Part shown: in pieces, positions 1-64,000 of the stretch | How positions within the stretch are numbered: the first letter of the stretch is position 1 | Layout of the letters: each line of letters begins with the position of its first letter | Assembly: GCA_024704765.1 (NCBI GenBank) | Contig: JAKMXF010000088.1 | Span: 372,001-436,000 of the forward strand | DNA from: Oopsacas minuta | Taxonomy: Eukaryota > Animalia > Porifera | Length of the DNA stretch: 64,000 nucleotides | Direction: 5' to 3' | Made by a program: the position numbers and the translations under genes | Notes under the pieces: model-generated | Databases searched by the model: none | Told to the model about the DNA's origin: nothing | Seen by the model: only the letters and a program-made list of their open reading frames with translations

Positions 1-1366
1 TGTAATATTATACCTGGATATTTATACTGTAACAAAGATAGACACCTGGTTATTATTACTATCATCAGTCTACATACATAATATACCAGTAATCACATAC
101 ATCATACACTGCAGGTTGATTGTTTGATATTATTATTATTATTATTATTAAGCATTGTCAAAGGAAGTAAAGTATTTTGGACTCATATGTGATTATTGTA
201 AATTGATTACATAACGTTATAGGCGGTTTTTAAATTACCTACTTTTTTCCAGAGGAACTATCAAATGACCTGACGTCATTTGATGATTAGCCCAAAGTAA
301 ACTTGTTTCTCATCGATGATTTCGGGGAAAGTTGGGCGTTGAACGGCCTTGATTTTTCGTTATTTATTAATTGTAGGGATATTGAGTAAGCACTACTTAT
401 AAGAATATACTGTCAACTTCCGTGATAATTACTCCGATATAAGCGGGTATTTCAATAGATCCGTGTTTGATATAACAGGAGTTGACTGTAGTAGTCCACC
501 TGATAGATATTGTAATTTACATTATATTATCTCGCATTTTATCCAATTATTTGATTGTTTGTAAACGCGTATCTGCAATTATTCAGTTATAACGATAATA
601 GTACATGAAATATTTGTTTGGGGATATATGATCGGGGGCTGGCGGGGACGATAAACAAGTCAGTACACATGATCATATGAATATTGCTTATTAATAGTAT
701 TGAATCATTGATATAGCAAATTTGGAAACGCGCAAACAATTGTGCGCATTATTATCTCAATAATTTCTAAATATAGTTTGAATTAAATATGCTAAATTGT
801 ATTAAATAATATTTATAGAATTTTTTACAACGCCTTTCTCATAGATTGTCCTTCAACTCTGATTGATTATATCATCCACGCTCGTGAGGGCCCAATTCAT
901 CCGCCAGCGTAGAACGTACATGATTTGCTTCCCCTTGTGACTGTACTGGCCACTAACATATAATTACTCGGGGTTGAATTGATATACTAGATAATAACTA
1001 GCCACCCTCTCTATAAAAGAGAGTAAGGATACAAGAATACCAAAATTTTTGGGTTTTCATATCACCAAAATTTTAGAATTAGTTGAACTAGCTCGGATAA
1101 GACGTACTCCTTCGGGAAACAAAAATTAGTATCTGCACGTCTTATCCGAATATGGACTGTATTGAAATGAGCGGGAGCTTAGATTTTTGGATGTAAGAAT
1201 TTCAGTATGTAATGTCAGCCTTGTCGTTATAATCAGAGAGCTTCGCAAGTGTCCTAATTATCCACAAGTATTCAATAATAATCTTCGAATATAACTTGTA
1301 TACAAACAGATTGAAACACTGAAACAATGCACTACTTATTCGATAGTTAATAACCTGGATCATCTT

Positions 1367-1390
1367 ATTTCTTATTAACCCAATCAATTG
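1367..1390 (+). promoter_or_regulatory. PSE-like snRNA promoter motif, copy 1
   Basis: atttcttattaacccaatcaattg is conserved with 2115-2138 and 2715-2738. In copies 2 and 3 the motif ends 38 nt before the ATACT start; copy 1's start was placed using that spacing. PSE identity is inference from position. Confidence 0.45.
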
Positions 1391-1427
1391 TATAGGAAAG
1401 TCTATTGAAAGTAAATTTGTTATAGAA

Positions 1428-1566
1428 AGGCATTAATCCGTCTCTTGATCATTTGACTAGTTATACTGGTCCGGAGAGAGACGGTTATCTTACCTGGCTT
1501 AGCAGTCCGTGTTCATGAACGGCTCGCTAGCATAATTTTTGATTGGAAGTTCTTTAATGAACTTCC
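1428..1566 (+). ncRNA. snRNA-like RNA copy 1: U5-like 5' domain followed by U1-like 5' arm, hairpin, Sm site and 3' stem-loop
   Basis: Stem ccgtctct/agagacgg encloses gactag-ttata-ctggtc and the U5-type TCCG..GAGAG motif. It is followed by CTTACCTGGC (1489-1498, matches the U1 5' end), a hairpin at 1497-1531, GCATAATTTTTG (U1-type Sm context, 1530-1541) and the terminal hairpin ggaagttc/gaacttcc (1545-1566). The start is inferred from PSE spacing in copies 2 and 3. Confidence 0.6.
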
Positions 1567-2114
1567 ACTTTACTATAAAATATTAAAATAGAAATTACTC
1601 GAATTATTAGATTGCCAATTCAGTTTACCCCGCTAATCCAAGATCCCACAGCCTAGTACCAATTAAAGTAAAGTTTATAGAGTAACCTCCCGTTATAATC
1701 GAAGCTCAGCGGACTGCGATAATTTCTTTGATTAACCGAGGGAATACATGTTACTTTTATTGTTTTGGGTTTCGGCACTATATTTGATCCCTCAATAAGA
1801 TAAAGATATACAAGAATAATTATACTGTAAATGTTGGTTTATAAATAGCTCTCCACTACTACTTCCCAACAGATGATTAAGCGCTCCTCTTTTTTTAAGA
1901 CATAACCTTGGGGTGCGTCTTATCCGAAGGGTTGTATTCAATAAACGGGAGCTGAAAATTTGGATGTAAAAAAATCAGTATGTAATTTCAAACTTGTTAT
2001 AGCCAGCTTCACAAGCGAAAGTGGACTAATATTCAATAAAAAATCACCAAATTTGACTTAAATACAAACAGATTGAAACAATGAATAATACACTGTAATT
2101 GATAGCTTCATCCC

Positions 2115-2138
2115 ATTTCTTATGAACCCAATTAATTG
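2115..2138 (+). promoter_or_regulatory. PSE-like snRNA promoter motif, copy 2
   Basis: atttcttatgaacccaattaattg, ending 38 nt upstream of ATACT at 2176. Confidence 0.45.
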
Positions 2139-2175
2139 AGTAGAAATGTATAATTAACTAAGATGTTTGTGTAAG

Positions 2176-2317
2176 ATACTTTACAGGCTCTCAATAGAGA
2201 GTCGGTCATTGTGAAAAAGTAATACCGTCTCTCAATATTTGACCAGTTAGTTATACAGGTCCGTAGAGAGACGGTTATCAACCAAGAGATTTACAGGAAG
2301 TTCTTTATTGAACTTCC
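2176..2317 (+). ncRNA. snRNA-like RNA copy 2: U5-like, with duplicated 5' domain and degenerate Sm site (possible pseudogene)
   Basis: Starts ATACTTT. A collapsed stem (acaggctctc-aata-gagagtcggt ... aaagt) precedes a full domain accgtctctc / gacc-agttagttataca-ggtc / cgta-gagagacggt. It has the same terminal hairpin ggaagttc/gaacttcc but only AGATTTACAG at the Sm position. Confidence 0.5.
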
Positions 2318-2714
2318 ATTTATTATAAAAAATATGAAACATAAAAACTTAAAATATTATAGATTGCTTTATCCTGTTTGGCATCTTCCTCCTCCTTTAC
2401 TTATAGGTCGATTAATTAGAAATAGCTATCCACTCCTACTTCCCAACAGAGCATTAAGCACTCTCTCCACACTCCTGGCCTAAAAAAGGAGCTGCGCTCC
2501 CAGTGAAACTCGGATAAGAAACCATTCGGAGGTACCTAATATTCGAGTAAGGATTGTATAATTTGTATTCAATAAATGGGAGCTTACATTTTGGATTTAA
2601 GAATTTCAATATGTAATTTCAGGTTTGTCGTTATAGTCAAAGAGCTCGCAAGTGCACTAATTATCCTCTGTAACAATACACCACCATACCACACGTAATT
2701 GATAGCTTCATCCC

Positions 2715-2738
2715 ATTTCTTATGAACCCAATTAATTG
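2715..2738 (+). promoter_or_regulatory. PSE-like snRNA promoter motif, copy 3
   Basis: Identical to the copy 2 motif, ending 38 nt upstream of ATACT at 2776. Confidence 0.45.
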
Positions 2739-2775
2739 AGTAGAAAAGTATATTTAACTAAGATGTTTGTGTAAG

Positions 2776-2883
2776 ATACTTTACCGTCTCTCAATATTTG
2801 ACTAGTTATACACAGGTCCGTAGAGAGACGGTTATATCTGAAAGTTAGTTTTTGCACCCTAGGAAGTTCTTAATTGAACTTCC
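2776..2883 (+). ncRNA. U5-like snRNA variant copy 3 with non-canonical loop 1
   Basis: 5' ATACT as in metazoan U5; stem Ia acttt/aaagt; 3'-side internal loop tatatctg; perfect 10-bp stem accgtctctc/gagagacggt; TCCGTAGAGAG resembles U5 UCCGUGGAGAG; stem gact/ggtc closes the loop agttatacaca; Sm-like AGTTTTTG; 3' stem-loop ggaagttc/gaacttcc. About 108 nt. Confidence 0.65.
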
Positions 2884-3383
2884 ATTTATTATAAAAATAT
2901 GAAAACAGAAAAAACAAATATTTTAGATTGCTATTAAGTAGACTCTCTAATCCGAACGGATCCCGGTAAATTGAATACAAATCGTTCGGATTAGTGAATA
3001 ACATTGAAAAGTACAAATTACAAATTTTGTAAAATTCAGTATAATGTTGTCAATATCTTTAACATATATAGTAATAACTATAGTTCAATTCGCGGTATTA
3101 TTCTCTACAATTGTTTTGTAAAATTTACGTGTACATCATTTTTCTAAGGGTTGTACGTCTAACCTTATGCCCTGGTCGTATCAGCGAGGGTCAACCTGCA
3201 CTGATTGTCTCCAGTAGCTGAATATAGCCCTATTTTACCAAGTGTTAGACGTTCTACAAAGGTGGAGTTCAATTCTCTACAATTGAGTCTTTTGAATATT
3301 TAGAATGTACTGATTAACGAGGGTCTACTGTGTAGTTTCATGAGTAAATCTCCTATTTTCCTAAGAGTTAGACAATTGATAAA

Positions 3384-3533
3384 CAGCAGAACCTCGTTAA
3401 TACGCACACGAGCGGACCTTCGAAATTTGTACTTTTATCCGGAGCAATATCAATTGAATAACCATTGTAAGGACCTGATTATGTTAATGTATTTGTTTGT
3501 ATTAACTGTGTTGGTAATAACGAGGTTCTACTG
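3384..3533. mobile_element. MITE family B (TA-type)
   Basis: TIR cagcagaacctcgtta/taacgaggttctactg; relatives at 25256-25417, about 24385-24548, and an end at about 8320-8340. Confidence 0.75.
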
Positions 3534-3787
3534 TAATATACATTGCTGTAGAAACCTCAAATTCGGGTCATAAAAGTAATTTCTCATACTGGGATCAACT
3601 GAATAAATTATACGTATAAATGTTTGCTGCGGGTATATCAGATTCAGGATCTGCTAAAAATGTAGACTATCGTATGCATTCACAGTTGACTCGCAGCTCA
3701 GTCACTAAATAAGGCACAAACTGTCTAGAATAAATTGTATCAATCTCATTACTCACATAATACCTACAAGTGATTGGGTAGCCAAAC

Positions 3788-6700
3788 TCATGCGTAATGT
3801 TTTTGAATAACACTCGCGCTTTTTGACACAGGATATCCCGCTTTATCCTGTGCTGGCATCTTCCTTCTCCTTTCCTTACTGCTCGATTTGGATACTCCAG
3901 TTTTCTCCTTTCCCTTCTCCCCAATCGTCCTCTTATACCCAGGGGTGTAAGACAGATATACCCCACTTATATCGGCGCCGTATACTTCATCATAATCAAT
4001 ATCTGGAGTAGTATCCTCACGCGCAACGTTATTACCAGCATACGCTAAATTCCGTATATGCCATTCACCTATAGATTCGTCCCAAATAGAATTATCTTCA
4101 ATCAAATGCATGGCTTGTTCTGGGACATAAAATGAGAGGATTAAATTTGTAAGGCTCAACTCGCGGTTTAATAGACCGACATTGTCTGTTAGCTCGCTCA
4201 CTTCTAGATGGTTTTCTGCCTTTAAATCGGCTAATTCTTGTTTCGCTGTAACAATCATTTTCCATAACTTTTTTAGTTTTTTAGTTTTACCATCAGCCTC
4301 TTCTTGAAGTGAAGCGTATTTCTCTTCAATATCCAACTTTTCTGCTTCAGTTTTTTCCAACTTTTTCGCGAGTTTTGCCTCTCTCTCTTTTCTTCTTTTA
4401 AGCTCTTTTGCTGATTCTTCTAATAATCGTTCTTGTTTCTCGGCTTTATCCAATAAATTTACTCCACCAACGATAACTTTTCCCTGCAAATCAGCAAGTC
4501 TTTCCTCCAAATCTTTCTGCTCCTGTTTAGCTCTCCCTAACTCTCTTTCCTTCAATTGTAACTCTTCTCTTGCAACTTGTTTCTCTTCTTCTGCCATATC
4601 TTTCTTCATTAAAAATGAATTCTTTTCACTTTCTAACTCTTTTTCAAGAGTTAGAATTGTATCACTAACTTTTCGTTTCAATCTCTTTTTCCTTTTCGGA
4701 ATATCTGGACTTTCCTGCACCTCAATTTCAGAGCTACTCCCTTCTTCAAGTTTCTTCTTTAACTTAGCTATTTCAAGTTGAAATTCCCTCAAAAGTGCGT
4801 CTTTTGGATCTTCGTTAATACGCACAATATTTTGTATCTGTTTCGCTCTATTAGCATATCTCAGTGTATTAACAGACTCTTCTATATTAAAACTAGCTGG
4901 CCCTATATTTGCTAACATAACTGTTTTAGAATTACCACCTAATGAATCTTGCAGTAGTCTGGTTAGATTCGAGTTGCGGTAAGGTATGTGTGTACTTTTA
5001 CCGTCTACAAGAGCTGATATTACATTCCCGAGGGTTGTTAGGGAGAGATTGATATTCGTAGCTTCTTTAAACTGATCTCCAGTGACACCTATAATATTAC
5101 TCTGTTTTATATTCAGCAAATATTGAAACCTGTCTCCAATAAATGAACATGTAATCAAAGACAAACAATAACAACAGACAGTGGCTTTCTATTGTACAAC
5201 AGAAAATAACTAGCACTATCCGAGTGTCGGTCTTATCAAAATATGGATTGTATTAAATGAATCGTATGTATTGATCGGGTGACGAGTGCACTTCTTATCC
5301 GAGTTCTACTGTATGGATATATCCAAAGTTATACAACTTAATACACAAATTTTCGAACTACAAAAAGTACAAATTCAGGCCTCTCCAGAATCTCGCGATT
5401 TCATATTTCACGTTTGAGAGAACCTTGCATGATGTATCTACTATCATATTTCAAGGGAGTTTTAGCATTTGTAATTTATTTCTAGCATTCTGCGATTCCG
5501 AGAGGACAGCTTATTTATACCGCGGAAGGCAGGTAAGCAAAGCTTGCTTGTAGTTATAACAAAAGCATGTATTAAAAATAATGACGTCACTAACCTGCTT
5601 TCTTTACTCTCTCTGAACCAGCTAGATCTACTAAGTGTAGTTTCCCCATTCTCACGTGTAGTTCGTTATCAGCTCCCAGGTCACTACGCTCTACTGTTAT
5701 TGTGAATATTGCGTGAGAACGAGATGACCTATAGTAGAAAACTATTCATAATTCTTCGCAATTATTAAATGAATTTGATGCAGTAGAAAACTGTTATAAG
5801 GACATCTTGAAATATGTTCTGATGATATGATAATACCAAAATATTCGAGAGTATTTTCAATTGGTATAATAATATCCTTACTGTATTAGGTGTCAAAATG
5901 TGAAAATATGCACATAAGAACAATTTCAAATGTCAGGTGCACATCTAGAGGTCACTACGAATACACATACCAAATTTGGTGTCTTATTATCTAAAGGTGT
6001 GAACAGGAGAGTGAACATGTCATAGTATAGTTGGTAGAGTAAAAATACCAGAAATATGCCATATTCCCCTGATTTAGTAATTATTTCCCTAGCCCTGGAT
6101 GGTTGGCAAGTATGAAGTTGTGATTTCACCAAAAAATTCTGACCACAAGTTTGAATTAGGAGTCCCAATCTCGAGATCTCTTGCTAATATATTAATGCAA
6201 AGAGTACAAGCTGAACGAGTATTTTCATCAGCTGCTTACCTCTGCAACATGTTTGATCGTCCGTTGGTGTTCGTATAAACAAGATTCCACTGTGTTTATT
6301 CCGCAAGCGTATTAGTAGGTTGATAGAACTTGTTATAGCAGATTTCATTGCCTTTCATAAAATTTACAAACTTATCCATAGTCCTAATATAATAGTATTT
6401 ATGTAAGAAATAAAGTAGCTTATCATTGAGATATCCATTGCAAAAAGAATTAAGAAATCGTGTCAAAAACCTTCGGATTTGTATCCAACTAATGAATTAA
6501 TTATTCGTTGAACAGGTGATAAAATAAACAGACCATTCGATCATCTTATCGAATGCTAGTAGCCCAGTTGTCGTTGTAAAAATATACGAACGAATTATCA
6601 GAAAAGATACAACAGACAAACATGAATACTCTACTAACCTCAAATTCATGTTTGTTTTAGCAAAAGCTCTATTACGATTGCCTGTGGTCATAATCTTATC

Positions 6701-7303
6701 CATATCGTCTACTGATTTAACAACACATGATAGAAGGTCTTGCACATAAACTCCAATATCTGGTCGCTCATGTATTTTTGGAATTTTATCGCCAGGGTCT
6801 TTGACGAGCAAATCACGAACCTGTTCATTATAGATCTCAAGATATGACACACGTACGAGAAACTGGTTTTCTCCTTCCGATTTTGCTATATGACCAAAAA
6901 TATGTGCGAATGAATTCGGGATAATTCCTTGCAATTCCGAATCATTTCTATCCCCCTCCATCGTGTATGTTTTCCCAGTACCGGTCTGTCCGTATGCAAA
7001 TATTGTACCATTATATCCCTCGAGAACTGAGTTTACTATTGGTCTTGCTGTATCATTGTAAATATCTAACTGTTTTGAAGTTGGTCCGAATACTGTGTCA
7101 AAGGTAAAACTTCGATTCGAGGATCGACTTTTTAAATGTTTTCCTGATATAAATATTTGTCCGTTTACTTCATCTACTTCTATAACTGATGCATAGCCGG
7201 CATTTTCTTCAATATCTGAGAGTGGTCGAGAACGAATGGATACTCTAACTTTATCAACTTCACCTTTGGTATTTTCTTCTATTTTTGATTCTACAGAACT
7301 CAT
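3788..7303 (-). CDS. KIF3A: Kinesin-2 motor subunit KIF3A (3 exons, 699 aa)
   Basis: Exons 7303-6639, 5728-5595, 5088-3788, all GT-AG and in phase. P-loop [16 protein letters not shown] and DLAGSE are present; stalk and tail ([54 protein letters not shown]) match KIF3A. Confidence 0.95.
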
Positions 7304-9002
7304 CTATGATGCCAAAATCAAACAAAAATCCAGTTTAAACAGGATATTTAAAGATATTCTTTACACGGATAATTTGCCGAATTGAATTATATTCAATGCC
7401 GATTATATCTACATGAGCAGCTTCGCTGGCTCGCGCTTGCGCGGCTTGCAAACACAGAGTGTTTGCATGTAATTCGACACTTCGTGCTTCGATGTTGCAT
7501 AAGAACTATTATTTACACATGAAAATCGGAATCAGAGTACTCGATTACCATGGTATACCCGTTGAAACAAAGTTTCTGCGAAATTTGTTTACTTTATCAT
7601 ATTCAGAAAACAACAAATGAGAAACTTGAAAATGCAGAATCAGCGTTACTATGTTACCTCGTTGTAGCCGTTGTGTTAAGTGCATGTCCCTACTTATATT
7701 TATAAAATAATTGCAATAATTATGAGAAACTTTAGGATATTAGTCATGTTTAATAATTCAATCTACAAATCATTTAATAATGGAGAAATTGTTATGATGT
7801 CCGCAATACAAATATTAGAAACACCTATAGCATTCTATTATTAAACTTACTTAGTGAATAATTATTGCTTTCATTTTCTAGGAAACTGATTTGGCAAAAG
7901 GCATAGATTTATATTTACAAAAAATAGGTGTAAACATGTGTTTTGTAATTGCACACTTCAGTGATTGATTGTATACTGTTGTGCTTTTAATGCAAGATCA
8001 GCGAGCGAGTTGTATTGCCGAATAAGAGTTCAATTAATTAACCAACAGTACAATTTATCTCCTGGATATTTATGAAAGTAAACTAGAACTGAAAGCTAAT
8101 AATTATTAAAATAAGTAAGTAACTTATAAGCATTACAAAAGAAAGGTTTATGAAAGTGTAGCTTTCCTCTTTCCAAACCTTAATTTGTACAGTAGACAAT
8201 CGGTAACTAAGAAAATGACAGATATACACTTTTTGAGTTTCTTCTGCATTTTCAATGAGAATAAATTCATTAATAGGAATTCCAGATAAAGACTAAAAAT
8301 TTCGGTTCCTTAGTGTTCGCATTAACGAGATTCTACTGTATGTATGATCGGGAAACAGCTCTGTGAACGGAGTTTTAAACTATTTTAAAACCTGGGCGAG
8401 GCCTGGATCCCTCCTATTCTAAAAGCTTTTGAAGTTTCTGACCATATACAATATCTATCATAATATACACCCAGCTGTTCATAACTCATAAGGTCATCAA
8501 ATAAGGAATTGTAAACATGTCGGAATTATCCAAATATTGACTATGGCATCTACATCTACCAGAGCAACACCAAGTATTATATGGTATTTTATTACTAATT
8601 ATGCGCAAAGTAATTTCCAATAATATGGCCAATTTCCGCCTACCAATTTGAATTTACCAACTATCACAATTAGGTTTCTAACTTAGAAATTAATATAAAT
8701 GTTTCAACAAGGAAGTCAGATAATTGAACATCCGTTCTTCACCTGGAAAGTTATGAAATCATTAAAGTTAGAAAAGTGATTCATTGAAAAGGATAATATT
8801 AATTATGTTGATTAGGTTTCCAGATAAATTTGATTATTACTCAGTTACAGACAGTAAATCTAATTAGCTGATTGTGTAATTAGATTTTGGAGGAAGGTGG
8901 AAAAGTAATTATGTCCAATGCTTTTGAATTTTCATCAACCATGATAGTGCCTCTCTCTCTCTACAGTATTACAAATTAGGAAATTGTCTGTAAATTAGAA
9001 TA

Positions 9003-9138
9003 CAGTTGACTCCGCTTATTAGGGTTACATCGGGACCAGACTAACCGAAATAAATTACACATTTCTATGCTGTTCTGGCCAAGTACAATTAACCAGATTG
9101 ACTCGATTAACTCTGGCTCTATTGAGCGGAGTTTACTC
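9003..9138. mobile_element. MITE family C (TA-type)
   Basis: ta-cagttgactccgctta ... tgagcggagtttactc-ta; relatives near 15950, 43565 and 49280. Confidence 0.65.
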
Positions 9139-11265
9139 TATATTATTAATCATTGTCCTAGGGAAGTTTTTCTATATCTGTTAGACAGATATTGTGTGTC
9201 TACTGTCTAGCAAATTTGGCTTTGTAGAAATGTAGTGTCAAAACGACACAAGTATAACTTGATAGATTCTACATTCGATAAAAGTGTTTGGTTCATGATA
9301 GTATAGTATGTTCCCGAATGGGACTAGAATACTGGGCGACTATACTACAGTAAAACTCGGATAAGACTTCCCCCCCTCGAGAAACAGAAGTAGTACGTAG
9401 TATCCATATATCCTTCCTAACTAATTAATACTAGAATAGAAATCCTTGTTTGAGAAAGTTCTTTCTAACCAAGAATTAATCTTAAGCCGAATACATACTA
9501 ATGAGTTCTATTACAATCATAAACGCACATTGCTAATAAACTACTCCATATCTGTGTATTCGTATATACGTGAGTTTAATGGTTAATTAGTTAATGGTTA
9601 ATGGTTATGATTAATTACATCAAACTTCAATGAGTGTTGCTCTATTATCTATTAGAGCAAATTATATTACGCAATAAAGATAAACAATAGCCTAACCGTT
9701 CTATTAGTTATTGAGTATATTTCCACAACTTTGCTGTATTTTAGAGAATAAGGATACGTAAGGTATATTCAGCAAAATACAATATACTTATATGGCAAGG
9801 TAAACAATTGTTTTGTTAAACTCTATCTGTAAAATATATCTTGAACGTTTTGCGTGTACAAAATTGAAGAGACGAATATGTTAGTGCGAAGAGAATGCCA
9901 AGAGGCATCTCAGGTCCAGTATGCTAGGGTTTCCAACCCGGGACGAAAAACATCCGGGCTGCAAAGTGCAAACTCTAAGCATAACTACAGAAAATTACAC
10001 AATTGTATCCATTTTACTTTGAAATACTTACACCATAATTGTATAAAAGAAATTCAAAATCACTTATAGTAAGTGATTCTGAAGTCAAAATAGAAAGAAC
10101 AGTGGAAACCGCACATTAGCAATAAGTCTAATTGGGAAGTACAGCTCAATAACGTCAATGAAAGATGATTACATGCTATTGCAATCATAGCATATTGTCA
10201 TTAGATTGGCTGATAAATTGCTTATATTACCCTATAGTAACCGGAGGCGGTTATAGGAATTTACACTATTTAAACTTTACTACAGGGACGGATCCAGTGG
10301 ATCCCATGGCTTAAATTTCTAGAGGTGGCGAGCCTAACACTTTTGTTGAACTCACCGATGAAACAGGTGTAAAAAGCAATTTATCACTTTAATGGTATCA
10401 GAATCAAATCTCTCCATAAATAGGGTAAAGTATTATTAAAGTAATTCAGGAGAAATGAAAATATCCACAATTCTAAAGGAAAGTTTAAAGTGGAATCGAA
10501 ACTATTCAAAAATGCTGTTCCGTTCGTACTAACCAAATTAGTAAATTATGTAACAAATAGAAACTATCACATGAATATAAATGTGTCAGCTGCTGATCAA
10601 AGTAGTGGTTAATCCATAAATAAAGTATTCCATTCTCTAGCAGACGTGAATTAATAATTCAATAAACATTAACTGAATTGTTCTAGGATCGAATGTTACT
10701 GGAATACAAGGTGATTACAAGACGGACGGAAAATATATATATCTTTGATGTGTTCTATTCTTCATGATTTGATTTAAACTTACCGATAATAACAATCAGT
10801 TTTGAAACTGACAATTATTTTGGGAATCAAAATATTGGAGCTACACTCGACGTTCTTATCTCGTATCTCGAAATTTTAATACAATTACTATCAGATTATT
10901 GTTAATAAAATAGTGTTACTATAATGCACGCAGATTCGAAATATTTTTGTTTTTCCCATAACATTCGAGATAGCGGCTGTCAATTTGAATCATGGTTAAC
11001 AAATGTATGTCTCTGACTACCAAAACAATTGAAATCGAATAGAATTGTATAGTTTCCTACCACACTATTAGGTATTCACTTTTAAAATATCAAACCTATA
11101 GGAATGCTGTACCCCGACAACTTACGAAAAAGAAGCCGAATAAATTTACTATCTTTTAAGTGCAAATAATATCAAAATTTTCAGAAATAATATCGCAATG
11201 TGAACATGTATGTTGAAAATATTTTTCCTATCACAAAAAAGAGAAATGTGTTTTAAAGTATAATT

Positions 11266-14200
11266 TCATAGATCAGTTTGTATTGCTGAAGTTCGCTGTA
11301 CGAAATTCCGTAACTGAGATGTACTAGCCCTTGATTCAGGAGTATGTCTATCTAGATCGAGATTACTGTAGCGGATTGGATCATCATCAAAGACTGAATC
11401 ATCTTCACTTTGGCCGCGTTTAAAGAAGTTAGGGCCTAATTTAGCCCTCGTGTATTCTGGGGGTGGAGTCCAATCTGGGCCGGCAGTACCTCTCCCGATA
11501 GTTGTTAATAACTCAGTATTGAGTGAGGATTTTCTTCTCATATTCGGTTTAGGTTGTTGATTCGTAGTCTCTTCAGGATGGAAAATATCTTGAGACATGA
11601 ACTTTTTAAACCGCAATGAATAGAAAGCAGGATTGTGTACAGAGACTGTATCTCCTTTAGTGATTACACTCTTCATTGCATGTTCTATCTTCTTTTTAGC
11701 TCTATATTTCTGGAGTATATCTATAATACCAACGTATACAACAGCTATGTCTCCGTTGGGTAACGTAGCAACCACTCCGTCCTCTGGAATTCTATCGAGA
11801 TATGATGTCAAGTTTTGATTGTCTAGCGGTGTTTCTGTAGGCGTATCAGGTTCACAGATAATCGAATCTGAGTGAATTGGATGATTGGAATTCCTAGAAA
11901 AGTATGAAATAATAAAATAATCAGTTCTAGCAATTTTCAGGGTAGAATTCGACTTGTCCATTTGATTATTAAACAACACACATTTGATTTCAAACTAAAC
12001 TCATGAAAATTAATGTATTTGTGTGATTAATTAGTAGCAATTGGTATTTTGATTTGTTACAAATAATATTATCCTGTTCCCGTTTACGTATGCAAATTAG
12101 TATACATTCTGTAAGGCATATGCAAATGAGTAAGACTAAATACGTCTCAGAAATTATTAATCCATTTCTGATAAACAGCTACAAAAATGATTTTATATCC
12201 ACATGTGAACATAGCGTAATATATTATTTGGGTTTCAATGAGGAATTTGACCACAGGAAAAGCAGTTTATCTACATTTTAGCCTACATATGTAACGAGGA
12301 CATGTTTTTTATGACAAGACAACGTTCATAGAGTGAATAGTAGCAATGACGCTTAAGGCAGGTAAGGCGATCAAGCAAGGTTTTTGTAAGTTTTCAAAAA
12401 GATGAAAGATAATGACACTTTTGACAAGTTATAAATAGAAATCAAAGTCATGGCTGTCCCACAAGGATTAGTTGTTAGTATTACCGTTTCATCTCCTAAT
12501 TAATTGCATTTCATAATAGTTACAATAATAATTTGGTAGAAACCATATAACCAGTAATTGATGAGAAATGATTCCAGACCAAATTAAAGCTAATTAGGAG
12601 AAAGTACGTCGTAGTTGGTCGCCTGTTTGTAATTTAACAATTAAATTTGGTTGGCGTGTAAAAACAGAATTAATTATTGTCCATAGGTTGGTCAAAAGTT
12701 ATATAGAGTTGGAATTCAGAGATTCTTGTCTTAAAACTTTCGGCCAAAGAAACTAAGATCTCTAACTAGCAACAAAACCCTTCCTACTTTAATTAAAATA
12801 GATAAAATCGCTTTTCCAACTAAATTAGACTTTTCGAAATTTCAGTGAAAACATGAAGTGTACTATCAATTGCATAACTTTTCTCAGATTAGCAGACAGC
12901 AATATTGTAATGATATAAAGTTATGCCAGGCCCGTTATCATTGTAAGCATAAACAAGGTATTAAATAACATATATCTCCTGATGGTGTGTTGTAACATGA
13001 TTGGAGAATATATAGTAATTCTGTATTACGTTAATTATAGAATATGATTGCTCCTAAACATCACCAAATTATTGTTAGAAGACTTGACATTCTTTTTGCT
13101 GATTATTAATGACAATTAGAATTTAATTTTCCACCAAAAATTGCTCTGATGATATCCCAGAGTTAAATTGCAATTGAATCGTTCGTGAATAATGTCGGAG
13201 TCCGCTGACATCAAATTGGAGTACCCTGCGGATTTTGTTTTCAGAAGGGGTACATCTTATCCGATTTCTACTCTATTTATAAATAACATTATCACAAACC
13301 AACTTACATAGTATTAGTATCAATGACGTGTGACTCCATTGGCAGATCAAATCTGCTTCTATTCACTCTGAATTCTTCACTAACATTATGTACAGCTAAC
13401 AACAGACTGTAGTCCATTATATCGAAACTCTCAAGCACCATACAATCTCTATGTAGCGTGTTAATTAGCTTACTATACATTTCTGGGGTAGTTGAAAGGC
13501 CCTGGGGGAACATTTGGATGAAGTCAAGGTCCTTGAAAGTTGGTGAAGTTTTACGTTTCTCTTTCATAGAAGCACGTCGTCCATATGTAGACCCTTTGAG
13601 ATCGAACTTGTAATGGTATTTGATGGTAGATGGTAAGAGATTGTTCATAACTACGAACCGGATTTTACGACTGCCACTTTGGTAAGCGTAGAGACCTAAG
13701 AATTTAGGTAGAAGTGTTTGTGTGTTCTATAAAAACAGATAATTATAAAATTTGACTAACAATTCTTTTGCAAAAAATAAGAACAATAATAGTAAGGAAA
13801 TTTTCATATTTTAGTTTTATCGCGAAAAATTCAACTTACATATTCTAATGAAATTGAGAATTTGTTAATTCAGTCAACTCCAGTCATATCGAAGCAATAC
13901 TTTAATACAAGTGGAGTTCGATATAACTGATGAAAGAGATGTTTCTTTGACGGTTAGGGACCATATTTGTACAATTTAAGGCTTCGATATAACAGGAATT
14001 GACTGTATTTATAAAAGGAGTATTTATATCAACTTACTTGTACAAGATTCATCCAATATCCTGCTAACAACTTCTGCAGGAAGAAAGCTTCGTTAAAAGA
14101 TACAGTCTTGATAATATACTTATCGTCTTGTGTAAGATAGAACACACTTCCACTTGCCCCTGGGTTACCGAGCTGTTTCAGAGGTGTATAGCAAACGCTA

Positions 14201-14568
14201 GCGATAAAATCTTCAGGTTGAATATCGAAATGATCGCGGAGATGACGAAAAGCAGCTGGTGAATAACTTTTAAGCGAAAAATGTTTATATTTATGAGCTG
14301 GAGTGGATTCACTGCCTTGATGTGGAAACGGAATGTTATCCGCGGTTAGGAAATCAGGGAGTAGTAAATCTCTTTTGGGTTTGGGACTAATTTTAGCTAG
14401 AGAGTGTGCAATACCGAATTGTATCGTGGTCATTAATGCCTCGGTGTCTGTTTGTACTTCATCGATTGCGGAGAATCGTGGAATCTTATCAACTTCAGCA
14501 AAACTATTTTTCGTTGTAGATGGTAGGTTTTCCAATGTGAGAACTGGACTTTGAATTGTCAATGCCAT
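11266..14568 (-). CDS. PIP5K1: Type I phosphatidylinositol-4-phosphate 5-kinase (3 exons, 525 aa)
   Basis: Exons 14568-14038, 13726-13308, 11893-11266. Motifs [33 protein letters not shown] and IIDILQKY, with a type I activation-loop region ([22 protein letters not shown]). Confidence 0.93.
13871..14005. mobile_element. Tc1/mariner-type MITE family A in PIP5K intron 1
   Basis: TIR cagtcaactcc/ggaattgactg followed by TA; shared core catatttgtacaatt. Confidence 0.8.
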
Positions 14569-14870
14569 TTAGAAGATTTTGAATTTATTTCATTGAAGGA
14601 AGCCCAACTATTTATACCAGCGAGCTAGCTATCAATTGAAAGTCCTAGTTTTGCATTATATTACAGATTATAGTATGACTATGTATTAATTTGAATTTTA
14701 TTGTTTATATTTACATAAACTATCATATGAGAGTATTCAAGATTCGAACCTAATAGTGGAATAATTTGAATATGAATAGTTACGCATAATAGAAATATTG
14801 TAACAATAGAAAATATCTGAGATCATGGAATTAAATAATACATATCCACCATAAGGCTAATGCTTTGTTG

Positions 14871-15362
14871 CAGGGGCGTAGATCCGGGAATTTTTCTGGG
14901 GGGATGGAGAATTTAAAACTAGCACTTTTCTACATATGACAAATATGAATATGCCATAATCGTAGTCATTAAACTTCCTAACTCGCCAAAAAGATAGATA
15001 CACAATAATAAAAACAGCTAAGAACATAGATAATAGTATATATAATATACTTTATGCTTGGTAGTGTGAAGAGAACCTATTGATATAATATATCTAGATT
15101 AAAGTATAAATTATTCGGAGAGACTCTACGCGTGAGAATTATTAATAAGCACGATAGAGATTATTCACAAGTATACATTTATCCGGATTATGGCATATAT
15201 CTCAATGAGTAGATAGGGAATGACATCTCAGATTCATATCTTTGAAAACATACTTGAGAACAGTGTAATTTGAATATAACAAGATGATAATCTGCTGAAA
15301 CTCAAAAGTTAAAATGTATGGGGGATGATTACATAGAGCATCCCCCAGGATCTACGCCCCTG
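14871..15362. mobile_element. Non-autonomous hAT-type element (492 bp) with 8-bp TSD
   Basis: 15-bp perfect TIR caggggcgtagatcc/ggatctacgcccctg, flanked on both sides by ctttgttg (14863-14870 and 15363-15370). Confidence 0.9.
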
Positions 15363-16083
15363 CTTTGTTGGAAATTCGTTTCAGCGCGAATTTCCAATTA
15401 AAATACATACTGTCACTCTGTCAGCATCAATACAGGGACGTTGGAAGCACAAAAGTATTGGTGCAGCATTCATCATACTTTGATCATTAGCCGAATATGA
15501 CCGGGAAAAAGTGTGATTTTATGACGTCAAAATGGTGCTAAAAGCTCAATTTGGGTGGGAATTGGTTCAAACGCAGCGGTAAAATTATAATGTTCCTTTT
15601 CGTTATGAACTTACAGTAACACTTTAGCCGTATTCGGTTAAATGTAATTATATTGGTGTGTATGGTAACCGAATTCCAGTAAAATGGTCTTATATCGGCA
15701 TGAATTATCAGGGGGAATTGGTTAATAAACACTAATATTTACAACTGATTATTTATGCAAAATTATCCACAGAAGAAACCAGGATGTTCGGTAGAATTAC
15801 TATACGTACAATGGATACAAAGTAAAATGAAATACTAGAATACGGAATCTCTATTACATCGGCTCACAATCGGTGTTCCCGGCGACGGCACCCTTGTATG
15901 TCTCAGAAATTGCGTCACCAAACTATCACTGTCATAAAACAAATTACAGTAGACTCAGCTTAATGAGGTCACATCGGGAGGCCATTTGGACCCGATTAAG
16001 CGGAATAAAGGTGATGACACAATAACCGGATTGGTTTAACACTATTTGTAACGGGGGGTTTGGAAAAATCTAAAGAAAACTTT

Positions 16084-16365
16084 ACCTATCGTATTTATTC
16101 GAATAGTAGCCGGGACGATTATTAATTTTAACCCCCTCTTAGGGGGGGGGCGATTATTCGAGTGAAGTGATTAGGTAGGTACTAGGTAGATATTCATTTT
16201 ATCCGCAGTAATGCAATTAGTATTTACATTGACCTACTATTTGAATAAATACCGTATTAACAATTCGGGATAGGCGATTATTAATTTCAAACCCCCAAAA
16301 GGGGGGCGATTATTCGAGGGAGGCGATTATTTGAATAGGGGCTACTATTCGAATAAATAATGTTC
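16084..16365. mobile_element. Degenerate, probably nested MITEs with cgtatttattcgaata-type ends
   Basis: Inverted tatttattcgaatagtagcc / ggctactattcgaataaata with internal repeats gcgattatt(cga). Confidence 0.6.
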
Positions 16366-16679
16366 TATATATGCTGCGTTCGAAATGTTCATTCAGGATA
16401 GAAAATTGTCAACTAGAACTAGGGATCATGATAAGGATATAATACAAAACAAATTGAATAATTCTGACTGCAATATATTACAAACTAACATCACCAGCAT
16501 ATAGATAGAAATACATAATACAACAATAAAAATATATAAACCAGATCACATCTCAGTCAAGAATACAAACAAATCAATGAATGCAATTAGGGGGTTGATG
16601 CGTATTCATATATCGGGTACCATGGATGAGGAATTGAAGAATAATCCTCAAATATTATTAAAATCGTGAAATCAATTTT

Positions 16680-19600
16680 TCAAAAGAAAGTCGATTCTTC
16701 ACTCCGCTGGCTTCTAGATGGAGGTTTCCTTGGATTACTTACTTTATTGAAAATAGCAATTTTATCAGAGAGACTAGTATCGTGTCCATTTATGTCATCA
16801 AATTGTGCGGCCAAGGGAGGTTGGCTTATTACCCTTGATTTAGTTGGATTACGTTGATACGGGTAGTGATTAATTTGTTGTTCACCTGCTGGAATGGAAG
16901 GGAGGGAAGGAAGCACACGAGGAGTAGGTATAGGATTAGGTATACGGGTGTCAGGCATGTGTTTGGGAGGCGGGGGCTTATACGGATATTTGTCTTGCTC
17001 CTGTATGTAAGTTGGGTTTGTAGGATTTTCAATACTTTTTTTCACATTAGTTGAATAGGTTGGGTTTGGCTGATAGGTTGGAGTATTTTGTGAGGAATAA
17101 TAAGACGAATCTCTTGGGTTAATATTATGTAGATTTGAAGGGTTTGAATTGTAAGAGAAGGCACTAGAAGGATTCGAGCTGTAGGGTGGATTAAATGAAG
17201 GAATGTTAGGGGGATTATGAGACGGAGGAGCTGGGTTGTTATATGAAGATTGGGGAATAGAATTTGAAGGTATTTTGCTTTGTGTTGAGTTAGTCTTTGG
17301 AGGTAAAACTGGAGCAAATGCTCTCGGATTATTAGTCCGGTCAGGTTCTTTGAGTTTATCCTCATCAACTGATGACAGTTGTCGTTTTGGTCCCACTTTT
17401 GTTTTTAGGACGAGTGAACTACGATGCGGGGGCCCTGATTTCTTCTGCATACCTGATTTTTTCGGACCTAACTCACCAAGCTCAATTTTAGATAATAAAT
17501 CATCCAAAAGTCCCTTTTTGTTGTTGCCATGTTCATCGGAATTTGTTAATTCTTCCTCTTCACGACGTTTCATATTTTCGCGTTTTTTCTTCGCGGCTTC
17601 TTCCACTTCTCTCTTGTGCAGTTCTTTCTTTCTAGTTTCGCGAATTAATTCATTTTCTTTACGCGCTTTTTCAAAGATGTTGATGAATTTCACAAAATAC
17701 GCAAAGAAATCTTCTGTATTTACTTTCCGTGGATCCATTGCAAACCATCTGATAGTCTCATGTAAGGAAGATTCCATATCTTTGTAGAGTTTCTTTATTG
17801 ATTTGTGTTCTTGTTCTGTCTCTTTCAAGAATTCAGGCATCACCTAGGTGCATACAGACTCAAGTAAATATGAAAATTAGAACTGATGAATGGGGGACAA
17901 TTCGTCGATCGTCGCATAGAAATAACTCTGAATGTGTAATATATTACTCTGAAACGCGTGAATATAGCATACAATTAATCTATAACACCTCATTTAGTGC
18001 TAGATCGAATTTGCAAACAGTAGTAAGACTTAAGACCGTGCAATTGTTGAAATTTGACGATAACAACAAATCTGTTGTAATGAAAATCGTTTGAAAAAGT
18101 TGAATGCAAACAGCCAGAGATTAAGATATTGATAATATCCCGTTTTTTTAGGAAGAGAATTCACTATTTTTGTGTCAATTAGAGAGACAGATAATGGAAA
18201 TCTCCAACACTTACAAACCTTATGGTAACGCTCATAAGAATCAATCTTACTCTCATCAGAGTAGTGCTTTAATTCCTGTCTAACTTCATCAATACAGTTT
18301 GACATATTCCGTATTTGAGACCTGAGATTCTCGTCATTAACTTTTGCAGCCATTCTAACTTCTTCCAATTCCAGAACAAACTTCAGTAAGTCAGGCTCCA
18401 CACCTTCAATAACTTCTACAATGAAGTTCATTAGGTTCAATGTGTGATCGTTTGTTTTAGTGCCATCTAATTTGGTTAGGGATTCTAGATGGAATCCTGC
18501 TGTCTGGGCATGTTTGGTACCTAAAACATTGTATTGTGTAAACTGATAGAAACCACAATAATCGGGGCCTGTGGAAACGAAGTGAAAAATAGAGCGATTT
18601 CCTAGTCAAATACATATTAACCTCCACAAACGGGAATTGGCAGAAACAGGGAAAGGAAGCAAAGTATTATCCAGGAGCTCTTCTAGGCGTATGATTTGAT
18701 GATATTACATTTAGGAGTATGAAATTTGAGGATCTTTCTCTTTACCATAACACAAATTTACTTACTTAGTAGGCATATGAAAATTTGAGAGAAGGAGGGC
18801 TAGGAGCGTGCTTCGAAATACTTGTATAACTCCCTATAAGGCGTTTGCATTTTTCGAGGTCCCTGACACCCAGTTTGTGGAGGTTACTGGTTACATTGTA
18901 ATGAAATAATTATGTTTAGCTAATATTTAATATCTTGGTCAATTTCTATAACTCCAGAATTAACATAAATTTAGAATATAAACATACCAGCATTCATCTT
19001 GTTACCAATCAACAGAACATATTCTATAACTTTCCTCAGTCGTTTAGAATTCTTAACCTTCTCACTAGTATCTTTAATACATCTTAGTTGAGGAACTAAT
19101 TCTTGTATTTCATTCTTGATTCTCTGTCTGAAAATCATAGTTCTGAGTCTTAATTCTAATCTGTCAATTTTAGTGACTACTAGTAAGAAGCGTTCTGATA
19201 CATTTAAGTTCTCAAAGCGATACCTAATGTGTAGTTTATGATATAAAGATCTGGCATAGTGATCTCAATTATAAGATATTATTTCGGTTGTCACAAAAGC
19301 ATAATTATATGCATGAGTTAAGCCTTTGGGAGTATATCAGCGGTCCCAAATTCGGGTCCATGGTCCAGATGTGAAAAGGTTGGGAACCGATGGATTAGGC
19401 TATTTCCTTAACCAAGGGGATTATGAAATTATTGATGAAGTGCTTCAGGAATCGTTAAAAATGCATACATATCATAAAATAGCAAGTTTGATAATGTTTT
19501 GATTAACTGAAGTTGAACTCACTTGTTTTTGAGGTCATTCAATTTCTGAATATCAATTGAGCTTGGAAGGAACTTTAGTAAATCTACCAGCATCTAAATG

Positions 19601-22377
19601 AGGATAAATAATAAGATTCTAATTATCATATATTTGTCTAAAGCACAGCGAAAATTCCGAATTTATTTTGACTTGTATAAGTATATGAAGCCCCTAAAAT
19701 TGCTACCCCCTTATTATAGAACTCCCGTTATGCTAAACACGGATATATCGAAGTCTGAAAGTATACAAATATGGTTCCAAAACATCAAAGTAACATAATT
19801 TCCATCGGTTATATCGAATTATTTGGCTGTCGTTTGAGCTTCGATATAACAGGAGTTGACTGGAATGTATAAATGCGAATAATTCCGTGTAACGAAATTT
19901 CAATCAGATTTGTCGCCTACAAACTCAGATAATTATTTAATGAATATACATATATCAATACCTGCTCACTGAGTGCCTCATCCATAGTTATAATCATTCT
20001 CTTAATTTGCTCACTAGAGTATCTGGATGATCTCAAAAATATCCCGATATTCTGAGCAGCTTGTTTAGTTATAACTTGTGGCTCTGTTTGCTCTCTTTGA
20101 GCTACTGATGGTTTCTCTTTCTCTGTTTTATTATTCTCAAGATCGTGTGTAGCTCCCTGTTTTACAAACTTCTTTGATAGATCTATTTCTAATTGCTTTG
20201 TTAGTAAGCTAAAAAGACAAGATTTATGAATATGGGAATAGTGGAGAACAATTGTCAATAGCAGTTTGTCCGCATCATTACTTCAAATCAAAGTAACTCC
20301 CATTGTATTAACACGAATATATCGAATATCCGCTTATATCAAACTGAGAAATTATACAAATTGTATAAAAATAGGCCCAAACCGTCAAAGTAAAATACAT
20401 TACATCGGTTGTATCGAAGTAATTATCACGGTCCCTTGAGCTTCGATATAACAGGAGTTGCTAATTAACTATACAATAGTATTAAACTATTCAATGTTTG
20501 CTTACTTATGCTCATTGAGTCCTACCCATATTGTATCACGAGTAATATCCTGCTCGTTGATTTTCTTCCAGAAGAAATGTGACATACCAGGTATTTGGTC
20601 ATACTTTTGTTTTTGAATTTGTACACCTTTTCTTTGTATTGTTGCAGTAGCAGTGTCGCTGGTACCGAGCTTAGCTGCTACTTCTGGGAGATTGGGAGGA
20701 GGGTTTGGAATGTTTGGTTGTATTTCTGGGAGATCAGCTGGTGGGTAAGGTATCGTGAATCTAAATTGAAGAAAATATATAAATTTAACGTACTACTTCT
20801 TTCAAACATAAATTTAGTTTCCATTCATCTTAACACAATCCCTATTTGGATATAACATACACTCTGATAGTACGTACATGTATAAAGCACAAATTCCATA
20901 ATAATAATATGTTCAAATGCGCTGTACATTAGGGTGTTAATGATATGATATCTACTAGAACAATTCAAATTTAATAGATTTATTGCCAACTTACTTTCCC
21001 TGTGAGGTAGTAACAGAAACAAGGCCAGTAGGATTAGATTCCTTTTTCCCAACAGCTTTATTACCTTCACTACTTGATGTAGTCTGTTTCACAGAATTTA
21101 CAGATGTATTACCATGAGGAACACCAGGTTCATCCCCTGGGGGCGGAGCTATGTCCCCTCGGTCAATTACATCTTGTAGCTCATCTACTTTCTGTTGTAG
21201 AACTGATGTTTGTACTTCTAACTCGTGGAAACGGAGTTGTTCATCTTTTACTTGTTGTTCAAACTTTAGAGCTCTTTCACGGGATTCTTCTACATGAGCC
21301 TGATTAAGAGATGATTTGTTAAAAGTCAATGGAATCTCGTTAAAGACGAACAAATACAATTACACACACAATGATTATTCAATTAGTATTACGCGATGAT
21401 ATATTCAAAATTCGGAAGGAAAGCATTTACAATCTATTCACGTTATATCAAGGACGATTAAAGTGAAGTTTCCTATTAACCTAAATATTATAGCATTGCT
21501 ATAAACTGTGGCTGAATGCTTCCTTACTACAACGGTATAAATAGAAGATTACCTTGGTCAGCATATTATCAATAATTGGATCTACAGCTAATTCAAATTT
21601 CCTATGAGTCAAAGAATCAGGATCAGTACCATTCTTCTGCAATACAATCTGTGTAATGCATTGTTCTATTAGTTTGAAGTATAAAGGACGGATATAGTAG
21701 TCATCTCGGATTAATAGTAAATGTTGGAAAATACTAAGAAGTGATTTTTCTGCTTCAGAGCCTTGTGTGATCATCGTGAGAAGCTAAAAATATTATTAAG
21801 GTAACTAATTTTTATTTTTCTGACAAGCAATCCAAGTTGTCATTTGATAGTATTTATGTAGATCCGGGCCTGTTTTGAAAATATTATTTCCAATACAAAG
21901 TCTTTTGCTTGTGTGATTCTAAATTTGGTGTTGAATATTTATAGTCAAATATTTTCTGTACTTATAATACCATAACTACAGTTGCATGTATGTATTATAT
22001 CAAGTACAATAATATTTTTCGGACCATATGTACAGTACAACAAGAAATATCATGATTGTCGTGACGTCACCAATTGCTTTAGGGATACAAGCAACTGAGA
22101 TCGCTAGGTGAATTAGTGCAGAACACGGTGTCCGAGGCAGGTATTCAGGTCCTTGTGATGTAGAGTGAACTCGGATAAGACATATACCCCTTCGGAAAAC
22201 TATATAAGCACGTTACTATTCAAATAGGGATTTTATTAAAATGAATGGGAAATGTTGGTTTGTAAAAAGTAGTAATATGATCCAATTTTTACTGTACTTC
22301 TGGAGTTGTTAGAATGGATTAGTGGATATGTCATGCAACGAAATGTTGGATTTGGTAAATTTGACAATATTAAACAA

Positions 22378-22419
<42 letters not shown>

Positions 22420-25400
22420 TCGGAAATATCAATTTCGTTACCTGAAAAGCAGAATTAAGATCTGTGAAATCAGCTTGTATTCTATTCCATTTAGAAGATA
22501 ACTCATCAAGATCATCATTTTTAAGGTTGTCATAGAGTCTTAATTGTGTTTCAATTTCTTCAGGGACTGTAGGTCCTATTTCGTTAATGAATCCCTCTAG
22601 CCCAGCTATATATGGAATTTTGAATAATGGTTAGCAAAGTAGCACAAGGAAATTAATGCAAATACGACTTGTTAATGGCTCAAGATCCACCGCATAGGAT
22701 CCACTAGCATATTCTTGATATATAAGAATCGTACACGTCATTATTATACAAATATTATAGCTATCTGCTTAACTTACATCTAACCATCTCGCACCGGAGA
22801 TGAACTCTGAAATTAGAATCTTCTATCGGTACCAGGATAGAATTGATAAATAGAAAACATGCTGCTTGAACTAGAGGCTGATCAGATTCTAACATGTACT
22901 GTATTACAGGATCAAAGCGAGCTTGGTTCTTCTTGATTGCCTAATTACAGACATTCGTAATTAATTAAGGTTAATACAATATACAATTTTCTATGCGAAT
23001 AGACATGGACTATTAAATATATGATCAGACACTGTCGCTTGGATGTTTCGCCCCCGTTACATCATTTCTACACAGTAGTTTTATTTAGGGACCGAAAGCA
23101 GGATATAAATTGTTGAGGGCAGTGACGTATCTAGGATTTTAGCGAGGGGAGGGGAGGGCTGACCCTATGGTAAAGTAAACCTGAGTGAACGTATGTATTG
23201 TTACGGAATTTGAAAATGCATTAACAGTGAAAAGAAATGAAGTAAGTTTAAAGTTGTAATGAACTGACGTTCAATCGGTTTCATTCAAATTCTGTAGGAA
23301 TAAGTACACAAGGTTTATGAATTATATTACACATTTGAATATGCAAATTTTCAATCTGTATAAATTTGTACGGACGTGATTTTCCAATACAGTACATCCT
23401 CGATTACGCGGCTTCGTTTAGCGAAATAATCAACAGTAACAAGAATGTATCCACATTTGGCTACCTACATTTTGCAGTATTTGGACGGTTTATGGTATAA
23501 AGAAGAATCATCGGAAATTGATAAGCAATTTCTTAGGTAATCCAAATTGAGCTAAAAGTACAAATCATCAAACAACTTTTAGGCTAAACTTTTGATAAAA
23601 ACCTCCAAACACAACACAGAGCTTCCCACACAAAACTAATCAAACGTGCAAACCTACTTACGGTATCAGTTATTCAGCCAGATAGAATGATAGTGGCAAA
23701 TACAACCACGCCTAAAATTGATCATTTAACAATAGAACAATCATTTTGAGGTTAGTATTTAGATTAGCACACACTTCAAGCAAAGAAATAACAAAGAATC
23801 AAAATGAATTTGAATACAGTCAGGAAATCGATCAAGAACAGCCTCCGTCAGATTTGAAAAGTACAAATCACCAATTACTTAGCGAAAAACAAAGATTAGA
23901 AGAAGAAATGTATCAGCTCAAACAGAAAATGTTCTCAAACAAACAGCCTAATAATTGTGTATGATATATTATGTAATAATATATCTTATCTCGTTGTTTG
24001 TCCGTTGATATGTAAATTTATTGTTGTTTTCATGAATATAAGGAAACAAAATTAATCTCAAAATTTACGTAGATACTTGCTCTAAACGGCTACAAAGGAG
24101 GTTGATCTTACAAAATAATTCAATAACATATATGCCATATACGTATATTTGTGAATTACATTGTTCTAAATATAGCTATAATACTCAAAGGGGCCGTAAA
24201 TTTGGAGGATAATGGATACCTCGAGGCGCGATGCGCCGAGTTCATCACGAAGCGACGAGCCAAAGGCTCGTATATATATATATGACCGCAAGAATTTAGT
24301 ATATAAAAAAAGTCACACATAAACATAATATTCAACAAAATATTTCTTATCCAAAGATATAATTTCTAAGAATTTAGTAATCTCTTTAATACGAATTTCG
24401 GGATAAGACGAACAAATATACACACAAAATAGGTTCCTAAAATAGTAATTCAATTGGTATTACTCCAGTTAATACGAACTCCGGATAAAGCGAACAAACT
24501 TTGAACGTCTGTTGGTATTCATATCGTATTAACGAGGTGCCATTGTATCTGCGTATATTTCTTTCTAACAAGGATTCTTCTATCAGAAATTACACAAATA
24601 TCCCATATAAATTCGAAAACAAGTTGACGATTCATATTAACACAAATTCCATCAAGGAAATGGTCATAATAATAAGGAGCTTCGGAAATAAAGAGAAATC
24701 AATTCAATACAAATTGAATAGTCTTGTTACACAGTCTAATCTTACCAAACACATTTCATTGTAAGAGCATAGTTACTATTAATATATTGAATCTATTGAA
24801 ACACTCAAACTTTGAGCTATAAATACAAGGAATAATTCTAAATAATTACAATTTCAATTCTATCCAAATCAATAAATAATTATTTTAATATGAATACCCA
24901 AGATGTAATTTGCTCGAACAACAACAACAACAATATTGAGCAAGAAAAACAAAAACAACAAGAGATTAAAGAAGAAAGGATAAATGAAATCGCCGAGTTG
25001 ATGCAGACTAAATTTCAACTTTTAGCTCAGAAAAAGAGAATCGAGCAAGAAATCAACTTCTATCGACAGAAAATATTTTCAAATGAAAATCCAACTAATT
25101 CAGCCTAAAAGCTTCATATATTAGTTAAACCAATTTAAATCTGCAAATGCATTATTGTATGTTTACTAATAAAATGAATTAATAAATATCAGGTGAATAT
25201 CTTTGACACAATTATTAACCATATGGGAAATTGGGAATATAGGGGAGGTTAAGTTCAGTGGAACCTGGTTAATACGAATTTCTGGATAAGATGAGCTAAT
25301 ATAGACACAAAATCAGGTCCCTACAGTGTTATTCAATTGGCATTACTCCGACGAACTCTGGATAAAGCGAAAAAAAATTGACCATCAGTTGGTATTCGTA

Positions 25401-28400
25401 TTAACGAGGTTCTATTGCATAACTTTGACTGATAATGTTATTCCGAATTGATTGAGAACTGGTCAGAGCAAGAGACATTAAATTTGGCATGCGTATTAGG
25501 GTTTCATACAGGAATTTTGCTGGGGGGACAGCCTATAAAGAACACTTTCCCATGCAAATAGTATCATATCATTAATGTTGTCATAATACCTAATGTTCAG
25601 TATTAATCTTTAGGAATTCTGGGGGGAATCCCATGGAATATGTTATGTATAAGAACTGGTTAAAATATCCAAGCGAAATCTTAATTCCTCTCTGTGAAAA
25701 GGAGGCAAATGTATCGACCTATCAGATTTTCAGAATATTGGTTTAGGGAAAATGATAGGAAAGAAACATTGAATACTGAATAGCTAATCTATTACAAACA
25801 GTACCACAAGCACAATAGAATGCTAGCCACAAACCAATTCGTGAGGACGAGCGATCTAATAAGTGTCGAATCGAGGTGTATAGTTTGATGAAAATAAGAT
25901 TTCAAAATGATAAATACAGTAAACTCTCGTTATATCGAATACGGATATATCGAAGTGTCCGCTATATGATAAACCTAGAGTGCTATAGCAATCACCAAAG
26001 GAAGCTTACACCAACTGCAGGTGTTACTTTATAAACCTACATATATCAAAGTTATATAAACATGTTTAGGTTAGGGAGTTCTATCGAATTATTTTATCTT
26101 AATGTGTACGTTGCAAAGAAATTGGGAAGTACAAATTTATCATTAGTAATTAACAACCATGATCGAATTAACAGGTAACAACCAACAACATTAAAATATT
26201 ATTTTGACTTATCCGTAATCAATTCGTGTCTGTGGTTGCAATCAACATTTACAATAAAATGAGATTGTTTGTGTTTGCCAAAATTTCGATCTTGTGATTG
26301 CAGTTAATTCGTATATACTGGAGGTTATGCAAGTTTATTATCATACAAATGACCAGATTAATTTTGTGACCATTCGTCTAACAATATTAGCAAATTTCAT
26401 AGTCTCAGCTTTGATTAGATAAAGACAAATTCAGACAAAGCCCATATAAGGTACGTACCGTAAATTGAAACAAATTGCCCACAACAGATGTCCAAATTAA
26501 ATTGAATCGTAATTACATTTGATCGATCTCTTAATGAAACAGGAGAAAATAGGTACAGTTAACTCGCGTTATATCGAAGCTCAATGGACCGCGATAATTA
26601 CTTAGATATAAGCGGGTATATCGATATATCCGCGATTTTTCTGAAATCAACATTACGTACGTATTCGTATTCAATTATTAGCTTAATATAAGATGAACTT
26701 CAGCGAATATTGTTAACTTAATAATCACTTAAGTTAGGTTGGAAATTGTGACGCGGGACAACAAACAAGTTTTCTACTTAATTTTGAGGGCAACAATAAT
26801 TTTGATGAGAATCTTTGAAAGACTAATTGTGATCTAAAATTGTGCATAGCAGATCGATTATAATACGTACTTAATATTAGTGAAATAGGTAGACAATTAA
26901 AAGTCAAATGGCGTCACATGTAGTTAATGAACTTTCAGAAATGACAACTTATCTACCGATCGCATTTTTCTAAGAACTGACGAGTGCTCCATCAGCAAAT
27001 CAACAATAGTGAGGAAATCATAGATGGTTTCATAAGAAATCATAGATGGTTTCATAAGAAACCATAATAAAGGAGCTTGGGGTTGAAAAGAATTTTTAAG
27101 AAACACATGGCGCTATGATAAAGTAGTGTACAGTGATTCTAATTGAGATAGCCTGCGTTCCAATGGCTTGTATGGTATCTAGGCATTGGGTGGAGAATTG
27201 GGTGATGATTAGAACAAACGTTTTATGTTTCTTGGTCATATTAGACTGAATTAAAGTGTACGTAAAATGTTTTCAATTATTCTTTATTGTACGTAGAAAG
27301 CATGAAACAAGCATGAAACAAGCATGAGTTGATGTAATAACTAATTTAATATATTCTTTCCATTAGCATGACTTTTAATTATTAGGATAACAATTGATAA
27401 AATGACTGAAATTCAATAGCTTTTTACCTAAAGTGGGTAACAAACAACTTCGTTACAGTATAAGCGGAGTTTCGTTGTTTGTTATAAAGGGAGTTTATCG
27501 TAATGACTCATCTGGAGAGTACCTACAGGGTTACAATACAGTAGATACTCGCAAACAGGGAAGCTTGGAAATAGTTGAGGGCCGGATTGCGAGAGTGATT
27601 TCTTTACGGAAAACTCAAAATTTGAGAGGTGTGTCCCTGTTTGGGATAGATTTATATTCTACCTCTTTAAATAACAGATTACGGCCGAAGTGTTACATTC
27701 GTAACGAAATGGAACACTATAATTTTCCACTTCATTTTAACCAATTCCCGCACCCAAATCGAGATTAATGATCAGAGTGTGATGAATGCGGCACCAATAC
27801 TTTTTTGCTTCCAAATGTCCCTGTAACCGAATACGTCCGTGAAAAAGTGTGATTTTAAGACGTCAAGAAGGTGCTAAAATCTCGATTTGGGTGCGAGAAT
27901 TGATTAAAACGAAGTGGAAAATTATGGTGTTCCTTTTCGTTACGAACATAATTGCATAACACTTTGGCCGTAATCGGTTAAAAATAATATAAATTCTCAA
28001 TTATTGGTGCGGCGAGCGCCGCACCGGCTCCTACAGCTTTGGATTAATTAATTAGCTACTTAGTATACATCAAAATTGTTCGACTTATTATCAATTTTGT
28101 TAGACATTTTGCCAATTGGGTTAACCTAATAAACAGAACCCTTAAATAAATAATCACCGAGGGCTACTATTCGAGTAAACACGAGCCTTTTTGACTCATT
28201 TTCAACATTAGCGGGTGGAATTAAAAGAGCATAAATGTCTGTAAATTAGCAATAATATTTGGTAATTTATAATACTCCTAAAGAATCAGAAATTTCTCGG
28301 TAGTGGCTCAACAAGATAATTCGCTGCTACTTGTATATTTCAGGACAATTTGTGTGTTTACCATCCTATCTCAGAGATGTATGTCTGCGTATATGCACTT

Positions 28401-31400
28401 AGACATAATTACTTCACCAATTAAAAAGAGGTTACAATTCTATCCTTACTTTCTAGAGAACTTGTGTGTAAACACCATTAATTAATACAAATTATATAAG
28501 GAAGTATAATATAATCTAATGTATGATCTAACAAACACTGAGTCCAAAGTTGGTTCATTATCCACTAAATAGCAAACAAGATAGTTCAGATTGTATTCAC
28601 GAAATACAGTATAGATCAATTTAGAAAATGATCTATATCATTAGCACAAGATGCTAATTACATTATGGCATATTAGCCTAGAGTGGATAATTCCTATTAG
28701 AAAACTGATCACGTAGCGACAAGATACTTAATACTGTGTGTGCTATCCACAGGATATTATTAACGATTCCATTTTGGTGTACAGTAGATATATTGATACT
28801 GTTAGGAGACAATTTTGGCTCATAATTGTCTCCTAACAGTATCAATATATCTAGCTAAGCATTCTAGGAAATACCTTATTTAGAATTTTAGATAATTATA
28901 ATTCAAGATTTAATGAATGAATACAATTTTGGAAATATTGGTGAATACAATATATATAAGTTTCGGATAAATAATTACAATATCAGAACTATATATATAT
29001 ATATATATATTGACAAATATTCGCGAGGATAAATTCATTCTTAGCATTATTCCGATAATTGAGGTAATTAAAATACAGATAAACATTTGTATTATTATGT
29101 TTATATTCTGAGGACAGTCTAGCAATTAGGTTATACATAGTTCTAAGGTCAGATTTCAGATGGTTGCAGACTAGATCAATAAAGTCTAATATGATAAATG
29201 AATTTGGTTCTGTTAATTAATCCTACGTTAGACTACGCTGCTGTTGTGTATGTAGGTGATATTTATTTAGAAATTGACCGTGTCCTATTTCCCGTACCAT
29301 TATCAAAGGAAATTACGAAGTATCACCACGTCGGAGGAGAAATCAAATGAGAGCATTTCGTCAATATTATTATTATTTGCAATTGATCGACTTTTGACGT
29401 TTTACAATTCAATAATTTTGAAAAATTATCTCTCAAATGCATAACTAAAGTTTGCATTTGAGGGTAATTTCATAGATGTTGTTGTTGTTGTTGTTGTTGT
29501 TGTTGGCCTTTAAGGAGTTCATCAAATTATAGACTAAATATAGTCATCAAAATTTCTATATACGATTCACCTTCTACTTGCTGTTAACAATAACAATGTG
29601 TACAAAAATTAATTATCCAAGAAAATTTATCGTAGAATTCTCCACTTATAGAGGTAAATATCAATAATGCGATGCATAATCTCCTCTTTAGTAATTCCCC
29701 CATCCCCCACTCCCCGATTATAGAGGTTCGTTTCTATGGAAATGAATAGAGGTGATCAAAATCGCCCTGCTTATAGATGTTGACTGTATGACAGTATATT
29801 ACAATCTATATTATCAACAATTTGTATAATAAATATAAACTAACCTTATTCGTAAGAGCAGCTAGCACTTTAGGATGAGCAAAGAAACACAAGGGAGCTA
29901 ATAACCTCATAGTCTCAGTGAGAATTTGATCTGAATTAAGGTATATTGTAGAATATAAAGTTTCTAAACTGTTCTCTACTGATAACATCTTCTCTAATCC
30001 AAATCTATTATTCATGAATGCTTTCATACATCTTACACATAGGAGAATGAGTTTTTGTGTCTCTATATAGAAATAAAATTATAGTCAAATGATTGCACCA
30101 AATATTTCATACTTATCACTGAATTTATGTAGAATTAGAATATACAATGAACTCCCGTTATGTCAGAATTCCGCATATATCGAATTATAAAATTGTACAA
30201 ATATGCTCCCAAACTGTTAAAGTAACATATAATTTGATTATATCTAATTCTGCTTATTATCTGGGTGCTTGAGCTTCGATATAGCGAGAGTTGACTAAAC
30301 TATACTATCTGGAGTACGACATTTCGTTCCAGGACATTTTTACTTATCCGTGATAAATCTCCACTACAACAGCTAGAGGAGTGTCTCAAAATACCTGGAA
30401 CAAAATACCAATATCAGGAAGTATGCACTGTTCATAAAAACACAACTTCTTTATGATTTTTGTTCATAAAATTACGAATAAACCAATAAATACATTCTTT
30501 ATAAACTACCCAAAAGGAAATCTCTAAAACTCTATACCAGTTTAAAAACTAGAAACGGGTACAATCTCACAAATAAACTGGTCGGGTAAGATGTTCAAAA
30601 AGAGAAATTCCTTCAAAAGCTCTAAGAAGCCACACCCCAGACGTTCTGCCTCTCTCTCCACTCTCAATAGTTTAGACGATACAATTTATTCACAAAATGA
30701 TATGCAATTAGATTATGATGGAGAGATTAAACTGTACCTAGGAGCACATGAACTAGTGTTCCGTGGGGGAGAGTGGATTAGAGAGGGAGACCCGGATCCC
30801 GTCAAGAAAACCCTGGCTACTTCCATATCCGAAGAAGCATTCAGTAGGCTAGAGAAAGAGAATGAAAAGTTGCAAAGGGAGAATAATGCATTGAAATATA
30901 AGTTTGAAGTATTGTTAGACATGATGACATTGTATGTAGCACAAAATATGCCAGAAGAGGAGATGAGAACAATAGCTGCTAAATTGGAAAAACATGACTT
31001 GGAAAATGAAAGACGAAATGCGGAAAAGGAAAAGAGAGACACAGAAAATGAAAAAGGTGAATTGAAAAGGGTAAAAATAGCCTCACAAAACGAAAGAAGA
31101 GAACTACAAAAGGAAAAGGGAGTTCCGCAAAATGAGCAGGGAGCTTCAGAAAGCCAAAATGTTGATCCAGAAAATGAACGAAGTGAAATAAGTGTCTCAC
31201 AAATTGAAAGAGAAGACACAGAGAAGGAAAGAGGAGAATCACCAAATTATGACGTCATAAGTTAAAATAACATACACACAAACTCTGTTCTACCCACACA
31301 ATAAATAAATAAAATTATTATTATTAAAATTATATGTAATTCTACAACGTAATTCATTTATTAAATCTTTGGGATTATCTGAACAATCCAGAAGATCAAT

Positions 31401-33418
31401 TAGGATCCAAAGTTGACAAGTATGCAAAATCCTACTGCACCAATCGCAGCCGTATTGTTCATATTTAACAATTTAAACCAGGGATAAATAGGAATATTCT
31501 TAGGAAAAAGAAACAAGTAATTACAAATAGAAACGTGTCAGAAACTTGGAATGCTACCTGTATTAAGCTAAGGTACCATGGATGTTCACAATCGTTGTTT
31601 GATAATGAGGAGCTTTATTCCAATGTTTACCTCCCAATTTGTTGAAATAGGTCTGTTGTAGCATACTTTGAAGTACTGTATTATAGTACCATGGATATTC
31701 AACAGCTATGATAATCTTTAGGGGAATGCTACAAATTACCAACAAAGTGTTGTCAAATTACATAGCGAGTATTGGAGCGGGATTGACGTGCGTAGCGCTG
31801 TCTCAAGTCTTGAAGCCTATTGGGACTTAATTTCTATTGTATGTAATTCGACAACACTCTTGCTGGGGCGTGTAACGTGACGTGACGGTCCCATAAAATG
31901 CAGATGCCTAAATACGGTACGTGACGTTATGGTAGCCTCCTAAATACATCACCCAAAGTGTATAACTATATACTTCATGTGTTCTGTACTATTTCTACTA
32001 TCCCGGGTAGTACGTGAAATATTCTGAGAAGGGTGGAAGCACGTGAGGGTGGCCTGACAACTAAAATAGTAGGGCCAACGAGCCATATATGGCGTAGGAT
32101 AGAGTGAGAAATTAGTCAGGGGTCCTATTCACCGGATTGGTTTCCGATATGCCAGCATTTCTGACAAGTAACAGAACAATGAAAAATTCAATATTTAGCT
32201 TCTAAATATTTTAAATAGATTTATTAAGAGGAAATTAATACATTTGTAAAACAACTTTGAACTCACTTTCATCAGGTCTGACGGCATTCCAATGGTCCAT
32301 AAGGTTGAGTAGGTGTACATGTCCATTCTTATTAGCAAAATCATGTAACCAGTTAATATGGTATGTGCCTACTGCTACTCGTAGCTTCTCTAAGATAGGA
32401 ATCATATCCTCAATTGATAAGTTAGTCTTGAGTTGATCAACGAATTCATCTGCTGGGATTCGACCTGGATAAGAGAAATTGATAATTATCATAGTAATGC
32501 TCCTAACTATTAACCCAGATTGCTAATGCAGAAATTCCATAGCAGACACATGTATTAATATTTGATTACACCGTGGATATCCATAATATACAAATTTGTG
32601 TATACATTTATTGAAAGATTAGTCATAGAAGTAATTACCCTCAATCTTTCTAGTTCAAGTTAGTAGAGAACAAATAAGCAATATATTGTCCAACATTGAG
32701 TAACACAACGAATATATTATTAAATGGTTATGCAACACAAAATAGCAAAATATAGTCAATAGAATGTAAAGTATCAGACACAGTTTGAATGTAATATTTG
32801 CAGAATAGTTTGATTACAGGTCCAAGAATTGAGACAAAATGCAAAATGGATTACATATAATGAATGGTGCTCAATACAACGGATCTCTTATCTAACTTCC
32901 ATCAAACTCAATTGATATGTTTGAAATCTCCATTTCGAGCTCTCCACGACCCAAATAATATATTTAGTGACAAGTCACGGCCTTATTTGCTTGGTTCATA
33001 CCCCGTTTGGCCTCCTTAGCCACTGCCAATAGCGGAACCAAATTTACGGCGCCCTTGTAAGATACGGCTTAACTCTCCCTAGCCCTACTTCAACCTCTCC
33101 GTCACGTCGATATAACGAGAGTTAATTCGTATTTTATATCTACTTACCTTGTCCAGAATTGGTACCATGATCTTTTAAAATAGAACTTTTCAACAACATT
33201 TTATGTTCCGATATCCCCTTATTGAGTATAGCAGTTTTAGAGGGAGGAGGTAAATCCATTTCATCGAGCATCTGTAAAATCAGATCGCGAATTTTCTCAG
33301 GACTCATGTGATCTATTTCCTGTATTAAATCCTGTACCTCACTGGAATCTGTGTTAATATTCTCATGGGAGGGGTATTTCTTAGGTCCCTTGTTCCGCTT
33401 TTTGGTTTTTGTAGTCAT
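16680..33418 (-). CDS. DIAPH: Diaphanous-related formin A (GBD/FH3, reduced FH1, FH2, DAD, Pro-rich tail; 13 exons, 1274 aa)
   Basis: Exons 33418-33148, 32464-32267, 30062-29845, 22940-22778, 22605-22442, 21783-21553, 21299-20995, 20760-20506, 20208-19962, 19593-19523, 19223-18988, 18520-18219, 17843-16680; phases sum to an open frame. DIAPH signature LLLIRDDYYIRPLYFKLIEQCITQIVLQ; FH2 motifs WKKI, QNIGIFL, GNKMNAG, GFHLESL; DAD-like LLDDLLSKI. Confidence 0.9.
22385..22418. repeat. (TAA)n microsatellite
   Basis: Direct reading. Confidence 0.95.
23746..23964 (+). CDS. Orphan small coiled-coil ORF A, nested antisense in formin A intron 3 (no in-frame ATG; possible pseudogene)
   Basis: The last 34 aa align with ORF B (14 identities, several via synonymous codons) and the stops are in the same register. 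It starts at TTG; the ATG at 23687 would join only with +1 nt in the T run at 23744-23747. Confidence 0.4.
   Translation: MRLVFRLAHTSSKEITKNQNEFEYSQEIDQEQPPSDLKSTNHQLLSEKQRLEEEMYQLKQKMFSNKQPNNCV
24890..25108 (+). CDS. Orphan small coiled-coil protein B (72 aa), nested antisense in formin A intron 3
   Basis: ATG start, TATAAATA about 70 nt upstream, AATAAA downstream, heptad-like composition, and paralogy with ORF A. Confidence 0.55.
   Translation: MNTQDVICSNNNNNNIEQEKQKQQEIKEERINEIAELMQTKFQLLAQKKRIEQEINFYRQKIFSNENPTNSA
27648..27995. mobile_element. Long-TIR (foldback/Mutator-like) deletion derivative
   Basis: About 90-bp imperfect inverted arms (ttacggccgaagtgtta..cacccaaatcgagatt versus aatctcgatttgggtg..taacactttggccgtaa); a related half element lies at about 15423-15665. 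Confidence 0.65.
28785..28853. repeat. Perfect inverted repeat, 30-bp arms and 9-nt loop
   Basis: tagatatattgatactgttaggagacaatt-ttggctcat-aattgtctcctaacagtatcaatatatcta. Confidence 0.95.
29477..29504. repeat. (TGT)n microsatellite
   Basis: Direct reading. Confidence 0.95.
30591..31265 (+). CDS. CBY1: Chibby homolog with acidic/charged C-terminal extension, intronless, nested antisense in formin A intron 2
   Basis: PRRSASLSTLNSLD matches Chibby PRKSASLSNLHSLD; LVFRGGEWI matches LKFENGQWI; ENNALKYKFEVLLDMM matches ENNLLRLKVDILLDML. Confidence 0.88.
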   Translation: MFKKRNSFKSSKKPHPRRSASLSTLNSLDDTIYSQNDMQLDYDGEIKLYLGAHELVFRGGEWIREGDPDPVKKTLATSISEEAFSRLEKENEKLQRENNALKYKFEVLLDMMTLYVAQNMPEEEMRTIAAKLEKHDLENERRNAEKEKRDTENEKGELKRVKIASQNERRELQKEKGVPQNEQGASESQNVDPENERSEISVSQIEREDTEKERGESPNYDVIS

Positions 33419-33637
33419 ACTTCTTCTGTAAATATATCAAACAAATAATCATGGTATTCAGAAATACAGTCGAATACGATTATATCGAACACGGATATTT
33501 CGAAATACTCGCTATTATCAAAATTGTACAAATATGTTCACAAACCGCCAAAGTAACATAATTATATCGGTTATAAGAAATTTGGCAAATGGAAGAATCA
33601 GGAAAAGTTTTCCAAAAAGTGAGAATCTAACTGTTCT

Positions 33638-33665
33638 CTCACTCACTCACTCACTCACTCACTCA

Positions 33666-33716
<51 letters not shown>
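33638..33716. repeat. Compound (TCAC)n(AC)n microsatellite
   Basis: Direct reading; it explains the spurious HSLT/HT ORF at 33534-33722. Confidence 0.95.
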
Positions 33717-33718
<2 letters not shown>

Positions 33719-33952
33719 ATAATCTAAAGCAGCTTATTAGTTCAATAAATTAGTAGCAGAAAACCAAAGCATATATTCACACATACCGTAAATGCTAATT
33801 TAAGTCTATTTAATCTTATTGCTAAAAATGCTAGGCACTGAATATACAATGAAATGATAAAAGTCTTCGTGAATATTTCCAATATTAATTATAACCACAA
33901 AGTATAGTGGCAAGAGATGATAGATTACAACCAACATTAGGCTACTGTTAGT

Positions 33953-34044
33953 TGGGAACTTGTTTCAGCTCCCCAGCCCGCATCAAGTCTACCTGTCGCA
34001 TGAATATTGTCATTATTTCACCATTTTATCAGTGAAACTCAACA
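33953..34044. repeat. Dispersed repeat of about 90 bp with an inverted copy at about 38999-39090
   Basis: tgggaacttgtttcagctc..gcccgcatcaagt..cgcatgaat.ttgtcattatttcaccatttt is present in opposite orientations. Confidence 0.8.
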
Positions 34045-37000
34045 ACAATATATTTACTAACTAACGGGTGAATAGTAGTGATTTTATCTTCACAGACCTC
34101 CTCTAACACGCTTAATTAACATATTTAGAAGTAGAGTCATTGAAATATTTCCATGAATTGGCCACTGAGTATTATGATAATATGGACATCATGTGGAGCT
34201 GAAACAAGTTTCTCATTTTAACAGGGGTCTTACCAAAATAGCCACAAATTCACCTTTTAACTGAAAATGATATAAAATAGCAAAAATTAACTTGCTGTGC
34301 ATAGTATGTAATAGATATGCGGGGCTATATCTCATAAAGCCTATATGATAACATGCCAAAATAATTATAGATAGAATAACTAGAATAATAAGTGAATATT
34401 ATTTCTTAGTAAAATACAGTTATTAAGGAATATTGTCTATTTGTAGATTAGACGTAGAAATCACATTGAATAATGCTGTAATCGTGGTTAAATTTTTATT
34501 ACAAGGCAGTTGCACAGGGATTGAATCATTTAAAGCAATATTCTCGAGGAGATGCCATTATTAGAAAATATGTAAATTTGTAAGAACACACTGAAATACA
34601 GTCAACTCCTGTTATATCAAAAATCAAATATCAATATACGTAACAAATTCTTTGCAGATGAATATAAAATAAGAACGTCCCATTTTTCATTTTCACCTAA
34701 GATCACAAAAGTAATACAAACCTACTTGCAAGTAAGCCAGTAGTCTGGTTCGTTCTGTCCAGAACATGGGTTCGGTCCACACCGTTCGCATACTAGGATT
34801 TGTTCGCCCCCCCCGTCCAGACAGGTCCGAACCGATAACAAATATAAACAGACCGGAAGGTTAATCTACGTTAGTTTTGCTCACCGTGAAGAACATTCCG
34901 AATTAGAATAGGAAAGTTTATACGATTCATTATTAGAAGATAAATCTATAGTAGTAATGAATTCATTTGGATCCATTACACGAATAATACAATTCTCCAT
35001 TTTAACTTGAAAGACATATATCTTGGGAGATTTAATATTTATATGACAGCAAGAATGACATCATTATAATGTCTCAAATGTATTCATTTAATAGTTCGGG
35101 TATATTGTAGCCAGATGTCAGAATAATTAAATCACCTCTGGAAAAAGAGCGTCGAGTTTAGTACTTCTTGTCTGAAGATTAATCGAAGTAATATTCATTG
35201 ACTAATCGAAGTAATATTCATTGCCGCCGAATTAATAAGGAACTGGTTACATATATTTTGAAGTAATATAACACATTTAGCACTCGTAAACTTGTTTCAG
35301 CTATACAACAATACAAAGACTTGTCTGGAACATGCGGTAGCATTTCATTATGATTGTTTGATTACTTATTATGGCGTAATCTGTATCAAAACGCAAAGTA
35401 TTCAATCATCTCTTGTTAATTTAAATGATCCGTTCGAATAAGAGAGTAAAACGTGCGGTTGATGAAACACAGTGGTATTGCCCTGATAGATAATACATAT
35501 GTCGTGGGTGAGCAATCTTATAGTAGTTATAGGAAATTAAATTTTCAAATATTCAGTTAATAGCTAACACAATAGAGAAATAAATTCGCGAAAAATCAAC
35601 TCAAGAATAAGTTAGAGCCGACTCCAGTTAATTGGACAACTTTTGTCCAGAGTAAAATGGTTCTATTAACCATAGTCGAATGTAGTAAGAGTAATAGGAA
35701 ATGGAGATGGTATTTTCACTGTGGTGGAAATCCTATTTGTATACAATATAACTCAGATTGGATGTACACCTTCGCGGGAAACAAATATTAACACGCACTA
35801 GCCGAGTGTACGTCTCATCTGGATAGGGAATATATAAATGATATTTTTGGGTTGTAAGAAGTAGTACGTATTATCCGACTTCTACCTTTGCTTGATTACA
35901 TAGATATACATGAAAATCTTACCTCAAAATTGCTTTTAGAATAGATAATTAGAGAAATTAACAAATGGCCTAAACAGATAATTATGTTCTTAAGTGGATT
36001 ATACATACCTATATAGGTATTCCATCACTAGGTTAATATAGCTTAAAAATGTAATATTTCTTTCCAATAATTACGAGAATTTGAGATAGAAATAACTCAC
36101 CTTCGAAATAGGCCGCCATAGCAAGACATGGTTTAGAAAATGTTCGTATAGATCAGAGAAGAGTTCACAAATAAATATCGGGGACCAAAATGGCTGTCAA
36201 TGTGTATATACCTATATCGTTTTTCTTTATCAATATATGAGATCAACTTACAAGAACTAAAGCTATTTATACGAATCTATAAGATTCAGTGATTGCAGAG
36301 TTTGATTGAAGAAATGTACATGGAAAGCAAATGAAAAGGCCACCAGATTGATGGTCACAAGTTATAAAAAGGAATTTTGTATATAGAATGATTATCAGGG
36401 ATCATAAACTACATATAGCTGTGAAAGTGTGGGAGGTTAAAAGTTAAATGAATATGTAGGTCGAGTTTATATTATATGTATAGACTGTCTTTTGGAAAGC
36501 GGAAAAATTATGGCTTTTGATGAGCATTTTGTACTTGGTTTGCTTGCATAATGCATACTCATATTGATTCAGTGAATGTTAACTGTTTTACCATTTTTAG
36601 CAGCTACAAAATATTCTCTGATAATTATGATACAAATTGGTTCCCATTAAATGTTCCATTAGCAGTAATTTGAAGGTGTTTTGGGTAATTATGAGTGTCT
36701 TAAAAGATCAATAATTTGGACAAACTGTGTACACATTTTGATCCAAACTTTGATTTCTACAACCATATATAAAGGAAGTTGTACTGTTGGGAATTGTCAA
36801 CATTTAAGTTTCTTCAGAAAACATAATTGTCCCGCAATCAAGGTAAACATTCAAGGAAACAATAATCACATGACCTTAATGTATATTGTTATGCTAAAAG
36901 ATGGAAGGTAAATAGGAAACCAGCTCATAGAAATTGAATAATATTTGAGTTGTATTTTAGATTCTAACTATGCATTTATTGAGGAATTCGTAGAATTTGA

Positions 37001-38275
37001 AATTTAGTTTGAATTTGTAATTCATTCAGGTATCGACAACATTTGGCTAACCCTAGAGTATAATTGGAATCGGATCCAGGGGTGTGTCTAGGTACTTGGC
37101 GGGCACTTAAAAGTGTCAGTTCAGCAGTCATCTAAGTCACAAAGTGCCGGCCTTTAGACTCATATATTATTACGGGACCAATGTGTCTAGGTCCAGAAAT
37201 TCCAGACTAGTAAAGTAAAGATAAATTAGTCGACTAAGAAAACTGGATAATCTGCTATTTTCGCAATATTCGCCGCGGGTAAAATTTGTCCGAATAATAA
37301 TAAGGGATTCGTTATTTTGGTAGTTATACGGTTTTTCAAACAATTGTGATAACTGCCTCTATATTAACCAACGATTTTCTTAGAACCACTTTATAAATCT
37401 TGTATCTGAGTTGATTACAGAATTTGATGTGTGTTACAATACGTAATTACTCCTACAATTATTTAGGATTAATTACGCACTTGAAGTTTGTAATTAATTA
37501 CAGTGCGTATATTACAAATTAAATAGCATCACGTCTGATACAAACATCGGAATACAGTTAATAAGTACAAAAGTTGTTCTCTTTTTCAATACTATATTAA
37601 TCAATATTACTTCACCATAATACGTAATCCAGATAAGAAGTATAGGTTATAGTGGACTATGATTTTGATTGAGGTTAATGGGTCGTAAATCTGTGTAATA
37701 GATTTTCTATTCACAGTAAACTCCCGTTACATCAAATTTTGTTACTTTGAGGGTTTGGTATCATATTTGTACAATTTCAGACTTCGATCGATATAAGCGG
37801 GTATTTCGAATTTTCGGTATAACAGGAGTTGATTATACGTATACACGATTCCTCAAGAGGCGAAGCACAAGTAAGCAAAGCTTCTATACACGTACAAATA
37901 CCCTTAATTAAAATAGAAGATAGTTTGTAAAAGCGAATTCATCCACAATTTAATTAGTACGAGTAACAAGTAGGCAAGTGAGATTGCAAAAGTTCACAGT
38001 ATAGTGAGCAATTTAAGTTGGTAGGTAATTAAGTAGAATGATTATGAATCCTATGCTTTATCCCTAGAGACATTTGTAGATTTGATGTAGTAAAATTAAT
38101 ACAGTCAATGGTATAATTGGTATAATAAGGAGTGTAGTAGTAAGTCAAAATATTTGATAGGCTAAAATCTACTGTTCTTCATAAGAAAGTCTTCATATAG
38201 GTACAGTAGAGAATGAGAGGATAATTTCTCATTTCTCGTGTGATATCGTTGCGAAAAAGGGGGGACGTAACTGGT

Positions 38276-41200
38276 TTAAAGGAATGTTGATTCAGAATTA
38301 GGAGGTAATGTTTTAATACGGTCCAGCATTAGTTGCGCTTGAGTTGGCTGGTTATCTAAATGGTTGTTGTTTAAGGGTAATAGAGGACTTCCGTTGCTCA
38401 GAGTCCGCAGTGAATGATCCGGCTTGTAGTTCCTATCGTGATGATTGATAGCAGTCGTATAAGGTGTATGTGTAGGACGGAGTTGGTCCATTTGTAAGGG
38501 CTTTTTTCGTGGACGTACGAATCGTGTGTCGAAGGCTTTTCCGGTTCGTAAGGAATCGAGAAGGTTGTCGAGTACATTGTCACTTTTGTCATCTCCCATA
38601 TCATCGAGATTCACAACACCAGTACGTGAGACACGTTGTTTTGTGTTTGTTTGTTTTTTCTTCATCTCTTCCAGACGTTTTTTCGCCTTTTCTTCACGTT
38701 TTTTCTTCTCTTTCATCTCTTCATTTTGTTTCTTAGCCTTCTCAAAGCTACGTACAAAGTCTCGGATGTATCTGAACATTTCTTCCATTGAATTCTTCTG
38801 AGAATCCATAGCATACCAATCCAACAGGTGAGCTACATCCTCTTCCATTTCTTTGTGAAGTTTACGAACGTTTTGACTCTCCCCTTCTGCTGATGTCAGG
38901 AATTGCGTCATCACCTGGAAAGGAAATTATATAATTGGCGCTATATTAATAAAGCCCTGTTAATGAGGAAATTGTTTTAGTGAGTAAATATATTGTGTAG
39001 TTGAACTTCACAGAGAAAATGGTGAAATAATGACAAAATTCATGCGGCAGCTAAACTTGATGCGGGCGGTTGAGCTGAAACAAGTTCCCAACTAACACTA
39101 ATGGGTCAAACGGTAAACAGCCATTAGGTTCATTATACGATAACCTAACATATAATCAAATTGTAATTTTCTTCATAAAAATCCAATTAACCAGGTTTGT
39201 CTATTAAAAATTAAGGGAGTCATTCAAGCTAAAGAAATTCAACATGTGCTATTGTCTATGTAGATAACATATGATCGCCAGGAGGATATAACAATCACAC
39301 ACTACAAAGAGTTGTAATTCCAATTCTTTAGGAAAATATTATAGCTTGTATGTGAGATCTGAGGACATTTGATTAGAGAAAATTGGTCGTATATTGCACG
39401 AGTAGGCATAATTATGTATTAAAACTACTACGTATTATCAGGTTTGGATTCAACCTCTGAGGGGAGGGGGGGGTGAGTAATGACTTAAATTTATGGGTAG
39501 AAATATTTCAGTCGGAGGCTAGATGAAATCCTGCATCAAAGCAGCAGTTATGCGGCGAAATATTTTCACGATTTTTTTCCCTGAATAGTTAGCACATTGA
39601 TATTTGCATATTAGCAATTCTTCTAATAGCAAAATCTGCATACATATTAGCAATTTATCATGGGTCATATATTGCATTTTTGAATGGTAATAGTTCGCAC
39701 AATAGCAAACTCTACAAGTTATACAGAGTACAGAGTATAACCTCCAAAAAAGGGACAAGTGGAAGAAACAGGGGGACAGAGGAAGCAATTTTCGGCGTCC
39801 CTGACACCCGTTTAGGTGGTTACACTCTGTAATCTATAATCAAAACAAACCTCTCCGTATAGATCATTAGGATCTTTAGCGCCATGTTTATAATTCTTCA
39901 ATTCAGCTCGAATAGCTTCAATACCGATCTGTATTGCCCTTATTCTCTGTTTAAGGTCCTGATAGCTAACCCGTGAGGAACCATTAACTGATTCTAATTC
40001 ACGAGGGAATTTTAATAATTCTGGATCATGCTTTTCCAAGGTTGAGACGAGGAAATTCAGGACTGTGGTTGAGTGGTCACTCACACCCTTCGTGTCCTCT
40101 AGGCGTGTCAAAAATTCTAAACTGAACCCGTATGAACCTGCGTTATTCGTTCCTGCGTTCATAACGTTGCCCATCATAAGAATGTATTCGAGGATTTTCG
40201 CGAATTTCGGTGAATTCTTCACCTCGTTACAAGCCTTTTTGACTAGACGGAGGTCTGGCACTAAATCGACAATCTCATCTTTGAACTTTTTGCGGAATAT
40301 CATAGTTTCTAGTCTAGTCTCTAATCTGTCGATCTTTGTTATGACTAAGATAAACTGTTCAGCTTGGTTCAGTTCATTGAATCTAAAATATTCGCAATTA
40401 TACACAATAATGTACGACATAAAGTATTCGGGTAATTGCGAAATAGAATATATGGGCAATTATACAAACTCTATATGCAATAATTATGTAAATGATTGAT
40501 AGATTATACCATCAGTTAACTTACTTGTCTTTCACGCGGTTCAATGAGTCGATGAATTTCTTGCTGGGAAGATATTTCACGAGTTGTTCTAACCACTAAA
40601 GACATATATGAATAAAGCAGTATTTACACAAAGTAAAAATCAATCATTTGAAGATTCAATAATATAAGCAGATACGATGTAATTTCCGCAAATTTCCCGT
40701 TTGTGGAGGTATGTATAAATGTTTACCTGTAGGCTCAAAGATTCGTCCATAGATAATATCATTTTTTTAATAAGCTCGTGAGGATGTTTGAGTGACATGA
40801 GTAGGATTGACAGATTCTGACAGGTTTTAGGTTCTAATACCTGAGGTTCTTGTACTCGTCTACTGCCTACGAATGAACCAGTCATGCTATGAGTAGTTGT
40901 TGTTACATCTCCCTTGTCTACTGGGCGGCGACCTTCTTGTCCAAATAGTTTCTTCAGATCGGCTATAATATCTGGATTCTCAAGTCTATGAGAAGAAACA
41001 GGTATAAATATGTGTACTTGTTGCTTTATTGAGATTGTTATTTTGTTTATTTGCACTGTGTAGCTTCCACAAACGGGATGCCAGGAACGCCGAAAAGGGT
41101 TTCCATTTGTGTGGAAATAGAAATCGCTTTTTCACCACGTTTCCACAGGCTTTGTGTGAGGTTACAGAATATTTATTTGTTTGTTTCTTGATAGTTAGTT

Positions 41201-44200
41201 ATGTATCTACATTTACATAACTAGTGTATAGCTATCACTCACTTGTCTTCTCTCAGTTTAGCCCAGAATGCTGTTTCATTCATTTCATTTTCCTTAACTT
41301 TAACCCAATTCAATCGTTTCGTAGATAACTTCTCACGGATTTTCTTCTTGGGCAAATCTATCTGGCTGCGACGAGATTTCCCGCGATTAGAACTGATGCC
41401 TAACTTGTCATCTACCTCGGGAAGGTTCGGGGGTGGAGCAGGAATACTGAAGTTACCGTGAAGGAGGATAGAAGTTTGTTTGGGAGGACGAGGGAGGAGA
41501 GCTTCTACTTCTGGGAGGTTTGGAGGAGGTTCTGGAATGTCAATCCTGCTATAATAAAATAGATAAGAAGTATTCGTATGAAGAAATGAATACAGTCAAC
41601 TCTCGTTATATCGAAACTCAAGGGACTGCGATAATTACTTCGATATTACCGAGGAATATATGTTACTTTGACGGTTTGGGGCCATATTTGTACAATTTCA
41701 AACTTCCATATAAGTGGATATTTATATATTTCCGTCTACTATAACGGGGAGTTGACTATACACGTAAAGCATGACATTAATACAGACCCTTACATGACTT
41801 AAAATACTCATATTTATATCAGCTACATAATCTCACAGATCTCATACACACTCTTAAGTCCACTCTCTGGGTCTCTATGAGATCTATATAGTCAGTGAAT
41901 GGGTCATAGGTGTGTTACAGTAATTCTCTGATTGCAGTATTAAATGCTTAGTAAGCGGTAATACTGTGATCGTATATTTAATATTTTATAGAATGTAGAA
42001 TTTAAGATAGAGGCCCAGAGTAGTTGCTAAGGTGCGGATACTGATTTCGTTCTAGACATGTGTTGGAGCAGATTATGAGATCTTCTAGTTGTTGAAATGG
42101 GGATATACTATGGATTAGGGGAATGCCGTGAACGAGAGCGAAAATAAATAATTTCTAGGGTATTCGAAGAAATATTGTTTTGTAAACGTATAATTTACAA
42201 TTAAATTCTAGGATTCGGTCAGATAAAGTTACAAATAAGAGTTTGGGTAGAGACGGGGTGAGTAACTACAGCAAGAATTACTAAAAATGATTATAATCTT
42301 CAAATAAACTTACATCTCATTGGACCTTGATGGAGGTTGGGGTACGAGAACAGATCCACCCTTCTGTAACTGTACAATCTGTTGTTGATAGAACCCCTTC
42401 TCATATTCCTTATCTTCCTTCATTCTAGCTAGGGACTGCTCTGCAATACAGAGTTTAGATTCTAAGTCATGACGAGCTACTTGTTCTTCCTTCAGTTGTT
42501 TCTCATAGTTGAATGCTCTTTCTCTTGCTTCTTCTACTTGAGCCTAGACCGATAATACGACACGATTATTAAGAAAGTTGAGGGTATTTGAAAACAGAAA
42601 TGCGCAATGATATTGACATTATAAATAGCTAATACGGTAGAATACGGATAAGATGAACTTCGGTTAATACATAGTAATTCTTTCAAACGAAAAATGTAGT
42701 CCCATTCATTTAAATACAATCCCTATCCGGATGAGAGGTACACTCGGATAGTTACCGAAGCGGGAGGGTAGGTCTTATTCGAGTTATATTGTAATTATAT
42801 TATCCATATATGACCTCCTGTATAAGTAGTGATAGAGTTTAATTATGTCAGAAAGCAGAATTTTAAGTTCATTAATTATGTGTTAATCCTTCATAAGATT
42901 ATATTCTATTACCAAAAAAGATAAAATGATTCTCCAAAAAATTTGAGATAAAATTTCCACAAACTAGACCACGTCGTATATCTTAAAAGTGAAATATACA
43001 AAGTTTGCAAGTTTATATTAGAAACACGCCTCATTTGGAGCAAAGGTTAATCATGATTCTGATAAACCAACCCTCTAAATTGCATAAATACATCAAAGCA
43101 GTGACGTTTATAATGAATTCCCCAAACTTTATCGTATATTAGTTTGGCAAAATAATTACTTCCACAACAAATTGGAGATTACCATAGTTTCGATAATCCT
43201 TGTGTCTATAGATTTGGTGACAAGAGGCAACCATAAAAGAAATTTTTAAGATACTATATAAAATACTGGTAACTTGTGTGTAACGCAAAGAAAGCGCAAT
43301 AGGAACGAGATACTACAACTGCATGCTATTGCAGAAATAACTAAATAAGAAAATCACATTTCACAACTACAGTAGACTCCGGTTATATCCAATTATCCGT
43401 TCACATAGAAATCTAAAATTGTACAATATGGTCCCAAATTGTCAAAATATTACAAATTTTTTCATCGGTTATATCGAACTCTGCTTATATCGAGTAATTT
43501 TTGCGGTCCCTTGAGCTTCGATATAACGGTAGTTGACTGTGTAAGAATCGAGCCAAGTTGTATACAGTAGACTCAGCTTAATATGGTCGCATCAGGCCAG
43601 GCCATATTGACACGATTAACATATTGTATGGTTCTGTTTCCGGTCAAGTGACCCGAATAATCGGTGCCTCTACAATGCGTAATATAATATACTGTACGCA
43701 TATAATTAATCCTCACCTTAACGACCATATTATCCAGGAGAGGGTCTACATCAATATCAAACTTTTTAGTATAATGAAAATCAGGATCTACTCCTCCCTT
43801 CTGTAGCACTATCTGAGTAATACATTGTTCTATTAGCTTGAAGTATAGAGGACGAATAAAGTAATCATCTCTGACTAGCAATAGATGTTGTAGAATACTA
43901 AGGAATGGTTTTTCTGCTTCTGTATTCTCAGTTACACCAACAAGTATCTTGATATAGGAATTATAATGAAGTTATACGATTAGTAAATCATATTTTGTAT
44001 GAAATTGCCTTGCTATTATGCGAACTATTTACCATACAAAATGTGCATCACTGAGTATAGCATTACATAGTATTGAGGCGTTGGTTTTTGGACCATGGAT
44101 TAAAATAGAAGAAAAAGTATTTTTAACGTCTTAGATTATCAAATTCCACTTTCAAGGTTTGCATAAAGAATGAAGTTGTCATTAGTAGCAACGTGTTACT

Positions 44201-47200
44201 TAAAAATCTAAGGAACCAACTTTCAACTGGGATACAGAATATTAATTTTTATTATTATCGCTAACAACTTTACCAACTTTCCATATATGTACTTGTACCT
44301 AGTACAACGCCTCAGAAATTTAGAAACAAAGATTTTTCGACATAATATCACTTACATTGAATACTTCAGTTACATCCAGCATATCAGACTGTACTCCATG
44401 CCATTTGCTCTGAAACTCATCAAAATCTGCTTCCTTCAAATCGTTATAAATCTTAAGCTGTACGGCTAAATCATCTGATGCAGTTTGACTAATCTTTTGA
44501 ATAAATTCATCCAATCCACCTGTAGGAATAGCGTACAAATAAATCAAGGAATTTATCATTTCTAACAAGAAATTTAGAGTTAGAGCAGTGATCCAACAGC
44601 CTGCTGTCGTCCCGAGATAATATCTAATCAATACAGTGCTTATGATAGGTGCTAACTATCTGTAAATCTAATCCTTACCTCTAATAAACTCATTACGGAG
44701 ATGTATTCTATAAGTGAACTCATCTGGAGGAGATATTACAGAATTAATGAACAGTAGACAAGCTGATTGAGTAGAAGGTAGTGATGTGTCTAATAGAGCT
44801 CTCAATACAGGATCAAATCTACCTCTACACTGCCTGTTACCCTAAGTTGAATAAAATATAATTACTGATCATTATTATAAACATTCATATGCGTAGCTGA
44901 TTAATATTCATTAGTAGTAACTAACATAGGGAAATCTGGGAAATTCCTTTTACATTATATGGTATCTAGGTCCGTTTATAGGAATTAACTAACTCAGTCA
45001 TCCATTGTTATATCTAACACGGATCTATCGAAATGCCAGCTGATGTCTAAGTCTGAAATTGTACAAATGTGATTCTAAACCGTCAAAGAAACACAAATTT
45101 CATAGGCTATATCGAACTCCACTGATATCGGAGGAATTATCGCACTCTTATGAGAAACTAAAGGGTAGCTATGCAGTTCCCCACATTAATATAAATATGA
45201 AAATAAAATTACCTGTTCTGTGAGAGCTTCAAGCACTTTATCATGTCCATTAGCTACTAGACAAATAGGAGCAGCTATCTTCAAAACATCAACTAGAATA
45301 TTCTCATTCTCAGCATCTAATACTCCTAATAGCGTTATGAGAGCTTCCTCTTCTTCTAACATTTGGTTTAGTCCAAATTTGTTGTTCATGAATGTTTTTA
45401 TACATCTCACACAATATAGCAGTACTTTCTTAGTTTCTAAATAAAAACAAGAATCATAATAATGTTTCTGGCAATTTTAAACAAACTAACGCGCTTATAA
45501 ATATGAAAAATAAATCTTCGAAATATCTCTACGTTCACAAAGAATTAATAAATTTATAGAAATATTCGATCAGTATTTTGAAGTTATTTTGTCTCATAAG
45601 ATGAACTTTTCAGAAGTGGTAGTGATGAAATTATGAAAGTTAGGAACGAATTTAATTATGACGAATCCAGCTGGCTACTCAAGCAAATAAGAACATATTC
45701 TTGCGTTTATCACTTTGCTAACTGTCCCATTTTGGCTGAACGTCCAGCTTTTCTGACTTATATCCATCCGAGACAGCGAAATATCCCTATTTTTTGTAGT
45801 CACACTATACTAAACGCAATTTTCCCCAAAAAAATCCTATAAAAAACATTCCATCTCGCCATTATCTTCACTAGAATCATCATATGTACGAATTTAAAAA
45901 AACTAGCAAATCACAAATACCTTTAACAGAAATTGTTTGCACCATGGCTAACTACAAATATAAATTCAATAGAAAGATAATAATTAATTAAAACTGAGGG
46001 AAACGTCCTATTTAATAGCACAAGCAAAACTAAATGTATTCCCTTATCTACACAGTAGAATAGGAATCTATCTAATTGTACTGGTAACAGCAGGATATGG
46101 GAATTATAAGGAAAGTTTAACTGTTCTATTTTGTTTGTCAATTTTTGCGACTTTTATCAGATTTCTACTAAATAAGAAATAAGTCAATAGTAAACAACAA
46201 ACACATAAAAATGGTCAAAACACATTCAGTCAGTGTTCAAATAACGAAGTACAATGTTTGTTGCTTTGTTTCGTTATAATTTGATAAAGTAAACAAGTAA
46301 ACAACACAGCTGGTGTAAATATCAACCTGGTATTGAATATAATATAATCATAGGCTTCAAAGTAGTTTAATAAGGAATTTCTATTGCTTTCAATTAGGTT
46401 GAGAATGTATTAATACGCCATGGACACATGAGTGGTTTAGAACTGTTTGCTACAAGATGGGAGAATAATATTGTTATATTATTGTGAAAAATGATCCACC
46501 ATACAAACCACAAAAAGTGATAATGACGTCATAATTTTGTCATAGGTGTAAATTTTCGTCCAAGGCTCAAACTTGTTCGAGCCAGGCGCAAAATACCCCT
46601 GTGTGCCAAAAATCAGCCCTGGGACTATTCCAGTTTCTTCAATCAATCCCGAGCATACAAACATATATACACACACAATATATATACACGTAATTATAGA
46701 GAGTAATTGTGTCTAATTGTATATATTTAGTTACTCACGTCTACGGGCATAGAAAGGGAGATGACCCTGTCTATGGAGTTCCATATACATACAGGTGGAC
46801 AGAAGGGTTGAATCAATCGGGAATTTCCCGAATTAATTAAAATCTACTCAGCAGGGAAATATGGTATATGACAGTATAACGTGTAAACGAACTTTTAACG
46901 TTTAATAAATAAACTGAGACGGTTATACGAACCACAATATGGAATCTCAAAAAGTTACGCCAATTGCGAAAAGTTGAGATTTTGTTAATTATGTTGTGTA
47001 TATGAAACTACAAATTATTCATTGTTTTGGTAAAACATTGAAATATTTCAGTTCAAAAACAAATGAGGAACTTTAACAACTTTTGATTCATAGCAATGCC
47101 AGTAGAATTACCAATAAGGTGTAATACACCATAATTGGCTAGGTTAGCTGATAATGCTAACGATTTTCAGTATTAGCAATAAAGTAATTGGCAAATTGGA

Positions 47201-48517
47201 TTTTCCAATCATTGATGTCTGAATAATGCAATATTATAACAATTGAAGTTATTGTCAAATAATCTTATTGAAGTGCACGTGCGCTTCGTGTATTTAATAA
47301 CAAAAGAATCGTTTATACTATAATTATCGGTGTATTAGCCTACACCCATATCTACATAGGTAGAATATCTCCATGGCTCTCCATAGTTACCAAAAATATG
47401 CAATTGGAATAGAATGAATAGAGATATTTGTATTGTGTAAAACTATTCCCAAATTTGGAGAAAATTAATTTTGAATTTTGGCAGTAGATTCAAGTCTGTG
47501 AGCATGGACTTGTGGTCACATACACTCAAAGTCTCGTTAGTCAAAAATGACTAATACGTATACGTACTCTGGATAGGAAATAGAAATTTTTAGGGCGTAT
47601 GAAAATTATGTATATTTTTTTCGACATATGGAACTTTAAGAAATATATTTAAGCAAACTTACTCTCATCTTTGACATGTGGACTACTCCATTTACTGAGT
47701 ACTTTATTCAGTTTACGGTGTCCTCCCTTATCTGCGAACTTCTGGACCCATGATATGTAATAAGTACTAAGGGATACCTTCAATCTCTCTAGAACATGGA
47801 TCAGCTGATCAGGTGATGTCATGTTCTGCTCAAGCTGATCTACGAACTCTTCTTCAGTGCTCTGACCTAAACACAGGGAAAGATGATAATAATTAAATAT
47901 ACATATATGAATATATATATATATATTGAATTCGCCAAATTACATTATCAAGTACTTCCGTTAAACTAGATCGATCATATTAGGAAGCTACTCAATTGAA
48001 TAACAATTGTAAACAGCAAATTTCTTCTAAAATCTGCATAATTCGGATTACAGTCAACTCCTGTTATGTCGAAGTCTGAAATTGTACAAATATGGTCCCA
48101 AACCGCCAAAGTAACATATGTTTCATCGGTCATATCCAAGGAATTATCACCGGTCCCTTGAGCTTCGATATAACAGGAGGTAACTGTAATTAAAGTGAAT
48201 TCAAATAAATAACCTTGTGAAGAAGAATCCCATCTTTTCTGTAACCAGATTTTGAGTAGATCTTTCCTTTCATTCAAAGGGCGAGTGAAAATACTCGGTT
48301 TAGAGTGTTCAGGTAATTCCATATCGTTTAGCATGGAAAAAAGCATTCGATTTACTTCATCGTTTGTCATTTCATCAATTTCTCTAAGTTTCCTTCGAAG
48401 CCCTTCATCTTCTGTAACGACATTCTTCGCAACGATAATTTTGGATTGTCTTTTCTTAGATAGGAGAGCCTTTCGGGTAGATTTTTGATGTTTAGAATCA
48501 GAAATGGAAGTTGACAT
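38276..48517 (-). CDS. DIAPH: Diaphanous-related formin B (12 exons, 1108 aa), tandem paralog of formin A
   Basis: Exons 48517-48214, 47866-47663, 45436-45213, 44841-44679, 44519-44356, 43947-43717, 42543-42314, 41548-41243, 40985-40727, 40595-40525, 40382-39851, 38914-38276. Intron phases match formin A. Motifs LLLVRDDYFIRPLYFKLIEQC, LNWVKV, QNLSILL, GNVMNAG..GFSLEFLTRL; DAD VLDNLLDSLRTGKAF. Confidence 0.92.
41593..41758. mobile_element. MITE family A, full copy in formin B intron 7
   Basis: ta-cagtcaactctcgttatatcgaa ... tataacggggagttgacta-ta; TA on both sides. Confidence 0.85.
43370..43539. mobile_element. MITE family A copy in formin B intron 6
   Basis: cagtagactccggttatatc ... gcttcgatataacggtagttgactg. 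Confidence 0.8.
48051..48186. mobile_element. MITE family A copy just inside formin B intron 1
   Basis: ta-cagtcaactcctgttat ... ataacaggaggtaactg-ta. Confidence 0.85.
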
Positions 48518-49880
48518 AATTCGCTACTAAAAACCACAGAAATATATTGTGTATTAATCTGTAATTGTTTTCAAAATTAGGTATATATACTAGCAGAAAG
48601 TTATTGGGTACAATTTGACTACCACTTGAGGTTACATCATAGAAAGTGATCAAAAGTATAATTGATGTAAATCAGCAGAAATTGTCCTTGATAACCTTAC
48701 ACTTTAAAAAAATTTTTTATGTTTAGAAATTGCAGTTTTTGATCATTGTATAAGTACTCTATTCTCTTTGGAAAAAAGAATCCAATGCATATAGAATAAA
48801 ACACAGAATTTCTGGGTTTCTACGGATAAAAGTTGAACAAGACGAGAATAAAATCGCGGGCAAACGAATCGTGAAATTTCACATCAAAATTACGCAAAAT
48901 CTGAAGATCCTTTCAATTCAAATTCAAAGAAGTTCATAAATAATCATAAACTCGGACGAATAAGAAATGTATACACTGTCTATTCGATTATTCGCTTATA
49001 AAGGAATGTGGAATCCAATAATAAGGTTTGGATGCTCCTGTCAGATTCAATTAATGTAATTATAACGCGTTTGCGTTGAAGAAGCTGAATAGAAAACCAA
49101 ACAAAGCCAAGAAAAGTATATGGAAATGTCGACATGTGATCAATCGCAGAATTGTCGTACAGGGTATCATCGGGCCTTTGTATGGCAAATTACATTCAAA
49201 CAATTTTAACAAGGAATAAATATAATTAGATATAATTTGCAAGAATGTCTTGCCATTTCGAATTATAATATAAAGTAGGCTCAGCTTAAGAGGGTACATC
49301 GAGACCAAGCCATTTTGAACCAAATAAGCGAGTAAAGTAACACTATTTGTATGGCTCTGTTTCTGGTCAATTAACCACCAGATTAACCTTGACTAGATTA
49401 AGGGAGTACTGGTTTTAGGAATTGTATAGTGGCCCGTTTATTATCACAGATAGTGAAAATTCTGGGTCTTATGAGTGAGTGGTAATTCAACATGTGTGCT
49501 TTCCAACGCCTCTTTCGAAGAGATTTTGAGTGTCAAGTCCCATTGAAATGCGGAAACAGTGGAATTGTCTCACTTTTTACTAAAATACAACCTCTTGTCT
49601 GATAATTATCTTAGTATTTAGTAGTACCCGATTCGCCAGATAGAAAATCATATTTTGCATGAATTTTCCTTGCTAACCCGCGAACTTGCTATTATGTGAA
49701 CTATTACCATACGAAATGCATTTTATACTTGGCTAATTTCGAGGCACGAAGTGCCGAGTCTCATGCGAAGCAGCTCGTATTCAAATAAAACCCGTACAAT
49801 CTAGTGATATAATTATCTAATACAGCATGTTATCTCCTAACAAACATATCCTATAACAAACTAAGTAACCAGTACTCCGT

Positions 49881-50255
49881 CTAATCGTCAGGGACTTCTT
49901 CATTCTCCAAGCGCTTGAAACATCTGGGATCAGTAGGCACCCAGGTTACTAGAGTATAAAGTAGATTTTTGGCGTCATCATCCTCATTTCTACGCCGAGA
50001 CAATCTCACTCTAACTCTATAAGGAACATTACGTATGCCATGTGACCAAATGAACTTATTCAAATCTGTATCGATACGGATGTCATCTGTTTTCATGTGC
50101 TTCTTAGCAAACTCTCGGATAGCTTTTATTGCTCTAGGAGCACGCCTTTTAAAACCTATACCGTGAATATATTTGTGTAGGTGTACAGTGAATTCACGGG
50201 TAACTACTTCTTTCTTCGTTGCTCTTCTCTTTACGCCTTTTGCTTTGCTATTCAT
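49881..50255 (-). CDS. RPL31: 60S ribosomal protein eL31, intronless CDS
   Basis: [64 protein letters not shown] is the eL31 signature. Confidence 0.97.
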
Positions 50256-50412
50256 CTCGCACTATTTATTCTAAGAATTGGAAATACTTGAAAGTGAATA
50301 TTATTACCGTTAATTAACGCTGTATATTTCCGTATAATAGTAGATTCAGCTAAATTGTGTGACTTTGGTTCGAAAGTATTTTGGCACAATTAAGTGAAAC
50401 TACTTTGCACTA

Positions 50413-50573
50413 CAGTGTAACCTCAATAAACACAAACGGGTCCGTGGAAATGGGGACTTCAAGAAATCAAGTGAAAAATAATAGAGTGATTTCCTAGTCC
50501 CAATAGGAATGAACCTCCACAAACTGGGAAACGGGTCGGTGTCTCTGGAGCCCTGTATGTGGAGGTTACACTG
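50413..50573. mobile_element. MITE family D between TTLL1 and RPL31
   Basis: 12-bp perfect TIR cagtgtaacctc/gaggttacactg; the internal block ttcctagtc..aatgaacctccacaa recurs near 18600, 56430-56615, 57100-57200 and 58615-58757. Confidence 0.75.
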
Positions 50574-50727
50574 TGAAAATATCTAATATACTTAGCTCGA
50601 AATTGTCATTTTAGAAAATTCACTATCGCAAAATATTTAAAGATCTATGCCCATGCGAATAAAGCAATGATATAAATACACATAAAAGTGAAAGGTTTAC
50701 CAAATCAGTCAGTAAGTATAAATACTC

Positions 50728-52315
<1,588 letters not shown>

Positions 52316-52409
52316 TTATAAATATGATACTAAACCTGGACTAGCGAGCGAATCGATATTATTATAATTATCTATTGTTGGACGAAGTATTAAAATTTTT
52401 CTGAAAATA

Positions 52410-52556
52410 CAGTAGATGACGGTTATAAGAATATACCAAATGTAATAATCACCATCCTCTGGAAAAACGGTTCCCATATATTCCTGTAGATTTTATGCCT
52501 GTTTTAAGAACATGTATTGCTACTCCCAAAGGTGTTCTTATAACCGGTATCTACTG
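52410..52556. mobile_element. MITE family G (TA TSD)
   Basis: ta-cagtagatgacggttataagaa ... ttcttataaccggtatctactg-ta; sister copies at 54732-54799 and 63060-63192. Confidence 0.85.
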
Positions 52557-52853
52557 TACCTCTATCATATTAGTTTCTACATTAGTGAGTGAAAATCGAC
52601 AGAATTGGGATCAAGAAAATTACTCAGATAAAAGTTTAGGCAATTGTCAAATATCACTTACCTCTGCAAACTACTGTATTTATTCAAATAGCTCGCTCCC
52701 ACCCGAGGGTAGCTAAAATCTAATAATCACCGCGTTTCCATGGTAAATACAGTATACATAAATCAAACAAACATATAAATGAGCCATTTCAACCCAACTC
52801 AAAAACAACCTACAAATCTCAATAGAAAAGTACAAATGCCTAAATATTAAACT

Positions 52854-55118
52854 CTAATAACTCAAATAAGAGTTAAGATAGGACATAAATGATTGTTTAT
52901 GCTTGACCATAGCTGCCATTCTCGTACTACGTCTAACTTCATTTTGTAGTAAAAGAGACTCAAAATAATTCTCAATTGATAGGAAAATTTCTTCCTTCAA
53001 TTTTATCATTCGTTCTTTCAAAACATTTTCACGTTCACCCTTTTCGTTAAGATATGTAATTAATTGCTCGATTTCTGTCTTAGTATCGTAATATATCCAT
53101 TCTCCATTCATTTCAGAAAATATTCGATATCCAATTGATGGAATATGCCAATAAGTTCGAAATTCGCGATCTTGTCCAAGTGGCTCGATTGAAAAAGTTT
53201 TCATTTTAACTTGAATTGTTTTAGCTCTTATATTCAGACGTTTGATGACTCGATCAATTTCCTCAGTTTGTAAGTAGTTGAATTTTTTACAAAGTTTATT
53301 TTCGGTCTCATCATCGTCAGCATTTCCGTTAGAAATATCGTTTCGATTATCTCCCAACAATTTTGACCTTTCTTCCCAGAGTTTTGATCGAGTATCGTGT
53401 AATTGTATTGCGAATTTATCAACATAAACTTTGAAACTATGTGACATTCCTACATGATCACATATGAACATTAGAAGTTTAGACTTCGTAGTAATATCTA
53501 ATCTTTTATAACAGGATTCATTTAACCGAGCTGTATCACTCACGAATAGCTCCAATAAAGCTGGTACTTCGAACGGGATCAGCTGATCTACATCTTTACA
53601 CTGTAATTCTCTTAACACCTGAATACAACTTCTAATATAAGATCGTATAGACGTTTCCCAATTTGTCCTGCTTACTGATTTATATCCACCGAATGAATGC
53701 CGGATTAATCCACTCAAACGACCTGTAGTATTCCGTAATAGACTTCTTATAATAGCTACAAATGTTTCAAGTAGGAGCACACATGGGGCTTCGTCTGGAA
53801 ACTCACGTTCCCATAGCAACGCTTCTTCGAAATCGCGGAATGTGAAAGGAGAAAGTTCAATGAATTCATGCATACTGTTTAAGAAATTCCAAGCGAACAA
53901 TAAGTCACCCATGCAGTTAGAAAACGCGAGATCACGTGTACCCACGGGTCGAAGGGATTCCTTAGCACGCTCCCATAACGTCAACTCTTCATCCGGTTTG
54001 GGATACTCGACTGATTCAACAATTTCTACTTGAGACAGACAATGTAAGTATCCACAGTCCATACAGCGAATAACAAGATCTACATTGTTACTATTGTCTT
54101 GTATTTCTTGGGTTATCTTAACGGGTTTTGATTCATTACAGTTATGTAATTGATTCAGAATTGGATTAAGATCGCTAATATTTACAGTGAAAGTAGTTTG
54201 GATAAATTTCTCATTTTCTTTTCGTCTAGATAATTGTTCGGGGGTTTCATTCGCGAATGCTTTAACTCTAATCCTTTTCGGAATATATTTCTCAATCAGA
54301 ATTAAGTTATGTTTCTCTGCAATCTCTTTCCTTACAATATAAGGTAAACCAGGGATTGAAACTCTCTTGTACGTATTATCACGTATAAATTGACGTAATA
54401 CATCTTTACAAAATGATAGTTTATAGCTAGAAATGAAAAGTTTTGCTCTCTTGTCGTTAGCTAGTTGATTAAAGGTATACTGGATTAATTGATCTAATTT
54501 TAATGTATTACCTTGTACAATTTCAAGGACATCTTGATGTAGGTGAGTCGGAAAATATGATACAACCTTGTCAGCTGTTGATTCTGACTCTAGAGCTTGT
54601 TCTAATGTCAATCCACTTCTGCCAGTGCGATCACATATCTTAATAAATAAATTGCAAATTATATAGAATGGACCATGGATACTATTTCAATGAGAAATTT
54701 CTAAGACAGTTTTCAAAGATTCCACTAATTACAGTGGATGCCGGTTATAAGAACATATATTGCTTCTCACAAGGGTGTTCTTATAACCGGAATCCAATGT
54801 ATAGCGATTTAACGGTAATTATTATACACTAGGATAAATTCGTAACTAATAATATATCTTAGAAGAGAACATAAAATAATAAAAATGTTCAAATTATTAA
54901 TTCTATTAATACTACTTATACTATTAATCATATTACGTCATAACAAATATTAATATACTCACCCAATTCTTATCCAGATACCAATGCAACCTAGAAATAT
55001 ACTCCTCATAAGTCTGAAGTATTTCACCAGTTACTCGCATAACAAATACCAACTGGTTGTCTTGTAGGTTGCTAGGGACGGGTAGAGGCTCCCACTGTAT
55101 GTTGTGGTGAGTAGGCAT
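52854..55118 (-). CDS. WAC-DDT-WHIM/WSD chromatin-remodelling subunit (ACF1/Itc1-like) without PHD or bromodomain (2 exons, 646 aa)
   Basis: Exons 55118-54963 and 54638-52854. WAC: VFVMRVTGEILQTYEEYISRL..W..TGRSGLTLEQALESE. DDT: GDLLFAWNFLNSM..LSPFTFRDFEEAL. WHIM1: YKRLDITTKSKLLMFICD. WSD: PLGQDREFRTYW..EQLITYLNEKGERENVLK. Confidence 0.85.
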
Positions 55119-55506
55119 GTGTTAGAAGTGTGAAAAAGCGCGATTCTGCTGGATAAGATGCTGTATGAGAGTATGTGTGTGTGTATAGAGCTGGTATAAT
55201 GTAGTCTATGTAACTGTATTGATGAAGTAGAGATGAGTTGGTTGGGGTTGCATAATAAGATTACACATATCGAATTTGTGTTGAAGTTGGACCTCGTTAG
55301 AAAACTGACAATTCCTTATAAGGTAATATAAGCTGAATAAAGACATAACTAACAAGATAATGTTCAAAAGCAGAAAAGAATATTTGTTTAAATACATGAT
55401 TCATCGAATTCTTATGAAAATGAGTGAATTATGAATGTATTAACACTCAAACTAAGGTGATAATTAGCTAAGTATTATTCCTATATTCTATAAACAATTC
55501 TAATCT

Positions 55507-56372
55507 CTAGCGTTTCTTCTTCTTCTCGTTTATCACTTTGATAGATAGACCTACAAAATGAAATAGGTCTCAGAATAATCTCAGAAATAAGAAGCTTATT
55601 GAGAGGATTTTCCTAATACAGTGAATTGGTTAATACGTATTACTTCTTACAAACGCATAGCGTGTCTGAGATTTCGTAAATACGTAACTACAGTTGTCAT
55701 CAACGCGAAATTAAATTTACATTCATAGAATCTTCTGTAAAACATTGCGAATAGAGCTATAGAGCTATAGTTATCACATAAACAATATAGCAGACAGCAG
55801 CTGACTTCTAGTCTTACTGATAAAGCAGTATTCTCTCAATTGTCATGGGATACTCTCAAAAACTAAATTTCCTTGGTATGCCAAAAACCGCGATAATTAC
55901 CTCGATATCTAACCGATTAAATTTATGCTACTTTTGATGGTTGTTACCATATTTGTACATTTTCAGACTTGGATTTAAGTGAGTGCTATATCGATATATC
56001 CGTGTTCGATATAACGAGAGTTGACTGTATTGCAAATTCTAAATAGGTTACTAACTAACCAGGAGGTAGAGAGCTCTTAAGCTTATCAGCCTTTTCCTTA
56101 TCAGTAACAGCTAGTGTATACAGATACCGAGTACATCTCAATTTGAATTTAGACTTTAGGCTAGTTTCTAGGATCTTTACAGCTAAATAATTAAATTATG
56201 ATGTAATATTCATAAATATACAGATGGTGGAAATGAAGCAACTTACATTTAGCATCTTTCCTTCTAGCTGTGTGTATGAAATCTTTTATTTCCTTAATCT
56301 CACGAGGCTAAGAGAAAGATAAATAGTCAATTAAAGAGCAAGAAATAAATGAACAAATGAACTACTTACCAT
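55507..56372 (-). CDS. RPL38: 60S ribosomal protein eL38 (4 coding exons, 76 aa; not in the ORF track)
   Basis: Exons 56372-56370 (ATG only), 56307-56247, 56182-56060, 55550-55507 give [76 protein letters not shown]. Confidence 0.95.
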
Positions 56373-58235
56373 ACTGTTGTTAGTAGATTCAAATATGAGA
56401 AAAAAAATCTCTAATATATAAGCAAAAAGTATGTCACAGTGTAACTTCAACAAATGGAGCCTGTGGGAACGAGAACTTCTGGAAACGGAGTGAAAAGAAA
56501 TAGTGGGAATTCCTAGTCTCATACAAATGAACCTCCACAATCGGGAATTTAGCAGAAACGAGGAAACGGGAGTAGTATATTTCGGCGGACCCGCAACCCG
56601 TTTTTGAGGTTACATGGAAAGTTAATTGATTAATTATCAGAAAGGTTATAAGCATAGTTACTGTGGTACTCATTACCATTTTGATACAATGGAATATAAT
56701 TGAATATTTAGATGGGTTTATTGAAAACAAATCGAACTATTATACATCTTATTTAACGTTAAACAGTCTGTTTTCCCTCCCAAACTCTACTGCATACAAC
56801 AAAACACTCACATTACTATCTACAAATGATCAAAGCTAGTTGAGCCAAGAGATCCTTTCTTTATTGTATTTATTCTAGATCTCAGTATACGATTAATATT
56901 CATACTAGTTCTATCTGTTTGTAACTTCTCCTGTCCGAAATGAATTTATGCTCTAGGAAGAAGATTGAAAAGCAAGACAGTTGTACTATTATTACTCATC
57001 AATGGAAAACTTCTCGTAGTATTGTATAATTTATAAATGCATTTATGCATATCTATCATCTATCATGTATTTAGATTTCATAAATGAATACTACAGTGAA
57101 AAGGGCTGTGGAAACTGAGTGAGAAGTAAATTGAGCGAATTCCTAGTCCCATACGAATGAACCTCAACAATCAAGGAATTTAGTAGAAACGAGGAAACAG
57201 GAGGTAAGTATAATTTTTCCAAACTAGATTATTTATAAAACGAACAAAAACATGTCGGTAGATGAGAAACTCACTCAATATTCCTAAAAACACAATTACA
57301 AAACAGTCCAATTACTGTCTGTATTGTTCAGTAAATTACGTAGCCCTCAAAAGTTGCCATAATATTCCGCTAAGTTGAAGTGCAAAATTGTAATTAACTC
57401 GTATGGTTTTGTTTCAATGCTAGAGTAGTGTAAAGTGATTAAATTGAGAATCCACATAACACCATTGCTTACTCGAACTTCTCAATAAGTGAAGTTCATA
57501 ATCAATCGAGTCCTTATAAGTAGATTTCCCAAAAACATTTCTTGTATTCTACTAGTCTCTTGTGAATTGGTCTTTGTAGCATTTTGTGATTTATTGGATC
57601 AATTTATAGTAATAATTCAGGGCTACATTCTATTGTTATGAATTAATATATTTCACTTTTTTGCAGTTGTACTCCGCTTCTTATAGAGTTCTATAATTAT
57701 GGACATGATATTCGGTACATAGCATCCTTGCTCACTCTCATGGGATCCGGGATTGTACAAGAAATCCAGGGAGGAATTTGGAAATTTTCGTTACTATTTT
57801 GCCAAATAGAGAAAAGTCCCGCAGTAGATGAATTCATTTTGATACCTTCATAAAAGATGATGAATTGCAAAAAATAGTTGATAAATCGCTGTATAATGTG
57901 CATAGTAAACATTACATTCACAGAGTAGATTAAATTCATGGATAATTCTTTGAATTGAATTCTAGTTCATAGATAAAATCTAGTGTACCATTTTAGCATG
58001 AATATTGAAATATATTTTGTTCATATCCAACTGGATGAAACTTTTAGTGAACCAAGTCGGATAAACTCTCGCCATGACGAAGTGATTCTTTGCCCTCTAT
58101 AGCTTGAAAGTAATTGTTTTACTCCGCTTATAACGAAAATGAAACCGGTGTCCCGACACTTCGATATAACTAGTGTTTACTGTATCGATAACCAATGCAA
58201 ATCCGTATTTGAACCTCTAATTTCCAGTTCTAGAA

Positions 58236-61200
58236 ATGTATCTCCCATACATTATATGCTATATATCTCTCTTGCTTGTCTCACTGTGTGGATGGATAAC
58301 ATGTACCAATGTAGATACAACAGAAGCTGTTTGGTTCAGAGGAGATGAAAGGTCTTATTTCGGTTATTCTGTTAATCTTTATCGTTACAGGAATAAACCT
58401 TCTATGAGATATGTACTCATAGGAGCTCCAAGGGCTAACGGCTCTGTAGATGTATTTCAAACTGGGAATACTTATAGGTTAGTTCATATTGAGTCACAGC
58501 ATTCTCTCTTTCCATTACTTAAATATCTGCTAGAGAATAAATGACTGTTTGAAATTTGAAATTTTTTGTTGTCCGCTTCACTGAGTGTCCGAATTGGGAG
58601 TTCTACCGTATACAGTAAGTCCACAAACGGGTTGCAGGAGCCGAAAAATGCTACCCATTTTTTCTGCCAAATTCCGCGTTAGTTAGTGGCAGTTTTTTGT
58701 AAGGAACTAGGAATTCACTCAATTTATTTTCACTCCGTTTATGAAAGTTACACTGTTTATTATTTCAACAATTATTCTAATATTTCTGTCTATTATATCA
58801 CAGATGTGAACCACTGGACCCCACCAGTTGTACCCCTCTAAATCTCCCAGGGCTATCAGGAGCTAATAATATTGACAGTTCAGGAAATCTAGAAGAAGTG
58901 AAGGACAATATGTGGATGGGAGCTACAATAACAAGTTCTTACGTCACAGGGACTATTGCTACTTGTGGACATAGGTTAGTCGATAGAAAATAAATTACTT
59001 TTGTTTCCCAACTTGTAAATGATATTTCTCCTTCTCTCTCACAGATATGTACACACATACTCTAGTAATTCGAGGGAGTTAGTAGGTCGTTGCTATATCC
59101 TTGCAAATGCAGAAGCAGAAGCTTACACATACGATCCTTGTCTCGGAACAGGCTGTCTTCGTAGTTTAGTACGAGATTGTATGTCAGGTACTTCTGCACA
59201 TTATCTCGAAGATGGATCTCAACTCTATGTAGGAGCTCCAGGACTACGGTACTTCAGGGGGTCTCCATTCAGAGGGTCAAAGACTAACACCTGTGAGAGT
59301 GGAATATTTAGACAGGATGTAGGTGTTGTTGGATATCTAGGCTATGCATTGACATCAGGGAGATTGTTTAATCAGCAAAATGATATTGTAGTGGTATCAG
59401 CTCCAAGGTAAGTAAATAGTCAACTCCTGTTTTAGCAATACTCAAGGGACGGTGATAATTACTTTGATATAATCAATGAAATTTCGGTATATCCTTGTTC
59501 GATATAACCTGATTTGATTGTTCTTGAGGCCAAATTCTAAAATAGTTAAGTACTGACCGTCGTCATGGAAGCAATCGTATATTTCCTTAAAATTTTCGTG
59601 GAAATAAGATTGAATAACTGTATTATTTCAATTTACTGAAGTGTATGTTTGGTTGACCTTGAGACCGGGTCGGGAGCAATTACAGAACACAGGAAGATTG
59701 ATATTCATATAATCTATAATAGGTATGGAATATATTAACGTAAGGTCATAATGGCTGTGACTATATTAGGAGATAGATGCTGTTTTACAAGGGACAATCC
59801 CTATTGAATTATATTTTAGACAAAATTCTCATCTCGGGAACATCTATTTAATTGAGAATAATACAGACACCTATCTCACTCCTCAGTTCACATACCACGG
59901 TACATCACAGGATTCATATTACGGCTTCTCGTTGCTAGCTGTAGATTTGAATGGAGACGGACTAGATGAGTTACTGGTATCTGCTCCTATGTATAGTCTA
60001 CCTGGAAAACCCGAGATAGGACAAGTGCATATATATTCTAGTAATGGGGTTAGTTTTAACTACTCGTTTATTACAGTCTTGTATTTTGACGAATTTCCCT
60101 TACTAATACTCGAACTTGCTATTGGAGGAAAAATATTTCCAATATAGAATTGCAGATTTTGTAATTTTAATCATAATATTACTGAAATATGTAATCCATA
60201 ACAAAGATTTTTGGATACAGTAAACTCTCTTTATAAATGGGGTTTACTGTATATTTCCACAAGGAAATATGAATTTATTTATTTTTAACATCATCATGCT
60301 CACCAATATTTCTATACCCAATCTTTTGCATATCTTCCTTCATCATAAGTCCATTATCCATTCTACACTGTAAATACTCTCTAGCTACGTGTCTACATAG
60401 CTCATTACTGTGTTGAGTAGCTTTTAGACATGACATGTATTCTGTGAATTTATTTCTGCATTTGCCTTCCTTGTCCAGAGGGAAGCTTCCTTTCATTGGT
60501 GCAATTGCAACTGGCGTCTTAGAAGAGAAATTCATACTTCACTTTGGAGATTATTTTATTAGCTATCAATGTGAACAAATTGTTAATTTCACTAGAAATG
60601 GCAAAAATTGGGAGGTTGACAATGAGTTTTTGTCAAATAACCTCTGAACAAATAGTGTTTTATACGATTCATCTGGTTTACGCTCCCCTGTTAACTACAA
60701 AAAGCTCAATGAATTGAACAGGAAACTATAAACGCGCAAAATTCAAGATATTATCCCCATACTTTGTATTAATGAATCAATAATATCATTTCAGTCGCTC
60801 TACTGACGAACTTAAAGTTACGGACATTACACTTTTGTTACGGGCACACGAATATATGCTCTCTTAGTGATAGATATATAGATTATGGTTCATTTACAGT
60901 CAACTCCTGTTATATCGAAGCTCAAGGGATCGCGACTTCAATAATAGCGGAGTTAACTGTAGCTGAATACTGTAAAGTGTATTGGAATTTCTTTACGAGA
61001 ATACGTTTATTTATTTTTTATCAGAATTCTCTTCAATACACCTCATCTATTATCCAGCAAATGCCTTACTCACGTTTCGGCACTGCTATAGCTGATCTAG
61101 GAGATCTGAACAAAGACGGCTATCCAGAGATTGCTATCTCTGCTCCCTACGGAAATCAATCTGGTTCTGTATTCATATACTCAGGGACTCCTCAAGGAAT

Positions 61201-64000
61201 TCTCTCTTCTCAGCCTATTCAGACTATCACTGGAGAAAAAGTAGGTCTGGAGAGAGGAGCTGCATTCGGTGTGTCTGTGTCAGGGAAGCAGGACATGGAT
61301 GATAACGGATATAACGATATTCTAATCGGGGCATATGTTAATAACTCAGCTTTCTTGTTCAGGTATATGATAGGACGAATAAAATAAGCAATAATAGTGG
61401 AACTTCGTTAATACGAACTCTAACGGACAGGATGTGTTAAGTATGGTTACATTTCATATTTTCTTTCTATAGAACTCTCCCTGTTGCTACAATATACATT
61501 ACACCAAGCAGTATGCCTAGATTCATAATAATAGACTTAGATGAAGCTATTGCTGCCGGACAAACACAGAACTTAACACTAAACTCAGAGGAAATAGAGT
61601 ATATTTATTTTATACTAATACTTCCTATCACCTTCACTACCCCTGATAATATACCTACTACAATGAAACTGGAACTATCTATATCAGCTGATGCGAATGA
61701 ACCTTCTAAAAATCCTAGAGTATTCTTCCTACAGAATAATAATATGACCAGTGTTATAACACAGGGAATCAACTTAACACAGTCACAATATACTACAGTG
61801 AAGTTTAGAGTATTTCTCAAAAAGAATAGGAATTTTCTGAGACCAATTCCTTTTGATTTTGAGTACAGTGCTGTTAATTATAATACTTTAGACTTCAATA
61901 ATTCTCTTTCTATACAGAACCCTAAAGGAATTCCGAGATATGAGGTGAGTACAGTATGTTTAACTGAATTCTATCGGCAAAATTTGTAATTTTTGAATAT
62001 CCAAAAAGTGTAAAAAATTCTACGTTTTTGTGGGAATCGGATGTTCCGTTTCATTAGGCACGTAGCATGTAGGAACAATTCGGTTGACATCCGTTTTTAC
62101 GGGTTTCATGCATAATTTACCCAAAGGTTCATCCTTATGATATCATACAGGTACAACCGAACTTAAACTGTGGAGATGATCGTATCTGTATCCCAGATCT
62201 GAGTTTAGAAGCTAGCGTTATGCTACCTACCCTCCCTAATGATCCCAGTAGTAGGTATGGTCATATTATTGCTGGAGAGGTTACGGAATTTAATATTAGC
62301 GTAGAAGTAAGCAATTCTGGGGAAGATTCGTTTGGTACTACTCTACAACTAATTATACCCAGAGGTATAACTTATAGGATTCTATATGTGGATGATGAGA
62401 ACCTTGTTATCGGTTGTAGGAATACTGCTCAGGTAATTTTTATTTGTTAAAGGTAGATGATATTGCTTGTAAAAAACGGTTCCTAACCTGAAGTGGAACC
62501 TTAGTGGTCCAAGGAGGATAGCATGGGATCCAGAAAATCTCAAATTTATACTACAGTCTATAGGAGGGGTCCACATAATGTGTTAACATGGGCATAGGAG
62601 GTCCACAAGTGAAAAGGTTGGGAATCGCTGATTTATGTTAAGTTCAGACCATATTTGTACAATTTGAGACTTCGATAGAAGCGGGTTTTTCGATATATCC
62701 GTGTTACATATAATAGGAGTTGATTGTATTTATTGTAATACTCTCATTTAGCAATTGAAAGATTCAACAACATTATCATGCTCTCCATTGGGTAATCCAT
62801 TGAAAGGTAGTGACGAAGATACAGTAAGTTTCAGTGTAGTATTTAATAGCGATAGTTTGAGGGGAAATGAAGAACAAATAGAAATACAGTTAGAAGTGTT
62901 AAGTAGTAATCCTGAGGATAATTCTACTAAATTTGATAACAGGAGAAGTGTTAGTATTAATGTGACAGCAACAGCTGATATATCTACTAGTGTGAAGGCT
63001 ACACCAGAAAAGGTGAGAATGATCGTGAACTCTCGTAAATACGAACACCGATTGATATACAGTGGATGCCGGTTATAAGAACACCAATCTAATCACCATC
63101 CTCTGGAAAACTTATCATATATATATTTTGTAATGGTTTTAAGAACATGTAATGGCTACTCCCAAGGGTGTCCTTATAACCTGCATCCACAGTATGTGTA
63201 AATGTTAAATATATGTAGGTGGGGGTCTCTCATTTTTTGGACAGTAATATATTAATCCTGTACTAAATTACTAATTTGGGTCTCATGACTGCTGAACTGG
63301 TATTTCTATTTTTACATTTATTCTGATTCAGCTCGCATTCAATGAATCAACTCAACTCCGTATCAACCATCTCGTTGAAACAGAGAATCAATCAGAAATA
63401 TTTCACAGTGATCTAGGCCCTGAAGTTACATTCCTATTCCTCGTGCATAACAACGGACCAAGTCCTATAATAAATGCATCATTAAATATATATTGGCCGA
63501 TGGGTGTCAAGAATGGAGATAGGATTAATGATAAAGCAGCTAGACATTTCATTTTATACCCAACTAAATACACTTCTGATAAAATACGTTGTGATTCTAC
63601 GTACTTTAATGTAGCTAATTTGAGAGAAACGAAAATAGTAATAGATGAGGAGGATTTAGAGCAAACAGGTAGAAATACACGCTCCATAGATTTGAATGAG
63701 AATAATTTGGAATATAACGAGGATATATTGTTGATGGAACGAGAAAGGAGACAAACATCTATTGAGCCTACGAAATCCAATGTAGTTATAAATACGGATG
63801 TTTCCTGTGTAAATTATCACGATTATTGTGTAACTATAAAATGCAGTATGAGCGATATACCTAGTGGAAATTCATATGAACTATTAATTGCCGCGAAAGT
63901 TTTTGAGCCAACTCTAGCAGTGAACGCTCCTAAATCAATATGGAATATTACAGTGTCGTCAGAAGCGATAATACGAGACACGCATGTAGAGCAACCAGGG
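58236..64000 (+). CDS. ITGA: Integrin alpha chain, no I-domain, truncated by the window end
   Basis: Exons 58236-58477, 58804-58974, 59045-59407, 59820-60048, 61025-61362, 61473-61944, 62151-62432, 62752-63012, 63332->64000, in phase. Signal peptide, seven FG-GAP repeats (DLNGDGLDE, DLNKDGYPE, DMDDNGYND Ca sites), NCGDDRICIPDL, and LGPEVTFLFLVHNNGPS..IYWP. Confidence 0.93.
60275..60535 (-). CDS. COX19: Cytochrome c oxidase assembly factor COX19, nested antisense in integrin intron 4
   Basis: P.KGSFPLD.EGKC, twin CX9C (C-RNKFTEYMS-C, C-RHVAREYLQ-C) and CRMDNGLM. Confidence 0.95.
   Translation of the reverse strand: MNFSSKTPVAIAPMKGSFPLDKEGKCRNKFTEYMSCLKATQHSNELCRHVAREYLQCRMDNGLMMKEDMQKIGYRNIGEHDDVKNK
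60897..60959. mobile_element. Minimal 63-bp family A MITE
   Basis: ta-cagtcaactcctgttatatcgaagctcaaggga ... gcggagttaactg-ta. Further partial or full copies lie near 410, 1685, 19717, 20290, 25917, 26556, 30150, 33467, 34610, 37715, 45000, 51690, 55850, 58060, 59418 and 62640. Confidence 0.75.

Follow-up and report, generated by a model that had tools for sequence, protein, structure and literature searches.

A candidate snRNA-type gene of glass sponges joining a Y RNA-like stem to a minimal U1-like core

U1 and Y RNAs are among the best-studied small RNPs; the combination of a Y-type stem with a mini-U1 has not been described before, and we know of no natural RNA that joins the two. In all U1 RNAs known to us, the 5' splice-site-binding sequence stands at the capped 5' end. 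U1-70K binds the loop of stem-loop I in known U1 RNAs, and the U1 RNAs of trypanosomatids are short and lack stem-loops II and III. The gene analysed here, copy 1 of a small array in the glass sponge Oopsacas minuta, resembles U1 (Rfam family RF00003) in having CUUACCUGG followed by a GGC that opens helix H, one stem-loop inside helix H, GCAUAAUUU.UG(A/G)UAG as Sm region and then a terminal hairpin, together with a promoter box of the snRNA kind and an element like the 3' box. The U1 hallmark ACUUACCUG, the complement of the 5' splice site, is found in copy 1, where it is invariant and predicted to be unpaired. Unlike U1, however, copy 1 would carry this sequence internally, behind a structured domain of about 50 nt, as judged from promoter spacing in the DNA. 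It is without stem-loops II and III, its single internal stem-loop has a variable loop and presents neither the U1-70K nor the U1A loop, and its score for the U1 family is 15.4-16.6 bits as against a gathering score of 69.5.

In Y RNAs, Ro60 contacts GGUCCGA, one of the motifs described in PMC4201824, PMC4030889 and PMC4726728. The Ro60 site is a helix of seven base pairs that has a single bulged C on one strand and a bulge on the opposite one (PMC4726728); this cytosine is the main determinant for Ro60 (PMC4030889). Next comes an upper stem with A/GUG-CAC/U, which leads into a UUAUC motif, and the stem-bulge RNAs of nematodes are homologues of Y RNAs (PMC4726728). Copy 1 resembles Y RNAs and sbRNAs in its GGUCCG strand with a bulged C paired to UUGACU, with a bulge on the opposite strand; in an upper stem of about 9 bp, with UUAUC directly after it and a variable region after UUAUC; and in the clustering of the genes with a PSE-kind box upstream. 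It differs from them in that the Ro60-type helix is closed by a loop and the RNA ends would lie elsewhere, in that there is no consistent 3' U-tail and the signals are like those of pol II snRNA genes, and in that what is a variable loop in Y RNAs is here a 3' tail ending in a conserved hairpin; the Rfam models miss the copy 1 family. By analogy, we regard the bacterial YrlA RNAs as the nearest precedent in logic. In these RNAs, a Ro60-binding stem is likewise joined to a mimic of another RNA class, tRNA there as against U1 here, whereas the second module is unrelated in sequence and the YrlA stem is formed by the two ends of the RNA (PMC4201824). Ro60 binding has been shown for YrlA (PMC4201824) and is predicted from sequence for copy 1.

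The locus in glass sponges

The window, that is, the whole stretch of O. minuta DNA that was analysed (64,000 nt), contains a KIF3A open reading frame at 3788-5164 on the minus strand with 100% identity to an Oopsacas minuta protein; its relatives on other large eukaryotic ENA contigs are 69-78% identical. About 900 bp past the 3' end of KIF3A lies an array of 1.6 kb with three units, which are alike in some 280 nt of sequence upstream and in having a hairpin at the 5' and at the 3' end, and which differ in their middles (Table 1). For comparison, we turned to the region of KIF3A and its neighbour MIC10 in six further assemblies of glass sponges, one of them represented by L001/L007 and a second contig, L008, and the others by L002, L003, L004, L005 and L006. 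A unit of the copy 1 type is present in all six and runs antiparallel to KIF3A; its distance from that gene is no more than a few kb in five assemblies and 9 kb in L004. The array stands downstream of KIF3A in the window, L001/L008, L002, L003, L004, L005 and L006, the L006 stretch itself ending short of KIF3A. The copy 1 gene is kept in at least seven glass-sponge genomes.

Four public runs, all of one sample, contain the region as genomic contigs with even coverage. Among the O. minuta genomic contigs, none from elsewhere in the genome matched the units at a likeness of at least 80%. Only two short interspersed repeats drew other contigs in that comparison. The combination of the U1-like block and an Sm site, when sought in JGI metagenome contigs, gave three chance matches, in which the architecture was absent. 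With MIC10 as query for transcriptome contigs, all matches were to genome assemblies.

Table 1. Positions of the features of the three array units in the window, with copy 1 subdivided into its proposed modules
Feature	Position	Strand	Remarks
PSE-kind snRNA promoter box TTCTTATTAACCCAATCAATTG, core AACCCA (1377-1382)	1369-1390	+	55 nt upstream of hairpin base
A/T-rich, TATA-like stretch	1406-1428	+	about 10-30 nt upstream of predicted start; weak evidence
5' module, putative closed, circularly permuted Y RNA-like stem	1436-1489	+	comparison of motif, spacing and pairing
Upper stem of 5' module, 9 bp	1438-1446 with 1476-1484	+	
Opposite-strand bulge of 5' module	1447-1451	+	
Ro60-type helix, UUUGACUAG with CUGGUC-C-GG	1452-1460 with 1466-1474	+	bulged C at 1472
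Apical loop of 5' module	1461-1465	+	
UUAUC motif	1485-1489	+	
U1-type 5' splice-site complement AUCUUACCUGG	1487-1497	+	predicted single-stranded, internal here; invariant in seven species
Helix H-like stem GCUUAGC/GCUAGC with one stem-loop	1497-1531	+	position of U1 stem-loop I
Sm-site-like AUAAUUUUUGA	1532-1542	+	predicted unpaired; aligned to U1 Sm region by Rfam
Terminal 3' hairpin GGAAGUUC...GAACUUCC	1545-1566	+	common to whole family; aligned to U1 stem-loop IV
Purine-rich AAAATAGAAA, candidate snRNA 3' box	1585-1594	+	downstream of 3' hairpin
Copy 2, type C paralogue	2186-2321	+	52.5 bits; without U1 core and without clear Sm site
Copy 2 mini-hairpin, upper stem only	2186-2203	+	followed by GGUCAU and spacer
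Copy 2 full Y-like stem	2223-2279	+	followed by short tail UUAUCAACCAAGAGAUUUACA
Copy 2 3' hairpin	2296-2317	+	
Copy 3, type B paralogue	2782-2887	+	48.5 bits; without U1 core
Copy 3 Y-like stem	2782-2836	+	followed by tail with AUCUGAAAG and U-run
Copy 3 3' hairpin	2862-2883	+	

The U1-like core of copy 1

A preliminary description of this DNA had proposed that copy 1 encodes a single chimeric RNA with a U5-like and a minimal U1 module. Every motif that it listed is present: CTTACCTGGC (1489-1498), a hairpin enclosed by the GCTTAGC/GCTAGC helix (1497-1531), GCATAATTTTTG (1530-1541) and the terminal hairpin (1545-1566). By itself, CTTACCTGG is no more frequent than expected by chance, with one match in the window against 0.24 expected, and at the gathering threshold no Rfam family was found in the window or in the seven related loci. 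Since neither the motif alone nor Rfam membership was decisive, the question was settled by comparison across species.

In the alignment of seven species, the block UUAUCUUACCUGGC (14 nt) is invariant, as is the core UAAUUUUU of the Sm-like site with its preceding GC, and the stems around them vary. The consensus fold consists of a long 5' hairpin, about 12 unpaired nucleotides, a helix with one stem-loop, an unpaired U-rich site and a 3' hairpin. The conservation is accompanied by covariation: 14 of the 38 predicted pairs stay paired in the seven species though both sides change. Such compensatory changes fall in helix H and its inner stem, and in the 3' hairpin GGAAG/CUUCC becomes GGGAG/CUCCC in three species. 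The match to the splice-site-binding end of U1 that had been pointed out at the outset is borne out, AUCUUACCUGG being identical to the Rfam U1 consensus CUUACCUGG; similarly, when the GC before it is included, AUAAUUUUUGA agrees with the U1 block GCAUAAUUUgUG. The earlier concern that the splice-site segment might be masked by pairing to a 5' AGG does not agree with these data. This AGG (1428-1430) lies upstream of the likely start (~1436) and is unconserved, and CUUACCUG is predicted to be unpaired in 7/7 species (P 0.83-0.96). The likeness of the loop to U1 stem-loop I (8/10 positions) is present in O. minuta but does not extend to the other species, whose loops read GCUCAAGU, ACUCAACA or CUUGU and have at most UCA in common. 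As this loop is the U1-70K site in known U1 RNAs, we count its lack of conservation against the chimera.

A permissive Rfam search of the array (900-3100, 2.2 kb) returned neither U1 nor U5, only noise (IS128, snoRNAs). With the core alone, U1 (RF00003) was the best of 4227 families in the window (16.6 bits, E 0.01) and the top family in L004 (15.4 bits, E 0.024), E values that presuppose a search space of some 90 nt picked after the fact, and scores that, like all Rfam scores given here, lie far below the gathering score. We therefore speak of a resemblance to U1 and not of membership. In both species the alignment to RF00003 begins at model position 1-4 and covers CUUACCUGG, helix H, CAUAAUUU.UG.UAG and the terminal stem-loop, so that the helix H-like stem, the Sm-like site and the terminal stem-loop of the preliminary description all find their counterparts. 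Taken as sequence comparisons, these data support the view that copy 1 carries a minimal U1-like module, in which the complement of the 5' splice site is followed by helix H with its single stem-loop, by an Sm-like site and by a hairpin at the 3' end.

The 5' module and the paralogues

Likeness of the 5' module to Y RNAs was assessed by motif and spacing against published sequences, namely human Y4, Y5 and Y3 (PMC13376739) and a 5' fragment of Y4 (PMC5331234). Without gaps, copy 1 agrees with nt 3-26 of human Y4 (CUGGUCCGAUGGUAGUGGGUUAUC) at 18/24 positions, and the 21 family members compared agree at 14-20/24. The 3' strand of human Y4 agrees with copy 1 at 9/12 positions, the other arm of the copy 1 hairpin reading AUUUGACUAG, compared with AUUUGACUGG at the Y4 3' end. 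Human Y4 and the family members have the same spacing of 9 nt from GGUCCG to GGUUAUC. A composite Y4-like pattern had three matches in the window, all of them at the three units, against 0.047 expected.

In an alignment of 20 members, the near-invariant letters of the hairpin are GUCCG (with the exception of GUACG in L004), UGA and the UUAUC block; by sequence, these columns are the elements named in the literature as Ro60 contact, bulged C and UUAUC motif. UUAUC follows the 9-bp stem in 16 of the 20, and the other four have UGAUC, UUACC, UGACC or UUAUA. Beside this motif stands AUG/CAU in most species and ACG/CGU in O. minuta. Pairing of the Y type holds in 91% of cells as against 41-47% in slid controls, with compensatory changes in five pairs.

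The order of the arms is reversed relative to Y RNAs: the Y 3' arm comes first and the Y 5' arm second, running into UUAUC. At the position of the Y RNA ends there is a loop, UUAUA in copy 1 and up to 35 nt in L004. As this loop occupies the site of the two ends of a Y RNA, the module would be circularly permuted. No partner strand for the hairpin arms was found downstream. The permuted arm order would also make Y-type covariance models blind to this stem. A 63-nt search with the copy 1 hairpin gave a weak, truncated match to an sbRNA family (RF01656, E 6.7, consensus UCGGUCCGGaG....UGGGUUAUC), and an Rfam search with the hairpin of a second family member, a paralogue, gave no Y or sbRNA match. 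Based on motif, spacing and pairing, the 5' module matches a permuted, closed stem of the Y RNA/sbRNA type. A K-turn, tried by visual inspection as a reading of the internal loop, did not match it.

Run over the window and the loci, a covariance model of the seven U1-type genes gave 24 matches. The U1-type gene occurs once per assembly, with two additional rearranged copies in L006. Members without the U1 core are copies 2 and 3 of O. minuta and others in L001/L008, L002, L005 and L006. The mini-hairpin arrangement of copy 2 recurs in the L002 paralogue, and the tail motif of copy 3, for which an Rfam search found no matching family, recurs at L005:2669-2804, so that some tails are common to species far apart. 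Some paralogue tails differ even between L001 and L008, and most non-U1 members in L005 and L006 lack the U-run. It had been suggested that the modules are swappable within the array, since copies 2 and 3 lack the U1-like insert. The scaffold does recur with other middles and tails, but by sequence copies 2 and 3 are old paralogues, of types also found in other species, that have the same Y-like stem and 3' hairpin with other tails. Because the paralogues have this handle and 3' hairpin in common, the array would be a cluster of Y-like RNA genes in which one member carries a U1 core. In this it resembles, by analogy, the clustered Y RNA and sbRNA genes of other animals.

One transcription unit and its alternatives

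In the window, the promoter box of copy 1 is repeated at 2117 and 2717. A box with the AACCCA core precedes the stem by 53-56 nt in all seven U1-type genes, the L003 box being a variant (AACCAA, 54 nt before the stem); in the paralogues the distance is 54-73 nt, some having 18 or 41 extra nucleotides. A/T-rich boxes similar to that of copy 1 are seen about 30-33 nt before the stem in other species. Purine-rich elements similar to AAAATAGAAA (AAAAGAGGA, AAATAGAGAAA, AAGAGAGAA) lie 8-20 nt past the 3' hairpin in nearly all members and may act in 3'-end formation. Of the features expected for pol III or a U-tail, the upstream box and the A/T-rich element are seen, the T-runs are inconsistent, and an element like the 3' box comes after the hairpin. 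Since the base of the hairpin follows the conserved promoter box at 53-56 nt, both modules would belong to one transcription unit, and since the G-U pairs of the hairpin are valid on the plus strand only, the hairpin would be an RNA structure and not a DNA site. The layout is consistent with an snRNA gene, probably transcribed by pol II from the hairpin to just after the 3' hairpin, and copy 1 would be expressed as a single transcript, some 133 nt long, that contains both modules.

We therefore consider it reasonably probable that copy 1 (~1436-1568, plus strand) is a single-copy, snRNA-type gene for a two-module RNA consisting of a permuted Y-like stem and a minimal U1. The motifs, their conservation and covariation, the synteny and the promoter spacing on which this reading builds were observed directly in the assemblies. 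The proposal of one RNA with a U1-like module behind a structured 5' module is retained in this form, given the spacing of the promoter box, whereas the identity of the 5' module has changed. The transcript would start some 55 nt after the AACCCA box and end just past the 3' hairpin. The minimal U1 core would continue where a Y RNA has its variable loop, in the order AUCUUACCUGG, helix H with one stem-loop, Sm site and terminal hairpin. An Sm ring could assemble on AAUUUUUG, the unpaired CUUACCUG could pair with 5' splice sites in the manner of U1, and the Y-like stem could bind Ro60 or another Y-stem protein, which would give a U1-type RNP with a Y RNA handle. Such an RNA fails features that define U1 (5'-terminal position, stem-loops II and III, score) as well as features of Y RNAs (terminal stem topology, U-tail).

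The U5-U1 chimera first proposed has next to no chance of being right. As far as is known, loop 1 of U5 is invariant in eukaryotes, and CAUUUGACUAGUUAU, which we take to recall the U5 loop 1 region, does so in O. minuta only; however, the ACUA stretch on which this likeness turns is unconserved in other species, searches with the window, the array, the 63-nt hairpin and copy 3 gave no U5 match at any threshold, and the conserved letters of the hairpin are those of Y RNAs. We consider it rather improbable that the product is a stand-alone mini-U1 of about 82 nt, comparable to the short trypanosomatid U1 RNAs, with the hairpin as a cleaved 5' leader or with a start near 1487, and that no chimeric particle exists. 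This would restore the splice-site-binding sequence to the very 5' end, where known U1 RNAs have it, and would agree with the alignment of the core alone to RF00003 from model position 1-4 and with one copy in L006 that has the core without the hairpin. On the other hand, in all species the distance from the promoter box is 53-56 nt to the base of the hairpin and about 105 nt to the U1-like start, and the hairpin is conserved like the core, with G-U pairs of the RNA type and covariation on the plus strand. The hairpin-less L006 copy looks like a pseudogene, as it is without the promoter box, has a mutated loop and a duplicated 3' part, and we know of no snRNA that has lost its capped 5' end by such processing. 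An RNA of the Y family with a U1-mimicking tail, non-spliceosomal and acting as a decoy or as a Ro60 guide to 5' splice-site RNAs, with ordinary U1 encoded elsewhere, is unlikely without being far-fetched. The paralogues carry unrelated tails on the same scaffold, the U1-70K loop is unconserved, and passages of PMC4726728 and bioRxiv 10.1101/312249 present Y RNAs as modular tethers. Against this, the 14-nt block and the Sm core are invariant though KIF3A is only 69-78% identical, as expected of an essential snRNA, and the gene is single-copy and found in 7/7 assemblies, whereas other tails vary even between L001 and L008.

A pol III transcript stopping at TTTTT (1536-1540), which would turn the apparent Sm site into a terminator and La site and leave the 3' hairpin outside the RNA, is very unlikely. 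Y RNA genes are pol III genes (PMC4726728), the box and the TATA-like element together would form a type-3 promoter such as Y RNA and U6 genes have, there are A/T-rich boxes some 30 nt upstream, and all U1-type genes have T5-T6; yet the 3' hairpin covaries, with three species changing both sides of one pair, and is present in every member, in most members no T-run precedes it, T-runs after it are not consistent in any, and the purine-rich box lies at a fixed distance past the hairpin, as in pol II snRNA genes. It is more improbable still that copy 1 encodes a spliced-leader RNA, in which mRNAs would receive as their leader exon the 5' arm as far as G|GUCCG (33-40 nt). Hexactinellids trans-splice, with a leader of about 37 nt in Aphrocallistes (PMC10282587; PMC7986045), a length with which the predicted exon agrees; the GU of GUCCG does not vary, and an acceptor-like CATAG stands directly before the KIF3A ATG. 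Like spliced-leader RNAs, copy 1 would give a short RNA of the Sm class with a 5' hairpin containing GU, from a small array in a trans-splicing host. This reading was set aside because the match to the Ro60 site of Y RNAs, within which the GU lies, fully accounts for GGUCCG and its partner strand, most L005 and L006 paralogues are without an Sm site, and the copy number is very low, with only three single-copy units in the genome. Moreover, a U1 RNA would be destroyed by giving up its 5' end to mRNAs. A literature search for a published spliced leader with the hairpin sequence gave chance primer matches only.

If the two-module reading of copy 1 holds, an internal splice-site-binding sequence would challenge the assumption that U1 presents this sequence at its capped end. 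The loop-closed stem of the Ro60 type would be, to our knowledge, the first circularly permuted Y RNA, and it would show that the Ro60 helix can work without free ends. These would also be the first Y-like RNAs in sponges: our literature search found no description of Y RNAs in sponges or of hexactinellid snRNAs. A further-reaching proposal, which we regard as possible but doubtful, is that this gene is the only U1 of glass sponges, that each U1 particle carries a Ro60-binding stem, that the adjoining paralogues are the only Y RNAs, and that the whole family arose when a Y RNA gene was permuted and then captured a U1 core. The permutation could have come about through a tandem duplication of a Y RNA gene, with the new RNA beginning midway through one copy and ending midway through the next. 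Were the gene the only U1, RNA surveillance or Y functions of the replication type would be physically tied to the recognition of 5' splice sites. The splicing machinery of glass sponges, which also trans-splice, may reward further study. Both introns of KIF3A in the window begin with G|GTTAGT, and these intron starts can pair with the conserved U1-like segment at positions -1 to +2 and +4 to +5.

Predicted long-range pairing, and rearrangement, of U1-type genes

The U1-type genes carry a UUAUC motif after the Y RNA-like stem, and in the predicted folds of those at L001, L002 and L004 (KIF3A-region loci from other glass-sponge assemblies) its UAUC can pair with a GAUA directly 3' of the Sm site, forming a long-range 4-bp helix that closes the entire U1 core. 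This closing helix was not seen in the predicted folds of the remaining four species (3/7 have it).

Two U1-type copies at a further glass-sponge locus, L006, are rearranged. In one, the upper stem has a palindromic duplicate of the stem-loop region in place of its 3' arm; the other has neither the Y-like hairpin nor the promoter box, and its Sm and 3' hairpin part is duplicated. Both are probably pseudogenes.

Locations of mini-hairpins, rearranged copies and repeats
Feature	Location	Strand	Remark
Upper-stem-only mini-hairpin	window 2186-2209		before copy 2
Upper-stem-only mini-hairpin	L002:12265-12300	minus	before L002 counterpart of copy 2
Rearranged U1-type copy	L006:1062-1219	minus	
Rearranged U1-type copy	L006:5252-5352	minus	
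Short interspersed repeat	window 1092-1132		matched by many other genomic contigs
Short interspersed repeat	window 1698-1732		matched by many other genomic contigs

Paralogues without the U1 core

The mini-hairpins 5' of copy 2, a type C paralogue, and of its L002 counterpart have the Ro60-type helix deleted and are followed 3' by GGUCAU or GGUCAG and then a spacer. The mini-hairpin is a partial duplication of the Y-like stem, kept in two species (O. minuta and that of L002).

L001 and L008 are two long contigs, both from assembly ERZ25072730, and represent either haplotypes or two close species within one sample. Gene order is identical in the two and their U1-type and type B genes are near-identical; their type C tails, however, differ in length, at 57 nt and 19 nt. 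Comparison of these contigs indicates that the non-U1 tails are fast-evolving.

Other features of the window

One contig of the public sequencing run X4 begins, at window 2313, with the Nextera adapter sequence CTGTCTCTTATACACATCT, which is a library artefact and not genomic.

When the window was compared with run contigs, many other genomic contigs matched solely 30-40 nt at the two interspersed repeats, where summed word depth rises from ~128 to 840-920. The repeat nearer the window start sits in an inverted repeat based on GATAAGACG...CGTCTTATCCGAA. Both are possible miniature transposable elements.

A pyrimidine-rich tract with CATAG at its end (window 7304-7328, minus strand) directly adjoins the KIF3A ATG on the upstream side (start codon at 7303). 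Its sequence resembles an unpaired 3' splice acceptor, a hallmark of spliced-leader trans-splicing.

Follow-up and report, generated by a model that had tools for sequence, protein, structure and literature searches.

Three snRNA-type units in the Oopsacas minuta window

The window analyzed here is a 64-kb stretch of the genome of the glass sponge Oopsacas minuta (contig JAKMXF010000088.1, assembly GCA_024704765.1), and it contains three related units on the forward strand, which we refer to as copies 1 to 3 (Table 1). As the first-pass annotation of this DNA had described, each unit consists of a long stem, an internal sequence in which TCCG is followed by GAGAG, an apical stem formed by GACY and GGTC, and a 3′ hairpin common to all three, with three different loop sequences at the tip. 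The pattern CCGTCTCT...AGAGACGG, which captures the first of these hairpins, occurs three times in the 64 kb, whereas shuffled sequences predict zero occurrences, and the 3′ hairpin, GGAAGTTC..GAACTTCC, is likewise found in three copies. All three RNAs fold more stably than their shuffled counterparts, with z values of −4.0 to −5.8, the value for copy 1 being −5.8. The Sm-like sites that had been noted in copies 1 and 3 were both recovered; that of copy 1 (AUAAUUUUUGA, positions 1532 to 1542) is strong, that of copy 3 (AGUUUUUGC) is weaker than copy 1's, and copy 2 has only GAUUUAC in this place. In addition, all three units carry an snRNA-type promoter block, ATTTCTTAT.AACCCAAT, about 57 to 60 nt upstream, which the earlier annotation did not include. 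Farther upstream, the three units have in common a block of ∼100 nt, which probably either belongs to the duplicated unit or represents a distal element of the promoter.

Table 1. Features of the three-unit array in the 64-kb window
Feature	Position	Strand	Basis or remark
Upstream block of ∼100 nt, about 270 nt upstream, common to the three units	1159..1265, 1932-2035, 2563-2666	+	Not found in other species
PSE-like promoter block, copy 1: ATTTCTTATTAACCCAATCAATT	1367..1389	+	Conserved in three units and in copies of other species
Promoter block, copy 2	2115..2137	+	Alignment of units
Promoter block, copy 3	2715..2737	+	Alignment of units
Copy 1 RNA: 5′ hairpin, U1 box, hairpin 2, Sm site, 3′ hairpin	1435..1572	+	Predicted ends, ∼138 nt; fold, orthologues
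Hairpin 1 of copy 1: 9-bp basal stem, internal loop AUUU, bulged C, GAC/GUC helix, variable cap	1438..1484	+	Invariant: UUGAC, GGUC-C-G
Single-stranded UUAUC, then U1 box CUUACCUGGC, copy 1	1485..1498	+	GGUUAUCUUACCUGGC invariant in 6/6 orthologues; U1 model 4-13
Helix H-like stem and hairpin 2 (loop YUCAW), copy 1	1497..1531	+	Covarying pairs
Sm site GCAUAAUUUUUGA, copy 1	1530..1542	+	Near-invariant in orthologues; aligned to Sm region of U1 model
3′ hairpin, copy 1	1545..1566	+	Pattern search; compensatory changes in L008
Copy 2-specific insertion between promoter and hairpin, partial duplicate of stem	2180..2222	+	Alignment of units
Copy 2 RNA core: hairpin 1 (2225-2274), linker UUAUCAACCAAGAGAUUUACA, 3′ hairpin (2296-2317)	2225..2317	+	Without U1 box; Sm site weak
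Copy 3 RNA: hairpin 1 (2784-2831), linker with AGUUUUUGC (2847-2855), 3′ hairpin (2862-2883)	2777..2890	+	Predicted ends

Four sequencing runs of one sample were used, three of DNA and one that is RNA-like (X3). In the three DNA runs, the read depth over the array equals that of its single-copy flanks, and true repeats nearby reach 3 to 50 times that depth. Thus, the array is not a high-copy element.

The window's gene for ribosomal protein L31e was matched at every residue by contig JAKMXF010000088.1 only, and the accession prefix JAKMXF is that of O. minuta. The genome around the array is compact and AT-rich (about 33 to 37% G+C). Downstream of the array, the minus strand encodes KIF3A (3791-7303), a PIP5K gene, formins, Chibby, RPL31e, TTLL1 and a WAC/DDT/WSD protein; the adjoining kinesin is annotated as O. 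minuta KIF3A, with 100% identity.

Conservation and covariation at related loci

Using their KIF3A proteins, we retrieved the syntenic region of four other assemblies, as contigs L006, L007, L008 and L009; a further contig, L052, comes from the same sample as L006. The source sponges, presumably other hexactinellids, have KIF3A tails 69 to 78% identical to that of O. minuta and L31e proteins 75 to 84% identical. In all four other assemblies, RNA copies lie downstream of KIF3A, in the same place as in O. minuta. When the 2-kb array was compared with these related loci, the RNAs were the sole matches at E < 1e-9; the promoter blocks were recognizable in the cross-species alignments, and the flanking DNA was not alignable. 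Every species compared has an orthologue of copy 1, accompanied by two paralogues each in L006 and L052 and by one in L007, where one copy is without the promoter block. Among the O. minuta copies, copy 1 alone has the U1 box described below, and the paralogues that lack this box, including those of other species, have a weak Sm site or none.

The six copy-1 orthologues share a consensus fold of three hairpins, in which 93.8% of the cells are paired and 8 of the 33 pairs show compensatory changes; a control in which the partners were slid gave only 34 to 46% pairing and 0 to 3 compensatory pairs. For hairpin 1, which could be compared over 13 copies from six loci, the paired fraction is 97% of the cells, and covariation is seen at two pairs (A-U/G-C and U-A/C-G). 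Thus, the conservation of the RNA and its promoter, the fold and the compensatory changes together indicate that these are selected, structured RNA genes. The snRNA-type genes of the array, previously undescribed, form a conserved cluster, as seen in the genes themselves, their folds, their conservation and covariation, and the identities of their motifs. Neither O. minuta snRNAs nor an RNA of this type turned up in a literature search, and from the loci compared the cluster is apparently restricted to glass sponges.

The promoter is held at a constant spacing. In the copy-1 orthologues that were counted (copy 1 itself and those of L006, L007 and L009), AACCC of the promoter ATTTCTTAG.AACCCA.TAAGG lies 61 to 62 nt from the hairpin. 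A TATA-like sequence at −30 and a T5 run are present as well, features with which polymerase III would also fit. However, the 3′ hairpin, which lies beyond the U-run, is conserved and shows compensatory changes in L008 and L007; its covariation implies that transcription passes the U-run, which favors an Sm site over a polymerase III stop. In all copies, an A-rich flank follows the 3′ hairpin. On these sequence features, we read the U-run as the putative Sm site of a polymerase II snRNA-type gene, which would be transcribed from the conserved promoter.

A U1-like core behind a Y-RNA-like hairpin

The box that distinguishes copy 1, CUUACCUGGC, corresponds to positions 4-13 of the Rfam U1 consensus and includes the U1 5′ splice-site recognition sequence, ACUUACCUG. 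It lies within a single-stranded stretch, GGUUAUCUUACCUGGC, that is invariant across the six copy-1 orthologues. Downstream of it, the near-invariant Sm region GCAUAAUUUUUGA matches the U1 consensus CAUAAUUUgUGgUAG, with GCAUAAUUU.UG.UAG in common, and a terminal 3′ hairpin follows, as in U1. The single stem-loop between the box and the Sm site has a YUCAW loop, recalling the loop bound by U1-70K, AUCAMGAAG. Consistent with these likenesses, U1 was the best match when 156 nt containing copy 1 were searched against 4227 Rfam families (model positions 4-166, 16.5 bits, E 0.019); in the resulting alignment, one hairpin stands in for stem-loops 1-3. This score is far below the gathering score of 69.5 bits for RF00003, and searches with the L006 and L007 orthologues listed no U1 match, so formal membership of the U1 family is not established. 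The U1 likeness of copy 1 is instead suggested by its ordered, invariant motifs. No Rfam family reached its gathering score in the window or in the five related loci, and scans of metagenome and prokaryote-genome collections with the U1-box region returned nothing, or chance matches inside bacterial genes. Weak matches to a snoRNA (snoF1_F2), mir-299, IS128 and similar entries were judged to be chance, there being no H/ACA box layout.

Copy 1 also departs from U1 in two respects. Known U1 RNAs carry the 5′ splice-site box at their capped 5′ end, whereas the box of copy 1 lies ∼55 nt inside the RNA, whose start is predicted from the promoter spacing, behind a 50-nt hairpin. This hairpin covaries and thus belongs to the RNA. 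Moreover, the four-way junction with stem-loops 1-3 was not found; stem-loops 2 and 3 are missing, and one small stem-loop occupies the interval between the box and the Sm site. We take the closest comparison to be the reduced U1 of trypanosomatids.

The hairpin that precedes the box has likenesses of its own, to Y RNAs and nematode stem-bulge RNAs. All 13 copies have UUGAC in the 5′ strand and GGUC-C-G in the 3′ strand; the second C of the latter is left unpaired and faces a bulge of AUUU. Below this helix is a 9-bp stem, present in all copies and followed by UUAUC in every copy-1 orthologue and by UUAYC-like sequence elsewhere. This 9-bp stem contains AUG-CAU in 9 of the 13 copies, ACG-CGU in the three O. 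minuta copies and a U-U mismatch in one L006 paralogue. Published descriptions define Y RNAs and stem-bulge RNAs by corresponding features. A helix of 7 bp, interrupted by a single bulged cytidine that faces a bulge of 3 nt, forms the Ro60 site; the upper stem has 9 bp and includes RUG-CAY; and the loop opens at its 5′ end with UUAUC. The two end sequences of the Rfam Y RNA consensus, GGCuGGUCCgA and ACUuGACUaGCC, match CUGGUCCGG and AUUUGACUAG of the array RNAs. Shared, too, are variable sequence beyond UUAUC and the occurrence of paralogues in clusters.

However, the connectivity of the hairpin is inverted relative to Y RNAs. Its cap is located where Y RNAs have their two ends. The side that in a Y RNA leads into the loop is open in the array RNAs, one strand starting at the 5′ end of the RNA and the other continuing into the remainder of the molecule; the strands are thus joined at the opposite end, in the manner of a circular permutation. 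The Rfam Y_RNA model, which is blind to a permuted stem, gave one weak match of 15.3 bits, in L007, and with the wrong partner strand. The pairing that this match suggested, of the hairpin 3′ strand with GGCUAG after the U1 box, was not conserved and was dropped. The likeness is therefore best described as Y-RNA-like at the level of motifs.

Alternative readings and the proposed role of the cluster

The Y-RNA-like motifs raise the alternative that the array RNAs are the glass-sponge counterparts of Y RNAs or stem-bulge RNAs and act only via the hairpin, through Ro60-type binding or in a DNA replication role. What follows UUAUC would then correspond to a variable "loop domain," with the U1 box either being incidental or serving as a targeting sequence. 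Indeed, the Y-like stem with UUAYC is the sole element common to all 13 copies, the sequence after UUAYC differs between paralogues as it does in Y RNA loops, and a PSE is present together with the TATA-like box at −30. The genes also form a small paralogue cluster in conserved synteny, an arrangement typical of vertebrate Y RNA genes. Against this reading, the stem of a Y RNA is made by the 5′ and 3′ ends of the molecule itself and is followed by a U tail, whereas the stem of the array RNAs is capped and the RNA runs on into an Sm site and a further hairpin, with no terminal U tail beside the stem. The hairpin beyond the T-run covaries, the array RNAs are probably polymerase II products, the upper stem in O. 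minuta is ACG-CGU and not RUG-CAY, and the only match to the Y_RNA model pairs the wrong strands. Further, an invariant 16-nt U1 box would be unexpected in an unconstrained loop. We consider a purely Y-RNA-type role rather improbable.

The first-pass annotation had also offered spliced-leader (SL) RNAs with a donor at AG/GUCCGU (the slash marking the splice junction) as an alternative. According to this reading, the first 35 to 38 nt, comprising the 5′ strand of hairpin 1 and its cap, would be a leader exon beginning ..CCGUCUCU..UUUGAC.. and ending at the donor G/GUCCG. Spliced-leader trans-splicing has been reported for hexactinellids, the leader of Aphrocallistes vastus being roughly 37 nt long, a length that the predicted exon fits. 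G/GUCCG is invariant in 12 of the 13 copies, and the order of stem-loop, Sm site and stem-loop behind an snRNA-type promoter is typical of SL RNAs. The neighboring KIF3A gene provides a further point in favor, as an acceptor AG immediately precedes its ATG and its mRNA carries a nongenomic leader. Specifically, run X3 behaves as RNA, with KIF3A exons covered 2000 to 5800x and both introns (donors GUUAGU) spliced out, and in this run the KIF3A mRNA bears, at the acceptor AG before the ATG, 11 letters, AAAAAACUUAC, possibly followed by AG, that occur neither at this place in the genome nor elsewhere in the window. The acceptor and these letters indicate that trans-splicing is likely real. The end of this leader, ACUUAC(AG), is the same hexamer as the core of the U1 box.

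The KIF3A leader end, AAAAAACUUAC(AG), nevertheless matches none of the three copies, and no candidate gene for it was found in the window or in any related locus searched. Among the assembled contigs of X3, there were no mRNA 5′ ends with the leader expected from the array, and neither high-depth contigs nor leader-type loose ends occurred at positions 1468, 2260 and 2817; the array was at background depth in this one RNA-like run, a type of library that may lose small non-polyadenylated RNAs. Ribosomal protein L31e yielded no transcript contigs with a 5′ leader, hexamer counts gave no donor consensus, chaetognath leaders did not match the array, and a full-text literature search for the putative leader strings found nothing. 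Copy number and the pattern of conservation also weigh against leader genes. The array is single copy by DNA depth in three runs, whereas SL RNA genes are usually present in many copies; the 3′ third of the would-be exon is its most variable part, whereas the would-be intron carries the invariant blocks; and the donors observed here, GUUAGU and GUAUAU, are quite unlike GUCCG. These four points, single-copy depth, a variable exon end, an invariant intron and an off-consensus donor, make it unlikely that the array RNAs donate a leader, a judgment for which the transcript test comprised the assembled contigs of one run. Thus, the array RNAs resemble SL RNAs and nematode SmY RNAs in being small and of Sm type, in having stem-loops around the Sm site, snRNA-type promoters and tandem paralogues, and in occurring in a trans-splicing organism, but differ in their single copy, in the absence of detected leader usage from X3 and in giving no Rfam SL or SmY signal. 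To our knowledge, SmY RNAs occur only in nematodes.

The first-pass annotation had interpreted the units as divergent U5 snRNAs in which loop 1 is replaced. The outline is U5-like, with a pyrimidine/purine stem, an asymmetric internal loop in which UCCG..GAGAG lies on the 3′ strand, an Sm site and a 3′ hairpin. However, Rfam searches with 2.8 kb, 156 nt, 125 nt and 116 nt gave no match to the U5 model (RF00020) at E ≤ 10. The supposed replacement of loop 1 is the least conserved part of the 13 copies from six loci, with lengths between 7 and 33 nt, sequences that do not align from one species to another, and bases that are mostly paired. Conservation is concentrated instead in the internal loop and bulge of the hairpin, the U1 box and the Sm site, which look like the functional parts. 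The tip is mainly an extension of the stem with tri- or tetraloop caps, which read UAU in copy 1, AUA in an L006 paralogue and UUCG in L008, and L009 has an extra stem. With a tip so free to vary, the family offers nothing equivalent to the loop with which U5 holds exons. As in U5, an Sm site followed by a 3′ hairpin is found in copy 1, but copies 2 and 3 have only a weak site, as do several of the paralogues in other species, and several paralogues lack a usable one. The stem Ia (ACTTT with AAAGT) and the ATACT start that had been reported for copy 3 are indeed present, but as they are missing from the other copies and species they are probably due to chance. What stands of the original proposal of divergent U5-like Sm RNAs is a family of small snRNA-type RNAs, with an Sm-class layout at least in copy 1; that they are U5 snRNAs is very improbable.

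Equally hard to credit is that the units are nonfunctional repeats or decaying pseudogene copies, for although copy 2 has an insertion after its promoter and one L007 copy lacks the promoter block, the single-copy depth and the compensatory changes speak against this reading, and RNA and promoter are conserved, with flanks that are not, across species whose KIF3A tails are only 69 to 78% identical.

The reading we prefer, to which we assign a probability of about one-half, is that the array is a cluster of three paralogous snRNA genes, of which copy 1 would encode a minimal U1-like Sm RNA with a Y-RNA-like 5′ hairpin. The genes would be of the polymerase II snRNA type, with the promoter block at about −57 and the A-rich flank after the 3′ hairpin bounding RNAs whose transcription and ends are predicted from these elements. 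The 5′ hairpin, common to all members, would serve as a protein-binding module of the Y RNA or stem-bulge RNA kind, possibly by Ro60-type binding. Copy 1, the member kept in every species, combines the CUUACCUGGC box, one small stem-loop and a putative U1-type Sm site between two hairpins. Its box, CUUACCUGG, most likely pairs with 5′ splice sites (..CAG/GUAAG..), in which case this RNA, assembled with Sm proteins, would be either the sponge's U1 or a specialized U1 variant. In copies 2 and 3, only the hairpin module remains, along with a decayed Sm site; any role for them would thus depend on the hairpin binder.

A bolder extension of the preferred reading, to which we give little weight, is that glass sponges remodeled 5′ splice-site recognition. 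The working U1 would then be a minimal core behind a permuted Y-RNA-like (Ro60-type) stem, and the paralogues that lack the box and keep G/GU would be partners in SL trans-splicing or a living intermediate on the way from a U1-like snRNA to SL RNAs. Few RNAs are as strongly conserved as the core sequences of spliceosomal snRNAs. If copy 1 does encode a conserved U1-like RNA whose 5′ domain is foreign, this would be a sign of a rebuilt splicing machinery in glass sponges. The RNA family provides a testable case for the evolution of splice-site recognition and of spliced-leader RNAs, and it bears on the reuse of Y-RNA-type protein-binding stems as modules in other RNAs.

Repeats and the shared block of the array

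The array is flanked on both sides by inverted repeats of 13-15 bp, two in all, and units 2 and 3 internally hold half-copies of the first of these (TCGGATAAGACGT..ACGTCTTATCCGA). A block of ~100 nt that contains an Sm-like AUUUUGGAU is common to all three units, lying ~270 nt 5' of each RNA. We did not find it in the other sponge species compared; possible explanations are a distal promoter element and simply a portion of the duplicated unit.

Between its promoter and hairpin, copy 2 carries an insertion of ~40 nt that partially duplicates the stem and has the potential to form its own small hairpin (GGCUCUCAAUAGAGAGUC). In the KIF3A-linked locus L007 from another sponge assembly, an additional family copy (12209-12252, minus strand) lacks the promoter block, has a different 3' hairpin (GGAGCUC..GGGCUCC) and is directly preceded by a partial hairpin; this copy may be a pseudogene.

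Introns and neighboring genes

The donors of the three introns, confirmed or inferred, have a loose consensus, whose predicted pairing with the U1 box CUUACCUG, the putative 5' splice-site recognition sequence inside copy 1, is only moderate.

In the DNA runs, short stretches reach 3-50 times single-copy depth, with inverted repeats close by. These stretches are probably miniature transposons, some within KIF3A introns.

Farther along, genes for a WAC/DDT/WSD protein, TTLL1, RPL31e and a formin form a head-to-tail chain with short spacers, which a close relative keeps (L001, L005); the arrangement looks operon-like. Two formin FH2-domain genes in the window are apparently the product of local duplication.

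Positions of features in the window
Feature	Position	Sequence or strand
First bracketing inverted repeat	1093-1153	TCGGATAAGACGT..ACGTCTTATCCGA
Second bracketing inverted repeat	2944-2997	TCTCTAATCCGAACG..CGTTCGGATTAGTGA
Shared upstream block, one per unit	1159-1265, 1932-2035, 2563-2666	
Copy 2 insertion	2180-2222	
High-depth stretches	3220-3620, 5220-5420, 5820-6020, 6220-6420	
Nearby inverted repeats	3150-3257, 3314-3400	
Intron	5087-5594	donor GUUAGU
Intron	5727-6638	donor GUUAGU
Intron	about 51680-51930	donor GUAUAU
KIF3A acceptor AG and ATG	7301-7310	minus strand
Formin FH2-domain genes	16680-17843, 38276-40459	
Four-gene chain	49881-54611	minus strand

The KIF3A leader

According to the RNA-like run X3, KIF3A mRNA begins right before its ATG, at an acceptor AG, and bears 11 non-genomic letters, AAAAAACUUAC, which occur nowhere in the 64-kb window. 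The mRNA provides direct evidence of spliced-leader trans-splicing, with the leader gene sited elsewhere.
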